DNA of 62,539 nucleotides from Patescibacteria group bacterium UBA7435. GTDB taxonomy: Bacteria > Patescibacteriota > Minisyncoccia > Phycocordibacterales > UBA918. Numbering within the stretch: position 1 is the first letter of the stretch; each line of letters starts with the position of its first letter. Positions 1 to 62,539 of this stretch are shown in pieces. The stretch spans positions 1 to 62,539 of the forward strand of contig DLQJ01000005.1 of assembly GCA_002477545.1 (NCBI GenBank). Direction: 5' to 3'. The position numbers and the translations under genes were made by a program. The notes below the pieces were generated by a model. It was not told where the DNA came from. It made no database searches and was given only the letters and a program-made list of their open reading frames with translations.

Positions 1-2587
1 TAAACGAGGTGATGTCTTTCGCAGAATTCAAATCAACCGTCAATGTATACGTCTTCGTGGTGGAAGCATCTTGCGCAGTGACCACGAGCGTATCTCCACT
101 GACAACAGGATCCGAGAGTCCCGTAGTATTCCAGGTCTGGTTTGCCTCACCTTTAGTCAGGGCTGCTAAGAATGTTGCTTGGGATGTGAGATATGGGATG
201 TTTGTGATTGTTGAAGCTCCATCGTTTACGGTGTATGTGCCTGAAGTGGTGGTTACGATGGTGCTTGCTGCTGATGTGTTCACTGCAACCATATACTCTT
301 GAGTAGTACTCGCCACAGAAGTAACGGTATAGGTACTCGTGGAGGTAAAGTCATTGGCCACACCTGAAAGAGGACTTACTGTTGCATCAGCAGAGACAAC
401 AATGGTGGGGGCAATAGCGGTTACATCCGTACCAAAGGGGACGGTGAGTAAAACAGTCTTTGCCCCTTCATCTACCGCCCCTGTGGTAGCAGGTGACGTA
501 AAATCAAATGAAATAATTGCTTTTTCAGGAGTTGCTGCCTGAAGAGCCGCTAGTGCATTAACTCTTTTACCTGTAGTGGTCTTCCCTGATAAACTCGCCA
601 GGCTATCACCACTTGTGAGCACTATATTTCTTACTTCTGAAGCAGTAAGACTTGGGTTGTAACCCATGATCAATGCTACCAATCCTGCCACATGAGGAGA
701 TGCCATCGATGTTCCTTGGAGATATGTATACAGCTCATCAGAGCCATCACTTACTGTATTTATATCTATATCATTAACATAACAACCAAAAGTTGAATTT
801 TCTGACGCGTCAGTAAACCATCTGAATTGAAATTTAAAATTACTAGTTAAGTACTCCGGAGGTATCACAATATCGGTAAATACAAAACCTGCAGATCCAG
901 TAGAATCTGAATCTGTGTTAAATCCGTCTAAGGTCAATTCATTCCATTGTAAAATTTCTGTAAAATTTGTACCGTCACTACTCACCTCAAGAGCCATGTA
1001 ATCAGACGAAGCCGGTTCTGCATATTGTGTATCACACTGGGCATAAAAACCTATAGACGCTGCAGTTTCACCACTCAAATCATATGTGATCGAAGCAATG
1101 GTTGTATCTGCATTATGCGCATAAGGAAAATTCACATCACCAATAAGAACCTCGTTACTCCCTGCAGAAGCTGACCCCCAGTTATTTGAGGTACTACTTT
1201 TCACCCATCCAGCAGGTACTGCAGGTACGGTTACACTTTCAAATGTCTCACTGAACAACACTGCAGTATTTGAAAAAGAAGTACTATATATGTTTACTCC
1301 TGGTGCACCCACATCAACTGATGTTGTACCATAATTTGAAAAAGAGGCCAAAGCATCATTCTGATCAGTAGCTGCAACTGAGATTATATTATCTAAATCG
1401 TAATCAGAAGGATACGAATGGGTACTTTCATTATCAACATCTTCGTTCCCAGCTGCAGCAACAAAAATACCCCCTGCTGATCTAAATCGATCAATTGCGT
1501 CGTATGTGGATTGAGTAAATGAAGGTCCGCCATAACTACCATTTATGACCTTTGCTCCATTTTGGGTTGCGAAATCAATTGCTTTCACTTCAGAGACCGT
1601 TGTAAATCCAAACTTCATAGCCATAATTTCTGCTGACGGTGCAACACCAACGAGTCCCCTAGCATTATTTTTTACTGCCCCAATTGTTCCTGCAACGTGA
1701 GTTCCGTGTAATTCGTCGTGAGGTAAGGGTGTTTTATCGTGACTGTTATAATCATAACCGTAGTTACAGTCTCCTAGAGCGTCCCCATTTTCATCTACAC
1801 AAGACGTACCGTCCCACATGTTTGCAAGCAGATCTGGATGATTGTAGGCCACTCCACTATCAATGACAGCAACAACAACAGAAGCATTGGTACCCTCACT
1901 GATAGCCCAAGCTTCTGGTATGTCCATATCTTTATCAGATGTACCCGCAGTTCCATTGACTGTCTGACCGGTATTATCAAGACCCCACAACTCTCCCCTG
2001 CTAGTATCATCAGTAGAGATAACATACGGGTACAGTCGGTAGTTTGGTTCGGCGTATTCTACATTTGGGTCATTTTCTAAAGATGCTATTTTTTGCTCTA
2101 CACTTTTTCCGTCTTTAATTTTTAAAACTGAAATATTGCTTCGTTCCAAATGTTCCATCCTTTTCAATGAGAGTCCTTCTTCAAAACTTGCTGCTTTTTT
2201 TCTTCCTGATGAACTTCCAAGATTTACCTTAGTTTGCTTATACTTTACTATGACCTCACCTTCTACATACTCAGGCCGGTGTGCCTTAACGTCTGAAACG
2301 CTTTTGATGATAATTTGAGAGAGGATCGGGGGAGAAAATATTTGCTCAGACATTCGAACTGGAGTAATTTTTTGATCATCAGGAAGGACTGGGGAGGAAG
2401 ACGCCCGTACAGGAATCACTTGTTCACTACCAGAAATAACTGGGGAAGAAGATGCTTGTTCGGGCACTTTTGCCGGAATAGTCTTTTCATTATATAAAAC
2501 TGCATCTGGCACAGTAAGGGCAGCCGCAGGTTGAACAAACATCATCATCATGACAATACCAGTAATTCCTTTATAAAAATTTTCCAT
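1..2587 (-). CDS. S8 subtilisin-like serine protease, secreted; partial (C-terminus beyond window edge)
   Basis: Minus-strand frame is open from ATG at 2587 to position 2. It is absent from the ORF track because no stop lies in the window. My translation gives a hydrophobic N-terminus MENFYKGITGIVMMMMFVQPAAA. S8 triad motifs: VAVIDSGV (~1855-1880), HGTHVAGT (~1690-1715), GTSMASPHVAG (~686-718). A long Thr/Ser/Val-rich C-terminal region follows. Confidence 0.85.
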   Translation of the reverse strand, partial: MENFYKGITGIVMMMMFVQPAAALTVPDAVLYNEKTIPAKVPEQASSSPVISGSEQVIPVRASSSPVLPDDQKITPVRMSEQIFSPPILSQIIIKSVSDVKAHRPEYVEGEVIVKYKQTKVNLGSSSGRKKAASFEEGLSLKRMEHLERSNISVLKIKDGKSVEQKIASLENDPNVEYAEPNYRLYPYVISTDDTSRGELWGLDNTGQTVNGTAGTSDKDMDIPEAWAISEGTNASVVVAVIDSGVAYNHPDLLANMWDGTSCVDENGDALGDCNYGYDYNSHDKTPLPHDELHGTHVAGTIGAVKNNARGLVGVAPSAEIMAMKFGFTTVSEVKAIDFATQNGAKVINGSYGGPSFTQSTYDAIDRFRSAGGIFVAAAGNEDVDNESTHSYPSDYDLDNIISVAATDQNDALASFSNYGTTSVDVGAPGVNIYSTSFSNTAVLFSETFESVTVPAVPAGWVKSSTSNNWGSASAGSNEVLIGDVNFPYAHNADTTIASITYDLSGETAASIGFYAQCDTQYAEPASSDYMALEVSSDGTNFTEILQWNELTLDGFNTDSDSTGSAGFVFTDIVIPPEYLTSNFKFQFRWFTDASENSTFGCYVNDIDINTVSDGSDELYTYLQGTSMASPHVAGLVALIMGYNPSLTASEVRNIVLTSGDSLASLSGKTTTGKRVNALAALQAATPEKAIISFDFTSPATTGAVDEGAKTVLLTVPFGTDVTAIAPTIVVSADATVSPLSGVANDFTSTSTYTVTSVASTTQEYMVAVNTSAASTIVTTTSGTYTVNDGASTITNIPYLTSQATFLAALTKGEANQTWNTTGLSDPVVSGDTLVVTAQDASTTKTYTLTVDLNSAKDITSF

Positions 2588-2825
2588 TTTATATAAATCT
2601 AAAATTTTCTTAAAATAAAATCCTCACAGAAATAACTGCGCCAATTTCCACTTTATTACATCATAACACTAACTCTATATAAAATAAAAAATAAATAAAT
2701 TATCTGACCATACACGACAAAGAGAGTTTACGGAGAGTAGGCATGATGAAGAATTATCTTAAATGGTTCCATTCCATGGATAGTAAATCCTGTACAATAT
2801 AAAGATAAAGGTAATACATATATCT

Positions 2826-3017
2826 ATGAATAAAAAGAAAAAAATCGTTCAGGAACTACTCACTGTCGGGGTCATCATTGTTGGTATATACATGCTTGTG
2901 AGTTTCACTTGGGGCACTCCTCCGACAATCAGTGGCTTAGGGTTTCTAATGGCAGGCTTAGCACTCTGGGTACCGCACTGTCCTGTTATACACAAACTAC
3001 TGGGAGATAAGCAGTAA
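2826..3017 (+). CDS. small membrane protein, DUF2892/YgaP-like (tentative)
   Basis: 63 aa with two hydrophobic segments. C-terminal HCPVIHKLLG resembles the CP..LLG motif of DUF2892, recalled from memory. Confidence 0.5.
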   Translation: MNKKKKIVQELLTVGVIIVGIYMLVSFTWGTPPTISGLGFLMAGLALWVPHCPVIHKLLGDKQ

Positions 3018-3023
3018 ACCGTC

Positions 3024-3785
3024 GTGGAGATCGAAATAAACAAACTGTATCTAAGTATCATCGGTCTTGTACTGATGATAGTTCTTGTGCTGTTAGAAAC
3101 ATATTTTCCAGAGCGGGAATATACCGCAAAATTAAAAGGACGGGCATACCTTACCAATCTACTGGTGTTCGGCTTTAATAATAGTATTTTTATTGCTTTT
3201 AATATCGCCTCTGTGTCGCTGATTGCCTACAGCTATCGATTACACAACTCCTTTGATCTGCTCCCTGTCTGGGGTCAGGCGATACTGGGTGTACTACTGT
3301 TAGATTTCTTTATTTGGCTATGGCATCTTTCTAATCATAAAATAGATTTCTTGTGGCGTTTTCATAAGGCGCATCATTCCGAACAGTTTCTCAATGCAAC
3401 CTCTGCACTACGATTTCATCTTGGAGAATTATTACTTTCTGTACTTATCAAATCTGTCATATTAATAGTATTTGGTATCAGTTTTTGGATTTTTGTTTTA
3501 TACGAAGTACTCGTAACATTCTTTGCTGCTTTTCATCATTCCAATATACGACTACCAAAATGGTTCCAGCTCTATCTAGAACGATTCATCATTTCACCAA
3601 ATATGCATCGTACGCACCATTCTGCACTACGTGATGAACACGACTCTAACTATGGCGTCATCTTTTCTTGGTGGGATTTACTCTTTAAAACATTTGATGA
3701 TAGACAACCAAAAAATATTGGTCTGGTAAACATTTCTGAAAAAACATTTTTTAACTTTTTATTATTTCCATTTCGGAAAAAATAA
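3024..3785 (+). CDS. fatty acid hydroxylase / sterol desaturase family membrane protein
   Basis: Histidine-box motifs HLSNH, HKAHHS, FHHSN and HRTHHS in a polytopic membrane protein. GTG start. Confidence 0.8.
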   Translation: MEIEINKLYLSIIGLVLMIVLVLLETYFPEREYTAKLKGRAYLTNLLVFGFNNSIFIAFNIASVSLIAYSYRLHNSFDLLPVWGQAILGVLLLDFFIWLWHLSNHKIDFLWRFHKAHHSEQFLNATSALRFHLGELLLSVLIKSVILIVFGISFWIFVLYEVLVTFFAAFHHSNIRLPKWFQLYLERFIISPNMHRTHHSALRDEHDSNYGVIFSWWDLLFKTFDDRQPKNIGLVNISEKTFFNFLLFPFRKK

Positions 3786-3844
3786 TTACATTCTCCATTA
3801 CGGAGATCACTGATTATTGTGTAGAAAATTGCTATACTTTTTAT

Positions 3845-4351
3845 ATGAAAATCTTAAACAAGGTCACTCAATTCTTTGGTCTGAATGATGAAACGTGGAT
3901 GCAACATTCAAACAAGTGGAGTGTCTGGACGCGGTTCTTTATATTGCCGTTGCTTGCTATAGCCATCTGGAGTCATGTTTGGATCGGTTGGTATAGTCTT
4001 CTGTTTGTAGGACTACTTTTCTTCTGGACCTGGATTAATCCGCGCTTCTTTGGAAAGCCAAGTACTACCAAACACTGGGCATCAAAAGCGGTGTTTGGTG
4101 AACGAGTGTGGCTCCGTAAAAACGAACTGCCCATAGCAAAACATCATCTACGTGCAATTACTATTCTCAACATAATCACAGGCGCTGGACTTCCCTTTCT
4201 TGCATGGGGATTATACGAACTACACATATGGTCGGTTCTACTCGGTCTTATCTTAGTGATATTTGGAAAGATGTGGTTTCTTGACCGGATGGTCTGGGTA
4301 TATGAAGATATGAAAAATAAATCACAAGAATATCTATCTTGGGAGTACTAA
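3845..4351 (+). CDS. hypothetical Trp-rich membrane protein
   Basis: 168-aa ORF with several hydrophobic helices. No recognisable catalytic motif. Confidence 0.55.
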   Translation: MKILNKVTQFFGLNDETWMQHSNKWSVWTRFFILPLLAIAIWSHVWIGWYSLLFVGLLFFWTWINPRFFGKPSTTKHWASKAVFGERVWLRKNELPIAKHHLRAITILNIITGAGLPFLAWGLYELHIWSVLLGLILVIFGKMWFLDRMVWVYEDMKNKSQEYLSWEY

Positions 4352-4372
4352 TTGCTTAAATAGACAAATGTT

Positions 4373-4741
4373 ATGGAAATGAATCCAATTAACTTAGCAG
4401 TCAGATTTACACTAGAAATAGCAGCGCTCATTTCAGTTGGCGTCTGGGGATGGAAATTCAGTGAGGACTGGTTCCATTACCTACTAGCGTTTGGAATCCC
4501 AATTGTACTGGCCATCATATGGGGGACATTCAATGTTCCTGGTGACCCAAGTCGTAACGGCGAGGCACCAGTAGTTGTGTCCGGTGTAGTACGCCTGGCG
4601 ATTGAACTGGGAATGTTCTCCCTAGCCCCTTGGGCACTCTATGACATTGGATATATAAAATACTGCCTGATTTTTTTATCAGTAGTTGCTGTTCACTATA
4701 TTGTTTCGTATAAACGAATTATGTGGTTGTTGGCTCGTTAA
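4373..4741 (+). CDS. small membrane protein, DUF2568/YrdB-like (tentative)
   Basis: 122 aa with four hydrophobic segments. N-terminal LAVRFTLEIAALISVGVWGW resembles the DUF2568 signature, from memory. Confidence 0.5.
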   Translation: MEMNPINLAVRFTLEIAALISVGVWGWKFSEDWFHYLLAFGIPIVLAIIWGTFNVPGDPSRNGEAPVVVSGVVRLAIELGMFSLAPWALYDIGYIKYCLIFLSVVAVHYIVSYKRIMWLLAR

Positions 4742-4748
4742 AAAAATT

Positions 4749-5003
4749 TTACAATCCAGCTTCTTTTTCCATCTTTAAAAGTCTCGTGTAGTAATCAGGG
4801 ATTTCTTTTAGGTGAGCCCAGGTTATTTTTCCTGTTAAGGCCTCGTCGTTGTTGGTGACATTAGTCTCAGGATCAGCCGAACCATGCTCAAGCTCAACTG
4901 CTAAACCTTTCCTAAATTCTTCCAAATCGTAATCTTCAAAATTTACCCCTATACCCTCACCGATTCTTTTTGCTTCTTCTGCTGTGAATTCTTTGTTACT
5001 CAT
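4749..5003 (-). CDS. small conserved hypothetical protein (DUF5661-like, tentative)
   Basis: 84 aa with motif VELEHG...DPETNVT...AHLKEIPDYY. Its start overlaps the 3' end of the upstream LRR gene by 8 nt, which suggests an operon. Confidence 0.55.
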   Translation of the reverse strand: MSNKEFTAEEAKRIGEGIGVNFEDYDLEEFRKGLAVELEHGSADPETNVTNNDEALTGKITWAHLKEIPDYYTRLLKMEKEAGL

Positions 5004-5538
5004 ATATTTTTGTATTAGCTGGTAACCCTTTTTTTATAACCTCTAAATCCTGTTTTGAATAATCTGTATCTCTGAGATCAAGTACTTTTAGATTTTTCAA
5101 ATTTCCAAGTTCGTAAGGCATGCCTGTTATTGGGTTTCCCGAAAGGTTAAGTACCTCAAGGTTTGTAAGCTGCCCTATTTCTGCCGGTATCCCCGTGAAA
5201 TTATTATCACTCAAATTCAACATTTTTAGGTTTTGTAAGTGTCGTACCTCCGCCTGAAGTGCACCATCAAGTTTATTGTTTGATAAATCTAACTCTTGAA
5301 CGCTGGTTTTATCAAACACATACGAAGGTGTTTTTGTAAGACCCTGCCCACTTAAATTGATAACCTCACTAGACACGATCGCCGGGATTGAGATTTCTTT
5401 TTTTGTATCTTCAGCCAAATCTGAATCAAGGGCTAGCGGCACCTCTGTTTCTAAATTGGCTGTTTCTTTTTGTACAGTCGTTACAGTAAAAGCAGTTACT
5501 ATTGCAACCACAATGGCTGTGATGAGAATTTTAATCAT
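4996..5538 (-). CDS. leucine-rich repeat protein with N-terminal membrane anchor
   Basis: N-terminal hydrophobic helix followed by about 5 LRR units (LxxLxLSxNxLxG; for example LQNLKMLNLSDNNFTGIP, LTNLEVLNLSGNPITGMP). Confidence 0.75.
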   Translation of the reverse strand: MIKILITAIVVAIVTAFTVTTVQKETANLETEVPLALDSDLAEDTKKEISIPAIVSSEVINLSGQGLTKTPSYVFDKTSVQELDLSNNKLDGALQAEVRHLQNLKMLNLSDNNFTGIPAEIGQLTNLEVLNLSGNPITGMPYELGNLKNLKVLDLRDTDYSKQDLEVIKKGLPANTKIYE

Positions 5539-5731
5539 GATACTTAGTGATGACGTTTGAGATTAACAATTATTACGCTAACCTACAGAAAGGGTTCAGT
5601 GGGCTAAAGCGCCTGATTACACTCTATTCAATGGACGCATTTTTAATCGAGTTAGTGCTCATTATTACGAGTATATACAAACACCGGCACCAGGGGCACC
5701 GGCGTTTGTATTCAATGTATAGAATGGTTTC

Positions 5732-6154
5732 CTAACCCCACTGCACGATAATCAATGCAAATACAATAAATGTCACGAGCGTAAATCCTGCTTGAATCAA
5801 GAATCGCTTCTTTTGTTGTTTCTTTGACTCATTAGTCCAGATTACTGAGGCTGCTAAGGTCGGCATTACAAACCCTGCCCAGATCCACAGTGCATTACTA
5901 ACACCTCCCATTTCTGCTTCTGCTCCCTTGATGTAGAAAAACAGTACATACACTTGGAAAAGTGTGAGCAAAAACTGAAGCACCATCATGGGTGCCATTC
6001 CCTTTTTCATACGGGCGACCTCCACTTTATTATTGGGATCAACTCCGTTGAGTTTACACCACTGTTTCCCAAACACAGGGCCGTACCAAATTGCGCCCAG
6101 TGCCATACCTACTACAGCACAAGCAAGAATAATAAGATAATTTGCTTCAATCAT
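5732..6154 (-). CDS. DUF1761-like membrane protein
   Basis: 140 aa with four hydrophobic helices. The GPVFGKQW motif is typical of DUF1761, from memory. Confidence 0.6.
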   Translation of the reverse strand: MIEANYLIILACAVVGMALGAIWYGPVFGKQWCKLNGVDPNNKVEVARMKKGMAPMMVLQFLLTLFQVYVLFFYIKGAEAEMGGVSNALWIWAGFVMPTLAASVIWTNESKKQQKKRFLIQAGFTLVTFIVFALIIVQWG

Positions 6155-6212
6155 ATTGAATAGGTTACCTACTAATATTTATATTGTACCGGAGTGATTT
6201 CTGTAAAAAATA

Positions 6213-6404
6213 TTATGCAACATTTTCAGCTTCAGACCAGTCTTTTTCAAACTGTACCATCCACGCTTTCTTTTCTTCCTCTGAAGCACCTGTGATCACC
6301 TCGTTGTGATCCTTCATGTAGTGTGTATACAATGCATCAAGGATTTCTTCACGTGTTTCTGCCTGAAACGTAACCTCGCAGTCATAACATTTTAATTTTT
6401 TCAT
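6213..6404 (-). CDS. small DUF1059-like protein (tentative)
   Basis: 63 aa with N-terminal MKKLKCYDCEVTF and HYMKDH, resembling the small metal-binding DUF1059 family. Confidence 0.5.
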   Translation of the reverse strand: MKKLKCYDCEVTFQAETREEILDALYTHYMKDHNEVITGASEEEKKAWMVQFEKDWSEAENVA

Positions 6405-6409
6405 AGTAT

Positions 6410-6856
6410 TTATATTTTACTTTTTAAGTATATCGAGACATCGTCAAGCAATTCTTTGGCAATGGCATGCGTCAGCTTTTCACGAGCTTCTACAAAACTA
6501 CACCACTGCCCTTGGGCAACCTCTTCTGGTTGTAATACAAATGATTTATCAGCTGCATAACCAAGATAATAGATAACTTGTTTCTCTATACATTGTTGGT
6601 TATATATAAAAGAATATTCTTGGTTGAAGGTGATGTCTGTCTCCAATTTTTCAAGCATAATACCTGACTCCTCATCCAACTCACGCAATGCTGCTTCCTG
6701 ATGTGACTCAGCCTCCTTTGAGTGGCCCTTGGGGAACGTCCAATATTGATCATTCGCCCCACGATATGAAATCTGCTTGAGAATAAACACCTCCCAAATA
6801 TCTCCAGTCTTAATAACTGGAATAACACCATACGAATAATCTTTTTTACACTGCAT
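6410..6856 (-). CDS. NUDIX hydrolase
   Basis: Nudix box GHSKEAESHQEAALRELDEESGI (GX5EX7REUXEEXGU). Confidence 0.8.
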   Translation of the reverse strand: MQCKKDYSYGVIPVIKTGDIWEVFILKQISYRGANDQYWTFPKGHSKEAESHQEAALRELDEESGIMLEKLETDITFNQEYSFIYNQQCIEKQVIYYLGYAADKSFVLQPEEVAQGQWCSFVEAREKLTHAIAKELLDDVSIYLKSKI

Positions 6857-7067
6857 ATTTTTAGTATACAGGAATGAAAGCTGTTTTGTCCTCAGGAATC
6901 ACTAAGTACATCTTGGGGTCAAGTTTCTAACTAAAATTGTTCGCACAGCTCCAATTGTAGTAAGAACTTTCTCCCCGAGCTTGCTGTTCGTCGCCCCAGG
7001 AAGGACTTCTCACAACACTCCGCTTCACAAACGGGCCGTACGTGACGCAGATCACATACTAGAATAT

Positions 7068-7098
7068 AAAAACACCATCCTTACGGATGGTGTTTTTA
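7068..7098. terminator. bidirectional intrinsic terminator hairpin
   Basis: AAAAACACCATCC-TTAC-GGATGGTGTTTTT, directly downstream of tRNA-Leu on the minus strand. Confidence 0.7.
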
Positions 7099-7113
7099 TA
7101 TTCTTCCCGTTTG

Positions 7114-7195
7114 TGCCCAAGAGAGGACTTGAACCTCCACGCCTTGCGGCATATGCACCTCATGCATACGTGTATACCAATTTCACCACTTGGGC
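7114..7195 (-). tRNA. tRNA-Leu (anticodon GAG), type II with long variable arm
   Basis: Manual cloverleaf on the reverse complement: acceptor GCCCAAG/CTTGGGC, anticodon loop AUGAGGU, variable arm, T-arm GGAGGTTCAAGTCCTCT. Confidence 0.85.
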
Positions 7196-7271
7196 ATTTA
7201 CTCTTATTGGAGTCCCGTCATTGTAAAGTTTTTTTGAGCTTTTGCAAACTTCTTTTCTAAATGAACATGTA

Positions 7272-7312
7272 AAACAAAATTGGTCAGCACCTAGTGCTGA
7301 CCAATTTTGTTT
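7272..7312 (-). terminator. intrinsic terminator after rplS
   Basis: ACAAAATTGGTCAGCAC-CTA-GTGCTGACCAATTTTGT hairpin flanked by A/T runs, 19 nt downstream of the rplS stop. Confidence 0.7.
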
Positions 7313-7330
7313 TTGTTTTTGTTTCGGAAA

Positions 7331-7978
7331 TTATGCCTTCTTTTCTTCTTCAACCTCAGGAGTTGCTTCTTCTACTTCTGAAGTCTTCTCCTTTTCTTCT
7401 TCAACCACTTCTTCTGTAGCTGTTTCAGCTTCAGGAGTTGTTTCTTCTGCTTCTGGAGTTGCAACTACTTCAGCTGCTGCCTTTTCTTCGTCAGCTTTCT
7501 TTACTGCATCCTCTGCCGCTTTTGCTTCAGCTGCTGCAGCGTCTTCTGCTGCCTTAGCTTCTGCGTCAGCTGCACGAACTGCTGCTTCTGCTTGTGACTC
7601 TGTTGCCATAGTTACAAGATGCATTCGACGCATTTGTCGTTTGATTTCTCGTGCTACCTTATCTCGGATAAAGTATAGTTTTGCTCGACGTACCTTAGAC
7701 CGCTTTACAATTTCGATCTTATCGATGTTTGGTGAGTATAGTGGGAAGATTTTTTCAACTCCTACACCACTTGCCATCTTTCGAACAGTGAAAGTCGCTC
7801 CTGGTTCATTACCGTGCTTTCGTGCAAGTACAACGCCTTCAAAAATCTGAATTCGTGTCTTACCTTTATCCTGAATTCGTTGGTGTACCTTTACGGTGTC
7901 ACCAGCTCGAATACCGATTGATTTTCGGTCCTCCATGTTTACTGGAGAGATCGTTACTCCTGTTGTTACTGTGTTCAT
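7331..7978 (-). CDS. rplS: 50S ribosomal protein L19 with about 100-aa Ala/Glu-rich C-terminal extension
   Basis: The first ~115 aa match L19 (GDTVKVHQRIQDKGKTRIQIFEGVVLARKHG...FTVRK...GVEKIFPLYSPNIDKIEIV). The tail is a low-complexity AAEAKAAEDA / EEVVEEEKEK sequence. Confidence 0.9.
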   Translation of the reverse strand: MNTVTTGVTISPVNMEDRKSIGIRAGDTVKVHQRIQDKGKTRIQIFEGVVLARKHGNEPGATFTVRKMASGVGVEKIFPLYSPNIDKIEIVKRSKVRRAKLYFIRDKVAREIKRQMRRMHLVTMATESQAEAAVRAADAEAKAAEDAAAAEAKAAEDAVKKADEEKAAAEVVATPEAEETTPEAETATEEVVEEEKEKTSEVEEATPEVEEEKKA

Positions 7979-8064
7979 ATAAAATTGTTAAATACTTAGA
8001 AAAGTGCAATAAAACGTGCCCTAATGTACCATGTCAGGTGCAAAAAGCAAGACACTATATGGGT

Positions 8065-8805
8065 CTATTCTTCAGCGATTCTCTCAGCTGCATCCTCAAA
8101 TGACTGTGGAACGGGAGCAATGAATCGTTCCGCTTCTCCATTGGGTAATGCAATCTCTAATATATGTGCATGTAGAGCCATTCGGTCAAGCTCCAAATTA
8201 TTCGATCGCGGAATAACATGTGCTGCGTAAAGCTGGTCTCCTACCACTGGGCGCTCAATAGCACGCAGGTGCACACGGATCTGATGTGTGCGTCCCGTCT
8301 TTGGTTTCAGCTTAAGATATGAAAAATCTTCGTCATTGTATCTACCTTGACCAATACACTCCCATTCAGTAACCGCATCACGCATCATGCCCTTCGCACC
8401 CCGCTGTGCTGAGCGCATACGGAAATCACTCGCGCTTCGTCCAATAGCGCGATCAATAATCCCCCACTTCTCTCGCACCGGACCATAGACAAACGCACGA
8501 TACTCTTTCTTTGCAAGACGATCATGAAACTGGGTCTTGAAGTGTTCGTGTGCATCCTGCGTCTTTACCATAATCAATACTCCCGAAGTATCTCGGTCAA
8601 GACGATGTACCACTCCTGATCGCTCAAGTGTTTCTCCCTTTGGCGATAGCTGTATCTCACCTACCCCTCTTGAGTCTGGGTATTTTTCCAGAAACCAATC
8701 TACCAATGTGTCGTCTTTACTGTGGCCATCTGCATGCACCATAACACCAATAGGTTTGTTAATAACCACCAAGTCGTCATTTTCAAAAATAATAGGAATT
8801 TCCAT
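8065..8805 (-). CDS. RluA-family pseudouridine synthase (no S4 domain)
   Basis: HRLDRDTSGVL catalytic motif and a downstream KTGRTHQIRVH motif. Confidence 0.85.
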   Translation of the reverse strand: MEIPIIFENDDLVVINKPIGVMVHADGHSKDDTLVDWFLEKYPDSRGVGEIQLSPKGETLERSGVVHRLDRDTSGVLIMVKTQDAHEHFKTQFHDRLAKKEYRAFVYGPVREKWGIIDRAIGRSASDFRMRSAQRGAKGMMRDAVTEWECIGQGRYNDEDFSYLKLKPKTGRTHQIRVHLRAIERPVVGDQLYAAHVIPRSNNLELDRMALHAHILEIALPNGEAERFIAPVPQSFEDAAERIAEE

Positions 8806-8825
8806 AATAATGTATCGTGCGTATA

Positions 8826-9098
8826 TTAGTGAATAATAGAGAAATCATCAAATAGTTTTTTTGCCGTTCGCCACTCTACCGAGACCGCTGCAACCTGTGC
8901 ATTAAGCGATCCTTCATTTAAGTATTCAACAAAGTCCTTAAGTGTATCGGGGAAGCCTTGTGCACAGACTGAAACAGAACCATCAGTCATGTTCTGCGTC
9001 CAACCAGCAAGCCCCAACTCCCCAGCTGAGGTTTGTATATAATCACGATATGCAACATTTTGCACCTTTCCTGTACATACACAATAGATTTCAATCAT
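8826..9098 (-). CDS. acyP: acylphosphatase
   Basis: GKVQNVAYRDY and GWTQNMTDGSV motifs. I prefer ATG at 9098 (GGTGGG 3 nt upstream) over the ORF-track start at 9119. Confidence 0.75.
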   Translation of the reverse strand: MIEIYCVCTGKVQNVAYRDYIQTSAGELGLAGWTQNMTDGSVSVCAQGFPDTLKDFVEYLNEGSLNAQVAAVSVEWRTAKKLFDDFSIIH

Positions 9099-9233
9099 TG
9101 CCCACCAGTATAGTGCCACACCACTATTTAGTCTACTAATATAAGACTATTGAATTATTTTTAAAAACAGGTACTATATTCCCTACCTGAGTACATAATA
9201 TGTATTCAAAAGCAGAAGTGCCTTATTGGTACC

Positions 9234-9362
9234 CTGCGCGATTAGCTCAGTTGGTAGAGTGAGAAGTGACCTAACGTCATTTCGCAAGAGGTTACCTAAT
9301 ATTTTGATTTTATGAAAAATATTGATAACCTGAACAGCTTCTGTAAGAAGGCGCATTTACAC
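9234..9362 (+). pseudogene. partial tRNA-Val copy (5' acceptor/D-arm plus anticodon-arm fragment)
   Basis: 9234-9259 is identical to 9399-9424 (tRNA positions 1-24 plus 2 leader nt). 9351-9362 (GCGCATTTACAC) is identical to 9427-9438. No T-arm or 3' acceptor strand is present. Confidence 0.5.
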
Positions 9363-9400
9363 ACCATCTTACAATCAGTTCACAATGCAGATTAACGTCT

Positions 9401-9476
9401 GCGCGATTAGCTCAGTTGGTAGAGCAGCGCATTTACACTGCGAAGGTCGGGAGTTCAAATCTCTCATCGCGCACCA
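9401..9476 (+). tRNA. tRNA-Val (anticodon TAC), CCA encoded
   Basis: GCGCGAT acceptor, GCTCAGTTGGTAGAGC D-arm, anticodon loop TTTACAC, GGGAGTTCAAATCTCTC T-arm, ATCGCGC-A-CCA. Confidence 0.9.
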
Positions 9477-9484
9477 ATCAATTT

Positions 9485-9506
9485 AACCCCTCTTTAGGGG
9501 TTTTAT
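9485..9506 (+). terminator. intrinsic terminator after tRNA-Val
   Basis: AACCCC-TCTTTA-GGGGTT followed by a T run. Confidence 0.6.
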
Positions 9507-9566
9507 TAGTTCTAGAGTTTATTTCTGTATAATAATACGTATCAAAGGTTCTTAGGAGAAGTAAGA

Positions 9567-9782
9567 ATGGATATTAGAAACTGTGCAGTCTGCACTACTG
9601 AATTTGATTTAGATACTTCCGGACTGGAAGGTCCTAATGAAGTTGTTGTGTGCGGGACAGAGTGCGCGAAAAAATCTGCCTCAAGTCGCGGGAGTGAGTG
9701 CGTAGTGCATGATGATGCTGGTGCAGTTACGGACCACACCATCGACCCGGCCGATTCATCCCCTCGAATTCATCACTACTGA
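9567..9782 (+). CDS. small Cys-containing hypothetical protein (possible zinc ribbon)
   Basis: AGGAG-like RBS upstream of the ATG, CxxC...CxxxC pattern (CAVC...CGTEC), and a terminator immediately downstream. Confidence 0.5.
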   Translation: MDIRNCAVCTTEFDLDTSGLEGPNEVVVCGTECAKKSASSRGSECVVHDDAGAVTDHTIDPADSSPRIHHY

Positions 9783-9793
9783 ATCTATTCACA

Positions 9794-9830
9794 GAACTGT
9801 CTCAATCTTCGAGGCAGTTCTTTCTTTTTA
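9794..9830 (+). terminator. intrinsic terminator
   Basis: AGAACTGTCTC-AATCTTC-GAGGCAGTTCT followed by TTCTTTTT. Confidence 0.65.
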
Positions 9831-9947
9831 CCCAGCCATGAAAACCGTTCTAACGTCGTCCCACTTATCCCCTCCCACCATACAAATCCCTCCTGTACAG
9901 GAGTATAGTAAAAGTATGGTCACCAGTGGCCAGAAAGGAGTACGATT

Positions 9948-10073
9948 GTGATAGTTACAGACCTCCAAAGGTATATACACGCCCTTCTCCGTACACGTTT
10001 ATTCGAAATAAGTAATCACCAACTTGTTTTTAAAAGCACTGGAGAACCTGCTTATCACCTTATTTGTGGTTAG
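9948..10073 (+). CDS. possible 41-aa small protein (low confidence)
   Basis: GTG start 7 nt after AAAGGAG. Ends 18 nt before a very strong terminator. Too short for the ORF track. Confidence 0.3.
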   Translation: MIVTDLQRYIHALLRTRLFEISNHQLVFKSTGEPAYHLICG

Positions 10074-10090
10074 TACAATCAAAACAACGT

Positions 10091-10131
10091 AGAGCGCCCA
10101 CAACAAGATATGTTGGGCGCTCTGTTTATTT
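10091..10131 (+). terminator. strong intrinsic terminator
   Basis: AGAGCGCCCACAACA-AGATA-TGTTGGGCGCTCT (15-bp stem) followed by GTTTATTT. Confidence 0.75.
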
Positions 10132-10215
10132 CTCTGAAATATTCATATAATTTAAATAAAGGAAAAATAAAATCAAATTCTTGCAATTTTGTGTACTACG
10201 GTAAAATTTAAGCAT

Positions 10216-10887
10216 ATGAAAATATTAATAATAGAAGACGACAACAAAATCTCAGAATACCTCGCTGAGTCTTTGCATTCAGAAATGTTTGCTGTTGATA
10301 CAGCAAGTGACGGAGAAACAGGGTCATACCTTGCACGGGTAAATGAATACGATCTTATTATTTTAGACATAATGCTTCCTAAAAAAGATGGGTTTGAAAT
10401 ATGTACTGAGGTTCGTGAAAGTGGAAAAACTGTTCCTATTTTAATTATTTCCGCGATGGGTACACCAGAAGAGAAAACAAAAATGCTCAATGCTGGGGCA
10501 GATGACTACCTTGCTAAGCCATTTGAAATACAAGAACTCGTTGCACGTGTTCGAGCGCTACTACGACGTCCGACACAAATTGTTGGAGAATTTCTTGAAG
10601 TACGTGACCTAACGCTTGATTCTGCAAAAAATATTGTCACAAAAGACGGCATTGAAATAACACTCACACGGAAAGAATTTATGTTGTTGCAGTACCTTAT
10701 GCAAAATCCTGATATTGTACTCACCCGTGCAATGATTCTTGAACACGTGTGGGATATGGATATTGATATATTTTCAAATACTATAGAAGCGCACATTTTG
10801 AGTCTTCGAAAGAAAATATCTGATACAAACAAACAAGATCCAATTATTAAAACGGTTCCCAGCCGTGGATATAAGATAGTCACTTAA
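10216..10887 (+). CDS. OmpR-family response regulator
   Basis: MKILIIEDD receiver start, phospho-acceptor context LIILDIMLP, and a C-terminal winged-helix (LTRKEFMLLQYLM...RGYKI). ATG at 10216 is preferred over the TTG at 10189. Confidence 0.9.
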   Translation: MKILIIEDDNKISEYLAESLHSEMFAVDTASDGETGSYLARVNEYDLIILDIMLPKKDGFEICTEVRESGKTVPILIISAMGTPEEKTKMLNAGADDYLAKPFEIQELVARVRALLRRPTQIVGEFLEVRDLTLDSAKNIVTKDGIEITLTRKEFMLLQYLMQNPDIVLTRAMILEHVWDMDIDIFSNTIEAHILSLRKKISDTNKQDPIIKTVPSRGYKIVT

Positions 10888-11062
10888 TCCTATCTATTTA
10901 TATTTCTCTCATACAAATTTAATATGCACCATATGCAATGGGAGAATATAATTCATCACCTATCTATTAAAATTCTTTTTGGAAGCGTCTGTTCTTTGTA
11001 ATCAGTTGTATGGTAACGCGTTGAGGGCGCTTCCATCCACTCAACATAAAAGGAGTTCAGTA

Positions 11063-11818
11063 ATGACTGATACACAAAACACAAATGTAAATTGGGAAGA
11101 GTACGCATCAGTACTCTACGACCATCTTTGTTTACTCACCCCTTACCAAGAATATCTCAACGATGTTGTGCACGCGGCAGAAATCCAAAACCAATCAGTA
11201 GTGCTTGACGCTGGATGCGGCACGGGAAACCTTACACAAAAACTTGTAAATTCTTCAGCAGTGAGCGTATGCGGTATTGATTACTCACATGCAATGCTCA
11301 GACGTGCAAAGCAGAAATGTGCATCCGGAGACTTTAAACATGCAAATCTTCAGGAAAAACTGCCCTTTCCCGACGACTCGTACACAACGATAGTTTGTGG
11401 GAATGTATTGTACGCCGTAAATCATCCCGAACTGTTACTTCGAGAATTATGGAGAGTAATAGCTCCCTGCGGGAGGCTGGTACTGGCAACACCCAAAAAG
11501 GGATACGAGAACGGTCTTATTCTAAAAGCACACTGTAGGGACACTGGGACTGATGCCCCATGGCTTAATACCCACACTTCTCCTGAGCGTGAACAAGAGC
11601 TTATTTATAAAACATTTGACGATCAAAAGCTCATTGAAGTGTTTTGTGAAATTGCTGTCCATAACAGAACTATCAGCAAAAGCAGAGCTACGCATCTGTA
11701 TGAACCACAGGAACTGGAGGATTTTCTCCATTATTGTGGCTTTACAGATATTAAAATTGGTTTCACCTACGCACAGCAAAATCTGCTGGCCACAGCAGTG
11801 AAAGGGCCGTTGTCATGA
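11063..11818 (+). CDS. class I SAM-dependent methyltransferase
   Basis: Motif I VLDAGCGTGNL and motif post-I GIDYS. ATG at 11063 is preceded by AAAGGAG. The ORF-track start at 10979 is TTG. Confidence 0.8.
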   Translation: MTDTQNTNVNWEEYASVLYDHLCLLTPYQEYLNDVVHAAEIQNQSVVLDAGCGTGNLTQKLVNSSAVSVCGIDYSHAMLRRAKQKCASGDFKHANLQEKLPFPDDSYTTIVCGNVLYAVNHPELLLRELWRVIAPCGRLVLATPKKGYENGLILKAHCRDTGTDAPWLNTHTSPEREQELIYKTFDDQKLIEVFCEIAVHNRTISKSRATHLYEPQELEDFLHYCGFTDIKIGFTYAQQNLLATAVKGPLS

Positions 11819-12465
11819 AGATAGGTATCACACAAAAGGATGATCCGGCACACAAGGCAGTATGTACCTTTGCATCAAGGTACTACTACAATCGTCATGA
11901 GATACACATAACCGAATTTCCTGACGTGTTTGCATACGCATATCACAAAAAAATCATTGGCTGTTTTGGTCTGTCGTATGGCACTAATACCAAACTGCTT
12001 CCTACAGAGTGGTATATTCCCAAGAAGATACTTCAAGAGAAACTTACAGACCCGTATAATTTTTCAAAGAAAAAGCTCTGCGAGTTGGGCACACGTGTGG
12101 TTGATAAAAGTAAAATTACCACAAAAACTAACTGTGGTGAAATATCACTTGCACTGGCCACTTCACTGCTACACCATGCATGCAGTAGAAATTTTACCTA
12201 CGGAATTTTTACGGGTGACCGTACCGTACGATTACTTTCTCGAGCTCTGCATATTCCACTTCATGAATTTGGGGTACCTGACCTTAGTAAACGAAGTGCC
12301 AAGTACAGAAAAAAGTGGGATGCATATTTCAATGGTGCACAACGATATTGTTACGGCATTAACATGCCGTCAACGAACGATACCTATATAAAAATGCAAA
12401 AAACACTTTCCACCTCAGGATTTTACTTCCTGGAAACAAAAGAATTCCAACTTAAAGTAGCATAA
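11815..12465 (+). CDS. hypothetical protein, possibly thermostable-hemolysin-like / GNAT-fold acyltransferase (unverified)
   Basis: 216-aa ORF overlapping the methyltransferase stop by 4 nt (ATGA). Vague resemblance from memory to PF12261-type proteins. No motif I can verify. Confidence 0.45.
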   Translation: MKIGITQKDDPAHKAVCTFASRYYYNRHEIHITEFPDVFAYAYHKKIIGCFGLSYGTNTKLLPTEWYIPKKILQEKLTDPYNFSKKKLCELGTRVVDKSKITTKTNCGEISLALATSLLHHACSRNFTYGIFTGDRTVRLLSRALHIPLHEFGVPDLSKRSAKYRKKWDAYFNGAQRYCYGINMPSTNDTYIKMQKTLSTSGFYFLETKEFQLKVA

Positions 12466-12532
12466 AATACGTTCGCCCAGCCTCATGCTGGGCGAATATA
12501 CTTTCTGCATATAATAGTTATACTATTTATAC

Positions 12533-14494
12533 ATGAATTTCTTATTTCTGACTTTTGTAATCGTCACTATTTCTATCGTTCTAAACATTGGTCTTGTTCT
12601 GTATATCTTTACTAAAAATTTTCGTCCCTTGTTAAACAAGGTACTGATTATACAAATACTCGGCATGTCAGCATGGTCAATATCAATAGCAACAAATCTA
12701 TGGCTGCACAGCGATATTATTGAGATGTTTATATTTGGCTTTGCTGCAATTTCACTCACTGCTCAACTCTGGTTCACAACAATCTTTCCATCTGAGAAGC
12801 AAATTCAAAAGAGGAAAAAATATGCACTGGCTTTCTTTTCTATAGTCGGTCTTTCATTTACAGCAATTAGTTTTATCCCTGGTGCCGTCTTTACCTCAAT
12901 TGAAGTAACATCAACTGGGTATACCATCGTCGATCCTGGATTTTTGTCTGGAGCATTTGCTTTCTTTGTTTTCTCTTCAATCGCTATATCCATCACCATG
13001 CTTACCATAAGCTACGTGTATGCAACTGATACTCATATAAAAAATCAGGCAAAATTTTTACTCATTGGATTTGCGTTATTTTTCATATGCACCCTTTTTA
13101 CAAATTCAATCCTACCAGTATTTTTTGACATATATTTCTTTAATGCAATTGGCCCCGTCTTTTCAGTGATACTCGTAGCAGGAATCGTGTACATAATGAC
13201 GTACCATCAATTTCTTGAAACAAGAGAGTTGGCACAGACTGGTTTTGTTTACACGATACTCCTTTCATTTGTTCTTCTGCTGTATGTCACCGCATTGAGT
13301 GTCAGTAGTTATTTCTTTCAAGCTAATTTTCAGCTAAGCCAATTTGTAAGTTGCTTATCAGTTACGCTTATAGCTTTATTTACTGTCCCAAAAATAGACT
13401 ATTACTTACGGAAAAAAACTGATCCTTTTTTCTTTGAAGAAAAGTATGACTACCAAGAAGCTTTACATACGCTGTCTTCTGTAATGCATGATTCCTTAGA
13501 GATGGACACATTACTTACCACTGCTGAAAATACCTTGCAAGATATACTGCAATCAACCTCAGTAAGTATCACCCAAGGCCATTCAGTTGCCGACACTGAT
13601 GTGCGAGCGATTCCTATCGAACTAACGAAGAAACGAATTGGAACAATTATTCTAGGACCAAAAAAATCAGGGGCTATATACTCACCTCGGGACTTACAGC
13701 TCTTAAGAACATTTGCACACCAAGCAGCGATCGCAATTGGTAGGGTGCTTCTCTACGCTGAGGTGAAAAAACGCGCAAAGGAACTTGAGGAGAAGGTAAT
13801 GCTCCGAACCCAATCAATCAAAAAAATTCAAGAGGACCAGAAAACAGCAATGCTTCATATTTCTCACAATCTACAGACCCCTCTTACGATACTCCAAACA
13901 AAAATTGAGAAGCTCAATGAGATTCCTGGTATGCAAAAAACGGCACAAGGGCTCAATCTATCAATGCACCACATGTCTATTTTTATAAATGATTTGTTAC
14001 GGTATGCTCGGATAGAAGGAAACGCTGAGGAGTTCAAGAAGCAAAATTTTGATCTCAGTGGAGCATTGCAAGAACTTATTGAAGAATATGAAATAATTGC
14101 AAACACAAAAAATGCTCGTATCGTATCCACCATTGAACCTAATATACAAATATATGCGGATCAACCCAAAATTGGTGAGGTAATAACAAACCTTGTAAGT
14201 AACGCTCTAAAATATACTGATACACTCGATGGTCCAACAGTACATGTATCCTTATCACGTGGAGACACTAATATGGCAGTGTGCACCATTACTGATAACG
14301 GTCTTGGTATCGACGAGAAAGAATTGGGACTTATTTTTGAGCAGTACTACCGAATTGGAACTAATGAGGTAGACGGAACGGGACTTGGATTGGCAATCAG
14401 CAAACAAATTGTTATTCAACACGGAGGAAGTATCGATGTGAAAAGCGCATTAGGAACCGGCACAACCTTTACCGTAAAACTCCCCCTTGCATAG
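12533..14494 (+). CDS. sensor histidine kinase, polytopic membrane N-terminus
   Basis: About 7 N-terminal TM helices, H-box HISHNLQTPLT, N-box SNALKYT, G-boxes DNGLGI and GTGLGLAI. Confidence 0.9.
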   Translation: MNFLFLTFVIVTISIVLNIGLVLYIFTKNFRPLLNKVLIIQILGMSAWSISIATNLWLHSDIIEMFIFGFAAISLTAQLWFTTIFPSEKQIQKRKKYALAFFSIVGLSFTAISFIPGAVFTSIEVTSTGYTIVDPGFLSGAFAFFVFSSIAISITMLTISYVYATDTHIKNQAKFLLIGFALFFICTLFTNSILPVFFDIYFFNAIGPVFSVILVAGIVYIMTYHQFLETRELAQTGFVYTILLSFVLLLYVTALSVSSYFFQANFQLSQFVSCLSVTLIALFTVPKIDYYLRKKTDPFFFEEKYDYQEALHTLSSVMHDSLEMDTLLTTAENTLQDILQSTSVSITQGHSVADTDVRAIPIELTKKRIGTIILGPKKSGAIYSPRDLQLLRTFAHQAAIAIGRVLLYAEVKKRAKELEEKVMLRTQSIKKIQEDQKTAMLHISHNLQTPLTILQTKIEKLNEIPGMQKTAQGLNLSMHHMSIFINDLLRYARIEGNAEEFKKQNFDLSGALQELIEEYEIIANTKNARIVSTIEPNIQIYADQPKIGEVITNLVSNALKYTDTLDGPTVHVSLSRGDTNMAVCTITDNGLGIDEKELGLIFEQYYRIGTNEVDGTGLGLAISKQIVIQHGGSIDVKSALGTGTTFTVKLPLA

Positions 14495-14575
14495 CGTGCT
14501 ATTTTATATACTCGCAGAATCTGCTATTGTATCGATGTCCCTAGCAAGAGATATCTTCTAGGTACCCAGCAACCA

Positions 14576-14647
14576 GTCCCCATAGTTTAATGGATAAAAC
14601 AAGAGACTTCTAAGCTTTGGATGGGGGTTCGATTCCCTCTGGGGGCA
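14576..14647 (+). tRNA. tRNA-Arg (anticodon TCT)
   Basis: Acceptor GTCCCCA/TGGGGGC, anticodon loop CTTCTAA, T-arm GGGGGTTCGATTCCCTC. Confidence 0.85.
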
Positions 14648-14662
14648 CGAGTATAAAAAAGA

Positions 14663-14686
14663 GCACCTCTTAGGTGCCTTTTTTAT
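14663..14686 (+). terminator. intrinsic terminator after tRNA-Arg
   Basis: GCACCT-CTT-AGGTGC followed by CTTTTTTATT. Confidence 0.7.
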
Positions 14687-14738
14687 TCGTGCCCCGGAAG
14701 TAAACAGTCTGGGAGATTTTCTGTCGATTTTACCCCCC

Positions 14739-15137
14739 CTAATTAACCTCCAACGCTGGCACCTCCTCTACCTCTGCTTCACCCACAATCACCTCGACAA
14801 CCTCCTTAACCACCGCTTCTTCCACAACCCGCACTCCCTCACTCTGTAATCCCTGATGCACTACTCCTCGCTCTCTATACAACTCCAGTGCAGCATCAGC
14901 CGCATTCTGGTTATATGTTGGGATACGTTCTCCTGGGTCCCCTTCAACTAAGGCAACATCGTTATATAAAGCAAAAATATTTCCAGCGATAACACCTCCT
15001 GCTATAACTACAATAGTAAAAATAAAGAGACCTATAGCCCAATCTCTTTTAGCATGCATCAAACGACGATCAGGATACCCACCCCCTTTCTTGAACACAT
15101 GCTTGGCCATTTTTAATATATCTTTTTTATCGATCAT
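14739..15137 (-). CDS. hypothetical membrane protein, last gene of the pilMNO operon
   Basis: 132 aa with one TM helix and an acidic Val/Glu-rich tail. Overlaps the upstream gene by 11 nt. Confidence 0.6.
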   Translation of the reverse strand: MIDKKDILKMAKHVFKKGGGYPDRRLMHAKRDWAIGLFIFTIVVIAGGVIAGNIFALYNDVALVEGDPGERIPTYNQNAADAALELYRERGVVHQGLQSEGVRVVEEAVVKEVVEVIVGEAEVEEVPALEVN

Positions 15138-15663
15138 ATTGTAAGAGGTTTACTTCTAACGTAATAGTTCCTGCAACTATTGGCACACCGTTTAGTTCTG
15201 ATTCTGTATTTAAAACAACACGTACAACTGAACTATAGTACGGTAACGTTTCTAAGATTTGTAGCATACGAATTACATATACTTCAGGACCTTCCACTGA
15301 AAAAGAAACTGTGAGTGTATCAAACAATCCAGTACCCGGTGTTACTTGCAGAGTATCGGTGGTAAGTGCAATACCTTGATCAATTGCAATTTGCTCAACT
15401 TCAGCTAAAAAATCAATGGTCTTTTCTTCAGTAAGTACATACGCCAGAAGTTCTTGCCGTTCATCAGATGTGTCAGTAACCAAGCTCGTGACATCTTCGT
15501 ATGTTTCTTCACGAGCAAGAAAATTTGCTACTGCAGTAATTTCTGCCTCAAGCTTCTCTCCTTCTGTATGAATATAATCCCATGCAAAAACAACCCCAGC
15601 GCACGTAACACTAAAAAGAACGATGCTTATGAGTCCTATTACTTTGGTTTTTTTAATAATCAT
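15127..15663 (-). CDS. PilO-like pilus assembly protein (by position)
   Basis: N-terminal TM helix then a coiled segment. Position after pilM-pilN matches the canonical operon order. No diagnostic motif. Confidence 0.45.
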   Translation of the reverse strand: MIIKKTKVIGLISIVLFSVTCAGVVFAWDYIHTEGEKLEAEITAVANFLAREETYEDVTSLVTDTSDERQELLAYVLTEEKTIDFLAEVEQIAIDQGIALTTDTLQVTPGTGLFDTLTVSFSVEGPEVYVIRMLQILETLPYYSSVVRVVLNTESELNGVPIVAGTITLEVNLLQYDR

Positions 15664-15669
15664 ATTATT

Positions 15670-16227
15670 TTACTCAATTTGCGTATTAGCCATCACTATG
15701 GAAATACTAAAGGGAATGTTGACGTCCTTTGCTAAGTTAGATAATGGCAATGCGGCTGATTCAAACAAAGAATGATCTTCCAGAGCATCACGAAATGCAA
15801 CAAGACTGGCTCGAGAATCTGCTTCGCCTGATACACGCAGTTCCGTAATAACACCTTCACTGCGAAGCATCGTAAATGATTCTAAATGTGCATTCTCTAT
15901 AGCAAGTACTTTAATCTCTGTAATTAACTCTGAGAAAAGTAATTCTGACCCTGAAGTAAGTAGCGCAGTAGAAATAACATTTGTTACGGTAACTGCTTTT
16001 TCCAAATCTTCATACGAGTTGGTAAGTTCACTTACTTCATTGTACTGCGCTTCATAGGTTACCAACTGAGAGTGAATTAACACGTACGTTGGTACCAGCA
16101 GGAGACCAATAATCGCAAGTGCCGTAGCAAACAGTACAAGCAACATCGAAAGCGTACGAATGCTATATTCGATTTTTACCTGCTTCTTTGCTGCTGGTGG
16201 AATAAGATTAATCATAGTCTTATGCAA
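15670..16227 (-). CDS. pilN: PilN-like type IV pilus assembly protein
   Basis: N-terminal INLIPP motif followed by a TM helix. Overlaps the pilM stop. Confidence 0.6.
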   Translation of the reverse strand: MHKTMINLIPPAAKKQVKIEYSIRTLSMLLVLFATALAIIGLLLVPTYVLIHSQLVTYEAQYNEVSELTNSYEDLEKAVTVTNVISTALLTSGSELLFSELITEIKVLAIENAHLESFTMLRSEGVITELRVSGEADSRASLVAFRDALEDHSLFESAALPLSNLAKDVNIPFSISIVMANTQIE

Positions 16228-17314
16228 AAGGTGTTAACGCCAACCCCACTGCTGTAGCATATCCGTACGAGTATCGTCGACTAATATCAGGAACAGTATC
16301 AGCAATAGAAAAGGCATTTTGCCACACATCCGCGCGACGCGCGGTAACCCCCAACATCTCTGAGAAATATTCAGGCAAGCCTTTCATGTTGACACTCCCT
16401 CCACATAAAATAACTGACTGAATCTGTCGGTCCTCTCGAGCAACGTCGCGCGTATTCCAATATTGTACCCGTGTGCGTACCTCATCAATGATTGCTGACA
16501 TAGTTGGCAATAATGAATCATACACATCAGTTCCTTCAACACCCCGCACAAGCCCTTGAGTATTTTTTAAACGGGTTAACTCTGCTTCTTCAACTTCACC
16601 TAACTGCCGACGCATTGCTGTAGAGAGTTCAGCTCCCCCGATATCAACCGTTGAGGTGTACATTAATGTCCCATTGTACACAATACCAATACCTGTACGT
16701 GTCTTCCCAAAATCCACAATCATGTGCGTTCCTCGATCCCCTGTTTGAATTGTTGCTCGCGCAATAGCCTGTGCTTCAACTTCAAACGATAAAGGTGTAA
16801 CTCCAGCACTCCTGCATGCTTCATAATAATTCATGATCGTATCACGGGCATATGCAGTAACAGAAACACGTAATGTATCACTATTGTGTTTCTCTTCTAA
16901 AATATCATAATCAAAAAAGGCATCTCGAGGTGATAACGGTACATTTTCTTCTAAACGAAACTCGAGCAGTCCGCGTATTTCTTTAAATGCAGTACCCTTC
17001 TTAATTTCAGTTTCAAAAAGATATGCATGCTCCTCAGGAAGCGACACACGAACAGTTTCAACGCCAGTACGTTCTTTTACTCCAGCAATCGCTTGCGAAA
17101 GCGCCTTAACATCATTCACTTTTCCACGATGTAATACACCGTCAGCAATATCAATATCTCCCCAATGTGACAGCTCTAATTGTGTACCACTGCGATTATC
17201 AGGCTTGAACTGTAAAAACTTCAATGAGGTGTCAGAAATATCAACTCCAGCGCTTGGTAGACGCATGTAGTTTGGCGGCGGTATTATTTTTCCCAACGTA
17301 TCAAGAACATTCAT
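16220..17314 (-). CDS. pilM: type IV pilus assembly protein PilM (actin-like ATPase fold)
   Basis: 364 aa. GVDISDTSLKFLQF and IVDFGKTRTGIGIV phosphate-binding-like segments and CGGSVNMKGL are typical of PilM. Confidence 0.85.
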   Translation of the reverse strand: MNVLDTLGKIIPPPNYMRLPSAGVDISDTSLKFLQFKPDNRSGTQLELSHWGDIDIADGVLHRGKVNDVKALSQAIAGVKERTGVETVRVSLPEEHAYLFETEIKKGTAFKEIRGLLEFRLEENVPLSPRDAFFDYDILEEKHNSDTLRVSVTAYARDTIMNYYEACRSAGVTPLSFEVEAQAIARATIQTGDRGTHMIVDFGKTRTGIGIVYNGTLMYTSTVDIGGAELSTAMRRQLGEVEEAELTRLKNTQGLVRGVEGTDVYDSLLPTMSAIIDEVRTRVQYWNTRDVAREDRQIQSVILCGGSVNMKGLPEYFSEMLGVTARRADVWQNAFSIADTVPDISRRYSYGYATAVGLALTPFA

Positions 17315-17368
17315 TATCTATAGTATACGCTGTGCGCACTTATTTTTTAAGTACAAACCCCCAGATGT

Positions 17369-17977
17369 TTACAGTAACTGTAAAATAATATAAGTGAGTA
17401 ACAACACACCTGCAATGGCAGCTAGTGTATACAGATTACGACGCACTACAGGCAATGCATGCGGGCCTACTGCGTGTGCAGCCAAACCAACCAGACCCAA
17501 ACGAAGTGCTCTACCAAAAATTGAGGCAACTATGAAGGTAAGGAAGCTAATGTGCAGTACACCACTTGCCAGCGCCACAATCTTGTATGGAATAGGGGTG
17601 AAAGCACCTATGAGCACAAACACAAAACCATTCTCACCTAAGTTTCCTGCAATGGAATCGAATACAGTCTCTAACGAATAGAATTCAATTATTTTTACAC
17701 CTAATGTATCAAAAAACAGCGATCCTAAAATATAGGCAAAAACACCTCCTAGTACTGAACCAATGATAGATACAACTACAAACACTTTCCATTTTTTTGG
17801 GGAGGCAATAATGAGTGCAACTAAGAATGGATCAATAAGAATGGGTGCGAACAATGACTCCGCAAAAGAAATAAGACCCAAGATCCACACAGAGTGCTTT
17901 GACTTAAGCCAACGTGCTCCGTGCTTGGCCACCACATCAGTTGTTTTTTTATGTGCATTAACACCAAAGAAAGCCAT
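17369..17977 (-). CDS. YqaA/DedA (VTT-domain) family membrane protein
   Basis: SLFAPILIDPFLVAL segment and a polytopic profile. Confidence 0.7.
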   Translation of the reverse strand: MAFFGVNAHKKTTDVVAKHGARWLKSKHSVWILGLISFAESLFAPILIDPFLVALIIASPKKWKVFVVVSIIGSVLGGVFAYILGSLFFDTLGVKIIEFYSLETVFDSIAGNLGENGFVFVLIGAFTPIPYKIVALASGVLHISFLTFIVASIFGRALRLGLVGLAAHAVGPHALPVVRRNLYTLAAIAGVLLLTYIILQLL

Positions 17978-17985
17978 ATCAAAAA

Positions 17986-18387
17986 TTAATTAACGTGCGT
18001 ACCTGACGGTAGCTCATTATGAGGAATTAACAATGAAAAAATACCATCGTGTTCGGCAGCAAGAATCATCCCCTGACTTTCCAAACCTCGAATCACTCGT
18101 GGCTGTAGGTTTGTGATAAAAGGACACTGCTTCCCTACTAAAAATTGAATATCTTCAAAGTACTCATGAATACCAGAGATAATCTGTCGTGGTTGTGCTT
18201 CTCCAATTTCAACCGCAAGCTTTAAAAGCTTATCAGCTCCCTCTACAACCTCTACAGATACAATAGTACCGATAGTAATATCAAGCTTTGAAAAATCATC
18301 GTATGAAACGTATTTCGGTTCTTCAGCTACAGATGTTTGTGACATCACTTCTACTGTTTCTTTTTCAATTTTTTTGTTTTCGTTCAT
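17986..18387 (-). CDS. tRNA-binding domain protein (CsaA/Trbp111/MetRS C-terminal-like)
   Basis: LDITIGTIVSVEVVEGADKLLKLAVEIGE...RQIISGI...NLQPRVIRGLESQGMILAA. Confidence 0.8.
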   Translation of the reverse strand: MNENKKIEKETVEVMSQTSVAEEPKYVSYDDFSKLDITIGTIVSVEVVEGADKLLKLAVEIGEAQPRQIISGIHEYFEDIQFLVGKQCPFITNLQPRVIRGLESQGMILAAEHDGIFSLLIPHNELPSGTHVN

Positions 18388-18389
18388 AA

Positions 18390-18773
18390 TTAGAGTGATT
18401 GTTGCGTAAGGTAACTGTTAAGAATAATAGCAGCGGCAGACGCATCCACTTGGTCGTTTCTCCCCTGCAGTCGCACTGCTTCTTGGGTCGTATATTGTTC
18501 AGGTTGCAAATGAATTGGAATACCCACTGAAAGCGTGAGATCCATCATTAATCCTTCTACCGCTGTATGAATAGCATTAGGATTCCCTTCTCTGTCTAAC
18601 GAATGCCCTATTACAATTTCAGCCACCTCTTTTTCTGAAATAAGATTTTCGATTGTTTTTTGCAAATGTGTGTCATTGGGTAACACCCCATGCGGAAAAG
18701 CCATCACCCCGCCTTCGTCGGTGAGTGCTATGCCTACTCGCTTACTACCATAATCAATTCCCATCTTTCTCAT
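18390..18773 (-). CDS. ruvX: Holliday junction resolvase-like YqgF/RuvX
   Basis: MGIDYGSKRVGIALTD N-terminus and DASAAAIILNSYL C-terminal motif. Confidence 0.85.
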   Translation of the reverse strand: MRKMGIDYGSKRVGIALTDEGGVMAFPHGVLPNDTHLQKTIENLISEKEVAEIVIGHSLDREGNPNAIHTAVEGLMMDLTLSVGIPIHLQPEQYTTQEAVRLQGRNDQVDASAAAIILNSYLTQQSL

Positions 18774-18846
18774 ACCCTATAGAGTAGCACAGGTTGGAAA
18801 ATGAGTACTTTTCTGGTATTATCCTGTGCACCACTAGAACACATCT

Positions 18847-18864
18847 GGAGAGATGGCTGAGTGG
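18847..18864 (+). pseudogene. orphan copy of tRNA-Ser 5' end (18 nt)
   Basis: GGAGAGATGGCTGAGTGG is identical to 19003-19020. It is followed by unrelated hairpin-rich sequence rather than the rest of a tRNA. Confidence 0.45.
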
Positions 18865-19002
18865 ATTAAAAGTGAACAGTTTCACTTTTAATCTGGTCTG
18901 CTGTCTCGCCAGAGCAGCAGATTGTCTGTTGTGAGTTTACGAACAGGACAAAGGTGGAAACAGTCTCGAACGCTTATAGAAATATAATCGTTCTTATATA
19001 AA

Positions 19003-19089
19003 GGAGAGATGGCTGAGTGGTCGAAGGCGGCGGTCTTGAAAACCGTTGAGGGTTTACGCTCTCCGAGGGTTCGAATCCCTCTCTCTCCG
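19003..19089 (+). tRNA. tRNA-Ser (anticodon TGA), type II
   Basis: Acceptor GGAGAGA/TCTCTCC, anticodon loop CTTGAAA, long variable arm, T-arm GAGGGTTCGAATCCCTC. Confidence 0.85.
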
Positions 19090-19096
19090 CAAATGT

Positions 19097-19132
19097 CAAA
19101 ACCAAAGCTCCCGCTTTGGTTTTGTTGTTTTT
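19097..19132 (+). terminator. intrinsic terminator after tRNA-Ser
   Basis: CAAAACCAAAGC-TCCC-GCTTTGGTTTTG followed by a T-rich tract. Confidence 0.7.
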
Positions 19133-19220
19133 ATACGAGGACCGAATCCCTTTTCATCTATAACTCTCACATACACAAAAAGCACCCCACGGTGCTTTTT
19201 AATATAACTATCCCCCCATT

Positions 19221-19652
19221 CTATATTCCAACATCATATACTACCGGCAATCCTGCATCCTCCCATGCATCAATTCCTCCTTCAATTCGAGAAATATTAC
19301 TGAATCCGTAATGTTGCAGATAACCAAAGCCAACGCCAGAAGCTCTTCCTCCAGTACAAATCAAAATCACCTCTTTATCTTTCTTAGGTAAGTTTTTTCG
19401 TTCGTCATATAACGTATGCAGTGGCATACTTTCAGCCCCTTCTGCGTGACGTAAATCATATTCTCCCAATGAACGTACATCCACAAAAACATATTTTTCG
19501 GGATTTTCTTTATAAAGAGCATGAAATTCGGTCGCATCTATATCAGTAATCTTTGGCTCAATTAAATCAGTATATCGAATAGGGGTTCCGTAAATAAGTA
19601 TTGCTGCTAGAATAAAACCAATAAGAATAAATAGAATTTGTTTTAAGAACAT
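19221..19652 (-). CDS. membrane-anchored rhodanese-domain protein
   Basis: N-terminal TM helix. Rhodanese active-site loop ICTGGRASG and C-terminal IEGGIDAW. Confidence 0.8.
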   Translation of the reverse strand: MFLKQILFILIGFILAAILIYGTPIRYTDLIEPKITDIDATEFHALYKENPEKYVFVDVRSLGEYDLRHAEGAESMPLHTLYDERKNLPKKDKEVILICTGGRASGVGFGYLQHYGFSNISRIEGGIDAWEDAGLPVVYDVGI

Positions 19653-19788
19653 AAGGTGTGGATTAAACTAATTTTGTTAATTTTATCATACCCTCACCAG
19701 ATACAATACTTTATGAAAATGATTGTAATTTTATTAAATTGTGGTATAGTATTTCCAGTAACAGTCATACGATAGAAAGGAACATCAA

Positions 19789-20247
19789 ATGACAAGGATC
19801 TTTACAATACTCTTGGCTATAACGTTTTTTGCGTCTTCATATCAACCAGCACTCGCTGGACCAGTTGAAGAAAAATTTAGTCAGCCTTACAAGGTAACCA
19901 CAAAAAAAGTTGCCTGTGGACCTAACGATACAAGTGAGCGCTGGGCGAAAATTTTTAAGGGCAAGTGGTCAAGCACCCAAGCTGTTTGGGTAATAGTGAC
20001 AAATATTGAACCAACCATAAATGGTTGCAATGTTACCGTCGACTATCGCTATGGGGGTTCAAAATATAACAACAACCGTGGCGGCCATGAGCCCAATCTT
20101 GCTGGAAAAATTTATGGTGATGTACTCACATTCAGAAGTAAAAGTGGGTACAACATTAAAATTCGTTATTTCAAAAAAGGGTCGCGGGTCATGATTCAAC
20201 ACCCAAAGGGGGCCACTGACAATAAGGTGAAAGCTTTTTCATCGTAA
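19789..20247 (+). CDS. secreted hypothetical protein
   Basis: Signal peptide MTRIFTILLAITFFASSYQPALA followed by a 130-aa domain. Terminator hairpin downstream. Confidence 0.6.
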   Translation: MTRIFTILLAITFFASSYQPALAGPVEEKFSQPYKVTTKKVACGPNDTSERWAKIFKGKWSSTQAVWVIVTNIEPTINGCNVTVDYRYGGSKYNNNRGGHEPNLAGKIYGDVLTFRSKSGYNIKIRYFKKGSRVMIQHPKGATDNKVKAFSS

Positions 20248-20287
20248 AAACAAAAACAGGGAGCTTAGGCACCCTGTTTTATTTTAC

Positions 20288-21406
20288 CTACAACTCCCAA
20301 CCTAATTCATTGAGTAGTGTTTTGAAATTCTCATCAACACTTGCCAGAGTAACCAAATCGCGACGGAAAAAGTTATCTACATCAATATCTTTTGTATTTT
20401 CAAAGAATGCCATTACCGTTCGATCGTCATATATATCTGTTGTGTAAAAGTCCTTCAAGAGTTTCTCAACATCATCAACTCTCTGCGATCCGTAAGTGTT
20501 GGCCAGAAATGCAGCATAATAATATTTAGTGAATCCAAATTGTCCAACATTATTTTGGTTAATAGCTTCTTCCAAAGTGTCTCTAAACATTACTTCAGGA
20601 TCACCGAATGAAGTGTCTCCTCCTTGTGTTAAATACCCGACAGCAACCGCTTTTCGGTTCATTGCATTAAGAATGCGAGGATCATTTTTATCAGTTATAA
20701 GGAGTCCTTGTATCTCGCGATCCGTGTTTGAAAAATTATTACGTACTAATGCTTTCAAGGCAGTAACAGCTGCCTCAGTAGTCGCTGATTGTCCTTGCTC
20801 CTGTAGCGCTAAAATTTCTCTTGAGTATGCTGATGCAAGGCGCAACTCAATGCGCGCAGTTGGGTAGAGAGCAGAGGCATACTCATACAAATTACGTAAT
20901 GAAAGATCAGTATCTCCTTCAACCAAAAATTGAACGAAATCAGGATGATTAAAAATGTAATCAAAAATCACTGGATCATTATTAAAACTATGAATGCGTG
21001 CAATAAATTCTATTGAATTTGCTCGAATATAATCTGAATAGTTTCTGTTTGCCGCCACCTCTCTAAAAGCATCGATTGAGCCCATTTTCTTTGAATTGTC
21101 ATCAGAAAAGGCATCAATTGAGGCTAATCGAAATGCAATTTGTCCCTCCTCAGCGTATGAGGTGCTCGTATCAAGTGCTTCCTCAAACAGAGGTCGTGCA
21201 TCTTCTCTGCCTACATTTTTGAAAACTTCTTCAGCTTCTTGAGCCTTTGTTTGAACTACCTCCTCCTGATCAATGACCTGATGCTCATTATTGTCATAAA
21301 TAAAATATAAATACGCACCAATACCAACCAAAAGTGCTATTACAATGCTTAGTAAAATATTAGTGCTCCCTTTTTGAAAAAAACTATTTTTGTATGGAAT
21401 ATTCAT
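20288..21406 (-). CDS. membrane-anchored hypothetical protein (helical-repeat-like)
   Basis: 372-aa ORF with a single N-terminal TM helix. No catalytic motifs. Confidence 0.6.
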   Translation of the reverse strand: MNIPYKNSFFQKGSTNILLSIVIALLVGIGAYLYFIYDNNEHQVIDQEEVVQTKAQEAEEVFKNVGREDARPLFEEALDTSTSYAEEGQIAFRLASIDAFSDDNSKKMGSIDAFREVAANRNYSDYIRANSIEFIARIHSFNNDPVIFDYIFNHPDFVQFLVEGDTDLSLRNLYEYASALYPTARIELRLASAYSREILALQEQGQSATTEAAVTALKALVRNNFSNTDREIQGLLITDKNDPRILNAMNRKAVAVGYLTQGGDTSFGDPEVMFRDTLEEAINQNNVGQFGFTKYYYAAFLANTYGSQRVDDVEKLLKDFYTTDIYDDRTVMAFFENTKDIDVDNFFRRDLVTLASVDENFKTLLNELGWEL

Positions 21407-21428
21407 AAATTTTATTTATAAGACTATA

Positions 21429-21707
21429 CTAATCACAACCGGGCCCTCCCCCTGAATCACCTGAACCTCCTCCTGAATCACCTGAATCATCACCGCCTCC
21501 ATCACCGCCTCCATCATCATCACCCCCAGGTACCGTAGAACAAATATGAGAAGCGAATGTGGTATTAATCATTTCAGGCATTAAAGTTGAGTGCGCACCT
21601 TCGCTTTTATTTAAGCCCAACAGAGTCATAAACCACAGCAAGGTAGCCAAGACGAAATACATGCCTAGTTTAGTAAATTTAGATAAAGAAGAAAAATGTT
21701 TAACCAT
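21429..21707 (-). CDS. small membrane-anchored/secreted peptide with Asp/Gly-rich Cys-bracketed tail
   Basis: ATG at 21707 (the ORF-track start at 21728 is TTG). Hydrophobic N-terminus. Tail is SHICSTVPGGDDDGGGDGGGDDSGDSGGGSGDSGGGPGCD. Paralogous to the upstream gene. Confidence 0.55.
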   Translation of the reverse strand: MVKHFSSLSKFTKLGMYFVLATLLWFMTLLGLNKSEGAHSTLMPEMINTTFASHICSTVPGGDDDGGGDGGGDDSGDSGGGSGDSGGGPGCD

Positions 21708-21718
21708 AGTACATTTGC

Positions 21719-21958
21719 TTAAATACAACTACCTCCGTCATCGTCACTAGAGCCCGCATCATCTCCATTTGTTTGTATTGGGGTACATGCATGTGATGTG
21801 TCACCGTGTACAGTTGGAATCTGAATAGTTGTAACTGAATCTTGATTAAGAAAACTTAAGAGGATAGTCGAAGTAAAATACGCAAATACCGTTAATAGTA
21901 TATACGTTGCAACGCGATACATTTTTTTAATTGAAATAGTTGTTCCGTTCACATTCAT
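21719..21958 (-). CDS. small membrane-anchored/secreted peptide with Asp/Gly-rich Cys-bracketed tail
   Basis: Hydrophobic N-terminus. Tail is SHACTPIQTNGDDAGSSDDDGGSCI. Same architecture as 21429-21707. Confidence 0.55.
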   Translation of the reverse strand: MNVNGTTISIKKMYRVATYILLTVFAYFTSTILLSFLNQDSVTTIQIPTVHGDTSHACTPIQTNGDDAGSSDDDGGSCI

Positions 21959-21968
21959 ATTTTACCAT

Positions 21969-22005
21969 ACTCTATACACAACCTTAGAAAGGTTGTGTAT
22001 AGAGT
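21969..22005. promoter_or_regulatory. perfect 17-bp inverted repeat (3-nt spacer) in a divergent intergenic region
   Basis: ACTCTATACACAACCTT-AGA-AAGGTTGTGTATAGAGT. Lies 10 nt upstream of the start at 21958 (minus) and 64 nt upstream of the start at 22070 (plus). Confidence 0.6.
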
Positions 22006-22069
22006 AAAACCTTCCAGTTTAAAATTTTTCAAATTATTTCCTGTATAATGCATAGATTATAGACACTGT

Positions 22070-23704
22070 ATGGACCAAAATATTCTAAAAAAACACCTGC
22101 ACGAAGCAATTACTGAGAGGGTCTACTTACAATATGGGGATTGTGATTCAATTCATAAAACTACCGGATGGATTTTTGATTTTCGTAATATTATTTTGAC
22201 GCCTGAATACAGCAATATGATTGCGGATATATTCTGGGAAACATACAAAGATTCTTACCCTTTCCAAGTTGGTGGCTTAGAGACAGCTTCAATTCCTATG
22301 ATTAGTGCAATTGTTACTAAAAGTAAAGAGTATGGTAAACCAATCAACGGTTTTTTTATTCGCAAATCTCGAAAGAAGCACGGTCTCTACAACATGATCG
22401 AAGGAAACCTTACCGACGATCCAATTGTCCTAGTAGATGACATCATAAATAGTGGCACAAGCTTCATGCGTTGTTTTGAAGCACTTGATCAATTAGAAAA
22501 ACCGGTGCGTGATATTTTCACGCTTCTGCGTTTCCGTGAAGCGTCATTTTATCGTTTCATTACTGAACGTAAGGTTACACCGCATACAGTCTTCACTCTT
22601 CCGGATTTTAAAATTGATTTCCTGAAAAACAAAAATACCTCTGAACTTGCCCCGTATAATATCGACTGGTATTTCAAAAGCGAAAAACCAAACTTTAAAT
22701 ACGTTGTAGATAAGTCAGCTCCAGTATTGGATGATACAAAACTATACATGGGGAGTGATAATGGTTTTTTCTGGGCACTTAATCAAGTTGACGGGACAGT
22801 CGCTTGGAAAAAGAAAGTAGGATGGCACCCAAAGGGAAAATCTATTTTTTCTACTCCTGTAGTTCATAAGGATGTAGTTTACTTTGGTTCATATGATGGA
22901 AACGTGTATGCGCTTGATACACAGACGGGTAAAAAAAAGTGGATCTTTATGGAAGCTGATTGGGTCGGCTCCTCTCCTGCAATAGCAGATGACCTTGGCT
23001 TACTTTTTATAGGCCTTGAATTCGGTTTGTTTAAAAAACGGGGAGGCATTGCAGCGCTTGATCTTGAAACCGGTAAGAAAAAGTGGGAACACATCACTCC
23101 TGAGATGACCCATTGCTCACCTGCATATGACAAACAAACACAAACATTGGCAATTGGTTCAAATGATAATGTTGCATACGTATACAATGCAAAAAATGGA
23201 AAACTTCGTTGGCAATATGAGACAGGAGGACCCATCAAAAGTCAGCCTGTGTATGACACAGAACGTGGTCAGGTGTTATTCCCCTCATACGACGGTGGGC
23301 TATATATATTTTCTATAAAGTCAGGCAAACTATTGCACACCTTTAAAGCTGATTTTGCACTTTTTGGAATACCCGAAATTGAAGATAAACATGTATATGT
23401 CACTTCTGCTGATAAAAAACTCTACAAAATTAACCTCAGTACATATGAGGTAATTTGGACATATCAAACCACTGCACGAATTTTCTCTTCACCAAAAATA
23501 ATTGATGACCATGTCTATATTGGTTCAAATGATGCGCGCTTATTTAAGATAGATAAAGAAACAGGGAAAGAAGTTACGTACTTCCAAGTAACCGAACGAA
23601 TAACAAACAAAATTGCGCACAATCCTGAGACAAACAAAATATTCTTGCCGACGTTTGCAAACGAAATATATTGTCTATCAGAAATAACTATTCCTAAAAA
23701 ATAA
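22070..23704 (+). CDS. fusion protein: phosphoribosyltransferase domain + PQQ-like beta-propeller repeats
   Basis: PRPP-binding loop PIVLVDDIINSGTS in the N-terminal ~190 aa. The C-terminal ~340 aa has repeated motifs: VYFGSYDGNVYALDTQTGKKKW, AYVYNAKNGKLRWQY, LYIFSIKSGKLL and LYKINLSTYEVIWTY. Confidence 0.8.
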   Translation: MDQNILKKHLHEAITERVYLQYGDCDSIHKTTGWIFDFRNIILTPEYSNMIADIFWETYKDSYPFQVGGLETASIPMISAIVTKSKEYGKPINGFFIRKSRKKHGLYNMIEGNLTDDPIVLVDDIINSGTSFMRCFEALDQLEKPVRDIFTLLRFREASFYRFITERKVTPHTVFTLPDFKIDFLKNKNTSELAPYNIDWYFKSEKPNFKYVVDKSAPVLDDTKLYMGSDNGFFWALNQVDGTVAWKKKVGWHPKGKSIFSTPVVHKDVVYFGSYDGNVYALDTQTGKKKWIFMEADWVGSSPAIADDLGLLFIGLEFGLFKKRGGIAALDLETGKKKWEHITPEMTHCSPAYDKQTQTLAIGSNDNVAYVYNAKNGKLRWQYETGGPIKSQPVYDTERGQVLFPSYDGGLYIFSIKSGKLLHTFKADFALFGIPEIEDKHVYVTSADKKLYKINLSTYEVIWTYQTTARIFSSPKIIDDHVYIGSNDARLFKIDKETGKEVTYFQVTERITNKIAHNPETNKIFLPTFANEIYCLSEITIPKK

Positions 23705-23749
23705 CACCTCGCTATGCGAGGTGTTATTTTTTAGAGCATTTGGGGTATT

Positions 23750-24934
23750 CTAGGTTTCAAACAAAACTGGAAGTACCTTAACATCTACCGAAGCAGAGGA
23801 AGACCCTCCGTCACACTCAATAGACAATGTTGCTGAATTATTAAGAGATACAGTCTCAGTATTTATTGTGTGAGGATCTTCAGTCAGTGGTGATAATAAA
23901 ACACAATTTGGATGGCCCTTTGTATCCCATGTTGCTTCAATTGGTTCACCTTTGCGTACTATAGTTTTATCCACATCAATAGTCGGACCTGGAAGTTGGA
24001 CAGCTACTACCAAAGAATCACTGTCTGTAGATCCATCACTTGCTGTACAAGTAACGGTGTAGGTATTGTTCCCACTAACTGGTTCTGTAATAGTGGTGTC
24101 ATCCCCAGAAGTATTAGACCCTGTACTGAAGCTAGCGCCTGATCCCGCACAACTTACTGCCCCAGTTGAACTCCATGAAAGTGTCACGTTATCGCCTGGA
24201 TCAATACTCAAAGTACCACCTTGTGGGGTGCCCCCCGGCACTATATGCCCCGTTAAATTTGCAGTTACACCGGTAGATGGAGGTGGTGGTAACGTGGGAT
24301 CAATAACAGTAAACGGTCGCCACCCAGTAACATTGTTCCCCTCATTAGATTCAGGAACCTGATTAGCGTGGTCAACTCTAATGGCAATCGCATGATCTCC
24401 AACGCGTGCAATCCATGGGTCCAAAGAAGATGTTATGAACCGAGTTGTGTCACCAGCAAAAACTCCTGGTTGCACACCTATGTATAAAGGCCTGTCATAA
24501 GAACGACCTGCAGCGTCCGTAAGTGCTCCGATACCATCATTATTGTAATCAATCATCACTGTCGCTTGAGTACTCGATGCATCTGTCGTACCTGTATTTG
24601 TGACATCCAACGAAATTCTTACTCGATCGTCTTTTTCAATACCTGAATACGGTAGGACGTGCGCGACTTGTAAGTCTACCGTAGCAGCACATCCATGGAT
24701 ATACCCTCCAGGGACACAAATGTACCCAGTACATACTGGGGGAGCTGGTGTATGGACTACACTGCAGCCACTGGCCGGCATAGCATATCCTCCAGACTCC
24801 CCTTTAGGAGAAAGCTCAACAATTCCAAGTTCTGCTGCATACGCAACTTCTTGTAAAAGAGGATCTTCCATCACTGGCATTTGTCCACCAAAAAATAAAC
24901 CATTTAAAATAAAAATTGGAAGCAAAATAATCAT
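23750..24934 (-). CDS. secreted surface protein with Ig-like/CARDB-like domains (tentative)
   Basis: ATG at 24934 gives signal-like MIILLPIFILNGLFFGG. Thr/Ser/Gly-rich beta-type domains and a PPPPS linker. The ORF-track start at 24985 is TTG. Confidence 0.65.
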   Translation of the reverse strand: MIILLPIFILNGLFFGGQMPVMEDPLLQEVAYAAELGIVELSPKGESGGYAMPASGCSVVHTPAPPVCTGYICVPGGYIHGCAATVDLQVAHVLPYSGIEKDDRVRISLDVTNTGTTDASSTQATVMIDYNNDGIGALTDAAGRSYDRPLYIGVQPGVFAGDTTRFITSSLDPWIARVGDHAIAIRVDHANQVPESNEGNNVTGWRPFTVIDPTLPPPPSTGVTANLTGHIVPGGTPQGGTLSIDPGDNVTLSWSSTGAVSCAGSGASFSTGSNTSGDDTTITEPVSGNNTYTVTCTASDGSTDSDSLVVAVQLPGPTIDVDKTIVRKGEPIEATWDTKGHPNCVLLSPLTEDPHTINTETVSLNNSATLSIECDGGSSSASVDVKVLPVLFET

Positions 24935-24986
24935 ATGTATTATTATGACACATTTTTTTCTTAAAAATAATACTAACTCACACAAT

Positions 24987-25781
24987 TTATTCTTCGGTAA
25001 TTTGTGCTTCCGCCAAGGTAATATTTTTTTCTATAGCATCTGTAAATTCAGAAAGTCCCCTCCCCCATTCTTCGGGGTGATTACCTGGGTATGCCCTGCC
25101 CCAATCTGCCTCAGTTACGTCTTGTACCGACGTTTTTGCTAAGATAAATTGTACATGTGCTGATTGTGGGTCATCGGTGTTTAAAAGTGCTAAACCATAC
25201 ATATTCAAAAGCCATGCGTTTGATGGGTTAGTTTCCAACCCATCCACGAGCACAGATTTCATATCTTCATACTTTCCTTGAGAAAATAACACCCAAGCCA
25301 AATCAACCCGTGGCCACGGAGCTTCAGGGACCGCTATAATAAAACTAGCGAACGCTTGAGCTGCATCATTCCAATCAGAAGCATCCCCCGTACTTCGAGC
25401 ACGATACCCATACACCAAACCAATGAGGTAATCAGGATTCACGCCAGAGTCAGGAAAAAAATCTCTTTGTTTTTCTAGCTTAAACAATGCTTCTGAAAAC
25501 TGACCTTCAATAAAATCAATTCTCCCTAGTTGATACCAAACTAAAGGATGTGCCTTAGGATCTTCTTCAATAATTTGTGTGTAATAATATCGAGCTTTTT
25601 CAAGATCATATATTTGTCCTGTTTCTGAATGATTAAAATACCGTTCTCCCTGTTCAAATAAATCTGAAATTGCTTCAGGTTCAGAAATTGACACCTCCGG
25701 CACCTGATTTACAAAATAAGCACCTCCACCTAGCGTTAGGAGAAAAATAATAATAACTGCATAGATAATATTCTTTTTCAT
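24987..25781 (-). CDS. membrane-anchored TPR-repeat protein
   Basis: MKKNIIYAVIIIFLLTLGGG anchor at 25781, then TPR-like helices (ARYYYTQIIEEDP, EALFKLEKQ, WLLNMYGLALL). Confidence 0.7.
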   Translation of the reverse strand: MKKNIIYAVIIIFLLTLGGGAYFVNQVPEVSISEPEAISDLFEQGERYFNHSETGQIYDLEKARYYYTQIIEEDPKAHPLVWYQLGRIDFIEGQFSEALFKLEKQRDFFPDSGVNPDYLIGLVYGYRARSTGDASDWNDAAQAFASFIIAVPEAPWPRVDLAWVLFSQGKYEDMKSVLVDGLETNPSNAWLLNMYGLALLNTDDPQSAHVQFILAKTSVQDVTEADWGRAYPGNHPEEWGRGLSEFTDAIEKNITLAEAQITEE

Positions 25782-25902
25782 TATAAATATAAGTATACCC
25801 AGAAAACATGTAATGTATCCCCTCACACTGGGTATTGCCCACCTGTGTAACACGAACACCGTACATAAACAGTCATACCCCCTATGCTACAATTCTCAAT
25901 AT

Positions 25903-26373
25903 ATGTCAGAAGAGATACGGACCATCACATGGGATGCATATGAGCACCACCATACTGAAAAAGGAAGTGACTGGTACTGGGTACTGGGTATCATTACCAT
26001 AGCTGTCACCGTTACCGCAATTCTCTTAGGAAACACACTGTTCGGTATTCTTGCATTCATTGCAGGGTTAGTAACCGCACTGCATGCCATGCGCGATCCT
26101 AAGGTAGTTCCCTATGCAATAACACAACGAGGTCTACGCATAGACGACAAACTTTATCCGTACAGTACATTAGAATCTTTTTATATTGATGAAGAAAACC
26201 CTACTGGCCCTCAGTTACTGTGCACGTCTGAGAAACTTTTTATGCCCCTATTAGTACTCCCTCTTCCTGAAGAATACATAGAAGAAATTGAAGACATTCT
26301 TGCGTCACGACTACCTGAAGAGTATACGGAAGAACCATTAGCGCACAAACTATTGGAATACTTTGGTTTCTAA
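25903..26373 (+). CDS. hypothetical membrane protein
   Basis: ATG at 25903 (MSEEIRTITW...). Two TM helices then an acidic C-terminal domain. Confidence 0.55.
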   Translation: MSEEIRTITWDAYEHHHTEKGSDWYWVLGIITIAVTVTAILLGNTLFGILAFIAGLVTALHAMRDPKVVPYAITQRGLRIDDKLYPYSTLESFYIDEENPTGPQLLCTSEKLFMPLLVLPLPEEYIEEIEDILASRLPEEYTEEPLAHKLLEYFGF

Positions 26374-26465
26374 GCTGGATACAGAGTACAGTAATCATTG
26401 TTTACAACATTAAATATCCGTGGTATAATTGATCCAGAACTGAAACAACAGCATAGGAGCTGACA

Positions 26466-27374
26466 ATGAACCTTGTAAAAATAATTTCTGCCTTCGTTGT
26501 CAGCTTTTTGTTGACAGCGTGTGATAGCCCACAATGGCAATCCAACGAAACACTTGAAAAACGTCCGGTGCACACTGCATTTGTGGTTGACACCGACCCA
26601 AGTACGGAAAAAGATCCGGACGATCGAATTGTTGCATTTATACTACAGAAAATTGGAGCAATGCCTGAGCTGGTGATCACCACAAAAGGTAATGTTTCTG
26701 CAGAAAAAGCCTACGCTAATGCTCAAGCATTATGGGGCAGTCGATTAGTTGTTAGAGGACAGAGCGCCTGCGACAGTCAAATGATGCAACGCCTAACTCA
26801 TCAACTGGAGCAACAACCATTGACGATACTTGCTCTCGGGCCTGTAACTAACACTGCGACGCTTCTACGGTGTCGACCAGACCTACGTTCTCGAATCACA
26901 CAAGTGATTGTCGTAGCTGGACGAGAATCTAATGAAGCATTCTGGTTAAATGAACGCTGGAAAGTTGGACGACCCATGCGTGACCTAAACTATGAAACTA
27001 ATAGACTTGCCATGCGACAACTTCTTTCAAGTGGTGTGTCTGTTAGATTAGTTCCCTTTGCCGCAGGCAATGCGGTTCGCATCCACCCTGGAGAGGTTCG
27101 GAATTTACCCTTAGCAGAACTAGAAAGGGTTCGTCATTGGGCATCAACATTAGTTCCAATTGGTGGCAGGGGAACCATTCCCGCATTCGATCCTGTTGCT
27201 GCAGCATTTATGTTGTGGCCAACTGAGTTTGATTGTCAGGCTATCAAAGCACAAGCAGAAACCGATCTGGTGGTAACAAAAACTACTCGATCAAATATCA
27301 GATGGTGTGTTCCAGAAAATCCTAAACGAGTACACAGCCTGATACTGTCTTCCCTTCACAGAGGGAACATATGA
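26466..27374 (+). CDS. lipoprotein, inosine-uridine-preferring nucleoside hydrolase family
   Basis: Lipobox LLTAC. Aspartate cluster VVDTDPSTEKDPDDRIV resembles the IUNH DxDxxxDD motif. Terminator hairpin downstream. Confidence 0.7.
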   Translation: MNLVKIISAFVVSFLLTACDSPQWQSNETLEKRPVHTAFVVDTDPSTEKDPDDRIVAFILQKIGAMPELVITTKGNVSAEKAYANAQALWGSRLVVRGQSACDSQMMQRLTHQLEQQPLTILALGPVTNTATLLRCRPDLRSRITQVIVVAGRESNEAFWLNERWKVGRPMRDLNYETNRLAMRQLLSSGVSVRLVPFAAGNAVRIHPGEVRNLPLAELERVRHWASTLVPIGGRGTIPAFDPVAAAFMLWPTEFDCQAIKAQAETDLVVTKTTRSNIRWCVPENPKRVHSLILSSLHRGNI

Positions 27375-27463
27375 ACAATGACCTAGCCTTTTTACAGGGG
27401 CTAGGTCATATTTTTATCTACCAACAAAAAAACAACCATCGAAAGATGGTTGTTTTTAAGTCC

Positions 27464-27727
27464 TTATTTAGCTCGCATGATTGCTGCTACTAACCGTGAC
27501 TTCTTGCGATCAGCCGTGTTTCCTTTGATGATCCCTCGTTTCGCTGCTTTATCGATCGCTTTGTATGCAGTAGGCATAAGCGCTTCCGCCTCATCGATTT
27601 TTTTATCCGTAATCATCTTACGAACATTTTTTACAACTTCGTTCATTGCACGGTTACGACGTACGTTAAATACGCGCTTTCGTAGCGATGCTCGGTTTGC
27701 TTTTTCTGCTCCTTTAGTAATTGGCAT
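27464..27727 (-). CDS. rpsT: 30S ribosomal protein S20
   Basis: MPITKGAEKANRASLRKRVFNVRRNRAMN... is a typical S20 N-terminus. 87 aa, basic. Confidence 0.9.
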   Translation of the reverse strand: MPITKGAEKANRASLRKRVFNVRRNRAMNEVVKNVRKMITDKKIDEAEALMPTAYKAIDKAAKRGIIKGNTADRKKSRLVAAIMRAK

Positions 27728-27818
27728 ATATATGTGTTTATGTGGGCAGAACTATACCCTACACACCCAAAAAATGCAACGCCTTGGCCATCATGGAAAA
27801 ACACTATAGTATAGAGTC

Positions 27819-28415
27819 ATGATTCGACACATTCATGGCACTATTGCAGATATAACAGAGGGACAAATTGTCGTTGATGTCTCCGGTGTTGGGTACCTCA
27901 TTAACGTACACCAAACCACCGAACATTTCACACTTGCGTCCGAAATAAAACTCTTTACACACTTGGCGGTACGGGAAACAGCGCAAGATCTCTACGGCTT
28001 CCCTACGCGCGACGAACTAGAGTTATTTACCATTCTTTTGACGCTTCCTAAGATAGGACCAAAGTCTGCATTGCAAATCATGCAAAAAGCAGACAGCGAA
28101 CTATTAAAGACCTCAGTACTCTCGGGTGACGCAGCGCATCTTTCTAAAATGTCAGGGCTTGGGAAGAAAACTGCAGAAAAAGTGGTACTTGGTCTTAAAG
28201 ATGCCTTTGAACATTTTGCAGGCGCATATGCCAACAACACTGAAGTTGATGGAACTGTAGTAGAAGCACCCTTTACAGTTGATGCAGTTGATGCACTTAT
28301 CGCACTTGGATATCCTCAGGCAGATGCACGCAAGGCAATACAAAAACTCTCCCCAGAAATTACCACCGCAACGCAGGCAGTACACGCCGCACTAAAAGAA
28401 CTTGGGAAAGCTTAG
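27819..28415 (+). CDS. ruvA: Holliday junction branch migration complex subunit RuvA
   Basis: MIRHIHGTI...VVDVSGVGYLINV, HhH region LPKIGPKSALQIM / GLGKKTAEKVVLGLK, and a C-terminal domain III. Confidence 0.9.
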   Translation: MIRHIHGTIADITEGQIVVDVSGVGYLINVHQTTEHFTLASEIKLFTHLAVRETAQDLYGFPTRDELELFTILLTLPKIGPKSALQIMQKADSELLKTSVLSGDAAHLSKMSGLGKKTAEKVVLGLKDAFEHFAGAYANNTEVDGTVVEAPFTVDAVDALIALGYPQADARKAIQKLSPEITTATQAVHAALKELGKA

Positions 28416-28477
28416 GGCTCATCACTTTTTACACTTTACAAGTTCCGAAATACTCATCACCGCGTATACTTATATAT

Positions 28478-29767
28478 ATGAATACCGCTTTATACTGGAT
28501 CAAACGACTTATCCCAACTGTCGTCTTAAATAAGATACGTCCACCATATCATTACCTATTGGCATATTTAGGAAATCTTATATATCGTAGTCCCTCAAAA
28601 GAAATTACTGTTATTGCAGTTACTGGAACAAAAGGTAAATCTACCGTAACGGAACTTATCACAGCTATTCTTGAAGCAGATGGAAACAAGGTTGCTTCCC
28701 TTTCAACCATTCAATTTAAATTTGGTGACGACATCCGAAGGAATCTCTACAAGATGACAATGCCCGGGCGATTCTTTGTGCACCAATTTCTTCGCGAAGC
28801 AGTTGATGCGAAATGTACGTACGCGGTTATTGAAATGACTTCTGAGGGAGCAAAACAGTATCGTCATAAATTTGTGGAAATCGATGCACTTGTGTTCACC
28901 AACCTCACTCCTGAACACATTGAATCACATGGCTCATTTGAAAAATATAAATCAGCAAAACTTGAAATCGCAAAGCAGTTAGCAAACTCTGCAAAACAAC
29001 CGCGATACATGGTCGCCAATACCGACGATGCGCACGGACAAGACTTCCTTAATGTGAAAGTTGAAGAGAAACTCCCCTACGGTTTATCGAGCCTCAAGCT
29101 GCACACGTTGCACAAAGATGGAATTGGTCTAATTTTCCAAAATGCAGATGAGGAGATCACTATCCGCGTGCCACTTGTTGGTTTGTTTAATGTATACAAT
29201 ACGCTTGCTGCTATTACACTCACGCGAGCACTTGGTGTACAACTGCGAACGATTGAATCAGCTCTTCGTTCACTACCTCCCATTAAAGGACGCGTCGAAC
29301 ATTTCAGTACTCCTAAAGATGCCGTGAAGCAAGTGACTGCGATCGTCGATTATGCACACACTCCTGACTCGCTTGAGCAACTCTATACTGCATTTAAAGA
29401 TCAGAAGAAAATTGCAGTACTTGGAAACACTGGTGGAGGGCGTGACACATGGAAACGACCAGAGATGGCACACATCGCAGAACAACACTGCGATCACATC
29501 ATCCTCACCAACGAGGATCCGTACGATGAAGACCCACGGAAGATTGTAGACGATATGAGTAAAGGGGTTGAAGATAAATCAAAACTCGAAGTAATCATGG
29601 ATCGACGTATGGCAATCCGTACCGCACTAGAGACTGCGGAAAACGGAGGATATGTTATCATCTCAGGTAAAGGGACCGATCCATACATCATGGGACCACA
29701 CAATACACGACAGCCATGGAGTGATGCGGAGGTAGTAAAGAAAGAATTGGCGGCGTTGGAAGGATAA
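28478..29767 (+). CDS. Mur ligase family protein (MurE-like, short N-terminus)
   Basis: ATP-binding loop VTGTKGKST and a middle/C-terminal Mur ligase pattern. EDPY occupies the position of the MurE DNPR motif. Confidence 0.8.
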   Translation: MNTALYWIKRLIPTVVLNKIRPPYHYLLAYLGNLIYRSPSKEITVIAVTGTKGKSTVTELITAILEADGNKVASLSTIQFKFGDDIRRNLYKMTMPGRFFVHQFLREAVDAKCTYAVIEMTSEGAKQYRHKFVEIDALVFTNLTPEHIESHGSFEKYKSAKLEIAKQLANSAKQPRYMVANTDDAHGQDFLNVKVEEKLPYGLSSLKLHTLHKDGIGLIFQNADEEITIRVPLVGLFNVYNTLAAITLTRALGVQLRTIESALRSLPPIKGRVEHFSTPKDAVKQVTAIVDYAHTPDSLEQLYTAFKDQKKIAVLGNTGGGRDTWKRPEMAHIAEQHCDHIILTNEDPYDEDPRKIVDDMSKGVEDKSKLEVIMDRRMAIRTALETAENGGYVIISGKGTDPYIMGPHNTRQPWSDAEVVKKELAALEG

Positions 29768-29803
29768 TACAAAAGATCGGCGCATAAGCGCCGATCTTTT
29801 GTA
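29768..29803. terminator. bidirectional terminator
   Basis: TACAAAAGATCGGCGC-ATAA-GCGCCGATCTTTTGTA between convergent genes. Confidence 0.75.
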
Positions 29804-29808
29804 TTATG

Positions 29809-30291
29809 TTACTTCTTAAACAAAACTATTCCCATTGTAACTGAGACATTGAGTGACTCCTTCATTCCTGCCATAGGAACTTCCACAATCACATCAGCAA
29901 CATCCAATACTTCTTGATGTACTCCTTCTACTTCAGCACCAAGTATATATACAACTTTTTCTGGAACTTTAAAATCATAGAAAGAAACTGAATTTTTAGA
30001 CTGTTCTATTGCGACTATGGTATACCCTTCTGCTTTAAGTGAGGCAATGCATGTGAGTGTTTCTTCTACTGATTCGCTGTCGCTTGCTCCAATGTGTTCC
30101 CAGGACATACTTTCACTTGCTCCTAAGGAGGTTTTAACTATTTCTGGCTGTGGTCGACCGAAGCGGTCAATTGGAGTTGGAGTTGGACCTATGAGATATA
30201 TCTTTTCTACTCCAGCGCCGTCGGCGGAGCGAAAGATAGAGCCCACGTTGTAGGCGGAGCGGATGTTGTCGAGAATGAGAAGTTTTTGCAT
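29809..30291 (-). CDS. SpoU/TrmH-family RNA 2'-O-methyltransferase
   Basis: MQKLLILDNIRSAYNVGSIFRSADGAG, and C-terminal ESLNVSVTMGIVLF. ATG at 30291 (the ORF-track start is GTG). Confidence 0.8.
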   Translation of the reverse strand: MQKLLILDNIRSAYNVGSIFRSADGAGVEKIYLIGPTPTPIDRFGRPQPEIVKTSLGASESMSWEHIGASDSESVEETLTCIASLKAEGYTIVAIEQSKNSVSFYDFKVPEKVVYILGAEVEGVHQEVLDVADVIVEVPMAGMKESLNVSVTMGIVLFKK

Positions 30292-30339
30292 AATATAAAA
30301 AATATAGGTGTGCAGAATAGTACCTCTGCACACCTATTA

Positions 30340-30711
30340 TTACAACTTTGCTCCACCTACGGGAGGAACAAATATACTGTACGGAATAAATCTCAACTCT
30401 CCTTCATTTTCATAAGGTAAGTAGCCATACGCCACAGACCCTTTAAATCCAATTTGATGAAATGTATTTATTTCTTTTTCGGTGATCTCAATCTTGTAGT
30501 TTTTAGTACAGTATTTTTCTTCTATGTACGTATTGATAAGTATCGAAGTTATCTTTTTGTCTTTTCGTGGACGTTCTTTTGCAAGATCAATCGCATACTC
30601 AGATTTGACGCAAATAAAAATGTAATCCGTATCTGCAAAAACTGTATTTATAGATACAAACCAAAACCCTATCGCAATAAAAATAGCCTGACACTGCCTC
30701 CTGATGAACAT
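30340..30711 (-). CDS. secreted hypothetical protein
   Basis: Signal-like N-terminus ...IGFWFVSINTVFA. 123 aa. Confidence 0.5.
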   Translation of the reverse strand: MFIRRQCQAIFIAIGFWFVSINTVFADTDYIFICVKSEYAIDLAKERPRKDKKITSILINTYIEEKYCTKNYKIEITEKEINTFHQIGFKGSVAYGYLPYENEGELRFIPYSIFVPPVGGAKL

Positions 30712-30861
30712 TTAACCCCTTCCCTTTCTCTGTGGTGGATTGATAAACGTATCATAAAGGATTTTTAGAGATATGTCATATTTTGAACGCAATGAAAGGA
30801 ACTTGTTTACAATATATGATGTGCAGGGGCGACAAATTTTAATAATTGTTATACTTTCCTC

Positions 30862-31296
30862 ATGATAAATAGATTTACCTACATAGGAGCCTCTTATTTA
30901 TTTCTTGTAAGAGATAATAAAATCTTATTACAAAGACGCTTTCAAACTGGTTTTGAAGATGGTAACTATGGTGTACCTGCAGGCCATTTGGATGGAAACG
31001 AAACAGCTAGAGAAGGTTGTATTCGAGAAGTAAAAGAGGAAATTGGTATTGATTTAAAAATTGAAGATCTGGAAGTCGTCCACATCATGCACCGCAAAGC
31101 GTTACAGGACGAGCGAATTGATTTCTTTATGATAACAAAATCATATGCTGGAGAAATCATAAACTGTGAACCTGATAAATGTGACGACCTTAGTTGGTTT
31201 TCGTTGGATGAGCTGCCTGAGAATATCGTTGATTATGTAAAAATTGCGATACATCATTACAAAGATGGTATTAACTATTCTGAGTTTGGGTGGTAG
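30862..31296 (+). CDS. NUDIX hydrolase
   Basis: Nudix box GHLDGNETAREGCIREVKEEIGI. Confidence 0.8.
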   Translation: MINRFTYIGASYLFLVRDNKILLQRRFQTGFEDGNYGVPAGHLDGNETAREGCIREVKEEIGIDLKIEDLEVVHIMHRKALQDERIDFFMITKSYAGEIINCEPDKCDDLSWFSLDELPENIVDYVKIAIHHYKDGINYSEFGW

Positions 31297-31382
31297 AGAT
31301 TTTTTGCGAGAGGAGTGTGGCAATCTAGAAGTTTTGTTGTAATACAGTGTTTTTAGAATTGAAGAAACATATGTTTATCGGA

Positions 31383-31590
31383 CTTGATCCTTACAGGATC
31401 GGTACAGGTTGTCGATATTTCTTACAAAATATCAGGCAACCTTTTCAAGTCCTGGTGGGCGTGGCTGATATTAAAAACCTAGGTCCACCAGGAATCTTGA
31501 TCCTTACAGGATCGGTACAGATTGTCGATATTTCTTACAAAATATCAGGCAACCTTTTCAAGTCCTGGTGGGCGTGGCTGATATTAAAAA
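31383..31590. repeat. two 95-nt direct repeats (113-nt period) carrying tRNA-Lys 3'-end fragments
   Basis: 31383-31477 and 31496-31590 differ at one position. Each contains TTCAAGTCCTGGTGGGCG (31444-31461, 31557-31574), identical to the tRNA-Lys T-loop/acceptor but in inverted orientation. Confidence 0.8.
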
Positions 31591-31624
31591 ACAAAACAGT
31601 GCTTAAGCACTGTTTTGTTTTTAT
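31586..31624. terminator. bidirectional terminator downstream of tRNA-Lys
   Basis: AAAACAAAACAGTGC-TTAA-GCACTGTTTTGTTTT. Confidence 0.75.
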
Positions 31625-31629
31625 ATCAG

Positions 31630-31702
31630 TCCGCCCACCAGGACTTGAACCTGGGACACAAGGATTAAGAGTCCTCTGCTCTACCAACTGAGCTATAGGC
31701 GG
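31630..31702 (-). tRNA. tRNA-Lys (anticodon CTT)
   Basis: Reverse complement folds as acceptor CCGCCTA/TGGGCGG, D-arm GCTCAGTTGGTAGAGC, anticodon loop CTCTTAA, T-arm CCAGGTTCAAGTCCTGG. Confidence 0.85.
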
Positions 31703-31795
31703 ATAGTGTGATCCTTCCGTATCACAATGAGCAAAACTATAGCACAAAGACGAAAAAAAACGAGTCCTTGAACAGTTTCTGCTATAGTTCTAACT

Positions 31796-32518
31796 ATGTC
31801 TATCTTCCCAGAACATATATTCTGCTCTGCCTCAACAGTCTCCGACGGTAATATGTCATTTCGTTTTGGTAATTCTGTACAAACGGCTGAAAGTCGACGA
31901 CAATTTCTTTTAAAAAACTGTATTGATTTTAAACAACATATCGCAATGAAGTGTGATCACAGTCAGATTATTACTACCGTTACTAAAAACACCCCAGAAC
32001 GTGGGGCGGAAACACAAAAACAAATGCTCTCAAGTGAAGTGCTGGTCACTCAAGAAAAAGGATTGGCACTAGTGCTACTGACTGCCGACTGTCTGCCCGT
32101 CTCTTTTTATGACCCCATAACTCAAACCATTGCGTTGGCACATTTTAGTCGACAGACTATCGCACAAGAACTGCCCAAGAAAACTATTGTCTATCTAAAG
32201 GAAACACACCAGGTACATCCCTCTGATCTACTTATATATGTAGGGCCACACATTAGTACAGCATCGTATCACTTCTCCTCTCCACTACCTTCGGTTGCTC
32301 CAGCTATTGCTCCGCACATAACAGAAACAGACAACCAAGCGCATATAAATTTAGTTGCTGCATTGCGAACACAATTAGGACCTTTTACTATTTCTGAAAA
32401 AAATATCAACATCTCCGAGATTGATACCGCAACATCCCCAGACTACTTTTCATATTTCCAAAGCAAAAAAGAAAACACCCCTGATGGGCGTTTTGCTACG
32501 GTTCTGATGATGCGCTAA
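31796..32518 (+). CDS. pgeF: YfiH/PgeF-family (laccase-domain, peptidoglycan editing factor-like) protein
   Basis: LLTADCLPVSFYD motif and LAHFSRQ / GPHIS segments typical of DUF152/YfiH. Confidence 0.8.
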   Translation: MSIFPEHIFCSASTVSDGNMSFRFGNSVQTAESRRQFLLKNCIDFKQHIAMKCDHSQIITTVTKNTPERGAETQKQMLSSEVLVTQEKGLALVLLTADCLPVSFYDPITQTIALAHFSRQTIAQELPKKTIVYLKETHQVHPSDLLIYVGPHISTASYHFSSPLPSVAPAIAPHITETDNQAHINLVAALRTQLGPFTISEKNINISEIDTATSPDYFSYFQSKKENTPDGRFATVLMMR

Positions 32519-32552
32519 CATTCATCTTCTTACCGTTACTCAAAATAGAGCA

Positions 32553-33245
32553 TTACTTCAGTAAAGTAACTTTAAAAACATTTCCAATAACACCAACCAA
32601 CACACCAAGGAGAACAAAACCAAAGAAGCGAGCCAGCACATACACGACACCTCCAAGATTCGTCAGTGGCTGCTCAACAGGAATACCGCCTGCAAATACC
32701 TGCATAGCCCACCACATACCAGCTGGGATACTAGCAAATTCTTGAACATCAGCTTCAAATAGATATATAAGTGTGCCCGTTAACAATAATCCCAAAATAA
32801 GTAGCGAACAATAAATAACAGCGTTGAGACCAACTACACCAATGGACTCATCCGTACGGTTTTTTAAATGTGACAATTTCGCAATCCGGACTATCCGTAA
32901 TAGTCGTACCACACGCAGTGCACGTGCTGACTTTAAGAACGTTAAATTACCAGCCCCAATAAAAGTTGGGAGAATAGCCAACAAATCGACTATTCCAAAA
33001 AAACTTATTAGATAGCGCCATGTTGGATTACTAACCCATAAACGGGCTAGATATTCAATTGAAAAAAGCACTACCGCCAACCACTCAATGGCCGTAAATA
33101 GCCAAATATATTCCGCCAAGCTTGGTACGGTTTCTAACACTAAACTCACCACCGACATAATCGTTACCACAGCAAGAACATCGCTGATATAAAAAAAGTA
33201 GCGGTTGGTGGGGTCACTCAAAATTGATCTGATAACTTCTTTCAT
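32553..33245 (-). CDS. ion transport (voltage-sensor-containing) channel family protein
   Basis: S4-like RALRVVRLLRIVRIAKL and six hydrophobic segments. No GYG filter seen. ATG at 33245 avoids overlap with the upstream gene. Confidence 0.75.
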   Translation of the reverse strand: MKEVIRSILSDPTNRYFFYISDVLAVVTIMSVVSLVLETVPSLAEYIWLFTAIEWLAVVLFSIEYLARLWVSNPTWRYLISFFGIVDLLAILPTFIGAGNLTFLKSARALRVVRLLRIVRIAKLSHLKNRTDESIGVVGLNAVIYCSLLILGLLLTGTLIYLFEADVQEFASIPAGMWWAMQVFAGGIPVEQPLTNLGGVVYVLARFFGFVLLGVLVGVIGNVFKVTLLK

Positions 33246-33252
33246 GTATGCA

Positions 33253-33954
33253 TTATAACGTAAGCATCCATTTCTCAAGTGCCACATCTATATCTACCTT
33301 CCCTAAGTGGCCATCGTGATACACAGCAAGTAGTCCGAGCGAAATCTTCTCAAGCTCTCCATCTTTAAATACTGAGAGTGCTTGCTTTGCTTTGTTATAT
33401 GGAAAATCTTTCATGCCTGCCTCTGTGGCACTACTAGTATTTTTAGCTAGGCGCATACTTTTTAACTGCCACCAAAGTGTCCCAATAATTTCTTCAGCGC
33501 TGAGGTTTGCACGCCTTGCATCTTGTAGTTGTAGCCATAGCATCTTTTTATCTTTTCGAGAAAGTGAGTCGGCCATTGCAAATGCATTAAAGCGTTCAGA
33601 GGCAGCTTTCTTCGACTCATCGATTTTGTCTGTATACTTCTCAAACTTTTTCTTTTGTGGAGCGAGTAATCCTGCTTCAAGTATTACAAAGGTATTTACA
33701 GAAGCTGCGAGCACTTCAAGGTTCGCAAGCACATCTTCATAGATCTCTTTTTTTACTGACGGTGTATCAATAATATAAAGTGTCTGTTCTCCAAACAGTG
33801 ACGTAGCCCCAGCTATGTCAGCAAACACCCCTTCCGCATAGTTCTCAGCATCAATACGTTCAATCTTAATCCCTTGTGCTTCTTGGGTTGCAACAAATGC
33901 ATGCACCTTTTCTCGCACTGTAATAGTATCGTTTCCGTAATAGAGATGGATCAT
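33253..33954 (-). CDS. probable DNA polymerase III delta subunit (HolA-like)
   Basis: 233 aa. N-terminal MIHLYYGND...LFGEQTLYIIDTPS resembles the HolA N-domain. Weak assignment. Confidence 0.5.
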   Translation of the reverse strand: MIHLYYGNDTITVREKVHAFVATQEAQGIKIERIDAENYAEGVFADIAGATSLFGEQTLYIIDTPSVKKEIYEDVLANLEVLAASVNTFVILEAGLLAPQKKKFEKYTDKIDESKKAASERFNAFAMADSLSRKDKKMLWLQLQDARRANLSAEEIIGTLWWQLKSMRLAKNTSSATEAGMKDFPYNKAKQALSVFKDGELEKISLGLLAVYHDGHLGKVDIDVALEKWMLTL

Positions 33955-34056
33955 AGCTACATAATACCGCGCCTCCCTGAGAAAGTCATTTTGTTGACAA
34001 TAGTCTAAATTTATTGTTATATAGACTTAAATTAGTTCATACAGGAGTACTAGAAC

Positions 34057-34188
34057 ATGAGAATACTTATCGTTGATGACGACAGAAGGCCCGCCCAATC
34101 AATCAAAATGTACTTTGAGACTAAGGGTCATGAAGTGTGTTGGGTTACTAACGAAAGGAGAACTTATGAAGATTCTACTTGTAGATGA
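34057..34188 (+). pseudogene. truncated response-regulator receiver fragment (43 codons)
   Basis: MRILIVDDDRRPAQSIKMYFETKGHEVCWVTNERR... then a stop. It covers only the first beta-alpha-beta of a REC domain and overlaps the start of the intact REC gene in another frame. Confidence 0.45.
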
Positions 34189-34543
34189 CGACCTCAATCT
34201 TTTGAAGATAATTAATACTCTTCTTGCTGGGGCAGGTCACACTGTTTTGATGGTTGGAAATGGTATCCAAGCGCAAAGTGCTCTGAGATTTGATACCTAT
34301 GATGCAGTAATCACTGACGTCCAAATGCCTAAAGCTTCTGGACTGCATGTCCTAGGTTTTATGTCTAAGGAGGAAATATCAACACCAACTCTAATCCATA
34401 GTAGTGAAAGTAATTTCTATGGTGCCGACATCAAAAAAACCATCGCGGATTCTGGATGGGACTTTGCGACCTTTCATCATAAACGAGATGAACGATGGGA
34501 AGAGTACGTCCCTGCATTTCTCGAAGAAATCAAAGCTGCATAA
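34166..34543 (+). CDS. single-domain response regulator (receiver only)
   Basis: MKILLVDDDLNLLKII..., phospho-acceptor context AVITDVQMP. AGGAG RBS upstream of ATG 34166. Confidence 0.8.
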   Translation: MKILLVDDDLNLLKIINTLLAGAGHTVLMVGNGIQAQSALRFDTYDAVITDVQMPKASGLHVLGFMSKEEISTPTLIHSSESNFYGADIKKTIADSGWDFATFHHKRDERWEEYVPAFLEEIKAA

Positions 34544-34580
34544 CGACACAGGCCGAGAGCAATTGCTCTCGGCCTGCTTT

Positions 34581-36968
34581 TTATATTTCGCTTAACTCAG
34601 CCCAATTAGGTCCAACCGCTGCATCTACAAGTATCGGTACTCCCAATGACTGTTCCTCCGTCAACACTCCTTCCATAATTTTCACTAATTTCTTTGTCTC
34701 CTTTTTTACTTCGCTATCTTTAATTTCAAAAATAAGTTCATCGTGTACCTGAAGCAACATCTTTACCTCCTCTTCCTTCTTCCCTTTCTTGATGTACATA
34801 AATACATTATTCATCGCTATACGCATAACGTCTGCAGCAGTTCCTTGTACTGGCGCATTAATTGCCATACGTTCTGCTTGTGCGCGTAAGAACGGTACTG
34901 AAGAATTAATCCCTGGGAAATGTCGACGTCGACCGAACATGGTCTGTGTGTATCCATTAAGACGTGCAAGACTCTTGGTCTCTTCAAGGTATTCAGCAAG
35001 ACGCGTGAAGGTATTAAAGTACGCGTTTAAAAATTCCTGTGCTTCTTCGCGAGTAGTTCCCTCTCCTAGGTTTGCTCGCAATGCGTTAACTCCCATTCCA
35101 TAAAGAATTCCAAAGTTAATTACTTTTGCTTTCCGGCGCATGTCGCTGGTTACCTCATCCAAAGCCACCCCAAACACTCGTGATGCTACTCCTGCATGCA
35201 CATCTTCACCGTTTTTGAAGATTTCCATAAGCTTCGCGTCTTCTGAAAGAATTGCAGCAATACGTAGCTCAATCTGCGAGTAGTCGATAGACACAATCTG
35301 ATATCCTTTTTGTGCCGTGAATCCTTTACGAATCGCCTTGCTCTCTTCTGTTCGTACGGGAATATTCTGCACATTTGGATCTTTGCTGGCCATACGCCCC
35401 GTTACCGTACCACTCTGCAAAAGTGTTGAACGAAGGCGTCCATCCTTACTCACTAAGGTTGGTAAGTTATCGATATACGTAGAGACAAGTTTTTGTAACT
35501 CACGGTAGCGCAGAATCTCTGCGATGATCGGGTGATCGTCGCGCATTTTCTCGAGCTCACTTTCTTTAGTTGAGCGCTGTCCTCCGGCGGTCTTCTTTTG
35601 ATTCTTTGGTTTCAACTCAAGCATGTCGTAGAGTACTTCACCCACCTGCTTTGGTGAATTGATATTAAAATCCATTCCTGCATGTTTGTGAATACTCTTT
35701 TGTAAGCTATCAAGTTCTTTGTGCATTTTCTTGGAAAGCGTCAGGAGGTATTTGGTGTCCAGTGTAATACCAACACCATTCATATATGTCACCACTTCCA
35801 TAAGTGGTACTTCGATATTTTCTAAAACGTCTGTAAGTTTTTGGTCTTTAATTTTGGCAGCTAGCTTTTCTTCAATCTCTTTAAAATCAATGGTATCAAA
35901 ATATGACCGACCGTAATCAATGATGTCATCGTACGTTGCATTAGTTCGTTCACTCTCAAGAAGCCAGAGCATGATTGATACGCGTGCAACATCAACATCT
36001 TTTGCGCCACTACCAGCTTGATCAATAGAAATTTCTTCAGCAAGGTCAAATGTATTTCGAATGCGTGCAGCGAGTGTTCGAAATCCAAGCTCTGCAAACA
36101 ATGAAAGCATTGCGTCAGTGTCTGCTGCCTCCTTCCAATGTACGGACGGTAGTTCGTAGGTTACGGGCACATCAGTACGAATGGTCGCAAGCATTTTTGA
36201 AAATTGTGCATCTTCTTCATGCTCCTTAAGAAGATTAATGATTCGAGGTTTAATACCAGCATCAAGAAATTGTTGTTCGTCTTTTTTGAGTTTCTTGTAT
36301 ATTGCATCAATAGAACCAAACGTTGTGATCAATATTGTTGCAGTCTTCTCTCCAATACCTGGAATACCGGGAATATTGTCTGACGCGTCTCCACGCAATC
36401 CTTTATAGTCAGGTACCATCTTTGGACCAAAACCAAACCGTTCTTTTACAGCACTCTCGTCATACATCACGGTATCTTTAATACCCTTTCGCATGGTGTA
36501 TACCTGCACACGTTTCTTGTCCACGCATTGGAGCGTATCCATATCACCCGAAGCAATAATTACTGCTATATCTTTGTTGTCTTTCAACTGGAATGGAATA
36601 GTTCCTAAAAGGTCGTCGGCCTCAAAACCTGACTTTTCATAAATAGGTATATTAAACGCCTCAAAAATATCGCGTGAGCGGATGATCTGTTTTACCAACT
36701 CATCATCAGTCTTCTTTCGCCCTCCTTTGTATTCTTTATATGCATCATGCCGGTACGTTGGCTCCGGAAGGTCGTAACATGCAGCGATGTAGTCTGGCTT
36801 TACATCTTCAGCAATTTTAAGCAGCATGGCAATTACTCCATAGAGTGCTCCGGTAGGTTCACCAGTGGTAGACGCAAAGTCAGGAAGTGCGTGATACGCA
36901 CGGTGCAAAATTGCATGTGCATCAAGCAATACAAGTGTTTTCTTTTCAGGATTTTTTTTAGGTGCCAT
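34581..36968 (-). CDS. polA: DNA polymerase I
   Basis: 5'-3' exonuclease N-domain (LLDAHAILHRAYHA, GDASDNIPGIPGIGEKTA). Pol motifs A DYSQIELR, B RRKAKVINFGILYG, C LQVHDE. Confidence 0.95.
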   Translation of the reverse strand: MAPKKNPEKKTLVLLDAHAILHRAYHALPDFASTTGEPTGALYGVIAMLLKIAEDVKPDYIAACYDLPEPTYRHDAYKEYKGGRKKTDDELVKQIIRSRDIFEAFNIPIYEKSGFEADDLLGTIPFQLKDNKDIAVIIASGDMDTLQCVDKKRVQVYTMRKGIKDTVMYDESAVKERFGFGPKMVPDYKGLRGDASDNIPGIPGIGEKTATILITTFGSIDAIYKKLKKDEQQFLDAGIKPRIINLLKEHEEDAQFSKMLATIRTDVPVTYELPSVHWKEAADTDAMLSLFAELGFRTLAARIRNTFDLAEEISIDQAGSGAKDVDVARVSIMLWLLESERTNATYDDIIDYGRSYFDTIDFKEIEEKLAAKIKDQKLTDVLENIEVPLMEVVTYMNGVGITLDTKYLLTLSKKMHKELDSLQKSIHKHAGMDFNINSPKQVGEVLYDMLELKPKNQKKTAGGQRSTKESELEKMRDDHPIIAEILRYRELQKLVSTYIDNLPTLVSKDGRLRSTLLQSGTVTGRMASKDPNVQNIPVRTEESKAIRKGFTAQKGYQIVSIDYSQIELRIAAILSEDAKLMEIFKNGEDVHAGVASRVFGVALDEVTSDMRRKAKVINFGILYGMGVNALRANLGEGTTREEAQEFLNAYFNTFTRLAEYLEETKSLARLNGYTQTMFGRRRHFPGINSSVPFLRAQAERMAINAPVQGTAADVMRIAMNNVFMYIKKGKKEEEVKMLLQVHDELIFEIKDSEVKKETKKLVKIMEGVLTEEQSLGVPILVDAAVGPNWAELSEI

Positions 36969-37404
36969 GAGTGATTGTTATATTTCGATTTTCCCCGTCA
37001 TGTTCGAACGTAACGTGAATAGTGTCTTCCGGCAGAAGGACTGCTATATTCTCTGCCCATTCAATACACATGATAGTACCTTTTTCTGCCAATAACTCTT
37101 CAAACCCTAGAACCCGCATCTCGTCAATTTCTTCTATACGGTATGCATCAATATGTATAAGTTCTTCAAATGACTGACCTTCAAGCGGGTATTTCTTCAT
37201 CACTACAAACGTAGGGCTCGTAACCACCTCAATCACACCAAGTTGCTTTGCGAGTATTTGGGTAAAGGTGGTTTTTCCTGCACCTAAATTTCCGTGTAAT
37301 GCACACACTACCGCAGTCTCTCCTTTTTTCTGTACTGCAAGATCAAGTACACTCCGCGCCACCCCGTCTAGTTCTGAAATATCAGTAATATGCATCGTTT
37401 CCAT
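36958..37404 (-). CDS. tsaE: tRNA t6A biosynthesis ATPase TsaE (YjeE)
   Basis: LHGNLGAGKTTF P-loop and VTSPTF motif. Overlaps the polA start by 11 nt. Confidence 0.85.
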   Translation of the reverse strand: METMHITDISELDGVARSVLDLAVQKKGETAVVCALHGNLGAGKTTFTQILAKQLGVIEVVTSPTFVVMKKYPLEGQSFEELIHIDAYRIEEIDEMRVLGFEELLAEKGTIMCIEWAENIAVLLPEDTIHVTFEHDGENRNITITHGT

Positions 37405-37504
37405 AATAAAGGCATTGTATCATTTTTTACTCTCTGGTAGATGTTCAGGGGTCAGGAAGTAAAAAGACCCAGAACATTGTCAGGGTCTTTAATAAATTAT
37501 TTTA

Positions 37505-37939
37505 CTAGCACTGTTGTGCCCGTATAAGTTCTGATTTAAAAGGACACCAATCTGATCTGTATCGCTTGTGTCGTTTGTGTGATGACCGTCTCCAATAATG
37601 AGGTTGGTGATCATGCCAATGCTTAATTGTTTTTCGATCAGCAAGATACACATCTCTATGCGTACCTACATTAACGGAACAAAAAGTCATTGGTGTGGCG
37701 CCACCCATACCAGGAGTGTTTCGCATCCAATCAGGCATACACAATGCCTTGTCACTTTTCCAGTCTGAACAAGTAAAGTTAATTCGACGACGATATTCTT
37801 TAAAATACCACCGCTCAAGTTCTTTATCAACGATACTCCACGCAGTGGTAACTTGACTACGTTTAACCGTAATACAACCAGCCTCTACGGAGGTAACTGT
37901 CCACATAAAAAGAACGAGTGCAAAATAATAAAATCGCAT
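37505..37939 (-). CDS. secreted Cys/Trp/Arg-rich hypothetical protein
   Basis: Signal peptide MRFYYFALVLFMWTVTSVEA, several Cys, and a basic HKRHKRYR segment. Terminator downstream. Confidence 0.55.
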   Translation of the reverse strand: MRFYYFALVLFMWTVTSVEAGCITVKRSQVTTAWSIVDKELERWYFKEYRRRINFTCSDWKSDKALCMPDWMRNTPGMGGATPMTFCSVNVGTHRDVYLADRKTIKHWHDHQPHYWRRSSHKRHKRYRSDWCPFKSELIRAQQC

Positions 37940-38056
37940 AGCATCTCCTTTCGAGTTGCTGTTTCTACTTTGTTACTATAATACAACTTTATATCAATTT
38001 GTCAATATACACGCTCCTTCTCTATTACCTTTGCGTGACCTGATATAATAGAGGCA

Positions 38057-39781
38057 ATGCAAAAGTTCGATGACACATTTACTGACGAGCGTATGAGTGA
38101 AATGCGCCGAAAAGAGGAAGATAGTCTCATCCTCTCTCTGGCACAGCAATACGGCTACGAATATGTAGATTTACGTGGGGTTACTATAAACCCTAAAGCA
38201 ATACGCTTGGTTTCTGAAAAAGATGCGCACGCAGGTAATTTAGTTGTTTTTGAAACAACAAGAAAACGTCTTTCAATTGCTATTCGTAATCCTAATAATC
38301 CAAACACTAAAACGGTACTGGAATCACTCAAGGAACAAGGCTACCAACCAACTATCTACATGACCTCGACCACAAGTCTTGAGCATGGCTGGGAACGTTA
38401 TAAAGATCAGAAGCATGGAGTTGCGGTAAAACACGGAGTGCTTGATATTAATACCGACAACATTGCACAGCAAGTTAAAAAGTTTAAAACGCCTGAGGAT
38501 GTTTCTGAACATATTCTTGATATCCGCACCATTAATAGTGCTCGTCGTATTTCTGAAACATTGGAAACTGTTTTTGCTGGAGCAATTGCACTAGGCGCGT
38601 CCGACATTCATATCGAACCTGAGTCTGCTGACATTCGCTTACGCTACCGTCTTGATGGCGTACTATATGACATTGTTGATCTGGAGCTTGAACTCTATAA
38701 ACGCATCATATCACGATTGAAACTGCTTTCGAGCATGATTCTCAATGTAAAAAGCGAAGCACAAGATGGACGTTTTACATTTAATCTCACTGACAAAAGT
38801 GTTGAAGTGCGATCATCAGTAATTCCTGGAGCTGCCGGAGAATCTATGGTGATGCGATTACTTGATCCAAGTGTCGCAAGCTTCAGTATGGAGAACCTCG
38901 GTTTAAATAGTATTCTGCATGGAGTACTCACCAAAGAACTGAAGCGACCAAATGGACTTATTGTAACTACCGGTCCAACAGGAAGTGGTAAAACCACGGC
39001 GTTGTATGCATTCTTGCAGGAGGTACATGAAGAAGGAATTAAAATTATTACTATTGAAAATCCAGTTGAATACAAAATTGATAACATCGTACAAACACAG
39101 GTAAGCGACGACTATACATTTGAGTCAGGACTACGTGCAATACTGCGACAAGACCCTGATGTGATTATGGTTGGTGAGATCCGTGATCGTGAAGTAGCTG
39201 AGACCGCAATTCATGCGGCACAAACAGGACACTTAGTTTTCTCTACATTACACACCAACAGTGCGGTGGGTGCATTTCCGCGATTGATTGACCTTGGCGT
39301 TGATTATCGAATGATTGGTAGCTCGGTAAATATCATTTTGGGACAACGCTTAGTTCGTGTTTTGTGTGAACATTGCAAACAATCGCATCCAGTAAATCAG
39401 AACGAGCACGATGCCATCACACAGGTACTTGCAACACATCCAAAACCCCCTACTGTTCCTGATCCTATTATCATTTATGAAGCAGAAGGGTGTGAACACT
39501 GCAATCAGTCTGGATTCAAAGGGCGTCAAGGAGTCTACGAAGCGGTCTTGGTGGATACTGCTGTTGAAGAAGCAGTTATACGTGACCCACGTGAGCACAT
39601 CATTCTTGAAGCTGCAAAACCACAAGGCATCCCCACGATGGCTGAAGATGGAATTGAGAAGGTACTCAATGGCACTACTTCACTTACAGAACTACAACGT
39701 GTGGTTGACCTTACTTCGGGACGACATACCCTTAAAACAGAAGGTACTGTAGACGACACCTTCTCTTCACATGTCGTGTAA
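38057..39781 (+). CDS. pilB: type IV pilus assembly ATPase PilB (GspE family)
   Basis: Walker A GPTGSGKTT, Asp box, Walker B DPDVIMVGEIRD, His box HLVFSTLHTN, and a CxxC...CxxC cluster (CEHCKQ...CEHCNQ). Confidence 0.9.
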   Translation: MQKFDDTFTDERMSEMRRKEEDSLILSLAQQYGYEYVDLRGVTINPKAIRLVSEKDAHAGNLVVFETTRKRLSIAIRNPNNPNTKTVLESLKEQGYQPTIYMTSTTSLEHGWERYKDQKHGVAVKHGVLDINTDNIAQQVKKFKTPEDVSEHILDIRTINSARRISETLETVFAGAIALGASDIHIEPESADIRLRYRLDGVLYDIVDLELELYKRIISRLKLLSSMILNVKSEAQDGRFTFNLTDKSVEVRSSVIPGAAGESMVMRLLDPSVASFSMENLGLNSILHGVLTKELKRPNGLIVTTGPTGSGKTTALYAFLQEVHEEGIKIITIENPVEYKIDNIVQTQVSDDYTFESGLRAILRQDPDVIMVGEIRDREVAETAIHAAQTGHLVFSTLHTNSAVGAFPRLIDLGVDYRMIGSSVNIILGQRLVRVLCEHCKQSHPVNQNEHDAITQVLATHPKPPTVPDPIIIYEAEGCEHCNQSGFKGRQGVYEAVLVDTAVEEAVIRDPREHIILEAAKPQGIPTMAEDGIEKVLNGTTSLTELQRVVDLTSGRHTLKTEGTVDDTFSSHVV

Positions 39782-40349
39782 CACAACCATGTCACCACGA
39801 TTTAAAAAAATAATTATTTTCTTTGGCGTACTTCTACTCATTGTTGGTTTTTTAGTATTTCTAAAGTATGTATCTCCCGAAGCGTTGGTATTGAAACTCG
39901 GTGTACAAAATGGATATCTCCTTATTTTCTTCACCGCGCTACTAGGTGGTTTATCTGCAAGTGGCTCTATTATTTTTATAACGCTTTTGGTCACTCTTGT
40001 TGCGGGAGGGCTTAATCCTTTATACGCTGGACTTTTAACCGGTGCAGGATTGATTATCGGGGACCTGCTTATGTTTTACATCGGATCACACGGTAGAGCA
40101 TTGGTAACAGGAAAGGTTGATCAATACATAACTAATTTCGCTTCGCATATCAAGGAGAAACGTTCGTTACAAATTCTCGCTCCAATACTTGGATATTTTT
40201 ATATTGGCTTTGCGCCGTTACCCAATGAATTTCCAGTGCTCTTTTTTGCCGTCATTAAGTATCCCGTGAAGCGAGTATTTACAATTATTATCTTAGGTGA
40301 CATTACGTTTGCACTTATGGTTGCCTATCTTGGTAGTACGCTGTACTAA
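39771..40349 (+). CDS. polytopic membrane protein (DedA/VTT-like, tentative)
   Basis: 192 aa with 5-6 hydrophobic helices. Overlaps the pilB stop by 11 nt. Confidence 0.6.
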   Translation: MSCNTTMSPRFKKIIIFFGVLLLIVGFLVFLKYVSPEALVLKLGVQNGYLLIFFTALLGGLSASGSIIFITLLVTLVAGGLNPLYAGLLTGAGLIIGDLLMFYIGSHGRALVTGKVDQYITNFASHIKEKRSLQILAPILGYFYIGFAPLPNEFPVLFFAVIKYPVKRVFTIIILGDITFALMVAYLGSTLY

Positions 40350-40371
40350 CAAAATATAGATAAAAAATTAA

Positions 40372-40815
40372 AAAACCACTCGGTCAAGAGTAGTTTTTTA
40401 ATTCTCGTGGTAGTATCAAATAAGCAAAGGAGCCGAGGCGACTATTGCGAATTTGCCCTAGTTTTTAAGGAGACCAAAGTCGACTATAAAAACGGAAATA
40501 CCCCTGGGGTGCTGTTCCGATTTTCTTCCTTACAGGAACTGTCCACTTTGTCACCATTTTCTAAAGAAAATGGTAAGCAAAGTCTTGAGAACTAACATTG
40601 AGTCAGTTCTCACCCTTGAGAAAATCGCTGGACCGGAAATAAGAAGCGTTCATACAGAAATCGGAAAGAAGTTCCAGTAGATAATCCTCTAAGCAGAACT
40701 TCCGGAAAGAAGAGATTGCGAAACTAAGGAAGACCGCAGCATTCTCACTCGAAGGTGAGCGCCACGGAATACTCGCAAAGCAACCTTTTGTTGTTTAGAG
40801 GATTATACACTTGAA
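40372..40815. ncRNA. candidate structured noncoding unit A (novel, strand uncertain)
   Basis: No credible ORF. Nested helices: 40681-40692/40795-40806 (12 bp), 40716-40721/40773-40778 (6 bp), 40744-40748/40755-40759 (5 bp). Module 40526-40635 is homologous to 40995-41100. Hairpin with T-run readable on the minus strand at 40375-40410. Confidence 0.35.
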
Positions 40816-40825
40816 CAGAAAAGAA

Positions 40826-41255
40826 AAACCGCAAGCACTTCTTGCGAGTATCATTTCATATTCTTTCTGAAAGAGAGCAGCACCACATCGGTGCAGGAAC
40901 GTTCTATGTGCATCATATTAGCACAGTCTATAGTTTTGTCAAGTGAAATAATGACCGAAGGTCATATATTAAACTTGTGCCTCAATTTGACCCTTTCCTT
41001 ACAAAAACTGTACACCTTATCAATCTTTTCTAAAGAAAATACTAGGTAAGGTCTTGCGAACCGACGTTAAGTCAGTTCTCACCTAGGGCGAATTGCTAGG
41101 CCACCTTTGTTACTTGTGCTGAACTCACTTTTTAGAGCGAACTACGGGATTCCCTTTCGATAATGAATCGCTGGACCGTTCAAGAAACGACTGCATCTGC
41201 GCAGACACATAGGTAATTGGTCAATACCCCCTTTCTACGGTATACGATACAATAC
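40826..41255. ncRNA. candidate structured noncoding unit B (diverged copy of unit A)
   Basis: Module 40995-41100 plus 41166-41178 is about 78% identical to 40526-40635, with an insertion of about 70-80 nt. Hairpins GCACC/GGTGC, TGTGC/GCACA, ATGACC/GGTCAT. CGCAAG/CTTGCG (40830-40846) is preceded by an A-run, giving a T-run on the minus strand. Confidence 0.35.
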
Positions 41256-41262
41256 AGACACT

Positions 41263-42264
41263 ATGAGTGATTCTGAAAATACCCCACAAACATTTACCCG
41301 TGATGGTGCGGGTAACCTTGACCAAACACTACGCCCAAATACATGGGAGGAGTATGTTGGACAGGTGAAAACAAAAGAGAATCTGCGTATTCTCCTTACT
41401 GCCGCGCGCGAACGTGGACATGCCGCTGAACACATTCTTTTATATGGACCTCCCGGTTTAGGGAAGACGACATTGGCACACCTTATTTCAAAAACACTAG
41501 GCACCAACATGCGTACCACTTCAGGGCCTGCTATTGAACGCGTGGGTGACCTTGCAGCAATCCTTACCAACCTCTCTCCTGGGGATGTACTTTTTATTGA
41601 TGAGATTCATCGCTTGAGCAAGAGTATTGAGGAAGTGCTCTATCCCGCTATGGAATCAGGGGTACTTGATATCATTATCGGGAAAGGTCCCTCTGCTCGA
41701 ACAGTACAACTTGAACTTCCTCCATTTACATTAGTCTCAGCAACCACTCGCATTTCACTGCTTTCAGCACCACTGCGAAGTCGTTTCTCTGGAGGGACCT
41801 TCCGGCTTGAATTTTATAAAGACAGTGAAATTTCACAAATCCTCGCGCGATCCGCTGAATTGCTTGGTGTATCAACCTCGCAAGAAATTATGGATAGTAT
41901 CGCAAAGCGATGTCGTGCAACACCGCGCACCGCAAACTATCTTCTAAAACGCTGTCGGGACTTAGCACAACTTGAGAGCGGTGAACTGACCACTGATATT
42001 ATTGATCGTACTTTTGAGCTACTTGAAATCGATTCTCTTGGTCTCGGGAGTCCTGACCGCGAAGTACTTGATACCATCATCAATAAATTTAATGGAGGGC
42101 CTGTGGGACTTAACACCATTGCTGCGGCAACCGGCGAAGAACAATCAACCATTGAGGACGTGATCGAACCATACCTTATCCGACAAGGACTTCTTGAACG
42201 AACACCTCGAGGCCGTATTGCAAGCGCTACTGCGTATAGTCACATTGAAAATCAGACAGAATAA
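41263..42264 (+). CDS. ruvB: Holliday junction DNA helicase RuvB
   Basis: Walker A GPPGLGKTTLA, Walker B LFIDEIHRL, sensor ATTR, and a C-terminal winged helix. Confidence 0.95.
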   Translation: MSDSENTPQTFTRDGAGNLDQTLRPNTWEEYVGQVKTKENLRILLTAARERGHAAEHILLYGPPGLGKTTLAHLISKTLGTNMRTTSGPAIERVGDLAAILTNLSPGDVLFIDEIHRLSKSIEEVLYPAMESGVLDIIIGKGPSARTVQLELPPFTLVSATTRISLLSAPLRSRFSGGTFRLEFYKDSEISQILARSAELLGVSTSQEIMDSIAKRCRATPRTANYLLKRCRDLAQLESGELTTDIIDRTFELLEIDSLGLGSPDREVLDTIINKFNGGPVGLNTIAAATGEEQSTIEDVIEPYLIRQGLLERTPRGRIASATAYSHIENQTE

Positions 42265-42297
42265 AAACCCGTTCAATTCAACGGGCTCTAAACATTT

Positions 42298-42489
42298 TTA
42301 TACAATCTTTAAAGGTATTTTCTTTTTGAAGGGTGCAACATATTTGCCTTCCAGAACTACACCGTCTACTTCAACTTTTGCCTTAAGAACTCCGCCACTT
42401 GTAGGATATGGCCCTGCTACAAGAATACCTGCAGCAGAACCCAACCCAATAGTAACTGTCGCTCGAACACCCGATTCAGCTTTTGTCAT
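42298..42489 (-). CDS. small hypothetical protein (63 aa)
   Basis: ATG at 42489 is preceded by GGAGG at 5-nt spacing. Gly/Val-rich beta-type sequence. Convergent with ruvB. Confidence 0.55.
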   Translation of the reverse strand: MTKAESGVRATVTIGLGSAAGILVAGPYPTSGGVLKAKVEVDGVVLEGKYVAPFKKKIPLKIV

Positions 42490-42607
42490 TTTTGCCTCCA
42501 CACAAGCTTCCTAATTCATAGTGCCACATATATGTAAAAAGACAAGAACTTGCAATACCTCACTATCTTTCATACACTTGAATCATACTTTTAGATACAC
42601 AATATAT

Positions 42608-43153
42608 ATGTCAGGACATAATAAATGGAGCAAGATTAAACACAAAAAAGGTGCCACGGATGCGGCAAGGAGCAAAGTGTTCTCTAAGCACTCTATGCTT
42701 ATTGCAATGGAATCACGACAAGCAGGTGGTGATGTATCCTCCCCACAACTAGCCGCAGCAATTACGCGCGCTAAAAAAGATTCGATGCCAAAGGAAAATA
42801 TTGAGCGCGCAGTTGCTAAGGGTGCAGGGACCGATGGAAATGCACTTGAGGAAATCATGTTTGAAGGATACGGCCCTGGAGGAGTCGCGTTACTAATCCA
42901 AACAGTAACCGACAACAACAACCGTACTGCCCCACTGATCCGTCATGTCTTCTCGAAAGCTGGTTTAGAGCTTGGCTCACCCGGATCAGCAGCATGGGCA
43001 TTTACAAAAACTGCAGACGGCTACACGCCAAATACTCCAATGGATCTCGATGATGAAACTGGAGAAAAGTTAGCTAACTTTATTGAACATCTGGAAGAAG
43101 AAGATGATGTGGTCAACGTGTATACAACCGCAGATACTCCAGAAGGAGAATAA
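42608..43153 (+). CDS. yebC: YebC/PmpR-family protein, compact form
   Basis: MSGHNKWSKIKHKKG N-terminus and MFEGYGPGGVALLI. At 181 aa it is shorter than the usual ~240 aa, so part of the middle domain appears to be missing. Confidence 0.85.
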   Translation: MSGHNKWSKIKHKKGATDAARSKVFSKHSMLIAMESRQAGGDVSSPQLAAAITRAKKDSMPKENIERAVAKGAGTDGNALEEIMFEGYGPGGVALLIQTVTDNNNRTAPLIRHVFSKAGLELGSPGSAAWAFTKTADGYTPNTPMDLDDETGEKLANFIEHLEEEDDVVNVYTTADTPEGE

Positions 43154-43222
43154 TATACACCACCAACAGAGACCAGTGACTCACAACGTCGCTGGTCTTT
43201 TTTATGATATCCTTACCCTACT

Positions 43223-43693
43223 ATGAAAGTACTCGGAGTTGACCCTGGATATGACCGACTTGGCGTGGCGGTTATTGAAAAAGAAAACGGAGCAGAAGTA
43301 CTACGCTACTCTGGATGTATAGAGACTGACAAAAAAAGTGAGCTCAATGAACGTTTGTTTGTACTTGGTGTTGCATTTCAAAAACTCTTAAGAGAACATA
43401 CGCCTGATGCGGTTGGTATTGAAACACTTTTCTTTAATAAAAATGTGAAGACTGCAATTGGCGTTGCGCAGGCGCGAGGTATTATTATCTACCTTGCAAA
43501 AAAGGCTGGGTGTGAAGTATTTGAATACGGGCCACAGGAAATTAAAATTGCAGTTACGGGATATGGAAAGAGTGATAAGAACGCAGTAATTGATATGGTT
43601 AAGCGTCTTGTGCGCGGTGTGCCAGAAACAGGACTTGATGATGAGTACGATGCAATAGCTGTTGGTATTACTACACTTGCACACTATCGATAA
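43223..43693 (+). CDS. ruvC: crossover junction endodeoxyribonuclease RuvC
   Basis: MKVLGVDPGYDRLGVAVIE, GIETLFFNKN and DEYDAIAVGI catalytic acidic residues. Confidence 0.9.
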   Translation: MKVLGVDPGYDRLGVAVIEKENGAEVLRYSGCIETDKKSELNERLFVLGVAFQKLLREHTPDAVGIETLFFNKNVKTAIGVAQARGIIIYLAKKAGCEVFEYGPQEIKIAVTGYGKSDKNAVIDMVKRLVRGVPETGLDDEYDAIAVGITTLAHYR

Positions 43694-43793
43694 CCTGCTA
43701 AAATCTTCTCTCGACAACCACCAAATAAGGGGTTGCAAAAGAGGACTTTTTTTGATAAAAATTTAGTATTAATTATTTGTAATGTAAACGCAT

Positions 43794-44090
43794 ATGATCT
43801 TTTTTATAACTGACAACAACGAAGAAGAAAACATCGACCCTGAAGATGAGGTGGATGATGAAGATGCGAGCATTGATGATTCTGCTCTGGATGAAATCAC
43901 TGAAGATACCGACAGTGATGACGATGCCGACACTGAAGGATTTGGGATTCTCGAGGAAGACGGAACTGAGGATACTAAGAAAAAGGGTGAGTCAGAAGAT
44001 GACGAAGAAGAGGAAGAGGACGATTCAGCACTTGAAGACGACGCTGACGATACCGAATACGACAGCTTCGATGACGTAGATGAGATGTGA
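43794..44090 (+). CDS. highly acidic (Asp/Glu-rich) small protein
   Basis: 98 aa, more than half D/E. A plus-strand terminator AGACCCAGC-TTCG-GCTGGGTCT plus T-run lies directly downstream and supports this strand over the antisense Ser-rich ORF. Confidence 0.55.
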   Translation: MIFFITDNNEEENIDPEDEVDDEDASIDDSALDEITEDTDSDDDADTEGFGILEEDGTEDTKKKGESEDDEEEEEDDSALEDDADDTEYDSFDDVDEM

Positions 44091-44354
44091 GTAAAATAAG
44101 ACCCAGCTTCGGCTGGGTCTATATTTTTCTTATGCAGATACTTAGGCTCTACGACTCCTCCAAAGAGGAGTAGAGACTTTAGTATCTGGGCGGAACTAAC
44201 AAATTTCGTTTTCTCCAAATTACACCACAAGGGAACTTACAGTACAGTCTTCCACCAACTCTATTTCCCAGGGCAAATTCTGAACAACGAGCCTTTAAAC
44301 TCGAATACACCACCCAAACAAAAACAGCAATCCTCAGGTCGCTGTTTTTCACCC

Positions 44355-45596
44355 TTACCCAACCTCCACCAACCCCACATTCTTCTTCCCCCGCTTCAAC
44401 AACACCAACTCTCCATTCTTTTCAACAGTAAGTGCTCCCTCAACATCCTCAACTCTCACTCCATTCACCTGTACCGCACCTCCTTCAATAAACGTCCGTG
44501 CCTCTCGTTTACTTGTTGCCAGACCTGCTTCTACAAGAATATCAACAATCGTTGTTCCTGATGCAGTTTGCGTCAGTGGAGCATTTTCTTTTAAAATACC
44601 AATCTCTGTATCTGAAAGGTCAGACAACGCAACCTCCCCAAAGAGTGACGCAGAAACTCTCTCTATAGCCTCAGCAACCTCTCCCCCATGCACAAACTTC
44701 GTTACCTCATACGCTAATTTCTTCTGAGCCCCACGCGCGCCTGGATTCTCATTAAACGTTTTTCCAATTTCCCCAATCTCTGCGAGTGTCAAAAATGTAA
44801 ACAATTTCAAATAATCAATTACTGAATCATCTGAAGTATTCAACCAAAATTGATAGAATGCATACGGTGAGGTTTTTTCTGCGTCAAGCCAAATTGCATT
44901 CCCTTCACTTTTCCCAAATTTTTTTCCAGATGCTTTGTCTACCACCAATGGCATGGTTAATGCATATACTGTATTACCTGTCTTACGTCGAATGAAATCT
45001 ACCCCTGCGAGAATATTGCTCCATTGATCAGAACCACCAATCTGTAGATCACATCCATATTCAGTATGTAGATGATAATAATCGTATCCCTGTAAAAGTG
45101 AGTATGAGAATTCTGTATATGAAATTGAATTATCTTCTGTAAGACGATTGGCAACGATATCTTTTTTAATCATCGCGTTAACGGTAAAATGTTTTCCAAT
45201 ATCACGGAGGTACTCAATCATCGAAAGTTTTGACAACCAGTCGTAGTTATTTACAAACCGCACCTCATCAGACACAAACTTACGAACCCCTGCCTCCATC
45301 TTCACAGCTTGCTGTGCAATTACTTCAGGCTCAGCAAATGGACGCTCCTCACTTTTTCCTCCAGGGTCCCCAATAAGTGCAGTGCCTCCTCCCATGAGCA
45401 AAATCACCTTATGTCCGGCAAGCATAAGTCGATTAAGCAGCATATACGGAACAAGGTTCCCCACATGAATAGAATCAGCAGTAGGATCAATACCGAGATA
45501 TACCGTTCGTTTATCTGCGTCAAGTATTTCAGAAACGTCTTCAACTGAAGACTGATAAATAAACCCGCGCTCTTGTAATTCTTCTGATAATTTCAT
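44355..45596 (-). CDS. tyrS: tyrosine--tRNA ligase
   Basis: HIGH-type motif DSIHVGNLV, KMSKS-type KFGKSEG, and a C-terminal S4-like domain. Confidence 0.95.
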   Translation of the reverse strand: MKLSEELQERGFIYQSSVEDVSEILDADKRTVYLGIDPTADSIHVGNLVPYMLLNRLMLAGHKVILLMGGGTALIGDPGGKSEERPFAEPEVIAQQAVKMEAGVRKFVSDEVRFVNNYDWLSKLSMIEYLRDIGKHFTVNAMIKKDIVANRLTEDNSISYTEFSYSLLQGYDYYHLHTEYGCDLQIGGSDQWSNILAGVDFIRRKTGNTVYALTMPLVVDKASGKKFGKSEGNAIWLDAEKTSPYAFYQFWLNTSDDSVIDYLKLFTFLTLAEIGEIGKTFNENPGARGAQKKLAYEVTKFVHGGEVAEAIERVSASLFGEVALSDLSDTEIGILKENAPLTQTASGTTIVDILVEAGLATSKREARTFIEGGAVQVNGVRVEDVEGALTVEKNGELVLLKRGKKNVGLVEVG

Positions 45597-45691
45597 ATAT
45601 GTTGCTCAATTAATTAAAATAACTCTACCACACAGACCGAGGAAAGAAATATAGACAATTAGTGTTAGAATTGGCTATATATTGAAATTGT

Positions 45692-47920
45692 ATGGCAGTT
45701 AAAAAATCATGGATTCAGCGACACCTTAAAGACATCATCATTGATGCTTTTATTGTGTTGTTTGTGGGGTTGTTATTGGTAATTGGTGGTGTGTTTCTTT
45801 GGGTTTCTACTCTGGAGATACCTGACCTTTCCTCATTCGAGCAGCGTCGTATTCTGCAATCTACAAAAATATATGATCGTACGGGTGAAATATTGTTGTA
45901 CGATCTCCACCAAGACGTTCGTCGAACCATTGTTCCGTTTGAAGATATTTCATATCATATAAAAAATGCGACTGTTGCCATTGAAGATGACCAATTCTAC
46001 AGTCACTTCGGTGTTGACCCGCGTGCAATTATTCGTGCAGCACTTTCTAACCTCACTGCAGGTGACCTACTTGGTGGACAAGGTGGATCTACCATTACCC
46101 AGCAAGTTATAAAAAACTCTATTCTTGAAAACGAAAAGCGTTTAACTCGAAAAATAAAGGAGGCGATTCTTTCAATCAAACTCGAGCGCTTTCTCACCAA
46201 AGACCAGATCTTAGGACATTACCTTAATGAATCACCATACGGTGGAACTATTTACGGTGTTGAAGAAGCATCACAAGCGTTCTTTGGTAAAGCTGCGAAA
46301 GACCTCTCTCTTCCTGAGGCAGCATATCTTGCAGCGCTTCCTCAGGCACCAACCCGACTTTCACCATACGGAAACAATGTTGATCTTTTGGATAAACGAC
46401 AACAACTCGTGCTCGATCGAATGCTTATCAACGGTTTCATCACCCAAGAAGAACACGATGTTGCTGCAAACACACCGGTAATCTTCCAACCACAAGCAGT
46501 GACGGGAATCCGGGCACCACACTTTGTCATGTATGTACGTGAACAACTTGTTGAAAAGTATGGAGAAGAGACACTTTCTGAGAAAGGATTCCGTGTGATC
46601 ACTTCACTTGATTGGGAATTACAAAAAGAAGCTGAACGTATTGTTGCTGAGAAAGCAGCGATTAATACTGAAAAATATAATGCAAGTAACGCTGGGATGA
46701 TCGCACTAGATCCCCAAACAGGAGACATTTTAGTAATGGTTGGATCGCGTGATTATTTCGATGAAGAAATTGATGGGAACTTTAATGTAACACTCTCAGC
46801 ACGACAGCCGGGTTCTTCAATTAAACCAATGGTATATGCTTCAGCGTTCACCAACGGCTACACACCTGACACTATTGTGTACGATGTAAAAACACAATTT
46901 AGTACCGCCTGTGACACGTTCAATCAAACATCAGTGGAGCCATGTTATTCACCAAATAACTACAATGGTAAATTCTTAGGGCCAATTAGTCTTCGTAATG
47001 CACTTCCGCAGTCACTTAACATTCCTGCGGTAAAGGTTTTATACTTAACTGGCTTACGTAATGCTATTAAACTCACCAGCGATCTTGGTATCACCACCCT
47101 CAACGACCCAGATCGCCTTGGTCTGACTCTTGTGCTTGGAGGGGGTGAGGTAAAACTTCTTGAACATACTGGAGCATATGGTGTTTTTGCAAACGAAGGA
47201 ATTAAAGCTGACCGTCGAAGCATCCTGCGTGTTGAGAATTCCTCAGGAACCACACTAGAAGAAACGCCAACACAAACACACCGTGTTCTTGATCGTGATG
47301 TTGCACTTATGATCTCCGATATTCTCTCTGATAATGTTGCACGAACACCATTATGGGGTTCAAATTCACTCATTCACTTCCCCAACCGAGATGTTGCTGC
47401 AAAATCAGGAAGTACCAACAACTTACGTGATGCCTGGATTATGGGATACACCCCAAACCTTGCGGTTGGTGTATGGGTTGGAAACAACGACAACAGCACT
47501 ATGGGTGGGGGACTTTCAGGACTTATTGCAACACCAATGTGGCGTGCATTTATGGATGTCGCACTTGAAAAAACGGAAGTTCAGAACTTCGCAGAAGCAC
47601 CTGCGATTGATAAAAACATAAAACCAATCCTTCGTGGGCAAACTCTTGATACCGCAGCACTTATTGAAAGTGTTCAATCAGGAGATACTACACTTGATCT
47701 TGCGGGAATAGCAGCAAATATGCATTCCATCCTCCATTTTGTTGAAAAAACAAACCCATTAGGCCCCTATCCAACAAATCCGGGTGTTGATGGACAATAT
47801 AAATACTGGGAATATGGTGTACAACAATGGAAAAATGTTCAGTATGCAAACTTAATTCCGGAACTTGGTGAAGAAGATGAAGATAATGAGGAAGATCAGA
47901 GTGATGAGGAGGAGGAATAA
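45692..47920 (+). CDS. class A penicillin-binding protein (transglycosylase/transpeptidase) with acidic tail
   Basis: GT51 motifs EDDQFYSHFGVD, GGSTITQQ and RKIKE. Transpeptidase motifs SSIKP, SLN and KSGST. C-terminus is EEDEDNEEDQSDEEEE. Confidence 0.9.
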   Translation: MAVKKSWIQRHLKDIIIDAFIVLFVGLLLVIGGVFLWVSTLEIPDLSSFEQRRILQSTKIYDRTGEILLYDLHQDVRRTIVPFEDISYHIKNATVAIEDDQFYSHFGVDPRAIIRAALSNLTAGDLLGGQGGSTITQQVIKNSILENEKRLTRKIKEAILSIKLERFLTKDQILGHYLNESPYGGTIYGVEEASQAFFGKAAKDLSLPEAAYLAALPQAPTRLSPYGNNVDLLDKRQQLVLDRMLINGFITQEEHDVAANTPVIFQPQAVTGIRAPHFVMYVREQLVEKYGEETLSEKGFRVITSLDWELQKEAERIVAEKAAINTEKYNASNAGMIALDPQTGDILVMVGSRDYFDEEIDGNFNVTLSARQPGSSIKPMVYASAFTNGYTPDTIVYDVKTQFSTACDTFNQTSVEPCYSPNNYNGKFLGPISLRNALPQSLNIPAVKVLYLTGLRNAIKLTSDLGITTLNDPDRLGLTLVLGGGEVKLLEHTGAYGVFANEGIKADRRSILRVENSSGTTLEETPTQTHRVLDRDVALMISDILSDNVARTPLWGSNSLIHFPNRDVAAKSGSTNNLRDAWIMGYTPNLAVGVWVGNNDNSTMGGGLSGLIATPMWRAFMDVALEKTEVQNFAEAPAIDKNIKPILRGQTLDTAALIESVQSGDTTLDLAGIAANMHSILHFVEKTNPLGPYPTNPGVDGQYKYWEYGVQQWKNVQYANLIPELGEEDEDNEEDQSDEEEE

Positions 47921-47957
47921 ATAAAAAGCGGTAGACCTAAGGTCTACCGCTTTTTAT

Positions 47958-48245
47958 TTACCTAATATCCTTAGGAACACTATTTCCACCAAGCCTTCCA
48001 CGTAAGTGGGTAAGAATTTCTTTTTTCTTAAGAAGAATCTCAGACTTCAGAGGGCTAGAAACGCTCACTGAGAGTGTTTTACTATGCACTTTGTATATAA
48101 CGCGCTCTTTGGGTATTTCAATGCCTACAAGGTCTGCCACAACCTCTATGAAGGCATCTACCACAACTCCTTGTGGTGCCTTTAATACCTTCTTGTATTT
48201 TTCAAATAAACTTCCTAGAGGTTTAATACCTTCTCCGCGTGCCAT
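47958..48245 (-). CDS. DUF721 / DciA-like small protein
   Basis: 95 aa. Its position near dnaN and overall pattern (...VHSKTLSVSVSSPLKSEILLKKKEIL) are typical of DUF721. Confidence 0.55.
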   Translation of the reverse strand: MARGEGIKPLGSLFEKYKKVLKAPQGVVVDAFIEVVADLVGIEIPKERVIYKVHSKTLSVSVSSPLKSEILLKKKEILTHLRGRLGGNSVPKDIR

Positions 48246-48262
48246 ATGTGTATATTTTATAT

Positions 48263-48601
48263 TTACTTACTTCCTTTTGGTATGAAATTAAAAGACAATA
48301 TCTTTATTTCAGTGTTCTCATTCACTTTTTCACCGTAATACGTACGATACGTTTCATACATTTCTTCTTCAGTATCAAAACGTTCATGCCCCTCCCAATC
48401 AGAATCGACAAGTGTTCCAAATGTCTTGGTATGTAGAGAGGTAACAACAGCTATTCCAAAAACTTTTAATGTTTCTTTATTTATAAACTCAAGTTCATCA
48501 TTAACCTGAAGATCCTTATCATCGAAAATTCTCCATGTTGAGTGTTTTAAACCTTTTAAAATATCTTCACAAAGATTTGGTCTGAATTTAAGTGTTTTCA
48601 T
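48263..48601 (-). CDS. ASCH-domain protein
   Basis: MKTLKFRPNLCEDILKGLKHSTWRIFDDKDL is a typical ASCH N-terminus. 112 aa. Confidence 0.7.
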   Translation of the reverse strand: MKTLKFRPNLCEDILKGLKHSTWRIFDDKDLQVNDELEFINKETLKVFGIAVVTSLHTKTFGTLVDSDWEGHERFDTEEEMYETYRTYYGEKVNENTEIKILSFNFIPKGSK

Positions 48602-48739
48602 GGGTTTATATTAAACAGTTATCAGCTTGAGAGATACTGCTAATCAGGTTTACTAAGCAATTAATCTTCAGGTTCCAGCGATTTTCTCAGGGGAGAAAAA
48701 TCAGGAACTAAATAGATAATAGGCCCTTTGGGCCTTTAT

Positions 48740-49834
48740 CTATTTATTCATTGGCATAACCAAGTAACGCAAAGACTCATCATTTACTCCTTGAATAACT
48801 AATGGTCTCCCCAACCCTGCAAAATGCATCACAATACTATCTCCTGCGATATGACTTAGTGGTTCTGAAACATATCGTTGATTGAAACTTACTGTCAGAT
48901 CCTCTCCTTCTGTTTGTGCTGATACTGATTCTGTAGTTGTTCCTACGTCTCCACTATTTGAAGATACAGTAACCGAACCTTGTGTTACATGGAGTGTTAC
49001 CTGCATAAATTTATTAAGGAAGATACTTGTCTTCTTAAATGAATGAGCTAAATCATTCTTTAAAAGTGTTGAATGGGTACTGTACTCTTTAGGAATAATT
49101 TGATTATAATCAGGAAATGAACCGGCGGTAAGGCGTGATGTTATGTAGACACCATCAGGGAACGAAAGGGCACACTGATTTTCGTTTACACGGAACTCGG
49201 GCTCTCCATCACGAACGTCACACACGCGAGCTAACTCAATAGCGTTCTTTTGAGGAATAAGAATAGAATCTTCTAAGATAACTCCTTTTTGAGGAACAGT
49301 CTTTTCCATTAAACGAAATGAGTCTGTAGAAACAAATGTGAGTGAGTGTTCTTTCTTTTGCAATATATAAACACTTCCTAGTTCTGGCTTAATTGATGAT
49401 TGGCTGGCTGCAAAAGACGCTGTTTTAATACCTAGAGCAAATAGGGATTTGTTTAAAGTTTGTCCAGGCGCTTCAATTTTTGGAATAGTAGGAAATTCTT
49501 CATGAGGAATAACTTTAATATTTGTTTCAGAACCACTACCCTCAACAACAAGAACCCCTTCTTCTGCACGTAGGGTAATTTCTTTCTGTGACATGTACTG
49601 CACTGTTTGTGTCAGTGTTCCTGCAGGTACTGCTACAGTTCCATCTTCTATTGTTTTGACATCCACACTTGATTCAATACCAATTTCTAAGTTGGTTGCT
49701 TTAAGCGTAAGAGTATTTCCTTTTGTTTCAAGAAGAACACATTGTAAAACAGGTAGTGATACATGTTTAGTACTTATCTTTCCCACAAGTTCTAATCGGT
49801 CAAGTAGTAATTCTCTTTCAATAGTTACGTGCAT
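48740..49834 (-). CDS. dnaN: DNA polymerase III beta sliding clamp
   Basis: 364 aa with three-domain clamp-like periodicity. C-terminal RYLVMPM. Position directly downstream of dnaA. Confidence 0.9.
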   Translation of the reverse strand: MHVTIERELLLDRLELVGKISTKHVSLPVLQCVLLETKGNTLTLKATNLEIGIESSVDVKTIEDGTVAVPAGTLTQTVQYMSQKEITLRAEEGVLVVEGSGSETNIKVIPHEEFPTIPKIEAPGQTLNKSLFALGIKTASFAASQSSIKPELGSVYILQKKEHSLTFVSTDSFRLMEKTVPQKGVILEDSILIPQKNAIELARVCDVRDGEPEFRVNENQCALSFPDGVYITSRLTAGSFPDYNQIIPKEYSTHSTLLKNDLAHSFKKTSIFLNKFMQVTLHVTQGSVTVSSNSGDVGTTTESVSAQTEGEDLTVSFNQRYVSEPLSHIAGDSIVMHFAGLGRPLVIQGVNDESLRYLVMPMNK

Positions 49835-50182
49835 ATTATTATTTTAGTTTCTTCTATTTTACTCTTATTATTAAGCTTGTGGATTTGTGGAAAGGTCAAA
49901 TATGTGGCCTGTTGTATATCTTATTCTTTGGAAGAATTGATGACAGCGTGTGTATTACTACCCTATGACCACTGTGTGAGTCTGGGGACAAGTACCCCTG
50001 TATAGCAGAACTGTGGATTACTCAAGCTCTACACACATCTTGTTAACAGTTCTTCTCTATTTTACCCACAGGATGTCATTATGGCTACTGTGGGTAATTG
50101 GGCGACCTATACCCATCTTTATACACAGTAAAGAAAAAGAAGGAATAAAATAAAACGTTGCAGGTGTGCAACGTTTTATTTT
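49835..50182. promoter_or_regulatory. probable oriC (dnaA-dnaN spacer) with DnaA-box-like 9-mers and AT-rich tract
   Basis: Versus TTATCCACA/TGTGGATAA: TGTGGATTA 50012-50020, TTACCCACA 50062-50070, TGTGGGTAA 50089-50097 and TTATACACA 50119-50127 (8/9 each). TGTGGATTT 49878-49886 and TGTGGAAAG 49886-49894 (7/9). AT-rich 49835-49875. Confidence 0.65.
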
Positions 50183-51667
50183 TTATTTCAACAATAATCT
50201 AATTTGTGTAATTTCTTCTTCAAGTTCTGAATCCCCCTTTAGTGCATTTTTTATCTTTTCACACGAGTGAATAACTGTTGTGTGATCTCGTCCCCCTAAT
50301 TTCTGTCCAATTGCAGGATATGAAACCTGAAAATCTTGCCGAAGGATGTACATAATGAGTTGTCGTGGTTTTACGATCTCTTTACGACGTGTTTTTTCGT
50401 AGATAGATGATGGATCAACATCAAAATATCGCGCCACTTTCTCAACAACATCAGAAACCGCAAGAGTTTTTCGTGGCCGAGTGCTGTTTTTAATGATTTG
50501 CTTCACTTCTTCAAGTGAAAGTGTTCTCCCTAGTAGTTGGGACTGACACATGATGGTGTTTAGTGAACCTTCAAGTTCACGGATGTTCCCTTCGATTGTT
50601 TTGGCTAAGTGATCAACAACATCTTCACTGAGTGAAAGTCCATTTTGTGCAGTTTTGGCACGAAGAATTGCTGCTCGTGATTCCATATCTGGTGCAGGGA
50701 TGTCTACAATCATTCCTTGTGCAAAGCGTGACTGAAGACGTTCTTCGAGTCCGGAGAGAAGTGCTGGGTGAATGTCACTTGAAAACACAATTTGTTTATT
50801 GTTGTCATGTAGTGCATTAAAGAGGTGGAATAGTTCTTCCTGTGTCTTCTCCTTACTTGCAAGGAACTGTACATCATCCATGATAAGCACATCATACTGT
50901 CGGTACTTATCTTTAAAACTGTTAGCAGCACCACTTTGTAGACTGTTGAAATAATCTACTGTAAATCGTTCACTGGTAACATAAAATACTTTCTTCCCCT
51001 GTCGTTTTAGTTGGTTCCCTACTGCTTGGATAAGGTGTGTTTTACCGTGACCAGTTTTACCATAGATAAACAATGGGTTGTATGCGATACCTGGCTTCTC
51101 ACTTACTGTTTTTGCAGCCGTGTGTGCAAGTGCATTAAACGGACCAACCACAAATGTGTCAAACACATATTTTGGGTTAAGGTTGTCACTTTTGTTGATG
51201 TAATACTCTTCAAGTGGAAGTGCAGAATTTACTGTTTGCTGCTTACTTGTCTCCTTCTTCTTGTCGTTTCGTTGCACAACTGCATATTCGATACTTCGTA
51301 CATGTGGTGTAAGTTCACGAAGTGTCTTAAGTGTCATTGGCTGGAATTTGTCAGCAAGCCAATCACGCACAAACACGCTAGGAACCCCAAGGGTTACCGT
51401 CCCATCTTCTAGAGAAACAATGTGCGTGTCTCGGAACCAAGTCTTAAAGTTCGCGGGAGTGATAGATAGTTCAATAGTAACCAATGCATCGTCCCATAGC
51501 TTTTTAACATCGATTTGTTCGGTGTGGACAATACTGTTTGTGGAAGGATGAGATAAAGGATTCATAGTTACAAATTCAGAACTTAGTGAATGCATTATAC
51601 CTGTGTCACAGAAACTGTAAACTCTTTTGCAATTTCCGTAGGTTGTGTCGAGCGATTTTTTTTGCAA
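50183..51667 (-). CDS. dnaA: chromosomal replication initiator DnaA
   Basis: Walker A GKTGHGKTHL, Walker B LIMDDVQFL, sensor/box VII, and C-terminal DNA-binding GGRDHTTVIHSCEKI. The true start may be an internal ATG (51595 or 51565). Confidence 0.95.
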   Translation of the reverse strand: MQKKSLDTTYGNCKRVYSFCDTGIMHSLSSEFVTMNPLSHPSTNSIVHTEQIDVKKLWDDALVTIELSITPANFKTWFRDTHIVSLEDGTVTLGVPSVFVRDWLADKFQPMTLKTLRELTPHVRSIEYAVVQRNDKKKETSKQQTVNSALPLEEYYINKSDNLNPKYVFDTFVVGPFNALAHTAAKTVSEKPGIAYNPLFIYGKTGHGKTHLIQAVGNQLKRQGKKVFYVTSERFTVDYFNSLQSGAANSFKDKYRQYDVLIMDDVQFLASKEKTQEELFHLFNALHDNNKQIVFSSDIHPALLSGLEERLQSRFAQGMIVDIPAPDMESRAAILRAKTAQNGLSLSEDVVDHLAKTIEGNIRELEGSLNTIMCQSQLLGRTLSLEEVKQIIKNSTRPRKTLAVSDVVEKVARYFDVDPSSIYEKTRRKEIVKPRQLIMYILRQDFQVSYPAIGQKLGGRDHTTVIHSCEKIKNALKGDSELEEEITQIRLLLK

Positions 51668-51797
51668 CTGCGGTGAGGTGTGTATAACCTGTGGATAGTT
51701 TTTAGTACCCTTTTAGCCCACTTCCCTTGCGGGGTTACATCGAGACTTGATTTAGATAAACAATAGTGTATAGTTACGCGCATTAAGCAAACGATAT

Positions 51798-51947
51798 ATG
51801 CCAAAACGAACATATCAACCAAGTCAAAAGAAACGAATGACCACTCACGGATTTCTCGTGCGTGCAGCATCTAAAACAGGTGCACGTATTCTTCGAGCAC
51901 GACGTCGAAAAGGACGAGCGCTTTTGACGGTACAAAAATCTAAATAA
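51798..51947 (+). CDS. rpmH: 50S ribosomal protein L34
   Basis: My translation is [49 protein letters not shown] (49 aa, below the ORF-track cutoff). Canonical position upstream of rnpA. Confidence 0.9.
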
Positions 51948-51973
51948 TCCTCCACAGGAGGTATAATGAGTGT

Positions 51974-52297
51974 ATGCTCAAGAAACAAGAACGATTAACC
52001 AAAAAAGAGTTTGATCGTTCTTTTTCTGTTGGGAAACGGGTACACTCCCCTACAATACAACTTATATATGAAAAAGGCGCTTCTTTTCATGGAGCTGCAG
52101 TGGTTGGTAAAAAAGTACACAAGAAAGCGGTAGACCGAAATAGATTACGTCGACGTATGTATGGGGTGTTATATCGACACCAGAAGACACACAAGCGTAC
52201 AGGTACATATATATTGATCGCTAAACCTGCACTGACAAAGGTTTCTAAAGCTGTCTTTAGCCAAACACTTGAGAGTGTTTTGGATAAGGCACAGTAG
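51974..52297 (+). CDS. rnpA: ribonuclease P protein component
   Basis: MLKKQERLTKKEFDRSF..., a basic RNR-like motif AVDRNRLRRRM, and rpmH-rnpA-yidC synteny. Confidence 0.85.
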   Translation: MLKKQERLTKKEFDRSFSVGKRVHSPTIQLIYEKGASFHGAAVVGKKVHKKAVDRNRLRRRMYGVLYRHQKTHKRTGTYILIAKPALTKVSKAVFSQTLESVLDKAQ

Positions 52298-52383
52298 CGC
52301 CATCTTCGACACTCTATAGTATTCGCGCTACAATGGCACCACCGAAAATGCAGAAGCAGTTTTTAGATTAATTTAGTACCGTT

Positions 52384-53139
52384 ATGTGGAGTTATATTTG
52401 GCATACATTCTTTTTCGACCCGGTGTATAACAGCTTGGTTTTTTTCATTGATGTTGTCCCTGGTGGAGATGTGGGATTGGCTATTGTTGCTACCGTAATC
52501 TTCATTAAGATCGTAATGCTTCCGCTTTCAATTAAGGTAACTAAGATGCAGGTGGTGATGCGAGAGCTTGACCCTAAGATCAAACAACTTAAAAAAGACG
52601 TTCCTGATAAGCAGGAGCAAGCGCGCGCGATGATGGAGTTGTATAAAGAAGCGAAGATAAACCCATTATCGAGTGTCTTTTTAATGTTTATTCAATTTCC
52701 TATTATTATTGCGTTGTATCTGACGGTTTCAAACGGCGCAGGATTCCCGTTTCCAGATATTAACGTTGATCTTTTATATAGTTTTGTAATGCGACCTGAG
52801 GCACCCACAATGATAATGCTTGGGTTCTTTGACATCACACTTAAGAGCTTGCCGTTAGCACTGCTTGCAGGGGCCACACAGTTCCTCCATGTGCATCTCT
52901 CTATGCCTGCACCAACACCAAAGAAAGAAGGTGATGAACCAAGTCTTAAAGAGGACTTTGCACGCAGTATGCAAATGCAGATGCGATACATAATGCCAAT
53001 TATTATTGTGGTTATTGCATATACCCTCTCAGCAGCAATCGCGTTGTACTTTACAGTAAGTAACTTAATGGCTATTGCACAAGAGTTTGTAGTGCGAAGA
53101 CATCGCCCTGCAACGGAAAAAATAGAAGAGGAAGCATAA
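52384..53139 (+). CDS. yidC: YidC/Oxa1-family membrane protein insertase (short form)
   Basis: Polytopic, with PLSIKVTKMQVVMRELDPKIKQLKK...ELYKEAKINPLSS typical of the YidC core. Synteny with rnpA. Confidence 0.85.
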   Translation: MWSYIWHTFFFDPVYNSLVFFIDVVPGGDVGLAIVATVIFIKIVMLPLSIKVTKMQVVMRELDPKIKQLKKDVPDKQEQARAMMELYKEAKINPLSSVFLMFIQFPIIIALYLTVSNGAGFPFPDINVDLLYSFVMRPEAPTMIMLGFFDITLKSLPLALLAGATQFLHVHLSMPAPTPKKEGDEPSLKEDFARSMQMQMRYIMPIIIVVIAYTLSAAIALYFTVSNLMAIAQEFVVRRHRPATEKIEEEA

Positions 53140-53154
53140 ACAGATACACATATA

Positions 53155-53190
53155 AAAACAGGAGCGTTCGAATGAACGCTCCTGTTTTTA
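53155..53190. terminator. bidirectional terminator
   Basis: AAAAACAGGAGCGTTC-GAAT-GAACGCTCCTGTTTTT between convergent yidC and the 53201-54379 gene. Confidence 0.75.
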
Positions 53191-53200
53191 TATGTGTCTG

Positions 53201-54379
53201 CTATTCTGCCGTAGTGTCATATAACCAAAGTGTATGGTCAATTTTGTTGGTGAACGCCAGTAGTTGCCCTCCTTGGTGGATAGAAATCTTTGAAACATCA
53301 ATGGTCCTACCTGTTAAAATAATTGGGTTTGCCTTAAGTTGAGCTGTTTGATCATCAAGGTTGAGGTACCAAAAGTAATCCTCTGAAGTATGTATTCCTT
53401 TGTACCAATCTTCAACAAATGTTGGAGAGGTTACATCTAGGGGTGCTGCACACCACATGAAGTTAGTATCAAATGGATAGGGTGCACATTTTTCTTTCAA
53501 AGCTAATAATGGGAGTGCTTTGAAAGTGCCGTCTTTGTGAATAACACCTGATGTATATACATTATCTACAGTATAGGTGGTTACAATGTGGTTATTTGTG
53601 ACAAGTGCGGAAAGCCCGTTTGCTGAGAATGTGGCTGGGGTGAGGATATTATTTACGATGGTATAGATAAATCCCTCAAGATTATGTGCTGGTTTTGTAC
53701 TGAGATAGATGCTATCAAGACCACTTCCCCAAGACATATCAACGTTGGCATAATTGAATGAAAAAACTTCTCTCTGAGTGAGTGTTTCAATGTCGTGTGT
53801 ATACCCCTTAGTGGTACCATTGTTGGTTAGAGTATAGTGAATCTCAGTGTTGGTTTCAAAAGCAATATTTTCTGCCCCAGGCTGTAGTGCAATACCGATA
53901 ATATTTGTTTCACTTCCTAACGTTCCCACGAACACTTCAGAGGTGTATTGGTTGTATGAGGTAAATGCGACGGTTGAGCCGTCGGGTGAAAATACAGCTG
54001 TGCTTACTTTTGGTACGGTGGTTCGTGATAGTGCGCTTTCAACGCCTGAATCAAGATTAATTTCATAGATGTGTCCCGTCCCACGTTCTACATAACGTAC
54101 TGTTTTCCCGTTGGTTGTTGATGCAAAGATAAATCCTGCAACGGGCCGTGTGGTGAGCTGGCGCAAGGCTGCATCTTTTGTATTAATCACCATGTCTGGA
54201 AGCACTGAGTCGGGCTGTGGGGGTTGTATGGTGGTGCCTTGAGAAGAAAATTCGAATCCAAGATTTGTAAAAACTTCTTTAGTTTCCTTAGGTGCACCAA
54301 AAAGCATTAAGTACACCCAAACTCCTAAGACTGTAATTATAATTATAATTCCAATTGTAATAATAAGTGCGCGATTCAT
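53201..54379 (-). CDS. membrane-anchored hypothetical protein (beta-propeller/TolB-like repeats, tentative)
   Basis: N-terminal TM helix MNRALIITIGIIIIITVLGVWVYLML. Recurring DGSTVAF-type strands. Last gene of the minus-strand T4SS-like cluster. Confidence 0.6.
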   Translation of the reverse strand: MNRALIITIGIIIIITVLGVWVYLMLFGAPKETKEVFTNLGFEFSSQGTTIQPPQPDSVLPDMVINTKDAALRQLTTRPVAGFIFASTTNGKTVRYVERGTGHIYEINLDSGVESALSRTTVPKVSTAVFSPDGSTVAFTSYNQYTSEVFVGTLGSETNIIGIALQPGAENIAFETNTEIHYTLTNNGTTKGYTHDIETLTQREVFSFNYANVDMSWGSGLDSIYLSTKPAHNLEGFIYTIVNNILTPATFSANGLSALVTNNHIVTTYTVDNVYTSGVIHKDGTFKALPLLALKEKCAPYPFDTNFMWCAAPLDVTSPTFVEDWYKGIHTSEDYFWYLNLDDQTAQLKANPIILTGRTIDVSKISIHQGGQLLAFTNKIDHTLWLYDTTAE

Positions 54380-54439
54380 AATATAAGTATATCAGTGACT
54401 ACTGAAGACATCTGTAATTACAGGTAATAACATTGTCTC

Positions 54440-55300
54440 TTATTCTAGGCCGTAATAAATTGTATTAGCGTTAACTGTGGTGGAGTTACAGATTTCACTT
54501 GGATCAGTAATTGTTGGGCAAATACCTAAAAGAGTTGGGCAAGAGGCAAGGACTCGAGTGCAACTTACGGGTACAACTGCGGAACTGAAAGAGCAGGTTA
54601 CTGTTGTGTTTGAATGATTTATGGAGTGAGATTGAAGGACCGTCCCATCACTGTTTGATTTTATTTTACATTGTGTGACGCACTGTGAAGGTCCTACGCT
54701 CCCAGAGAAGTCACAGGTGCAAGAATCTCCAGAACAGGATAATTCAGGCGTTGCAATTGCTGTGTCGTCGCAGCTATATGTTGTACATGCTGAAGATGCG
54801 TCTATTGAACTATTTATTACTTTAGGGGAAAGACAGCTGTTTATAAAATCTTGCATTTCATCCGCCTGAGATTCACAGGTAATATCATTTACTACAGGAC
54901 CTGTGTTCACTGTTGGATTTCGAGGGATGGTAATTTCATCTAATTCCAACACATTTAGATTTGATAATTGTGGATTGATGGTATTAAGGATTAATACCGC
55001 CCCAATAACAATAAGAAGACCTAGTAAAGCTCCTCGAATTGATTTTCTGGCCTGACTCTTGTCGGTGACTACATCTGAAAGCATGTACTGTACTCCTGAA
55101 AAAATAATTTTTACTACTGCTAAGAACGCAGCAACACTAATAGCAGCAAAATATAACGAGTTTACATAGTCTCCCAAAGAAACATTTGCATCTCGGGTAT
55201 CTACATACGGAATACCAACTAATGGGACAAATTGATTTTGTGCGCTAGCAAAGGACGCCGCACTGAGACCAAGTAATAAAAAGAAAACAAAAAAATGCAT
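54440..55300 (-). CDS. T4SS pilin-like (VirB2/TrbC-type hairpin) protein with Cys-rich C-terminal extension
   Basis: Signal peptide, then two TM helices separated by a basic loop (...AISVAAFLAVVKIIFSGVQYM...RKSIRGALLGLLIVIGAVLIL). The C-terminal ~170 aa contain 15 Cys. Confidence 0.55.
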   Translation of the reverse strand: MHFFVFFLLLGLSAASFASAQNQFVPLVGIPYVDTRDANVSLGDYVNSLYFAAISVAAFLAVVKIIFSGVQYMLSDVVTDKSQARKSIRGALLGLLIVIGAVLILNTINPQLSNLNVLELDEITIPRNPTVNTGPVVNDITCESQADEMQDFINSCLSPKVINSSIDASSACTTYSCDDTAIATPELSCSGDSCTCDFSGSVGPSQCVTQCKIKSNSDGTVLQSHSINHSNTTVTCSFSSAVVPVSCTRVLASCPTLLGICPTITDPSEICNSTTVNANTIYYGLE

Positions 55301-55301
55301 A

Positions 55302-56294
55302 TTAAAAAGATATAGTTACTGACTTCTTAACACCTTGTAATAATTGCTTAAGGTTGCGAATATGGAACTCAAGTTGAAATGATCCAGAATCACCCTGTTT
55401 ACGAAGTGTGATTTCCTGCAGGTCACCACTTGGATTTTTTATAGTGCTTCCATTGAGTTTCCATTCACGATGCGGATTTTCGTTCAATAGTGAGGAACTG
55501 ATGAAATAAGGTTCAGCACGCACACGTATTTCATCCCCAACAAAAGTAAACCCTCCCCCGATGGCAAACTCACTCATTCCGCGTAAAGGATTTATTTCAT
55601 AGTAGTGAAGCTCTGGGTCGCTCAACGGGACATAAATAGTTTCACTGGTTATGATCGTTCCATCAGTATCTATAATGTCCACAGAAACTTCCATATTTCT
55701 TTCAAACCCAGAGGTAAACGTGACACTATTTCCCCCGTATTGGGATCCTCCTGTTTGAACCTTATCTTTTACCTTCCATGTATATGAATACGTTTCAGGA
55801 TCTCGGTCAACTCCTGTGAATGGTATTGCGGTGACACGTACTAAACTCCCGCTTGAAGGGATGGAGCGCCCTTTGTAGAACGCAGGAGTGAGTGTGTCTG
55901 CTTCAATAAGCATATCTACCCGAATAGGAGTGACGGTGTGTGCTGCTTCAAGTGTGGTTCCGTTTGGTAAGGAGGTGCGTACAATAACTGCAGTACTGTT
56001 ACCAAGTGCCCCTGCATTTAATTGTAACGAGCGTTCATTTTCTGAGACCATTACACCATTTACAAACCATCGAGTGGTTGCACCGTTTGTGTTAATACTA
56101 TAGTCGTTAAGCGTTAGGGTTACAGTTTCCCCTGGTTCAGGATGTCGAGGTAAGGAGGTTATTGTTGAAGTATTTTCTTGCGTAAGTGTGCTGGGGAATT
56201 GGGCATGCGTCATAAAGGGAGCACTTAGAAAAGTGACTACACAAAGAAAAAAGAATGCTTGTGGTGCAAACCGCATATACCATAAGAATAGCAT
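55302..56294 (-). CDS. secreted hypothetical protein (beta-rich)
   Basis: Signal-like N-terminus ...FLSAPFMTHA. 330 aa. Tightly packed within the operon. Confidence 0.6.
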   Translation of the reverse strand: MLFLWYMRFAPQAFFFLCVVTFLSAPFMTHAQFPSTLTQENTSTITSLPRHPEPGETVTLTLNDYSINTNGATTRWFVNGVMVSENERSLQLNAGALGNSTAVIVRTSLPNGTTLEAAHTVTPIRVDMLIEADTLTPAFYKGRSIPSSGSLVRVTAIPFTGVDRDPETYSYTWKVKDKVQTGGSQYGGNSVTFTSGFERNMEVSVDIIDTDGTIITSETIYVPLSDPELHYYEINPLRGMSEFAIGGGFTFVGDEIRVRAEPYFISSSLLNENPHREWKLNGSTIKNPSGDLQEITLRKQGDSGSFQLEFHIRNLKQLLQGVKKSVTISF

Positions 56295-56327
56295 GACCCC
56301 TGTGGTGACTATCTCCCTATAAACAGA

Positions 56328-56960
56328 CTATCGAGACTGATTTTTAATCACTACAAATACCCAGACTAACACCCAAGGGAACAAAAAGAGAAACGGTGTC
56401 ATGTATGCAGCTAGGCAGACAGTGAACATGGCAACGGTACTTGTGTGATGCAGTTTCACTCGAGCTGCTGCAAATGCTATAAGCGCAAGTGTGAGCATAA
56501 GTATCCCCGTTGCACTTGCGCCGAGCCATCCAAGGCTCATAACTTCCCGAGTCGGAAGAAAATATGAGAGCCATCCCCATTCTTCTTCAAGACCTATTGA
56601 GCCAACAAAAAGGAGCCCAAAAAATACTTGTGGAATGAAGAAAAAAGCAGCGCTCCACGCAATCATAATGCCGCGGATTTTTGCACGCAGTATTCGTTTG
56701 TGTGCCTTAAGTGTCCGAGCAACCCCCCGCTTCTTTTTTTGTGGAGGTGCGGGCCGGTAGTTTCTATTAGCCGGCTTTTGGTTAGTATGATTCTCATCGG
56801 TTTGCACTGACTGAAGTCTCCGGTCAGTTTTTCTGATGGCTCTATTTTTCGCAATGTTTGTCAGCTCTTTACCTTTGGACCCTGCGGAACGAGCACCAGC
56901 ACTTTTTACTGATTGCTTTGTTGCAATTCGAGCTGCACCGATAATTAATGGCGCAACCAT
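56328..56960 (-). CDS. membrane protein with basic N-terminal region
   Basis: About 95 aa of Lys/Arg-rich N-terminus followed by four hydrophobic helices. The start lies 4 nt after the virB4 stop. Confidence 0.6.
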   Translation of the reverse strand: MVAPLIIGAARIATKQSVKSAGARSAGSKGKELTNIAKNRAIRKTDRRLQSVQTDENHTNQKPANRNYRPAPPQKKKRGVARTLKAHKRILRAKIRGIMIAWSAAFFFIPQVFFGLLFVGSIGLEEEWGWLSYFLPTREVMSLGWLGASATGILMLTLALIAFAAARVKLHHTSTVAMFTVCLAAYMTPFLFLFPWVLVWVFVVIKNQSR

Positions 56961-56963
56961 ACC

Positions 56964-58775
56964 TTAGACTTGCGCATCGCGAAGTTCTTCGCGTGCTTTT
57001 TTAATTTGTAAAATTTGTGATGGATCGGAGGTAATAATTTGGTCTTCAGTGTATGACGCGATAACACGGATAGCCACGTGTTTTAACCCTGCAAAGAAAA
57101 TCCCCTCTCCGACGCTTGATTCCAACAGTAGAAATTTCTCTTCATCAGTTAGGTTGAAGGTATTTTGAATATTATCAATCGCTGTTGGTGATTGTTTCAT
57201 CAATAACTGCAGTGATGAGTTGGTAATCATCGGGACTCCGTATGGTGAACGCAAAAAGTCATCCACGTCTTGGGTAATGGTTGAAAGTCCAAGGTAGTAT
57301 TTACGTCCACGTTTTGCAAGCATAAACAAGAATGATGCGGTGTCTTCGGATTTCATCATCCACCACGCCTCATCAATTACCAATAATCGTTTTGCAAGAC
57401 GTCGTCGAATTGCTCCCCAGATGTGGTGGGTAATAATATACATCGCAACAGTCTTAAGCTCGTCCTCCATATCGCGTAGTGAGAACACTACAAACTTCTG
57501 ATTGATGTCGACATTGGTTGGCTTGTTCATAAACCCAGACCACGTACCAGAGGTATATTTTTGTAGTCGGGAAATAAGTGATGCACTTCCCTCCATTCCC
57601 GCAAGCACCATCTCAAAATCAGATAGCAACGGCGCTTCTTGATCACTAAAATCAGCATTATGCGTAATGTCTTTTAACGCGTAGGTTTCCACGATTGCCT
57701 GATCGACAATTGTTTCCTCTTCAGCAGAAAGACCACCAAGCATAAGACGGAATAATCCGATCAATTCAATGATGTGTGAACGCAATACATCTTCAGGATT
57801 TTCATCAGCCTGTGGGTTGGGAAGATCAAATGGATTAATGTGGTGCGTTGAAGAAAGTGAAATGTTGAAAAAACGCCCACCTGTAGCTTCAGCGAGATAT
57901 TCATATTCTCGCTCTGGGTCAATTACAATTACCTCGGTACCAAACATCAGTGAACGCAGAATCTCAAGCTTTGTTGTGTACGACTTCCCTGCTCCAGAGG
58001 TAGCGAAGGTCACTGAGTTGTAGTTGGTAAGAGCATACCGATCAAAAAGTACCAACGATGAATTGTGACGATTAATACCGTAGAGAATTCCTGAGTCTGA
58101 AGTAAGATCAAACGAGGTAAAAGGAAAGAAACTTGAAAGAGGTGAAGAATTAAATTTACTATGCACCAAAAGTTGGTCGTCCATAAATGGCAAGACACTC
58201 TTGATTCCCTGTTCTTGTTGAAAGAGTGCAGGCTTGGTGTAGATCAGGCGCGAGTCAAGAAGGTTTTTAATTTCATTTTCAGTCTTATTTAAAGTTGCTT
58301 CGTCCTCACTATATACCGTCATGTATAGTCCAACGTTGAAAAGCTTCTCTTCAGCTTGTTGTAGTTTGTCACGCAGGTCCTCAAGGTTTCGGTGTGCCGC
58401 CTCCAGTTGAGGATCACGCACCATCCCTCGTTCGGCTCGCGAGTTAATTTGACTTTGCACCTCGGCTACTTTTTTCTGGAATTTCTTAAGTGTGTCAGCG
58501 GTATTAATGGGATGAATAAAAATAGAAACGTCCATTTCCTTTTCCATATCCAAAATTGGTTCAAGCCAACCGTCATTTAGATATCGTGGATACGAAATAG
58601 TAAAAAAAGTTCGAGCGTACGTGCCACTTATATTTATATTTCGAGAGCCAACTTCAATACCAGAAGGTGCAATAACATCTTCCAGTGTCATCAATGCATC
58701 AGAAACAGCCTGTACCGACTCATCAGTGTCAGACTCCGTATTTGTTTTTGGTTTTAAAAAATCAGTTAAGCCCAT
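56964..58775 (-). CDS. virB4: VirB4/TrbE/PrgJ-family T4SS ATPase
   Basis: Walker A ATSGAGKSYTTK and Walker B LLVIDEAWWMM. N-domain pattern GIEVGSRNINISGTYARTFFTISYPRYLNDGWL is typical of Gram-positive VirB4. Confidence 0.85.
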   Translation of the reverse strand: MGLTDFLKPKTNTESDTDESVQAVSDALMTLEDVIAPSGIEVGSRNINISGTYARTFFTISYPRYLNDGWLEPILDMEKEMDVSIFIHPINTADTLKKFQKKVAEVQSQINSRAERGMVRDPQLEAAHRNLEDLRDKLQQAEEKLFNVGLYMTVYSEDEATLNKTENEIKNLLDSRLIYTKPALFQQEQGIKSVLPFMDDQLLVHSKFNSSPLSSFFPFTSFDLTSDSGILYGINRHNSSLVLFDRYALTNYNSVTFATSGAGKSYTTKLEILRSLMFGTEVIVIDPEREYEYLAEATGGRFFNISLSSTHHINPFDLPNPQADENPEDVLRSHIIELIGLFRLMLGGLSAEEETIVDQAIVETYALKDITHNADFSDQEAPLLSDFEMVLAGMEGSASLISRLQKYTSGTWSGFMNKPTNVDINQKFVVFSLRDMEDELKTVAMYIITHHIWGAIRRRLAKRLLVIDEAWWMMKSEDTASFLFMLAKRGRKYYLGLSTITQDVDDFLRSPYGVPMITNSSLQLLMKQSPTAIDNIQNTFNLTDEEKFLLLESSVGEGIFFAGLKHVAIRVIASYTEDQIITSDPSQILQIKKAREELRDAQV

Positions 58776-58818
58776 AGATATATGTATTCTCGCAAGTAAC
58801 CACTATGCACACAAGGTG

Positions 58819-59448
58819 TTACCCTGCTTGTGGCGCAGTACTACTTACATCTCCAGGATTAAAGATGTGATAATACAGCTCAACCAGAGCCTCATCTTCA
58901 AGTGCAATGGTCCGCACACCAATACGATTTAATCCTTGTTCAACCAGCGATGCCCGTTGCTCTAACTGTAGGCGGTGCTCTTCAAAATTTGTGTCATCAA
59001 CAGAAGTATTTTTCTTTTGACCAAATAAAGAGCCGATATTTGAACCAATATCCAGTGACTTAGGAGTGTATGGGATAACCACAAAGAAGTTTTTACTCAT
59101 CACATCCACCTCAGATACAAATGTTTTAATAAAACTCATGTATTCTCGTAATTGAATTTTCATCAGGTCGTTATCTTGTAGTGGCTCTCGTTCGCGAAGC
59201 TGTTCGAGATAGGGTTCAATATCAAGACGTCGTGATTGGATGTAAAACTGTATAGAAAAATCTAATGTATTTAAAAAAGATTGAAATTGACCCAATATTG
59301 CACGTTGTTCGTCTAATGATTTCAGTGCAAAGTTAATTGATGATGCAAGAAGAATGCTACACATACGTCCATCCTTAAGAATCACCACATTTTGTGTAAT
59401 GTTCTTAATGGGAACGAAATCTTGTGTTGTCTTTTTATTGTTTGCCAT
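58819..59448 (-). CDS. hypothetical protein resembling a VirB4 N-terminal domain without ATPase (tentative)
   Basis: DFVPIKNITQNVVILKDGRMCSILLASSINFALKSLDEQRAILGQFQSFLNTL follows the pattern seen at VirB4 N-termini. No P-loop. Confidence 0.4.
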   Translation of the reverse strand: MANNKKTTQDFVPIKNITQNVVILKDGRMCSILLASSINFALKSLDEQRAILGQFQSFLNTLDFSIQFYIQSRRLDIEPYLEQLREREPLQDNDLMKIQLREYMSFIKTFVSEVDVMSKNFFVVIPYTPKSLDIGSNIGSLFGQKKNTSVDDTNFEEHRLQLEQRASLVEQGLNRIGVRTIALEDEALVELYYHIFNPGDVSSTAPQAG

Positions 59449-59450
59449 GA

Positions 59451-59861
59451 CTATACTTCTTTTTGTAGTGCAGTAAGTTCTAGTTTACGAGAAAGTGAAT
59501 GAATACCACCCTTCCCTTTTTTTGGAATTGCCACCGAAGTTGGAATTGTAGAGGTATGACTTTCAGTTCCGTAGGTGGTGATATTCTTTTTCCTCCAGTG
59601 GTAGATCCTTGAGGAGTTATAGAAGCGAACAATAGACTCAAGAAACACCGAAAATGGACGGTTGTTTACAGGATAGAATGCAAGCAGTAGTGCCGCTCCT
59701 CCTGCAGGTAACCCGATAAGTATAAAAATAAATAACGGTGCAGCAATAAATGTTACTAACCCAACCCCAACCCCACCACAAAGATACACAAATTGTTTCC
59801 AAGTAAAAGGTCCAAAGATCTTATCTTCTATTTCAATAAATTGAGGAACTTCAAATCGCAT
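59451..59861 (-). CDS. PrgI-family (VirB3-like) membrane protein
   Basis: MRFEVPQFIEIEDKIFGPFTWKQFVYL followed by two TM helices, the hallmark of PrgI-type proteins (from memory). Confidence 0.65.
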   Translation of the reverse strand: MRFEVPQFIEIEDKIFGPFTWKQFVYLCGGVGVGLVTFIAAPLFIFILIGLPAGGAALLLAFYPVNNRPFSVFLESIVRFYNSSRIYHWRKKNITTYGTESHTSTIPTSVAIPKKGKGGIHSLSRKLELTALQKEV

Positions 59862-59925
59862 ACAGCTATTATAGCCCGCAAAGGTAGTGAGTGGTGTGTG
59901 GGTTATGTACAGAGTGTTTTAAGTA

Positions 59926-60576
59926 CTACGCTTCAGATCCGTAGCTCGGTTTTTCAGCTAGTTGCGGTTTCTCCTTCAAAATCTCTTCTTGTGAAGCTTT
60001 TCGGATTGTTTCTTCCGTGTGCTCCGAGGCATTAGCTTCATCTGGAAATTGATTTCGATATGCACCGTATCCATGAACGTGACCCATATCACCTTCCATA
60101 GTACGCATAGGTTGCACGTTGCTAAGCTCGGTCAATTTTTTTTCAGAAAGTTTAGATTCAGCTTCAGCAGGGGTTTTTTTAACCGTGAGATCTTTGTGGA
60201 GGTTTGATAAATCTTCTTTCTTGGTTATTGATTCAGTTTTTTCTTTTGAGCCATCAATTAGATCAAATAAATCTTGTACTTCTGAAAAAATATCAGCATG
60301 AACCACTGAGGTAATTTTTTCTGCAACTAAAATATCAATTTCCAAAGATTCTGATACTCTCTGTGTAAAATCTTTTACATCGAGGAAGAATAAAAGGACA
60401 AGAATAATTTCGTTTTCCAGAAGCTGTTCTTGTTTTACTGTTAATTCAAATTCGTCCTTAATTATGAACATGGTAATGTCCAATGCTCCCTGGGTAATAA
60501 GTGCAGTAATTTCTTCAGGCATAATATCAGCCCGTTCCCGCACCAGTGTTTTTGCTGTATAGAGTGAGTTATCCAT
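59926..60576 (-). CDS. acidic hypothetical protein
   Basis: 216-aa ORF in the operon. Glu/Asp/Lys-rich with no TM helix. Confidence 0.55.
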   Translation of the reverse strand: MDNSLYTAKTLVRERADIMPEEITALITQGALDITMFIIKDEFELTVKQEQLLENEIILVLLFFLDVKDFTQRVSESLEIDILVAEKITSVVHADIFSEVQDLFDLIDGSKEKTESITKKEDLSNLHKDLTVKKTPAEAESKLSEKKLTELSNVQPMRTMEGDMGHVHGYGAYRNQFPDEANASEHTEETIRKASQEEILKEKPQLAEKPSYGSEA

Positions 60577-60579
60577 ATA

Positions 60580-62539
60580 TTACGCCGCTTTTTTAGAAAG
60601 TTCGTCCTTTAATCCATCAATACGTTCGTCATCCTTAGATCTCTTTACCGCCTTTTCGTATTGCTTACGTATCTCTTTCCCTGCTTCTCTGTCTTGATTG
60701 GTAATTCGACCATACCACATGGTACTTGTTAAGAATCCTCTGTTTTCAAGAGCTCCTGCATAGCCAAGTGACCCTGTTTTGTTTTTTATTTCCTTTTCTA
60801 GAGCCTTTTGCTCTTTCTTCTTTGCCTTAATTTGAGTAACTAGAGCCTTCATTTCAGTTTTATCACGCGACTTCTGTGCTGTAGTAAATTGAGATCGTAA
60901 TTCTTTAAGCTCTGTCTGTGTCGCCTCTTTCTTTTCTGTGGCACCTGCCAATTCTGTAATATCTCCAGAAGAACCAATTTGACGCCTGTTCTTTTCGCGC
61001 TTAATTTCTTCATCCTTCTTCTTGATGTTTTTCTCACCCTGCGCGATTTCCTTCACAATTACAGCCTTCCGTGTTGAGCTGGCCGTTTCTTTCTCAATCT
61101 TTAGTTGAGCAACCTCAGTTTCAAAAGAAGTCTTCTGTTCGTTCATTTTTGTAACGGTGTTGTCATCATCACCAACAGCGCCAAGTGATTTTGCAAATGC
61201 TTGTTCTTTCTTAACAATTTCATCCCTTTGTGTTTTGTATCCCCCCTTCTTGCCCTCACCAAGACCAAGTGATTTACCTGCTCCAGCGATACGACGTGCA
61301 TCAAAGCTTGCAGCACCAACTACTCTACTTCCACGCAAAACACCTCTCCCGATAGTAGATTTTGAAGCATAGTCTTTAAGTTTTTCACTATCTGCAATTT
61401 TTTGGCCTGCATAACCGAATGTATTTCTCCCAGCTCTCGCTGCCATTCCTATGGAAACTCCACCCACTGCCTTCCCTACCATCTTGTTACTCCACTTCAT
61501 AGACGCGCCTGCCCCCGCGTCACTGGCAACTGATGCAACTTTTGTAGCAGCGTAGAGGAAAATTAATCCGATCATGAAGAATAAGAAAATTTCAAACGTC
61601 CCCGAACTTAATTGTGCATCATTCTTAAATGAGGCGCTAAATGCCTCCATATTTAAACCGCTTTTTACCTGGATTAACGTATAGAGTCCGACATACAGCA
61701 TGAAAATATAGGCCGGCGCAAAGAAACAGTATGCAACAAACATTTTTCGCCATTTCGTTGAGTGTTGACTCATGCTCGGGAAAATCCATCCTAGGAACAT
61801 GACGGGAGAAAATATGAGCAAGATAATAATTGCAACAAAACGAACAATAAGCATTAATCCACCATAGAGAAGGACGATGCCAAGAATTAGCAAGAAGAAC
61901 ATCGCGAGCAATGAGTAGACAATAATATTGTCTTCAACGAGGTTAGTAAACCAGGAACTAATATTAAGGACCTCCATGTATGCTCCAGCGATACTCCCCC
62001 TATCAGTTGAAAAACTAACAAGATCACTCAGTCCGTAGTTTCCGGCAATAGTTTTGGAGGTTTGATTGTATATTTCAACCGCCGTGAAGTTTGCAACATC
62101 AACCACCACCTTACTTATATAGAGACTGAAGTTTATTAATAGTGCTGCTGCAATTAAGAGTCCAAGCGCACGTTGTGTACCAGAATCTTCGGAATTAAGA
62201 ATGGTGCGCAAACCAATAAAAACTAACGCAAAGATAAATAAGATATTGAAAAGATCACGTATGAAACTCCATAATACATTGACCACCCCTCCTACAGCAC
62301 CATTTCCGTCACTTTGCTCACAACCTGCACCATTTACTACAAACCAACACCCCATTTTAAGCACTGTTTTATCTATAGCTAAATCAAAGACGGTACCACC
62401 CAGACCAGTAACCCAGCCACCAAATCCAACAGCGATATCGTAGATAAAGCTTTCAACCCCATCTCCATTTGCCCGAGTTGCAACATTTGAAGGTGACTGC
62501 GCTGTATTTTGGTTACCCCCAACAGATGTCCCTGTCCCT
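60580..62539 (-). CDS. VirB6/TrbL-like polytopic membrane protein with Lys/Glu-rich coiled-coil tail; 5' partial
   Basis: The frame stays open upstream of the ORF-track GTG (62364) to the window edge (...FIYDIAVGFGGWVTGLGGTVFDLAIDKTVLK-MGCWF). There are 6 or more TM helices and a ~230-aa charged C-terminus. Confidence 0.6.
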   Translation of the reverse strand, partial: GTGTSVGGNQNTAQSPSNVATRANGDGVESFIYDIAVGFGGWVTGLGGTVFDLAIDKTVLKMGCWFVVNGAGCEQSDGNGAVGGVVNVLWSFIRDLFNILFIFALVFIGLRTILNSEDSGTQRALGLLIAAALLINFSLYISKVVVDVANFTAVEIYNQTSKTIAGNYGLSDLVSFSTDRGSIAGAYMEVLNISSWFTNLVEDNIIVYSLLAMFFLLILGIVLLYGGLMLIVRFVAIIILLIFSPVMFLGWIFPSMSQHSTKWRKMFVAYCFFAPAYIFMLYVGLYTLIQVKSGLNMEAFSASFKNDAQLSSGTFEIFLFFMIGLIFLYAATKVASVASDAGAGASMKWSNKMVGKAVGGVSIGMAARAGRNTFGYAGQKIADSEKLKDYASKSTIGRGVLRGSRVVGAASFDARRIAGAGKSLGLGEGKKGGYKTQRDEIVKKEQAFAKSLGAVGDDDNTVTKMNEQKTSFETEVAQLKIEKETASSTRKAVIVKEIAQGEKNIKKKDEEIKREKNRRQIGSSGDITELAGATEKKEATQTELKELRSQFTTAQKSRDKTEMKALVTQIKAKKKEQKALEKEIKNKTGSLGYAGALENRGFLTSTMWYGRITNQDREAGKEIRKQYEKAVKRSKDDERIDGLKDELSKKAA

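Follow-up and report, generated by a model that had tools for sequence, protein, structure and literature searches.

The CPR, or Patescibacteria, are a huge and mostly uncultured bacterial branch with tiny genomes, in which, to our knowledge, almost no non-coding RNAs have been characterised, and the Paceibacteria are the class that forms a large share of this Candidate Phyla Radiation. Among described bacterial RNAs, 6S RNA (ssrS; RF00013) resembles the candidate RNA reported here in its size, in the long closing stem formed by its two ends, in being lineage-wide and apparently single-copy, in its strong sigma-70 promoter, and in its elongated shape with an internal arm. The RNA discussed here, however, has no open central bubble, is built around a three- or four-way junction, finds no match in Rfam, and concentrates its conservation in a single duplex (P2, see below), which is atypical for 6S RNA. 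The raiA motif RNA, ROOL, OLE and GOLLD are, as we propose for our RNA, independently transcribed with a promoter and a terminator of their own, intricately folded, lineage-restricted and covarying, but their architecture is different, and our candidate has a CPR/Paceibacteria host, has no match in Rfam 15, and is smaller than ROOL, OLE and GOLLD. The bacterial Y RNA YrlA, the partner of the Ro60-like protein Rsr, shares with it a most-conserved long stem formed by paired ends and a multi-helix module at the far end, but our RNA lacks tRNA-like T-arm or D-arm sequences and, again, any Rfam match. The repeats that surround the RNA are in turn comparable to MITE-like or palindromic small dispersed repeats such as the Rickettsia RPEs, the cyanobacterial small dispersed repeats and the Correia elements, which are also short (about 90-200 nt), multi-copy and strongly structured, are nested in hairpin loops, are inserted between genes and in RNA genes, and have no linked transposase.

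The locus lies in a stretch of 62,539 nt from Patescibacteria group bacterium UBA7435 (contig DLQJ01000005.1; hereafter the window), in the gap between pilB and ruvB at 40372-41262. An earlier note on this sequence had described the gap as hairpin-dense and devoid of any credible ORF, and in both respects it was right, all the features it listed being found at the coordinates it gave: the largest ORF in 40350-41262 is a 62-aa GTG ORF at 40407-40595, terminator-like hairpins number 9 where shuffles lead one to expect 1.1, and the folding z-scores range from -4.1 to -4.9, with none of 200 shuffles folding equally well. We consider it likely that this gap is a composite, in which a single minus-strand RNA gene of about 146 nt, belonging to a family found throughout the Paceibacteria/Parcubacteria, is accompanied by insertions of two repeats, here called X and Y, and that the RNA acts in trans and binds protein. 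Judging from conservation and covariation, the structured RNA of the pilB-ruvB gap is a previously undescribed family that a large class of ultra-small (CPR) bacteria has conserved. The two tandem units recognised in the earlier note are small structured repeats of a dispersed kind, copies of which were inserted on both sides of a single RNA gene.

Within the gap, only 40663-40817 matches relatives, and the conserved core of the RNA, from P1 to P1, corresponds to 40671-40816 on the minus strand, scoring 157 bits with covariance model R1 and 89 bits with covariance model R2. While a first sequence pattern retrieved 11 loci, a second found the RNA in Paceibacteria/Parcubacteria genomes that represent at least 120 species, with one match per contig and nearly all matches in Patescibacteria; its usual place is between pilB and ruvB. 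Both models locate the RNA beside ruvB in L001-L017 and L019, and neither of them matches it in the non-CPR loci. This Paceibacteria locus also occurs on contigs that bear the labels Patiriisocius, Acidimicrobiales, Planctomycetaceae and Lachnospiraceae; these contigs are probably mis-binned, and the RNA locus could be used as a marker of such binning errors.

Alignments were obtained by anchored parsing, MAFFT and covariance-model alignment. In plus-strand coordinates, the two ends of the RNA form P1 (40671-40678 with 40809-40816) and P2 (40681-40695 with 40792-40806), which together make a closing stem of about 23 bp around a core that measures 146-190 nt across relatives, and the sequence varies hardly at all in the inner P2 duplex, CUCUAAGCAA/UUGCUUAGAG. 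The earlier note had read P2 as a 12-bp helix between ATAATCCTCTAA (40681-40692) and TTAGAGGATTAT (40795-40806), which is indeed present and covariation-supported, the actual length being 15 bp. Inside the closing stem lies a compact three-way junction, which an additional hairpin (P7) turns into a four-way junction in most relatives. Its branches are an AU-rich hairpin, P3 (about 40699-40711), and a long, G·U-rich arm, often capped by UUCG, that runs from P4a (40716-40721 with 40773-40778) through P4 and P5 (about 40727-40740 with 40761-40773) to P6 (40744-40749 with 40754-40759). When 59 diverse sequences are aligned in the RNA orientation, 93.4% of pairing cells can pair, compared to 80.3% in shuffles (0 of 500 as high) and to 35-54% in controls where the partners were slid; double changes are seen in 28 of 39 pairs, and the covariation score is 0.412 versus 0.161 for shuffles. 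The inner helices covary despite completely different sequences. In the opposite orientation the pairing and covariation result is similar, the plus-strand covariation being also strong because the helices are symmetric. The nested helices that had been proposed around 40681-40806 are thus the RNA core, and they are conserved and covarying in relatives, as are, in particular, CTCAC/GTGAG, which is P6, and TTGCGA/TCGCAA, whose region is P4a. The pair GAAGTTC/GAACTTC, on the other hand, exists as sequence but finds no support in relatives, where GTTC at 40671-40674 pairs instead with GAAC at 40813-40816 as part of P1, and CGCAAG/CTTGCG, although present, falls with the other hairpins listed in the earlier note in flanking leader or repeat sequence.

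The RNA would be transcribed from the minus strand of the window, divergently from ruvB; its strand, ends and abundance are what we infer from sequence. A scan for promoters identified at 40915-40942 (minus strand) a near-consensus sigma-70-type promoter, composed of TTGACA, a 16-nt spacer and TAATAT with a TG extension, which would place the transcription start near 40908. There follow a leader (40817-40907, minus strand) that is 90% identical in the close relative L089 and contains hairpins at 40880-40894 and 40829-40847, the core, and a trailer (40635-40670, minus strand) that is collinear with L089 and ends at repeat module A, whose junction could be mapped on the empty site of that relative. 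Module A (40437-40634, minus strand; X core 40525-40613) separates the RNA from its terminator, so that this particular copy may be a longer transcript: the first strong terminator met on the minus strand beyond the RNA and module A is the bidirectional one at 40363-40406, which ends the pilB/VTT operon on the plus strand and is conserved in L089 and L085. On the other side, between the RNA promoter and the ruvB start, lies module B (40994-41178, minus strand; X core 40994-41082), and the whole of 40944-41215 is absent from L089; a terminator scan located a hairpin, AUGACC(UUCG)GGUCAU, followed by a U-rich tail, at 40951-40965 (minus strand), between module B and the promoter. Our reading is that one module was inserted between the RNA and its terminator and the other between the RNA promoter and ruvB. 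The earlier note had each unit closed on the minus strand by a hairpin and T-run, and both hairpins exist, but the one at 40816-40846 is leader sequence between the promoter and the core. This leader hairpin (40829-40847, then a U-run at 40819-40828) is terminator-like, as is its equivalent in 21 of 95 loci, and because of it, and of an extended -10-like motif on the plus strand (TGGTAGTAT, 40409-40417), the transcript layout is less certain in the window's subgroup. The motif is conserved upstream of the RNA in this Kaiserbacteria-like subgroup, with TGCTATAGT as the subgroup consensus, and may be a plus-strand promoter for ruvB.

Our best guess is that the product is a stable protein-binding RNA. 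It would be stable, abundantly made and trans-acting, and would serve as a scaffold recognised by its protein through the invariant P2 duplex and a conserved CUGG-containing arm, even though the nearly invariant P2 duplex could also have a role other than protein binding. The RNA is very likely important, because its near-consensus promoter and its intricate, covarying fold have withstood strong genome-shrinking pressure. Its presence in at least 120 species-level genomes makes it a concrete target for metatranscriptomics, pull-downs and structural work in the few cultivated Paceibacteria, and a covariance model could annotate an intergenic region that is now blank in thousands of metagenome-assembled genomes.

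Transcription of the RNA would probably also compete with ruvB expression, because the RNA promoter overlaps the ruvB start. In many relatives, in fact, ruvB codons 1-2 read on the complementary strand give the -35 box, and the ATG of ATGTCAA opens the RuvB ORF in 30 of 80 loci. One might then suppose that the RNA is mainly a cis-acting regulator of ruvB, working through competing promoters, colliding transcription or a sense-antisense duplex cleaved by RNase III, and, besides this overlap, such a role would agree with ruvB being the neighbour of the RNA in most loci, with the plus-strand extended -10 motif upstream in the window's subgroup, and with the fact that any ruvB transcript begun on the side of pilB would be antisense to the RNA over its full length. 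We regard this explanation as unlikely, however, as the RNA and its promoter are retained in loci where ruvB is not a neighbour (L082, L087 and L088), the promoter in the window is about 320 nt away from the ruvB start because module B intervenes, and a mere interference device would need no intricate covarying fold, conserved loops or UUCG caps.

The comparison with known families relied on Rfam 15, whose 4227 models include RNase P, tmRNA, riboswitches, ribozymes, raiA, ROOL and OLE. The Rfam search that the earlier note had proposed left the RNA unmatched in the window, where E-values of up to 10 were admitted, and in five homologous loci, where the limit was 5, and the scan of the whole window yielded tRNA matches only. 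Together with the covariation of its helices, this bears out the view that an undescribed structured RNA lies in the region, and a full-text literature search did not find the RNA described. By-eye comparison with 5S rRNA, RNase P RNA, tmRNA, T-box, Y RNA and self-cleaving ribozymes showed their conserved motifs to be absent, with no Rfam match for any of them. A phage origin was dismissed when blastn of the gap against a phage collection gave no match. SRP RNA was considered both by eye and by a regular-expression scan of 2.2 Mb of fetched loci, which gave one unrelated match and none in the element: SRP domain IV has a GNRA-type tetraloop three bp above a symmetric AGG/AGCA loop, plus an asymmetric loop, and this arrangement is not seen in our RNA, where the apical loops are either U-rich or of the UUCG or CUUG type and regular pairing continues for 5-7 bp below them before the nearest internal irregularity.

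It is 6S RNA that calls for a more careful comparison. The RNA does resemble 6S RNA in being a mostly double-stranded rod, about 150-200 nt long, whose ends pair to close it, and one could picture it as a highly diverged 6S RNA of this lineage, that is, an open-promoter mimic that sequesters the sigma-70 RNA polymerase holoenzyme, with the conserved strand of P2 templating a short product RNA. Its size of 146-190 nt, closing stem, lineage-wide and apparently single-copy occurrence and very strong promoter would all suit such a role, and a product RNA could be templated by the invariant sequence that ends the closing stem on its inner side. No canonical 6S RNA is found, moreover, in 144 kb of Paceibacteria sequence, a sample too small to show absence, where the Rfam scan returned only tRNAs, a 16S rRNA and one group I intron. 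The large single-stranded central bubble of 6S RNA, however, is missing: in its place there is a tight junction where the strands of P4a pair with each other (-7.46 kcal/mol with their own partner versus -4.87 ± 0.24 with permuted partners, none of 300 permutations being as low), and P3, with P7 in those relatives that have it, occupies the rest. Membership in the 6S family is rejected because these junction strands pair, and the Rfam 6S and 6S-like models match neither strand of the window or of the five homologous loci within the same limits (E-values of 10 and 5, respectively). Our analysis therefore leaves a diverged 6S RNA as an improbable identity.

That the element is instead read from the plus strand, as a pilB 3' UTR or a ruvB 5' leader acting as a riboswitch-like or protein-bound cis-regulatory RNA, is a possibility we had ourselves favoured at first, based on the G·U pairs seen among the 12 most closely related sequences and on the TGCTATAGT motif 25-35 nt upstream in the subgroup. 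Both pilB and ruvB are on the plus strand and the position between them is conserved, the plus-strand covariation is strong as well, and one conserved U·G pair, found in 47 of 60 sequences, exists only on that strand. This placement was dropped following the count of G·U versus A·C pairs, which in P1 and P2 turned out equal (32 versus 31), and the scan of the flanks, where promoters were found on the minus strand in 73 of 95 loci, on the plus strand in 12 and at control positions in 3-4, and terminators in 25 of 95 loci on the minus strand versus 5 on the plus. The tetraloops and the P5 wobble pairs confirmed the choice. The loops of P6 and P7 include 16 UUCG and 7 CUUG tetraloops, both kinds solely on the minus strand, versus 5 GNRA on the plus. 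Within P5, pairs alternate among U·G, U-A and C-G (pair 78-110, for example, is UG in 45 sequences, CG in 8 and UA in 3), and this series supports the minus strand because on the other strand those pairs would be C·A mismatches; P5 in fact pairs poorly there, with 16-18 C·A cells per pair. In addition, a P1 that switches would not be expected to form a closing stem of 23 bp. The RNA does not conform to a riboswitch or cis-regulatory leader of ruvB, which would sit on the mRNA strand, directly upstream and with an expression platform, as its promoter, terminators, wobble series and tetraloops point to the opposite strand and it is kept without ruvB adjacent. A plus-strand element is thus very unlikely, and the same signals agree with the minus-strand reading already given in the earlier note.

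Even less probable is a DNA-level element, such as a cruciform or a recombination or replication site, or else a decayed protein gene. A long near-perfect inverted repeat with conserved sequence, and equal numbers of G·U and A·C pairs across P1 and P2, are what a DNA element would have, but the strand-specific wobble series in P5, the framing by promoter and terminator and the stable RNA tetraloops speak against it, as do the lack of a conserved ORF and the covariation of inner helices that differ completely in sequence. The arrangement proposed in the earlier note, in which a pair of paralogous ncRNA genes, each about 440 nt long and separately terminated, lie in tandem, is hardly credible, given that, although an 89-nt repeat does recur and each copy is followed on the minus strand by a hairpin and T-run, the units have only the dispersed X/Y in common, the conserved RNA is single, belongs to one unit only and lies outside the repeat, and the L089 locus has the same pilB-RNA-ruvB arrangement with neither copy.

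The single minus-strand RNA gene is, then, flanked by repeats whose own features deserve a description. The recurrence that had been noticed in the gap is real, with 40526-40614 and 40995-41083 being 80% identical over 89 nt at a period of 469 nt, and so is the insertion of about 70-80 nt reported for the second copy, which we measured as about 74 extra nt, as AATCGCTGGACCG occurs twice, 543 nt apart. The shared part is X, a repeat of about 90 nt nested in the second repeat, Y. Module A consists of Y (GGTCCAGCGATTTTC...GAAAATCGG...CAATAGTCG) with X nested in the loop of the Y hairpin, and has a folding z-score of -4.6, while module B has two Y-like hairpins, of which the first starts at 41177 and the second encloses X. 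X has three copies in the window, the third at 9259-9351, and is found at 80 loci of other Patescibacteria genomes, including at least 8 contigs in one relative; Y was found in 26 copies from 20 sources. The structure of X is strand-specific, with double changes in 17 of 31 pairs. Neither module of the window has an Rfam match at E-values up to 10, and the full-text literature search did not find X or Y described.

Many dispersed copies, with presence and absence varying between relatives, are what one expects of MITEs. Unlike the MITE-like and palindromic repeats mentioned above, however, X has a strand-specific structure and lacks short target-site duplications, neither X nor Y ends in recognisable terminal inverted repeats, and module A shows no clean duplication of its target site. 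X instead often follows a duplicate, 20-80 nt long, of the 5' part of a tRNA, 5S rRNA or msrA gene that is intact downstream, as in 14 of 74 copies. No transposase or reverse transcriptase could be linked to X, as clustering of 148 ORFs located within 600 nt of it gave a largest cluster of 3 members. We would only tentatively, and with some doubt, go as far as to suggest that the RNA is an unrecognised housekeeping-type RNA of Paceibacteria with a dedicated protein partner and a function that has no counterpart among the universal bacterial RNAs, possibly offsetting losses of these reduced genomes, and that X is in addition a new kind of mobile element, itself structured and aimed at structured RNA genes (tRNA, 5S rRNA) and at the 5' ends of genes, leaving a truncated, X-bearing copy directly upstream of the intact one by a mechanism unlike known bacterial transposition. 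X and Y would in any case indicate that small structured repeats are active even in CPR genomes of about 1 Mb, where insertions into tRNA genes, 5S rRNA genes and gene starts, with their unusual duplication signature, may represent a new form of genome plasticity. L089 itself, whose pilB-ruvB gap is free of both modules, bears a copy of module A that is 91% identical (L089:2256-2451), located between ruvB and yebC.

The source genome belongs to the CPR/Patescibacteria, near Kaiserbacteria; its RuvB shares 81-82% identity with the proteins from two Kaiserbacteria-like assemblies and 63-70% with those of other Parcubacteria. In the window, pilB (38057-39781, plus strand) is followed directly by an ORF with a VTT domain (39771-40349, plus strand), which overlaps the pilB stop by 11 nt, and a gap (40350-41262) separates this ORF from ruvB (41263-42264, plus strand), which borders it on the right. 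As the earlier note had reported, the gap holds no credible ORF, the largest being a 62-aa GTG ORF, and all the complementary segments listed there are indeed present at the positions given. It is also dense in hairpins, with 9 terminator-like ones against 1.1 expected from shuffles, and its segments have folding z-scores between -4.1 and -4.9. No known RNA family was recognized in it, as an Rfam scan of the gap at E <= 10 returned nothing meaningful, and at gathering score the whole window yielded tRNAs only. The claim that a real, undescribed structured RNA is encoded here on the minus strand stands, but in place of a pair of RNA genes the gap holds a single one, new and widely conserved, with two insertions of new dispersed structured repeats on either side of it.

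When compared to the ruvB loci of relatives using blastn and nhmmer, only about 40663-40817 of the gap is conserved, which is the stretch holding the nested helices that had been proposed. A pattern derived from three sequences matched 11 genome loci, and a looser pattern of the P2 helix gave at least 120 matches, one per contig, with Kaiser-, Adler-, Taylor-, Zambryski-, Vogel- and Nomurabacteria, Paceibacterota and Minisyncoccia assemblies among the matches listed. With a covariance model based on 12 close sequences (R1), the element was located beside ruvB in loci L003-L017; a second model, based on 59 diverse sequences (R2), also recovered it in one locus each of Ryanbacteria (L015, 58 bits) and Sungbacteria (L019, 40 bits), with no match in the other CPR loci L018, L020, L029 and L049 or in the non-CPR ruvB loci. 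The RNA is retained across a class of bacteria having reduced genomes. The usual gene order is pilB, element, ruvB; in three loci pilB and the element are present and ruvB is replaced by a different neighbour. Weak matches elsewhere in the window, at 23680-23746 and 21967-22007 (both minus strand; 27 bits with R1, 20 bits with R2), are short GC-poor hairpins, most likely spurious matches to no more of the model than its long closing stem.

About 99 members were anchor-parsed and then aligned (alignments A5 and A6). On the RNA strand, the fold consists of P1, of about 7 bp; P2, of 15-17 bp (AUAAAUCUCUAAGCAAU / AUUGCUUAGAGAUUUAU), almost invariant over its ten inner pairs; P7, a hairpin that is optional and missing in the window's subgroup; P4a, which pairs two strands on either side of a long arm; P4 (AGG/CCU); P5, a G·U-rich helix with conserved CUGG motifs; the apical hairpin P6; and P3, an AU-rich hairpin (ACUUUU...AAAAGU). 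Three of the helices noted by eye have a place in this fold, the 12-bp helix being P2, TTGCGA/TCGCAA being P4a and CTCAC/GTGAG being P6, while GAAGTTC/GAACTTC was unsupported. In A6 (59 sequences, pairwise similarity below 80%, 39 pairs counted), standard pairs fill 93.4% of cells, compared to 80.3% in shuffles (none of 500 as high) and 35-54% with slid partners; double changes occur at 28 of the 39 pairs, and the covariation score of 0.412 exceeds those of shuffles (0.161) and of slid partners (0.09-0.13). In a permutation test of P4a, the duplex of each strand with its own partner averaged -7.46 kcal/mol, against -4.87 ± 0.24 with permuted partners (none of 300 as low), and the arm folds with a mean z-score of -2.5 relative to shuffles.

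Our initial assumption was that the RNA lies on the ruvB (plus) strand. Counted in the ruvB-strand orientation, the helices pair in 92% of cells, with double changes at 29 of 36 pairs, and wobble in the closing stem is neutral on strand (32 G·U against 31 A·C in P1 and P2); a conserved U·G restricted to the ruvB strand (47 of 60 sequences) is regarded as an unpaired A/C position adjoining P4. Promoter, terminator, P5 pairing and tetraloop evidence, however, overturned this assumption. Of 95 loci, 73 have a promoter (at least five of six matches to TTGACA, a spacer of 16-18 nt and TAnnnT) that flanks the element towards ruvB and lies on the strand opposite this gene, compared to 12 with a promoter on the ruvB strand towards pilB and 3-4 at control positions; in the same loci, 25 intrinsic terminators follow the element on the opposite strand and five on the ruvB strand. 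The fold is thus tightly framed by promoter and terminator, with 5-25 nt between the end of the -10 box and P1, and 4-6 nt between P1 and the start of the terminator, in many loci. P5 is well paired only on the strand opposite ruvB (pair 78-110: UG 45, CG 8, UA 3; pair 75-113: UG 18, UA 17, CG 12; pair 76-112: UA 17, UG 16, CG 14), its wobble cells becoming C·A if read on the ruvB strand. Among the P6 and P7 loops, the strand opposite ruvB yields 16 of the form C(UUCG)G or U(UUCG)G and seven CUUG, against five GNRA loops on the ruvB strand. In the window, the RNA promoter runs from 40942 to 40915 (minus strand; TTGACA-16-TAATAT with a TG extension). The window's subgroup also has a terminator-like hairpin between promoter and core (21 of 95 loci) and a plus-strand extended -10 motif on the pilB side.

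A conserved motif towards ruvB, ATGTCAA, gives the -35 box of the RNA promoter when reverse-complemented, and in 30 of 80 loci (L129, L135, L096 and 27 more) the RuvB ORF opens with it as codons 1 and 2, so that the control regions overlap and RNA and ruvB are transcribed head to head. In locus L088, where ruvB is not the neighbour, TTGACA is retained without the ATG, and the box is therefore conserved for the RNA. The equivalent of this motif in the window is at 40937-40942. The short AT-rich stretch preceding the ruvB ATG has no obvious Shine-Dalgarno, so that in these bacteria ruvB may lack a leader or carry only a very short one.

The model of the earlier note, two tandem paralogous RNA genes of about 440 nt, drew on a direct repeat that we also found (40526-40614 versus 40995-41083, 80% identity over 89 nt, period 469 nt), and AATCGCTGGACCG is present twice in the gap at a spacing of 543 nt. 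The period is nevertheless explained by two insertions of dispersed repeats, modules A (40437-40634) and B (40994-41178), both on the minus strand. Window 40439-40634 is 91% identical to positions 2256-2451 of a close relative (L089), where the copy lies between ruvB and yebC, while the genes of L089 are just 77-83% identical to those of the window. In L089 the terminator, RNA and ruvB are collinear with the window and both modules are missing; the junctions mapped against it place module A between the RNA 3' side and the bidirectional terminator; the insertion of module B separates the RNA promoter from ruvB. The VTT gene is also missing from this otherwise collinear locus, where pilB leads directly into the shared terminator; it represents a recent gain or loss beside the repeat insertions.

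Several other identities were rejected. Both strands of six homologous loci matched no Rfam 15 family; the element is on the wrong strand for a ruvB leader; a 6S RNA would need an open central bubble, which is absent because P4a closes the junction; the domain IV motifs of SRP RNA are absent; and neither a conserved ORF nor similarity to phage sequence was found. A literature search found no description of this RNA. Our data show an independent gene with a near-consensus promoter and a compact, covarying fold closed by its own two ends. Such an RNA would be stable, abundant and trans-acting and would serve as a protein-binding scaffold, recognized at the invariant duplex of P2 and at the helix with the conserved CUGG. 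We hold this anatomical account and the reading as a stable trans-acting RNA, taken together, to be fairly probable, and any specific protein partner to be a far more tentative proposition. Competition with ruvB transcription would be a likely side effect, because the promoters overlap.

Both window modules carry the repeat X in the loop of a second repeat, Y. X (about 90 nt) consists of an almost invariant hairpin (GAGAAGUGAC-NNAAY-GUCACUUCGC) followed by AAGA, a variable hairpin, a GNACAG motif and a last hairpin with a UGUAAG loop, and 16 diverse copies show double changes at 17 of 31 pairs. A 23-base pattern of X matched 80 loci, every one from Patescibacteria, with copies on at least eight contigs of one relative and six of another; no recurrent ORF family was found beside them. 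Y (GGTCCAGCGAUUUUC...GAAAAUCGGGACA...AAUAGUCGC) also occurs free of X (26 copies in 20 sources), as at window 48672-48720 (plus strand), where GGTCCAGCGATTTTC-loop-GAAAATCGGGACA...AATAGTCGC is followed by a terminator hairpin. The ends of Y (AGCGAUU / AAUCGCU) can pair, in competition with its own hairpin.

Several contigs labelled as non-CPR carry the Paceibacteria RNA locus or X (L089, L215, L235 and others, JBLHQB01, 'Patiriisocius sp.'; L085 and L221, 'Acidimicrobiales'; L099 and L224, 'Azotimanducaceae'; L109 and L276, 'Planctomycetaceae'; L166, 'Lachnospiraceae'). Their pilB and ruvB are 77-83% identical to the window's, and they are probably mis-binned Patescibacteria.

Fourteen of 74 X copies directly follow 20-80 nt duplicated from the 5' portion of a gene whose intact copy lies 100-450 nt downstream (among such loci are window 9231-9476, L211, L275, L246, L235, L238, L282, L231, L233 and L251). 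The window example concerns tRNA-Val: its initial 26 nt (9231-9256) are followed by a third copy of the X core (9259-9351, plus strand), then by a decayed remnant of the anticodon and T-arm, and finally by the complete tRNA-Val gene (9401-9476). Elsewhere the duplicated sequence comes from 5S rRNA, from further tRNAs (in some cases on the complementary strand) or from the initial ~13 codons of an msrA-like gene, and X always starts immediately past a G. In L227 (81-319 and 480-589, both minus strand), an X copy is preceded by a tRNA 5' half and bears an insertion in its own last hairpin, and a group I intron (Rfam, 79.9 bits) lies just downstream, making this one tRNA locus with several nested intervening elements. 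A third module (...GTGCTTAGTAnnAT-hairpin-ATTATACTTAGCAACTCGTGACC) is often found downstream of X (L214, L245, L228, L243, L252, L268, L285, L286, L219), so that these genomes hold several families of small structured repeats in mosaic combinations.
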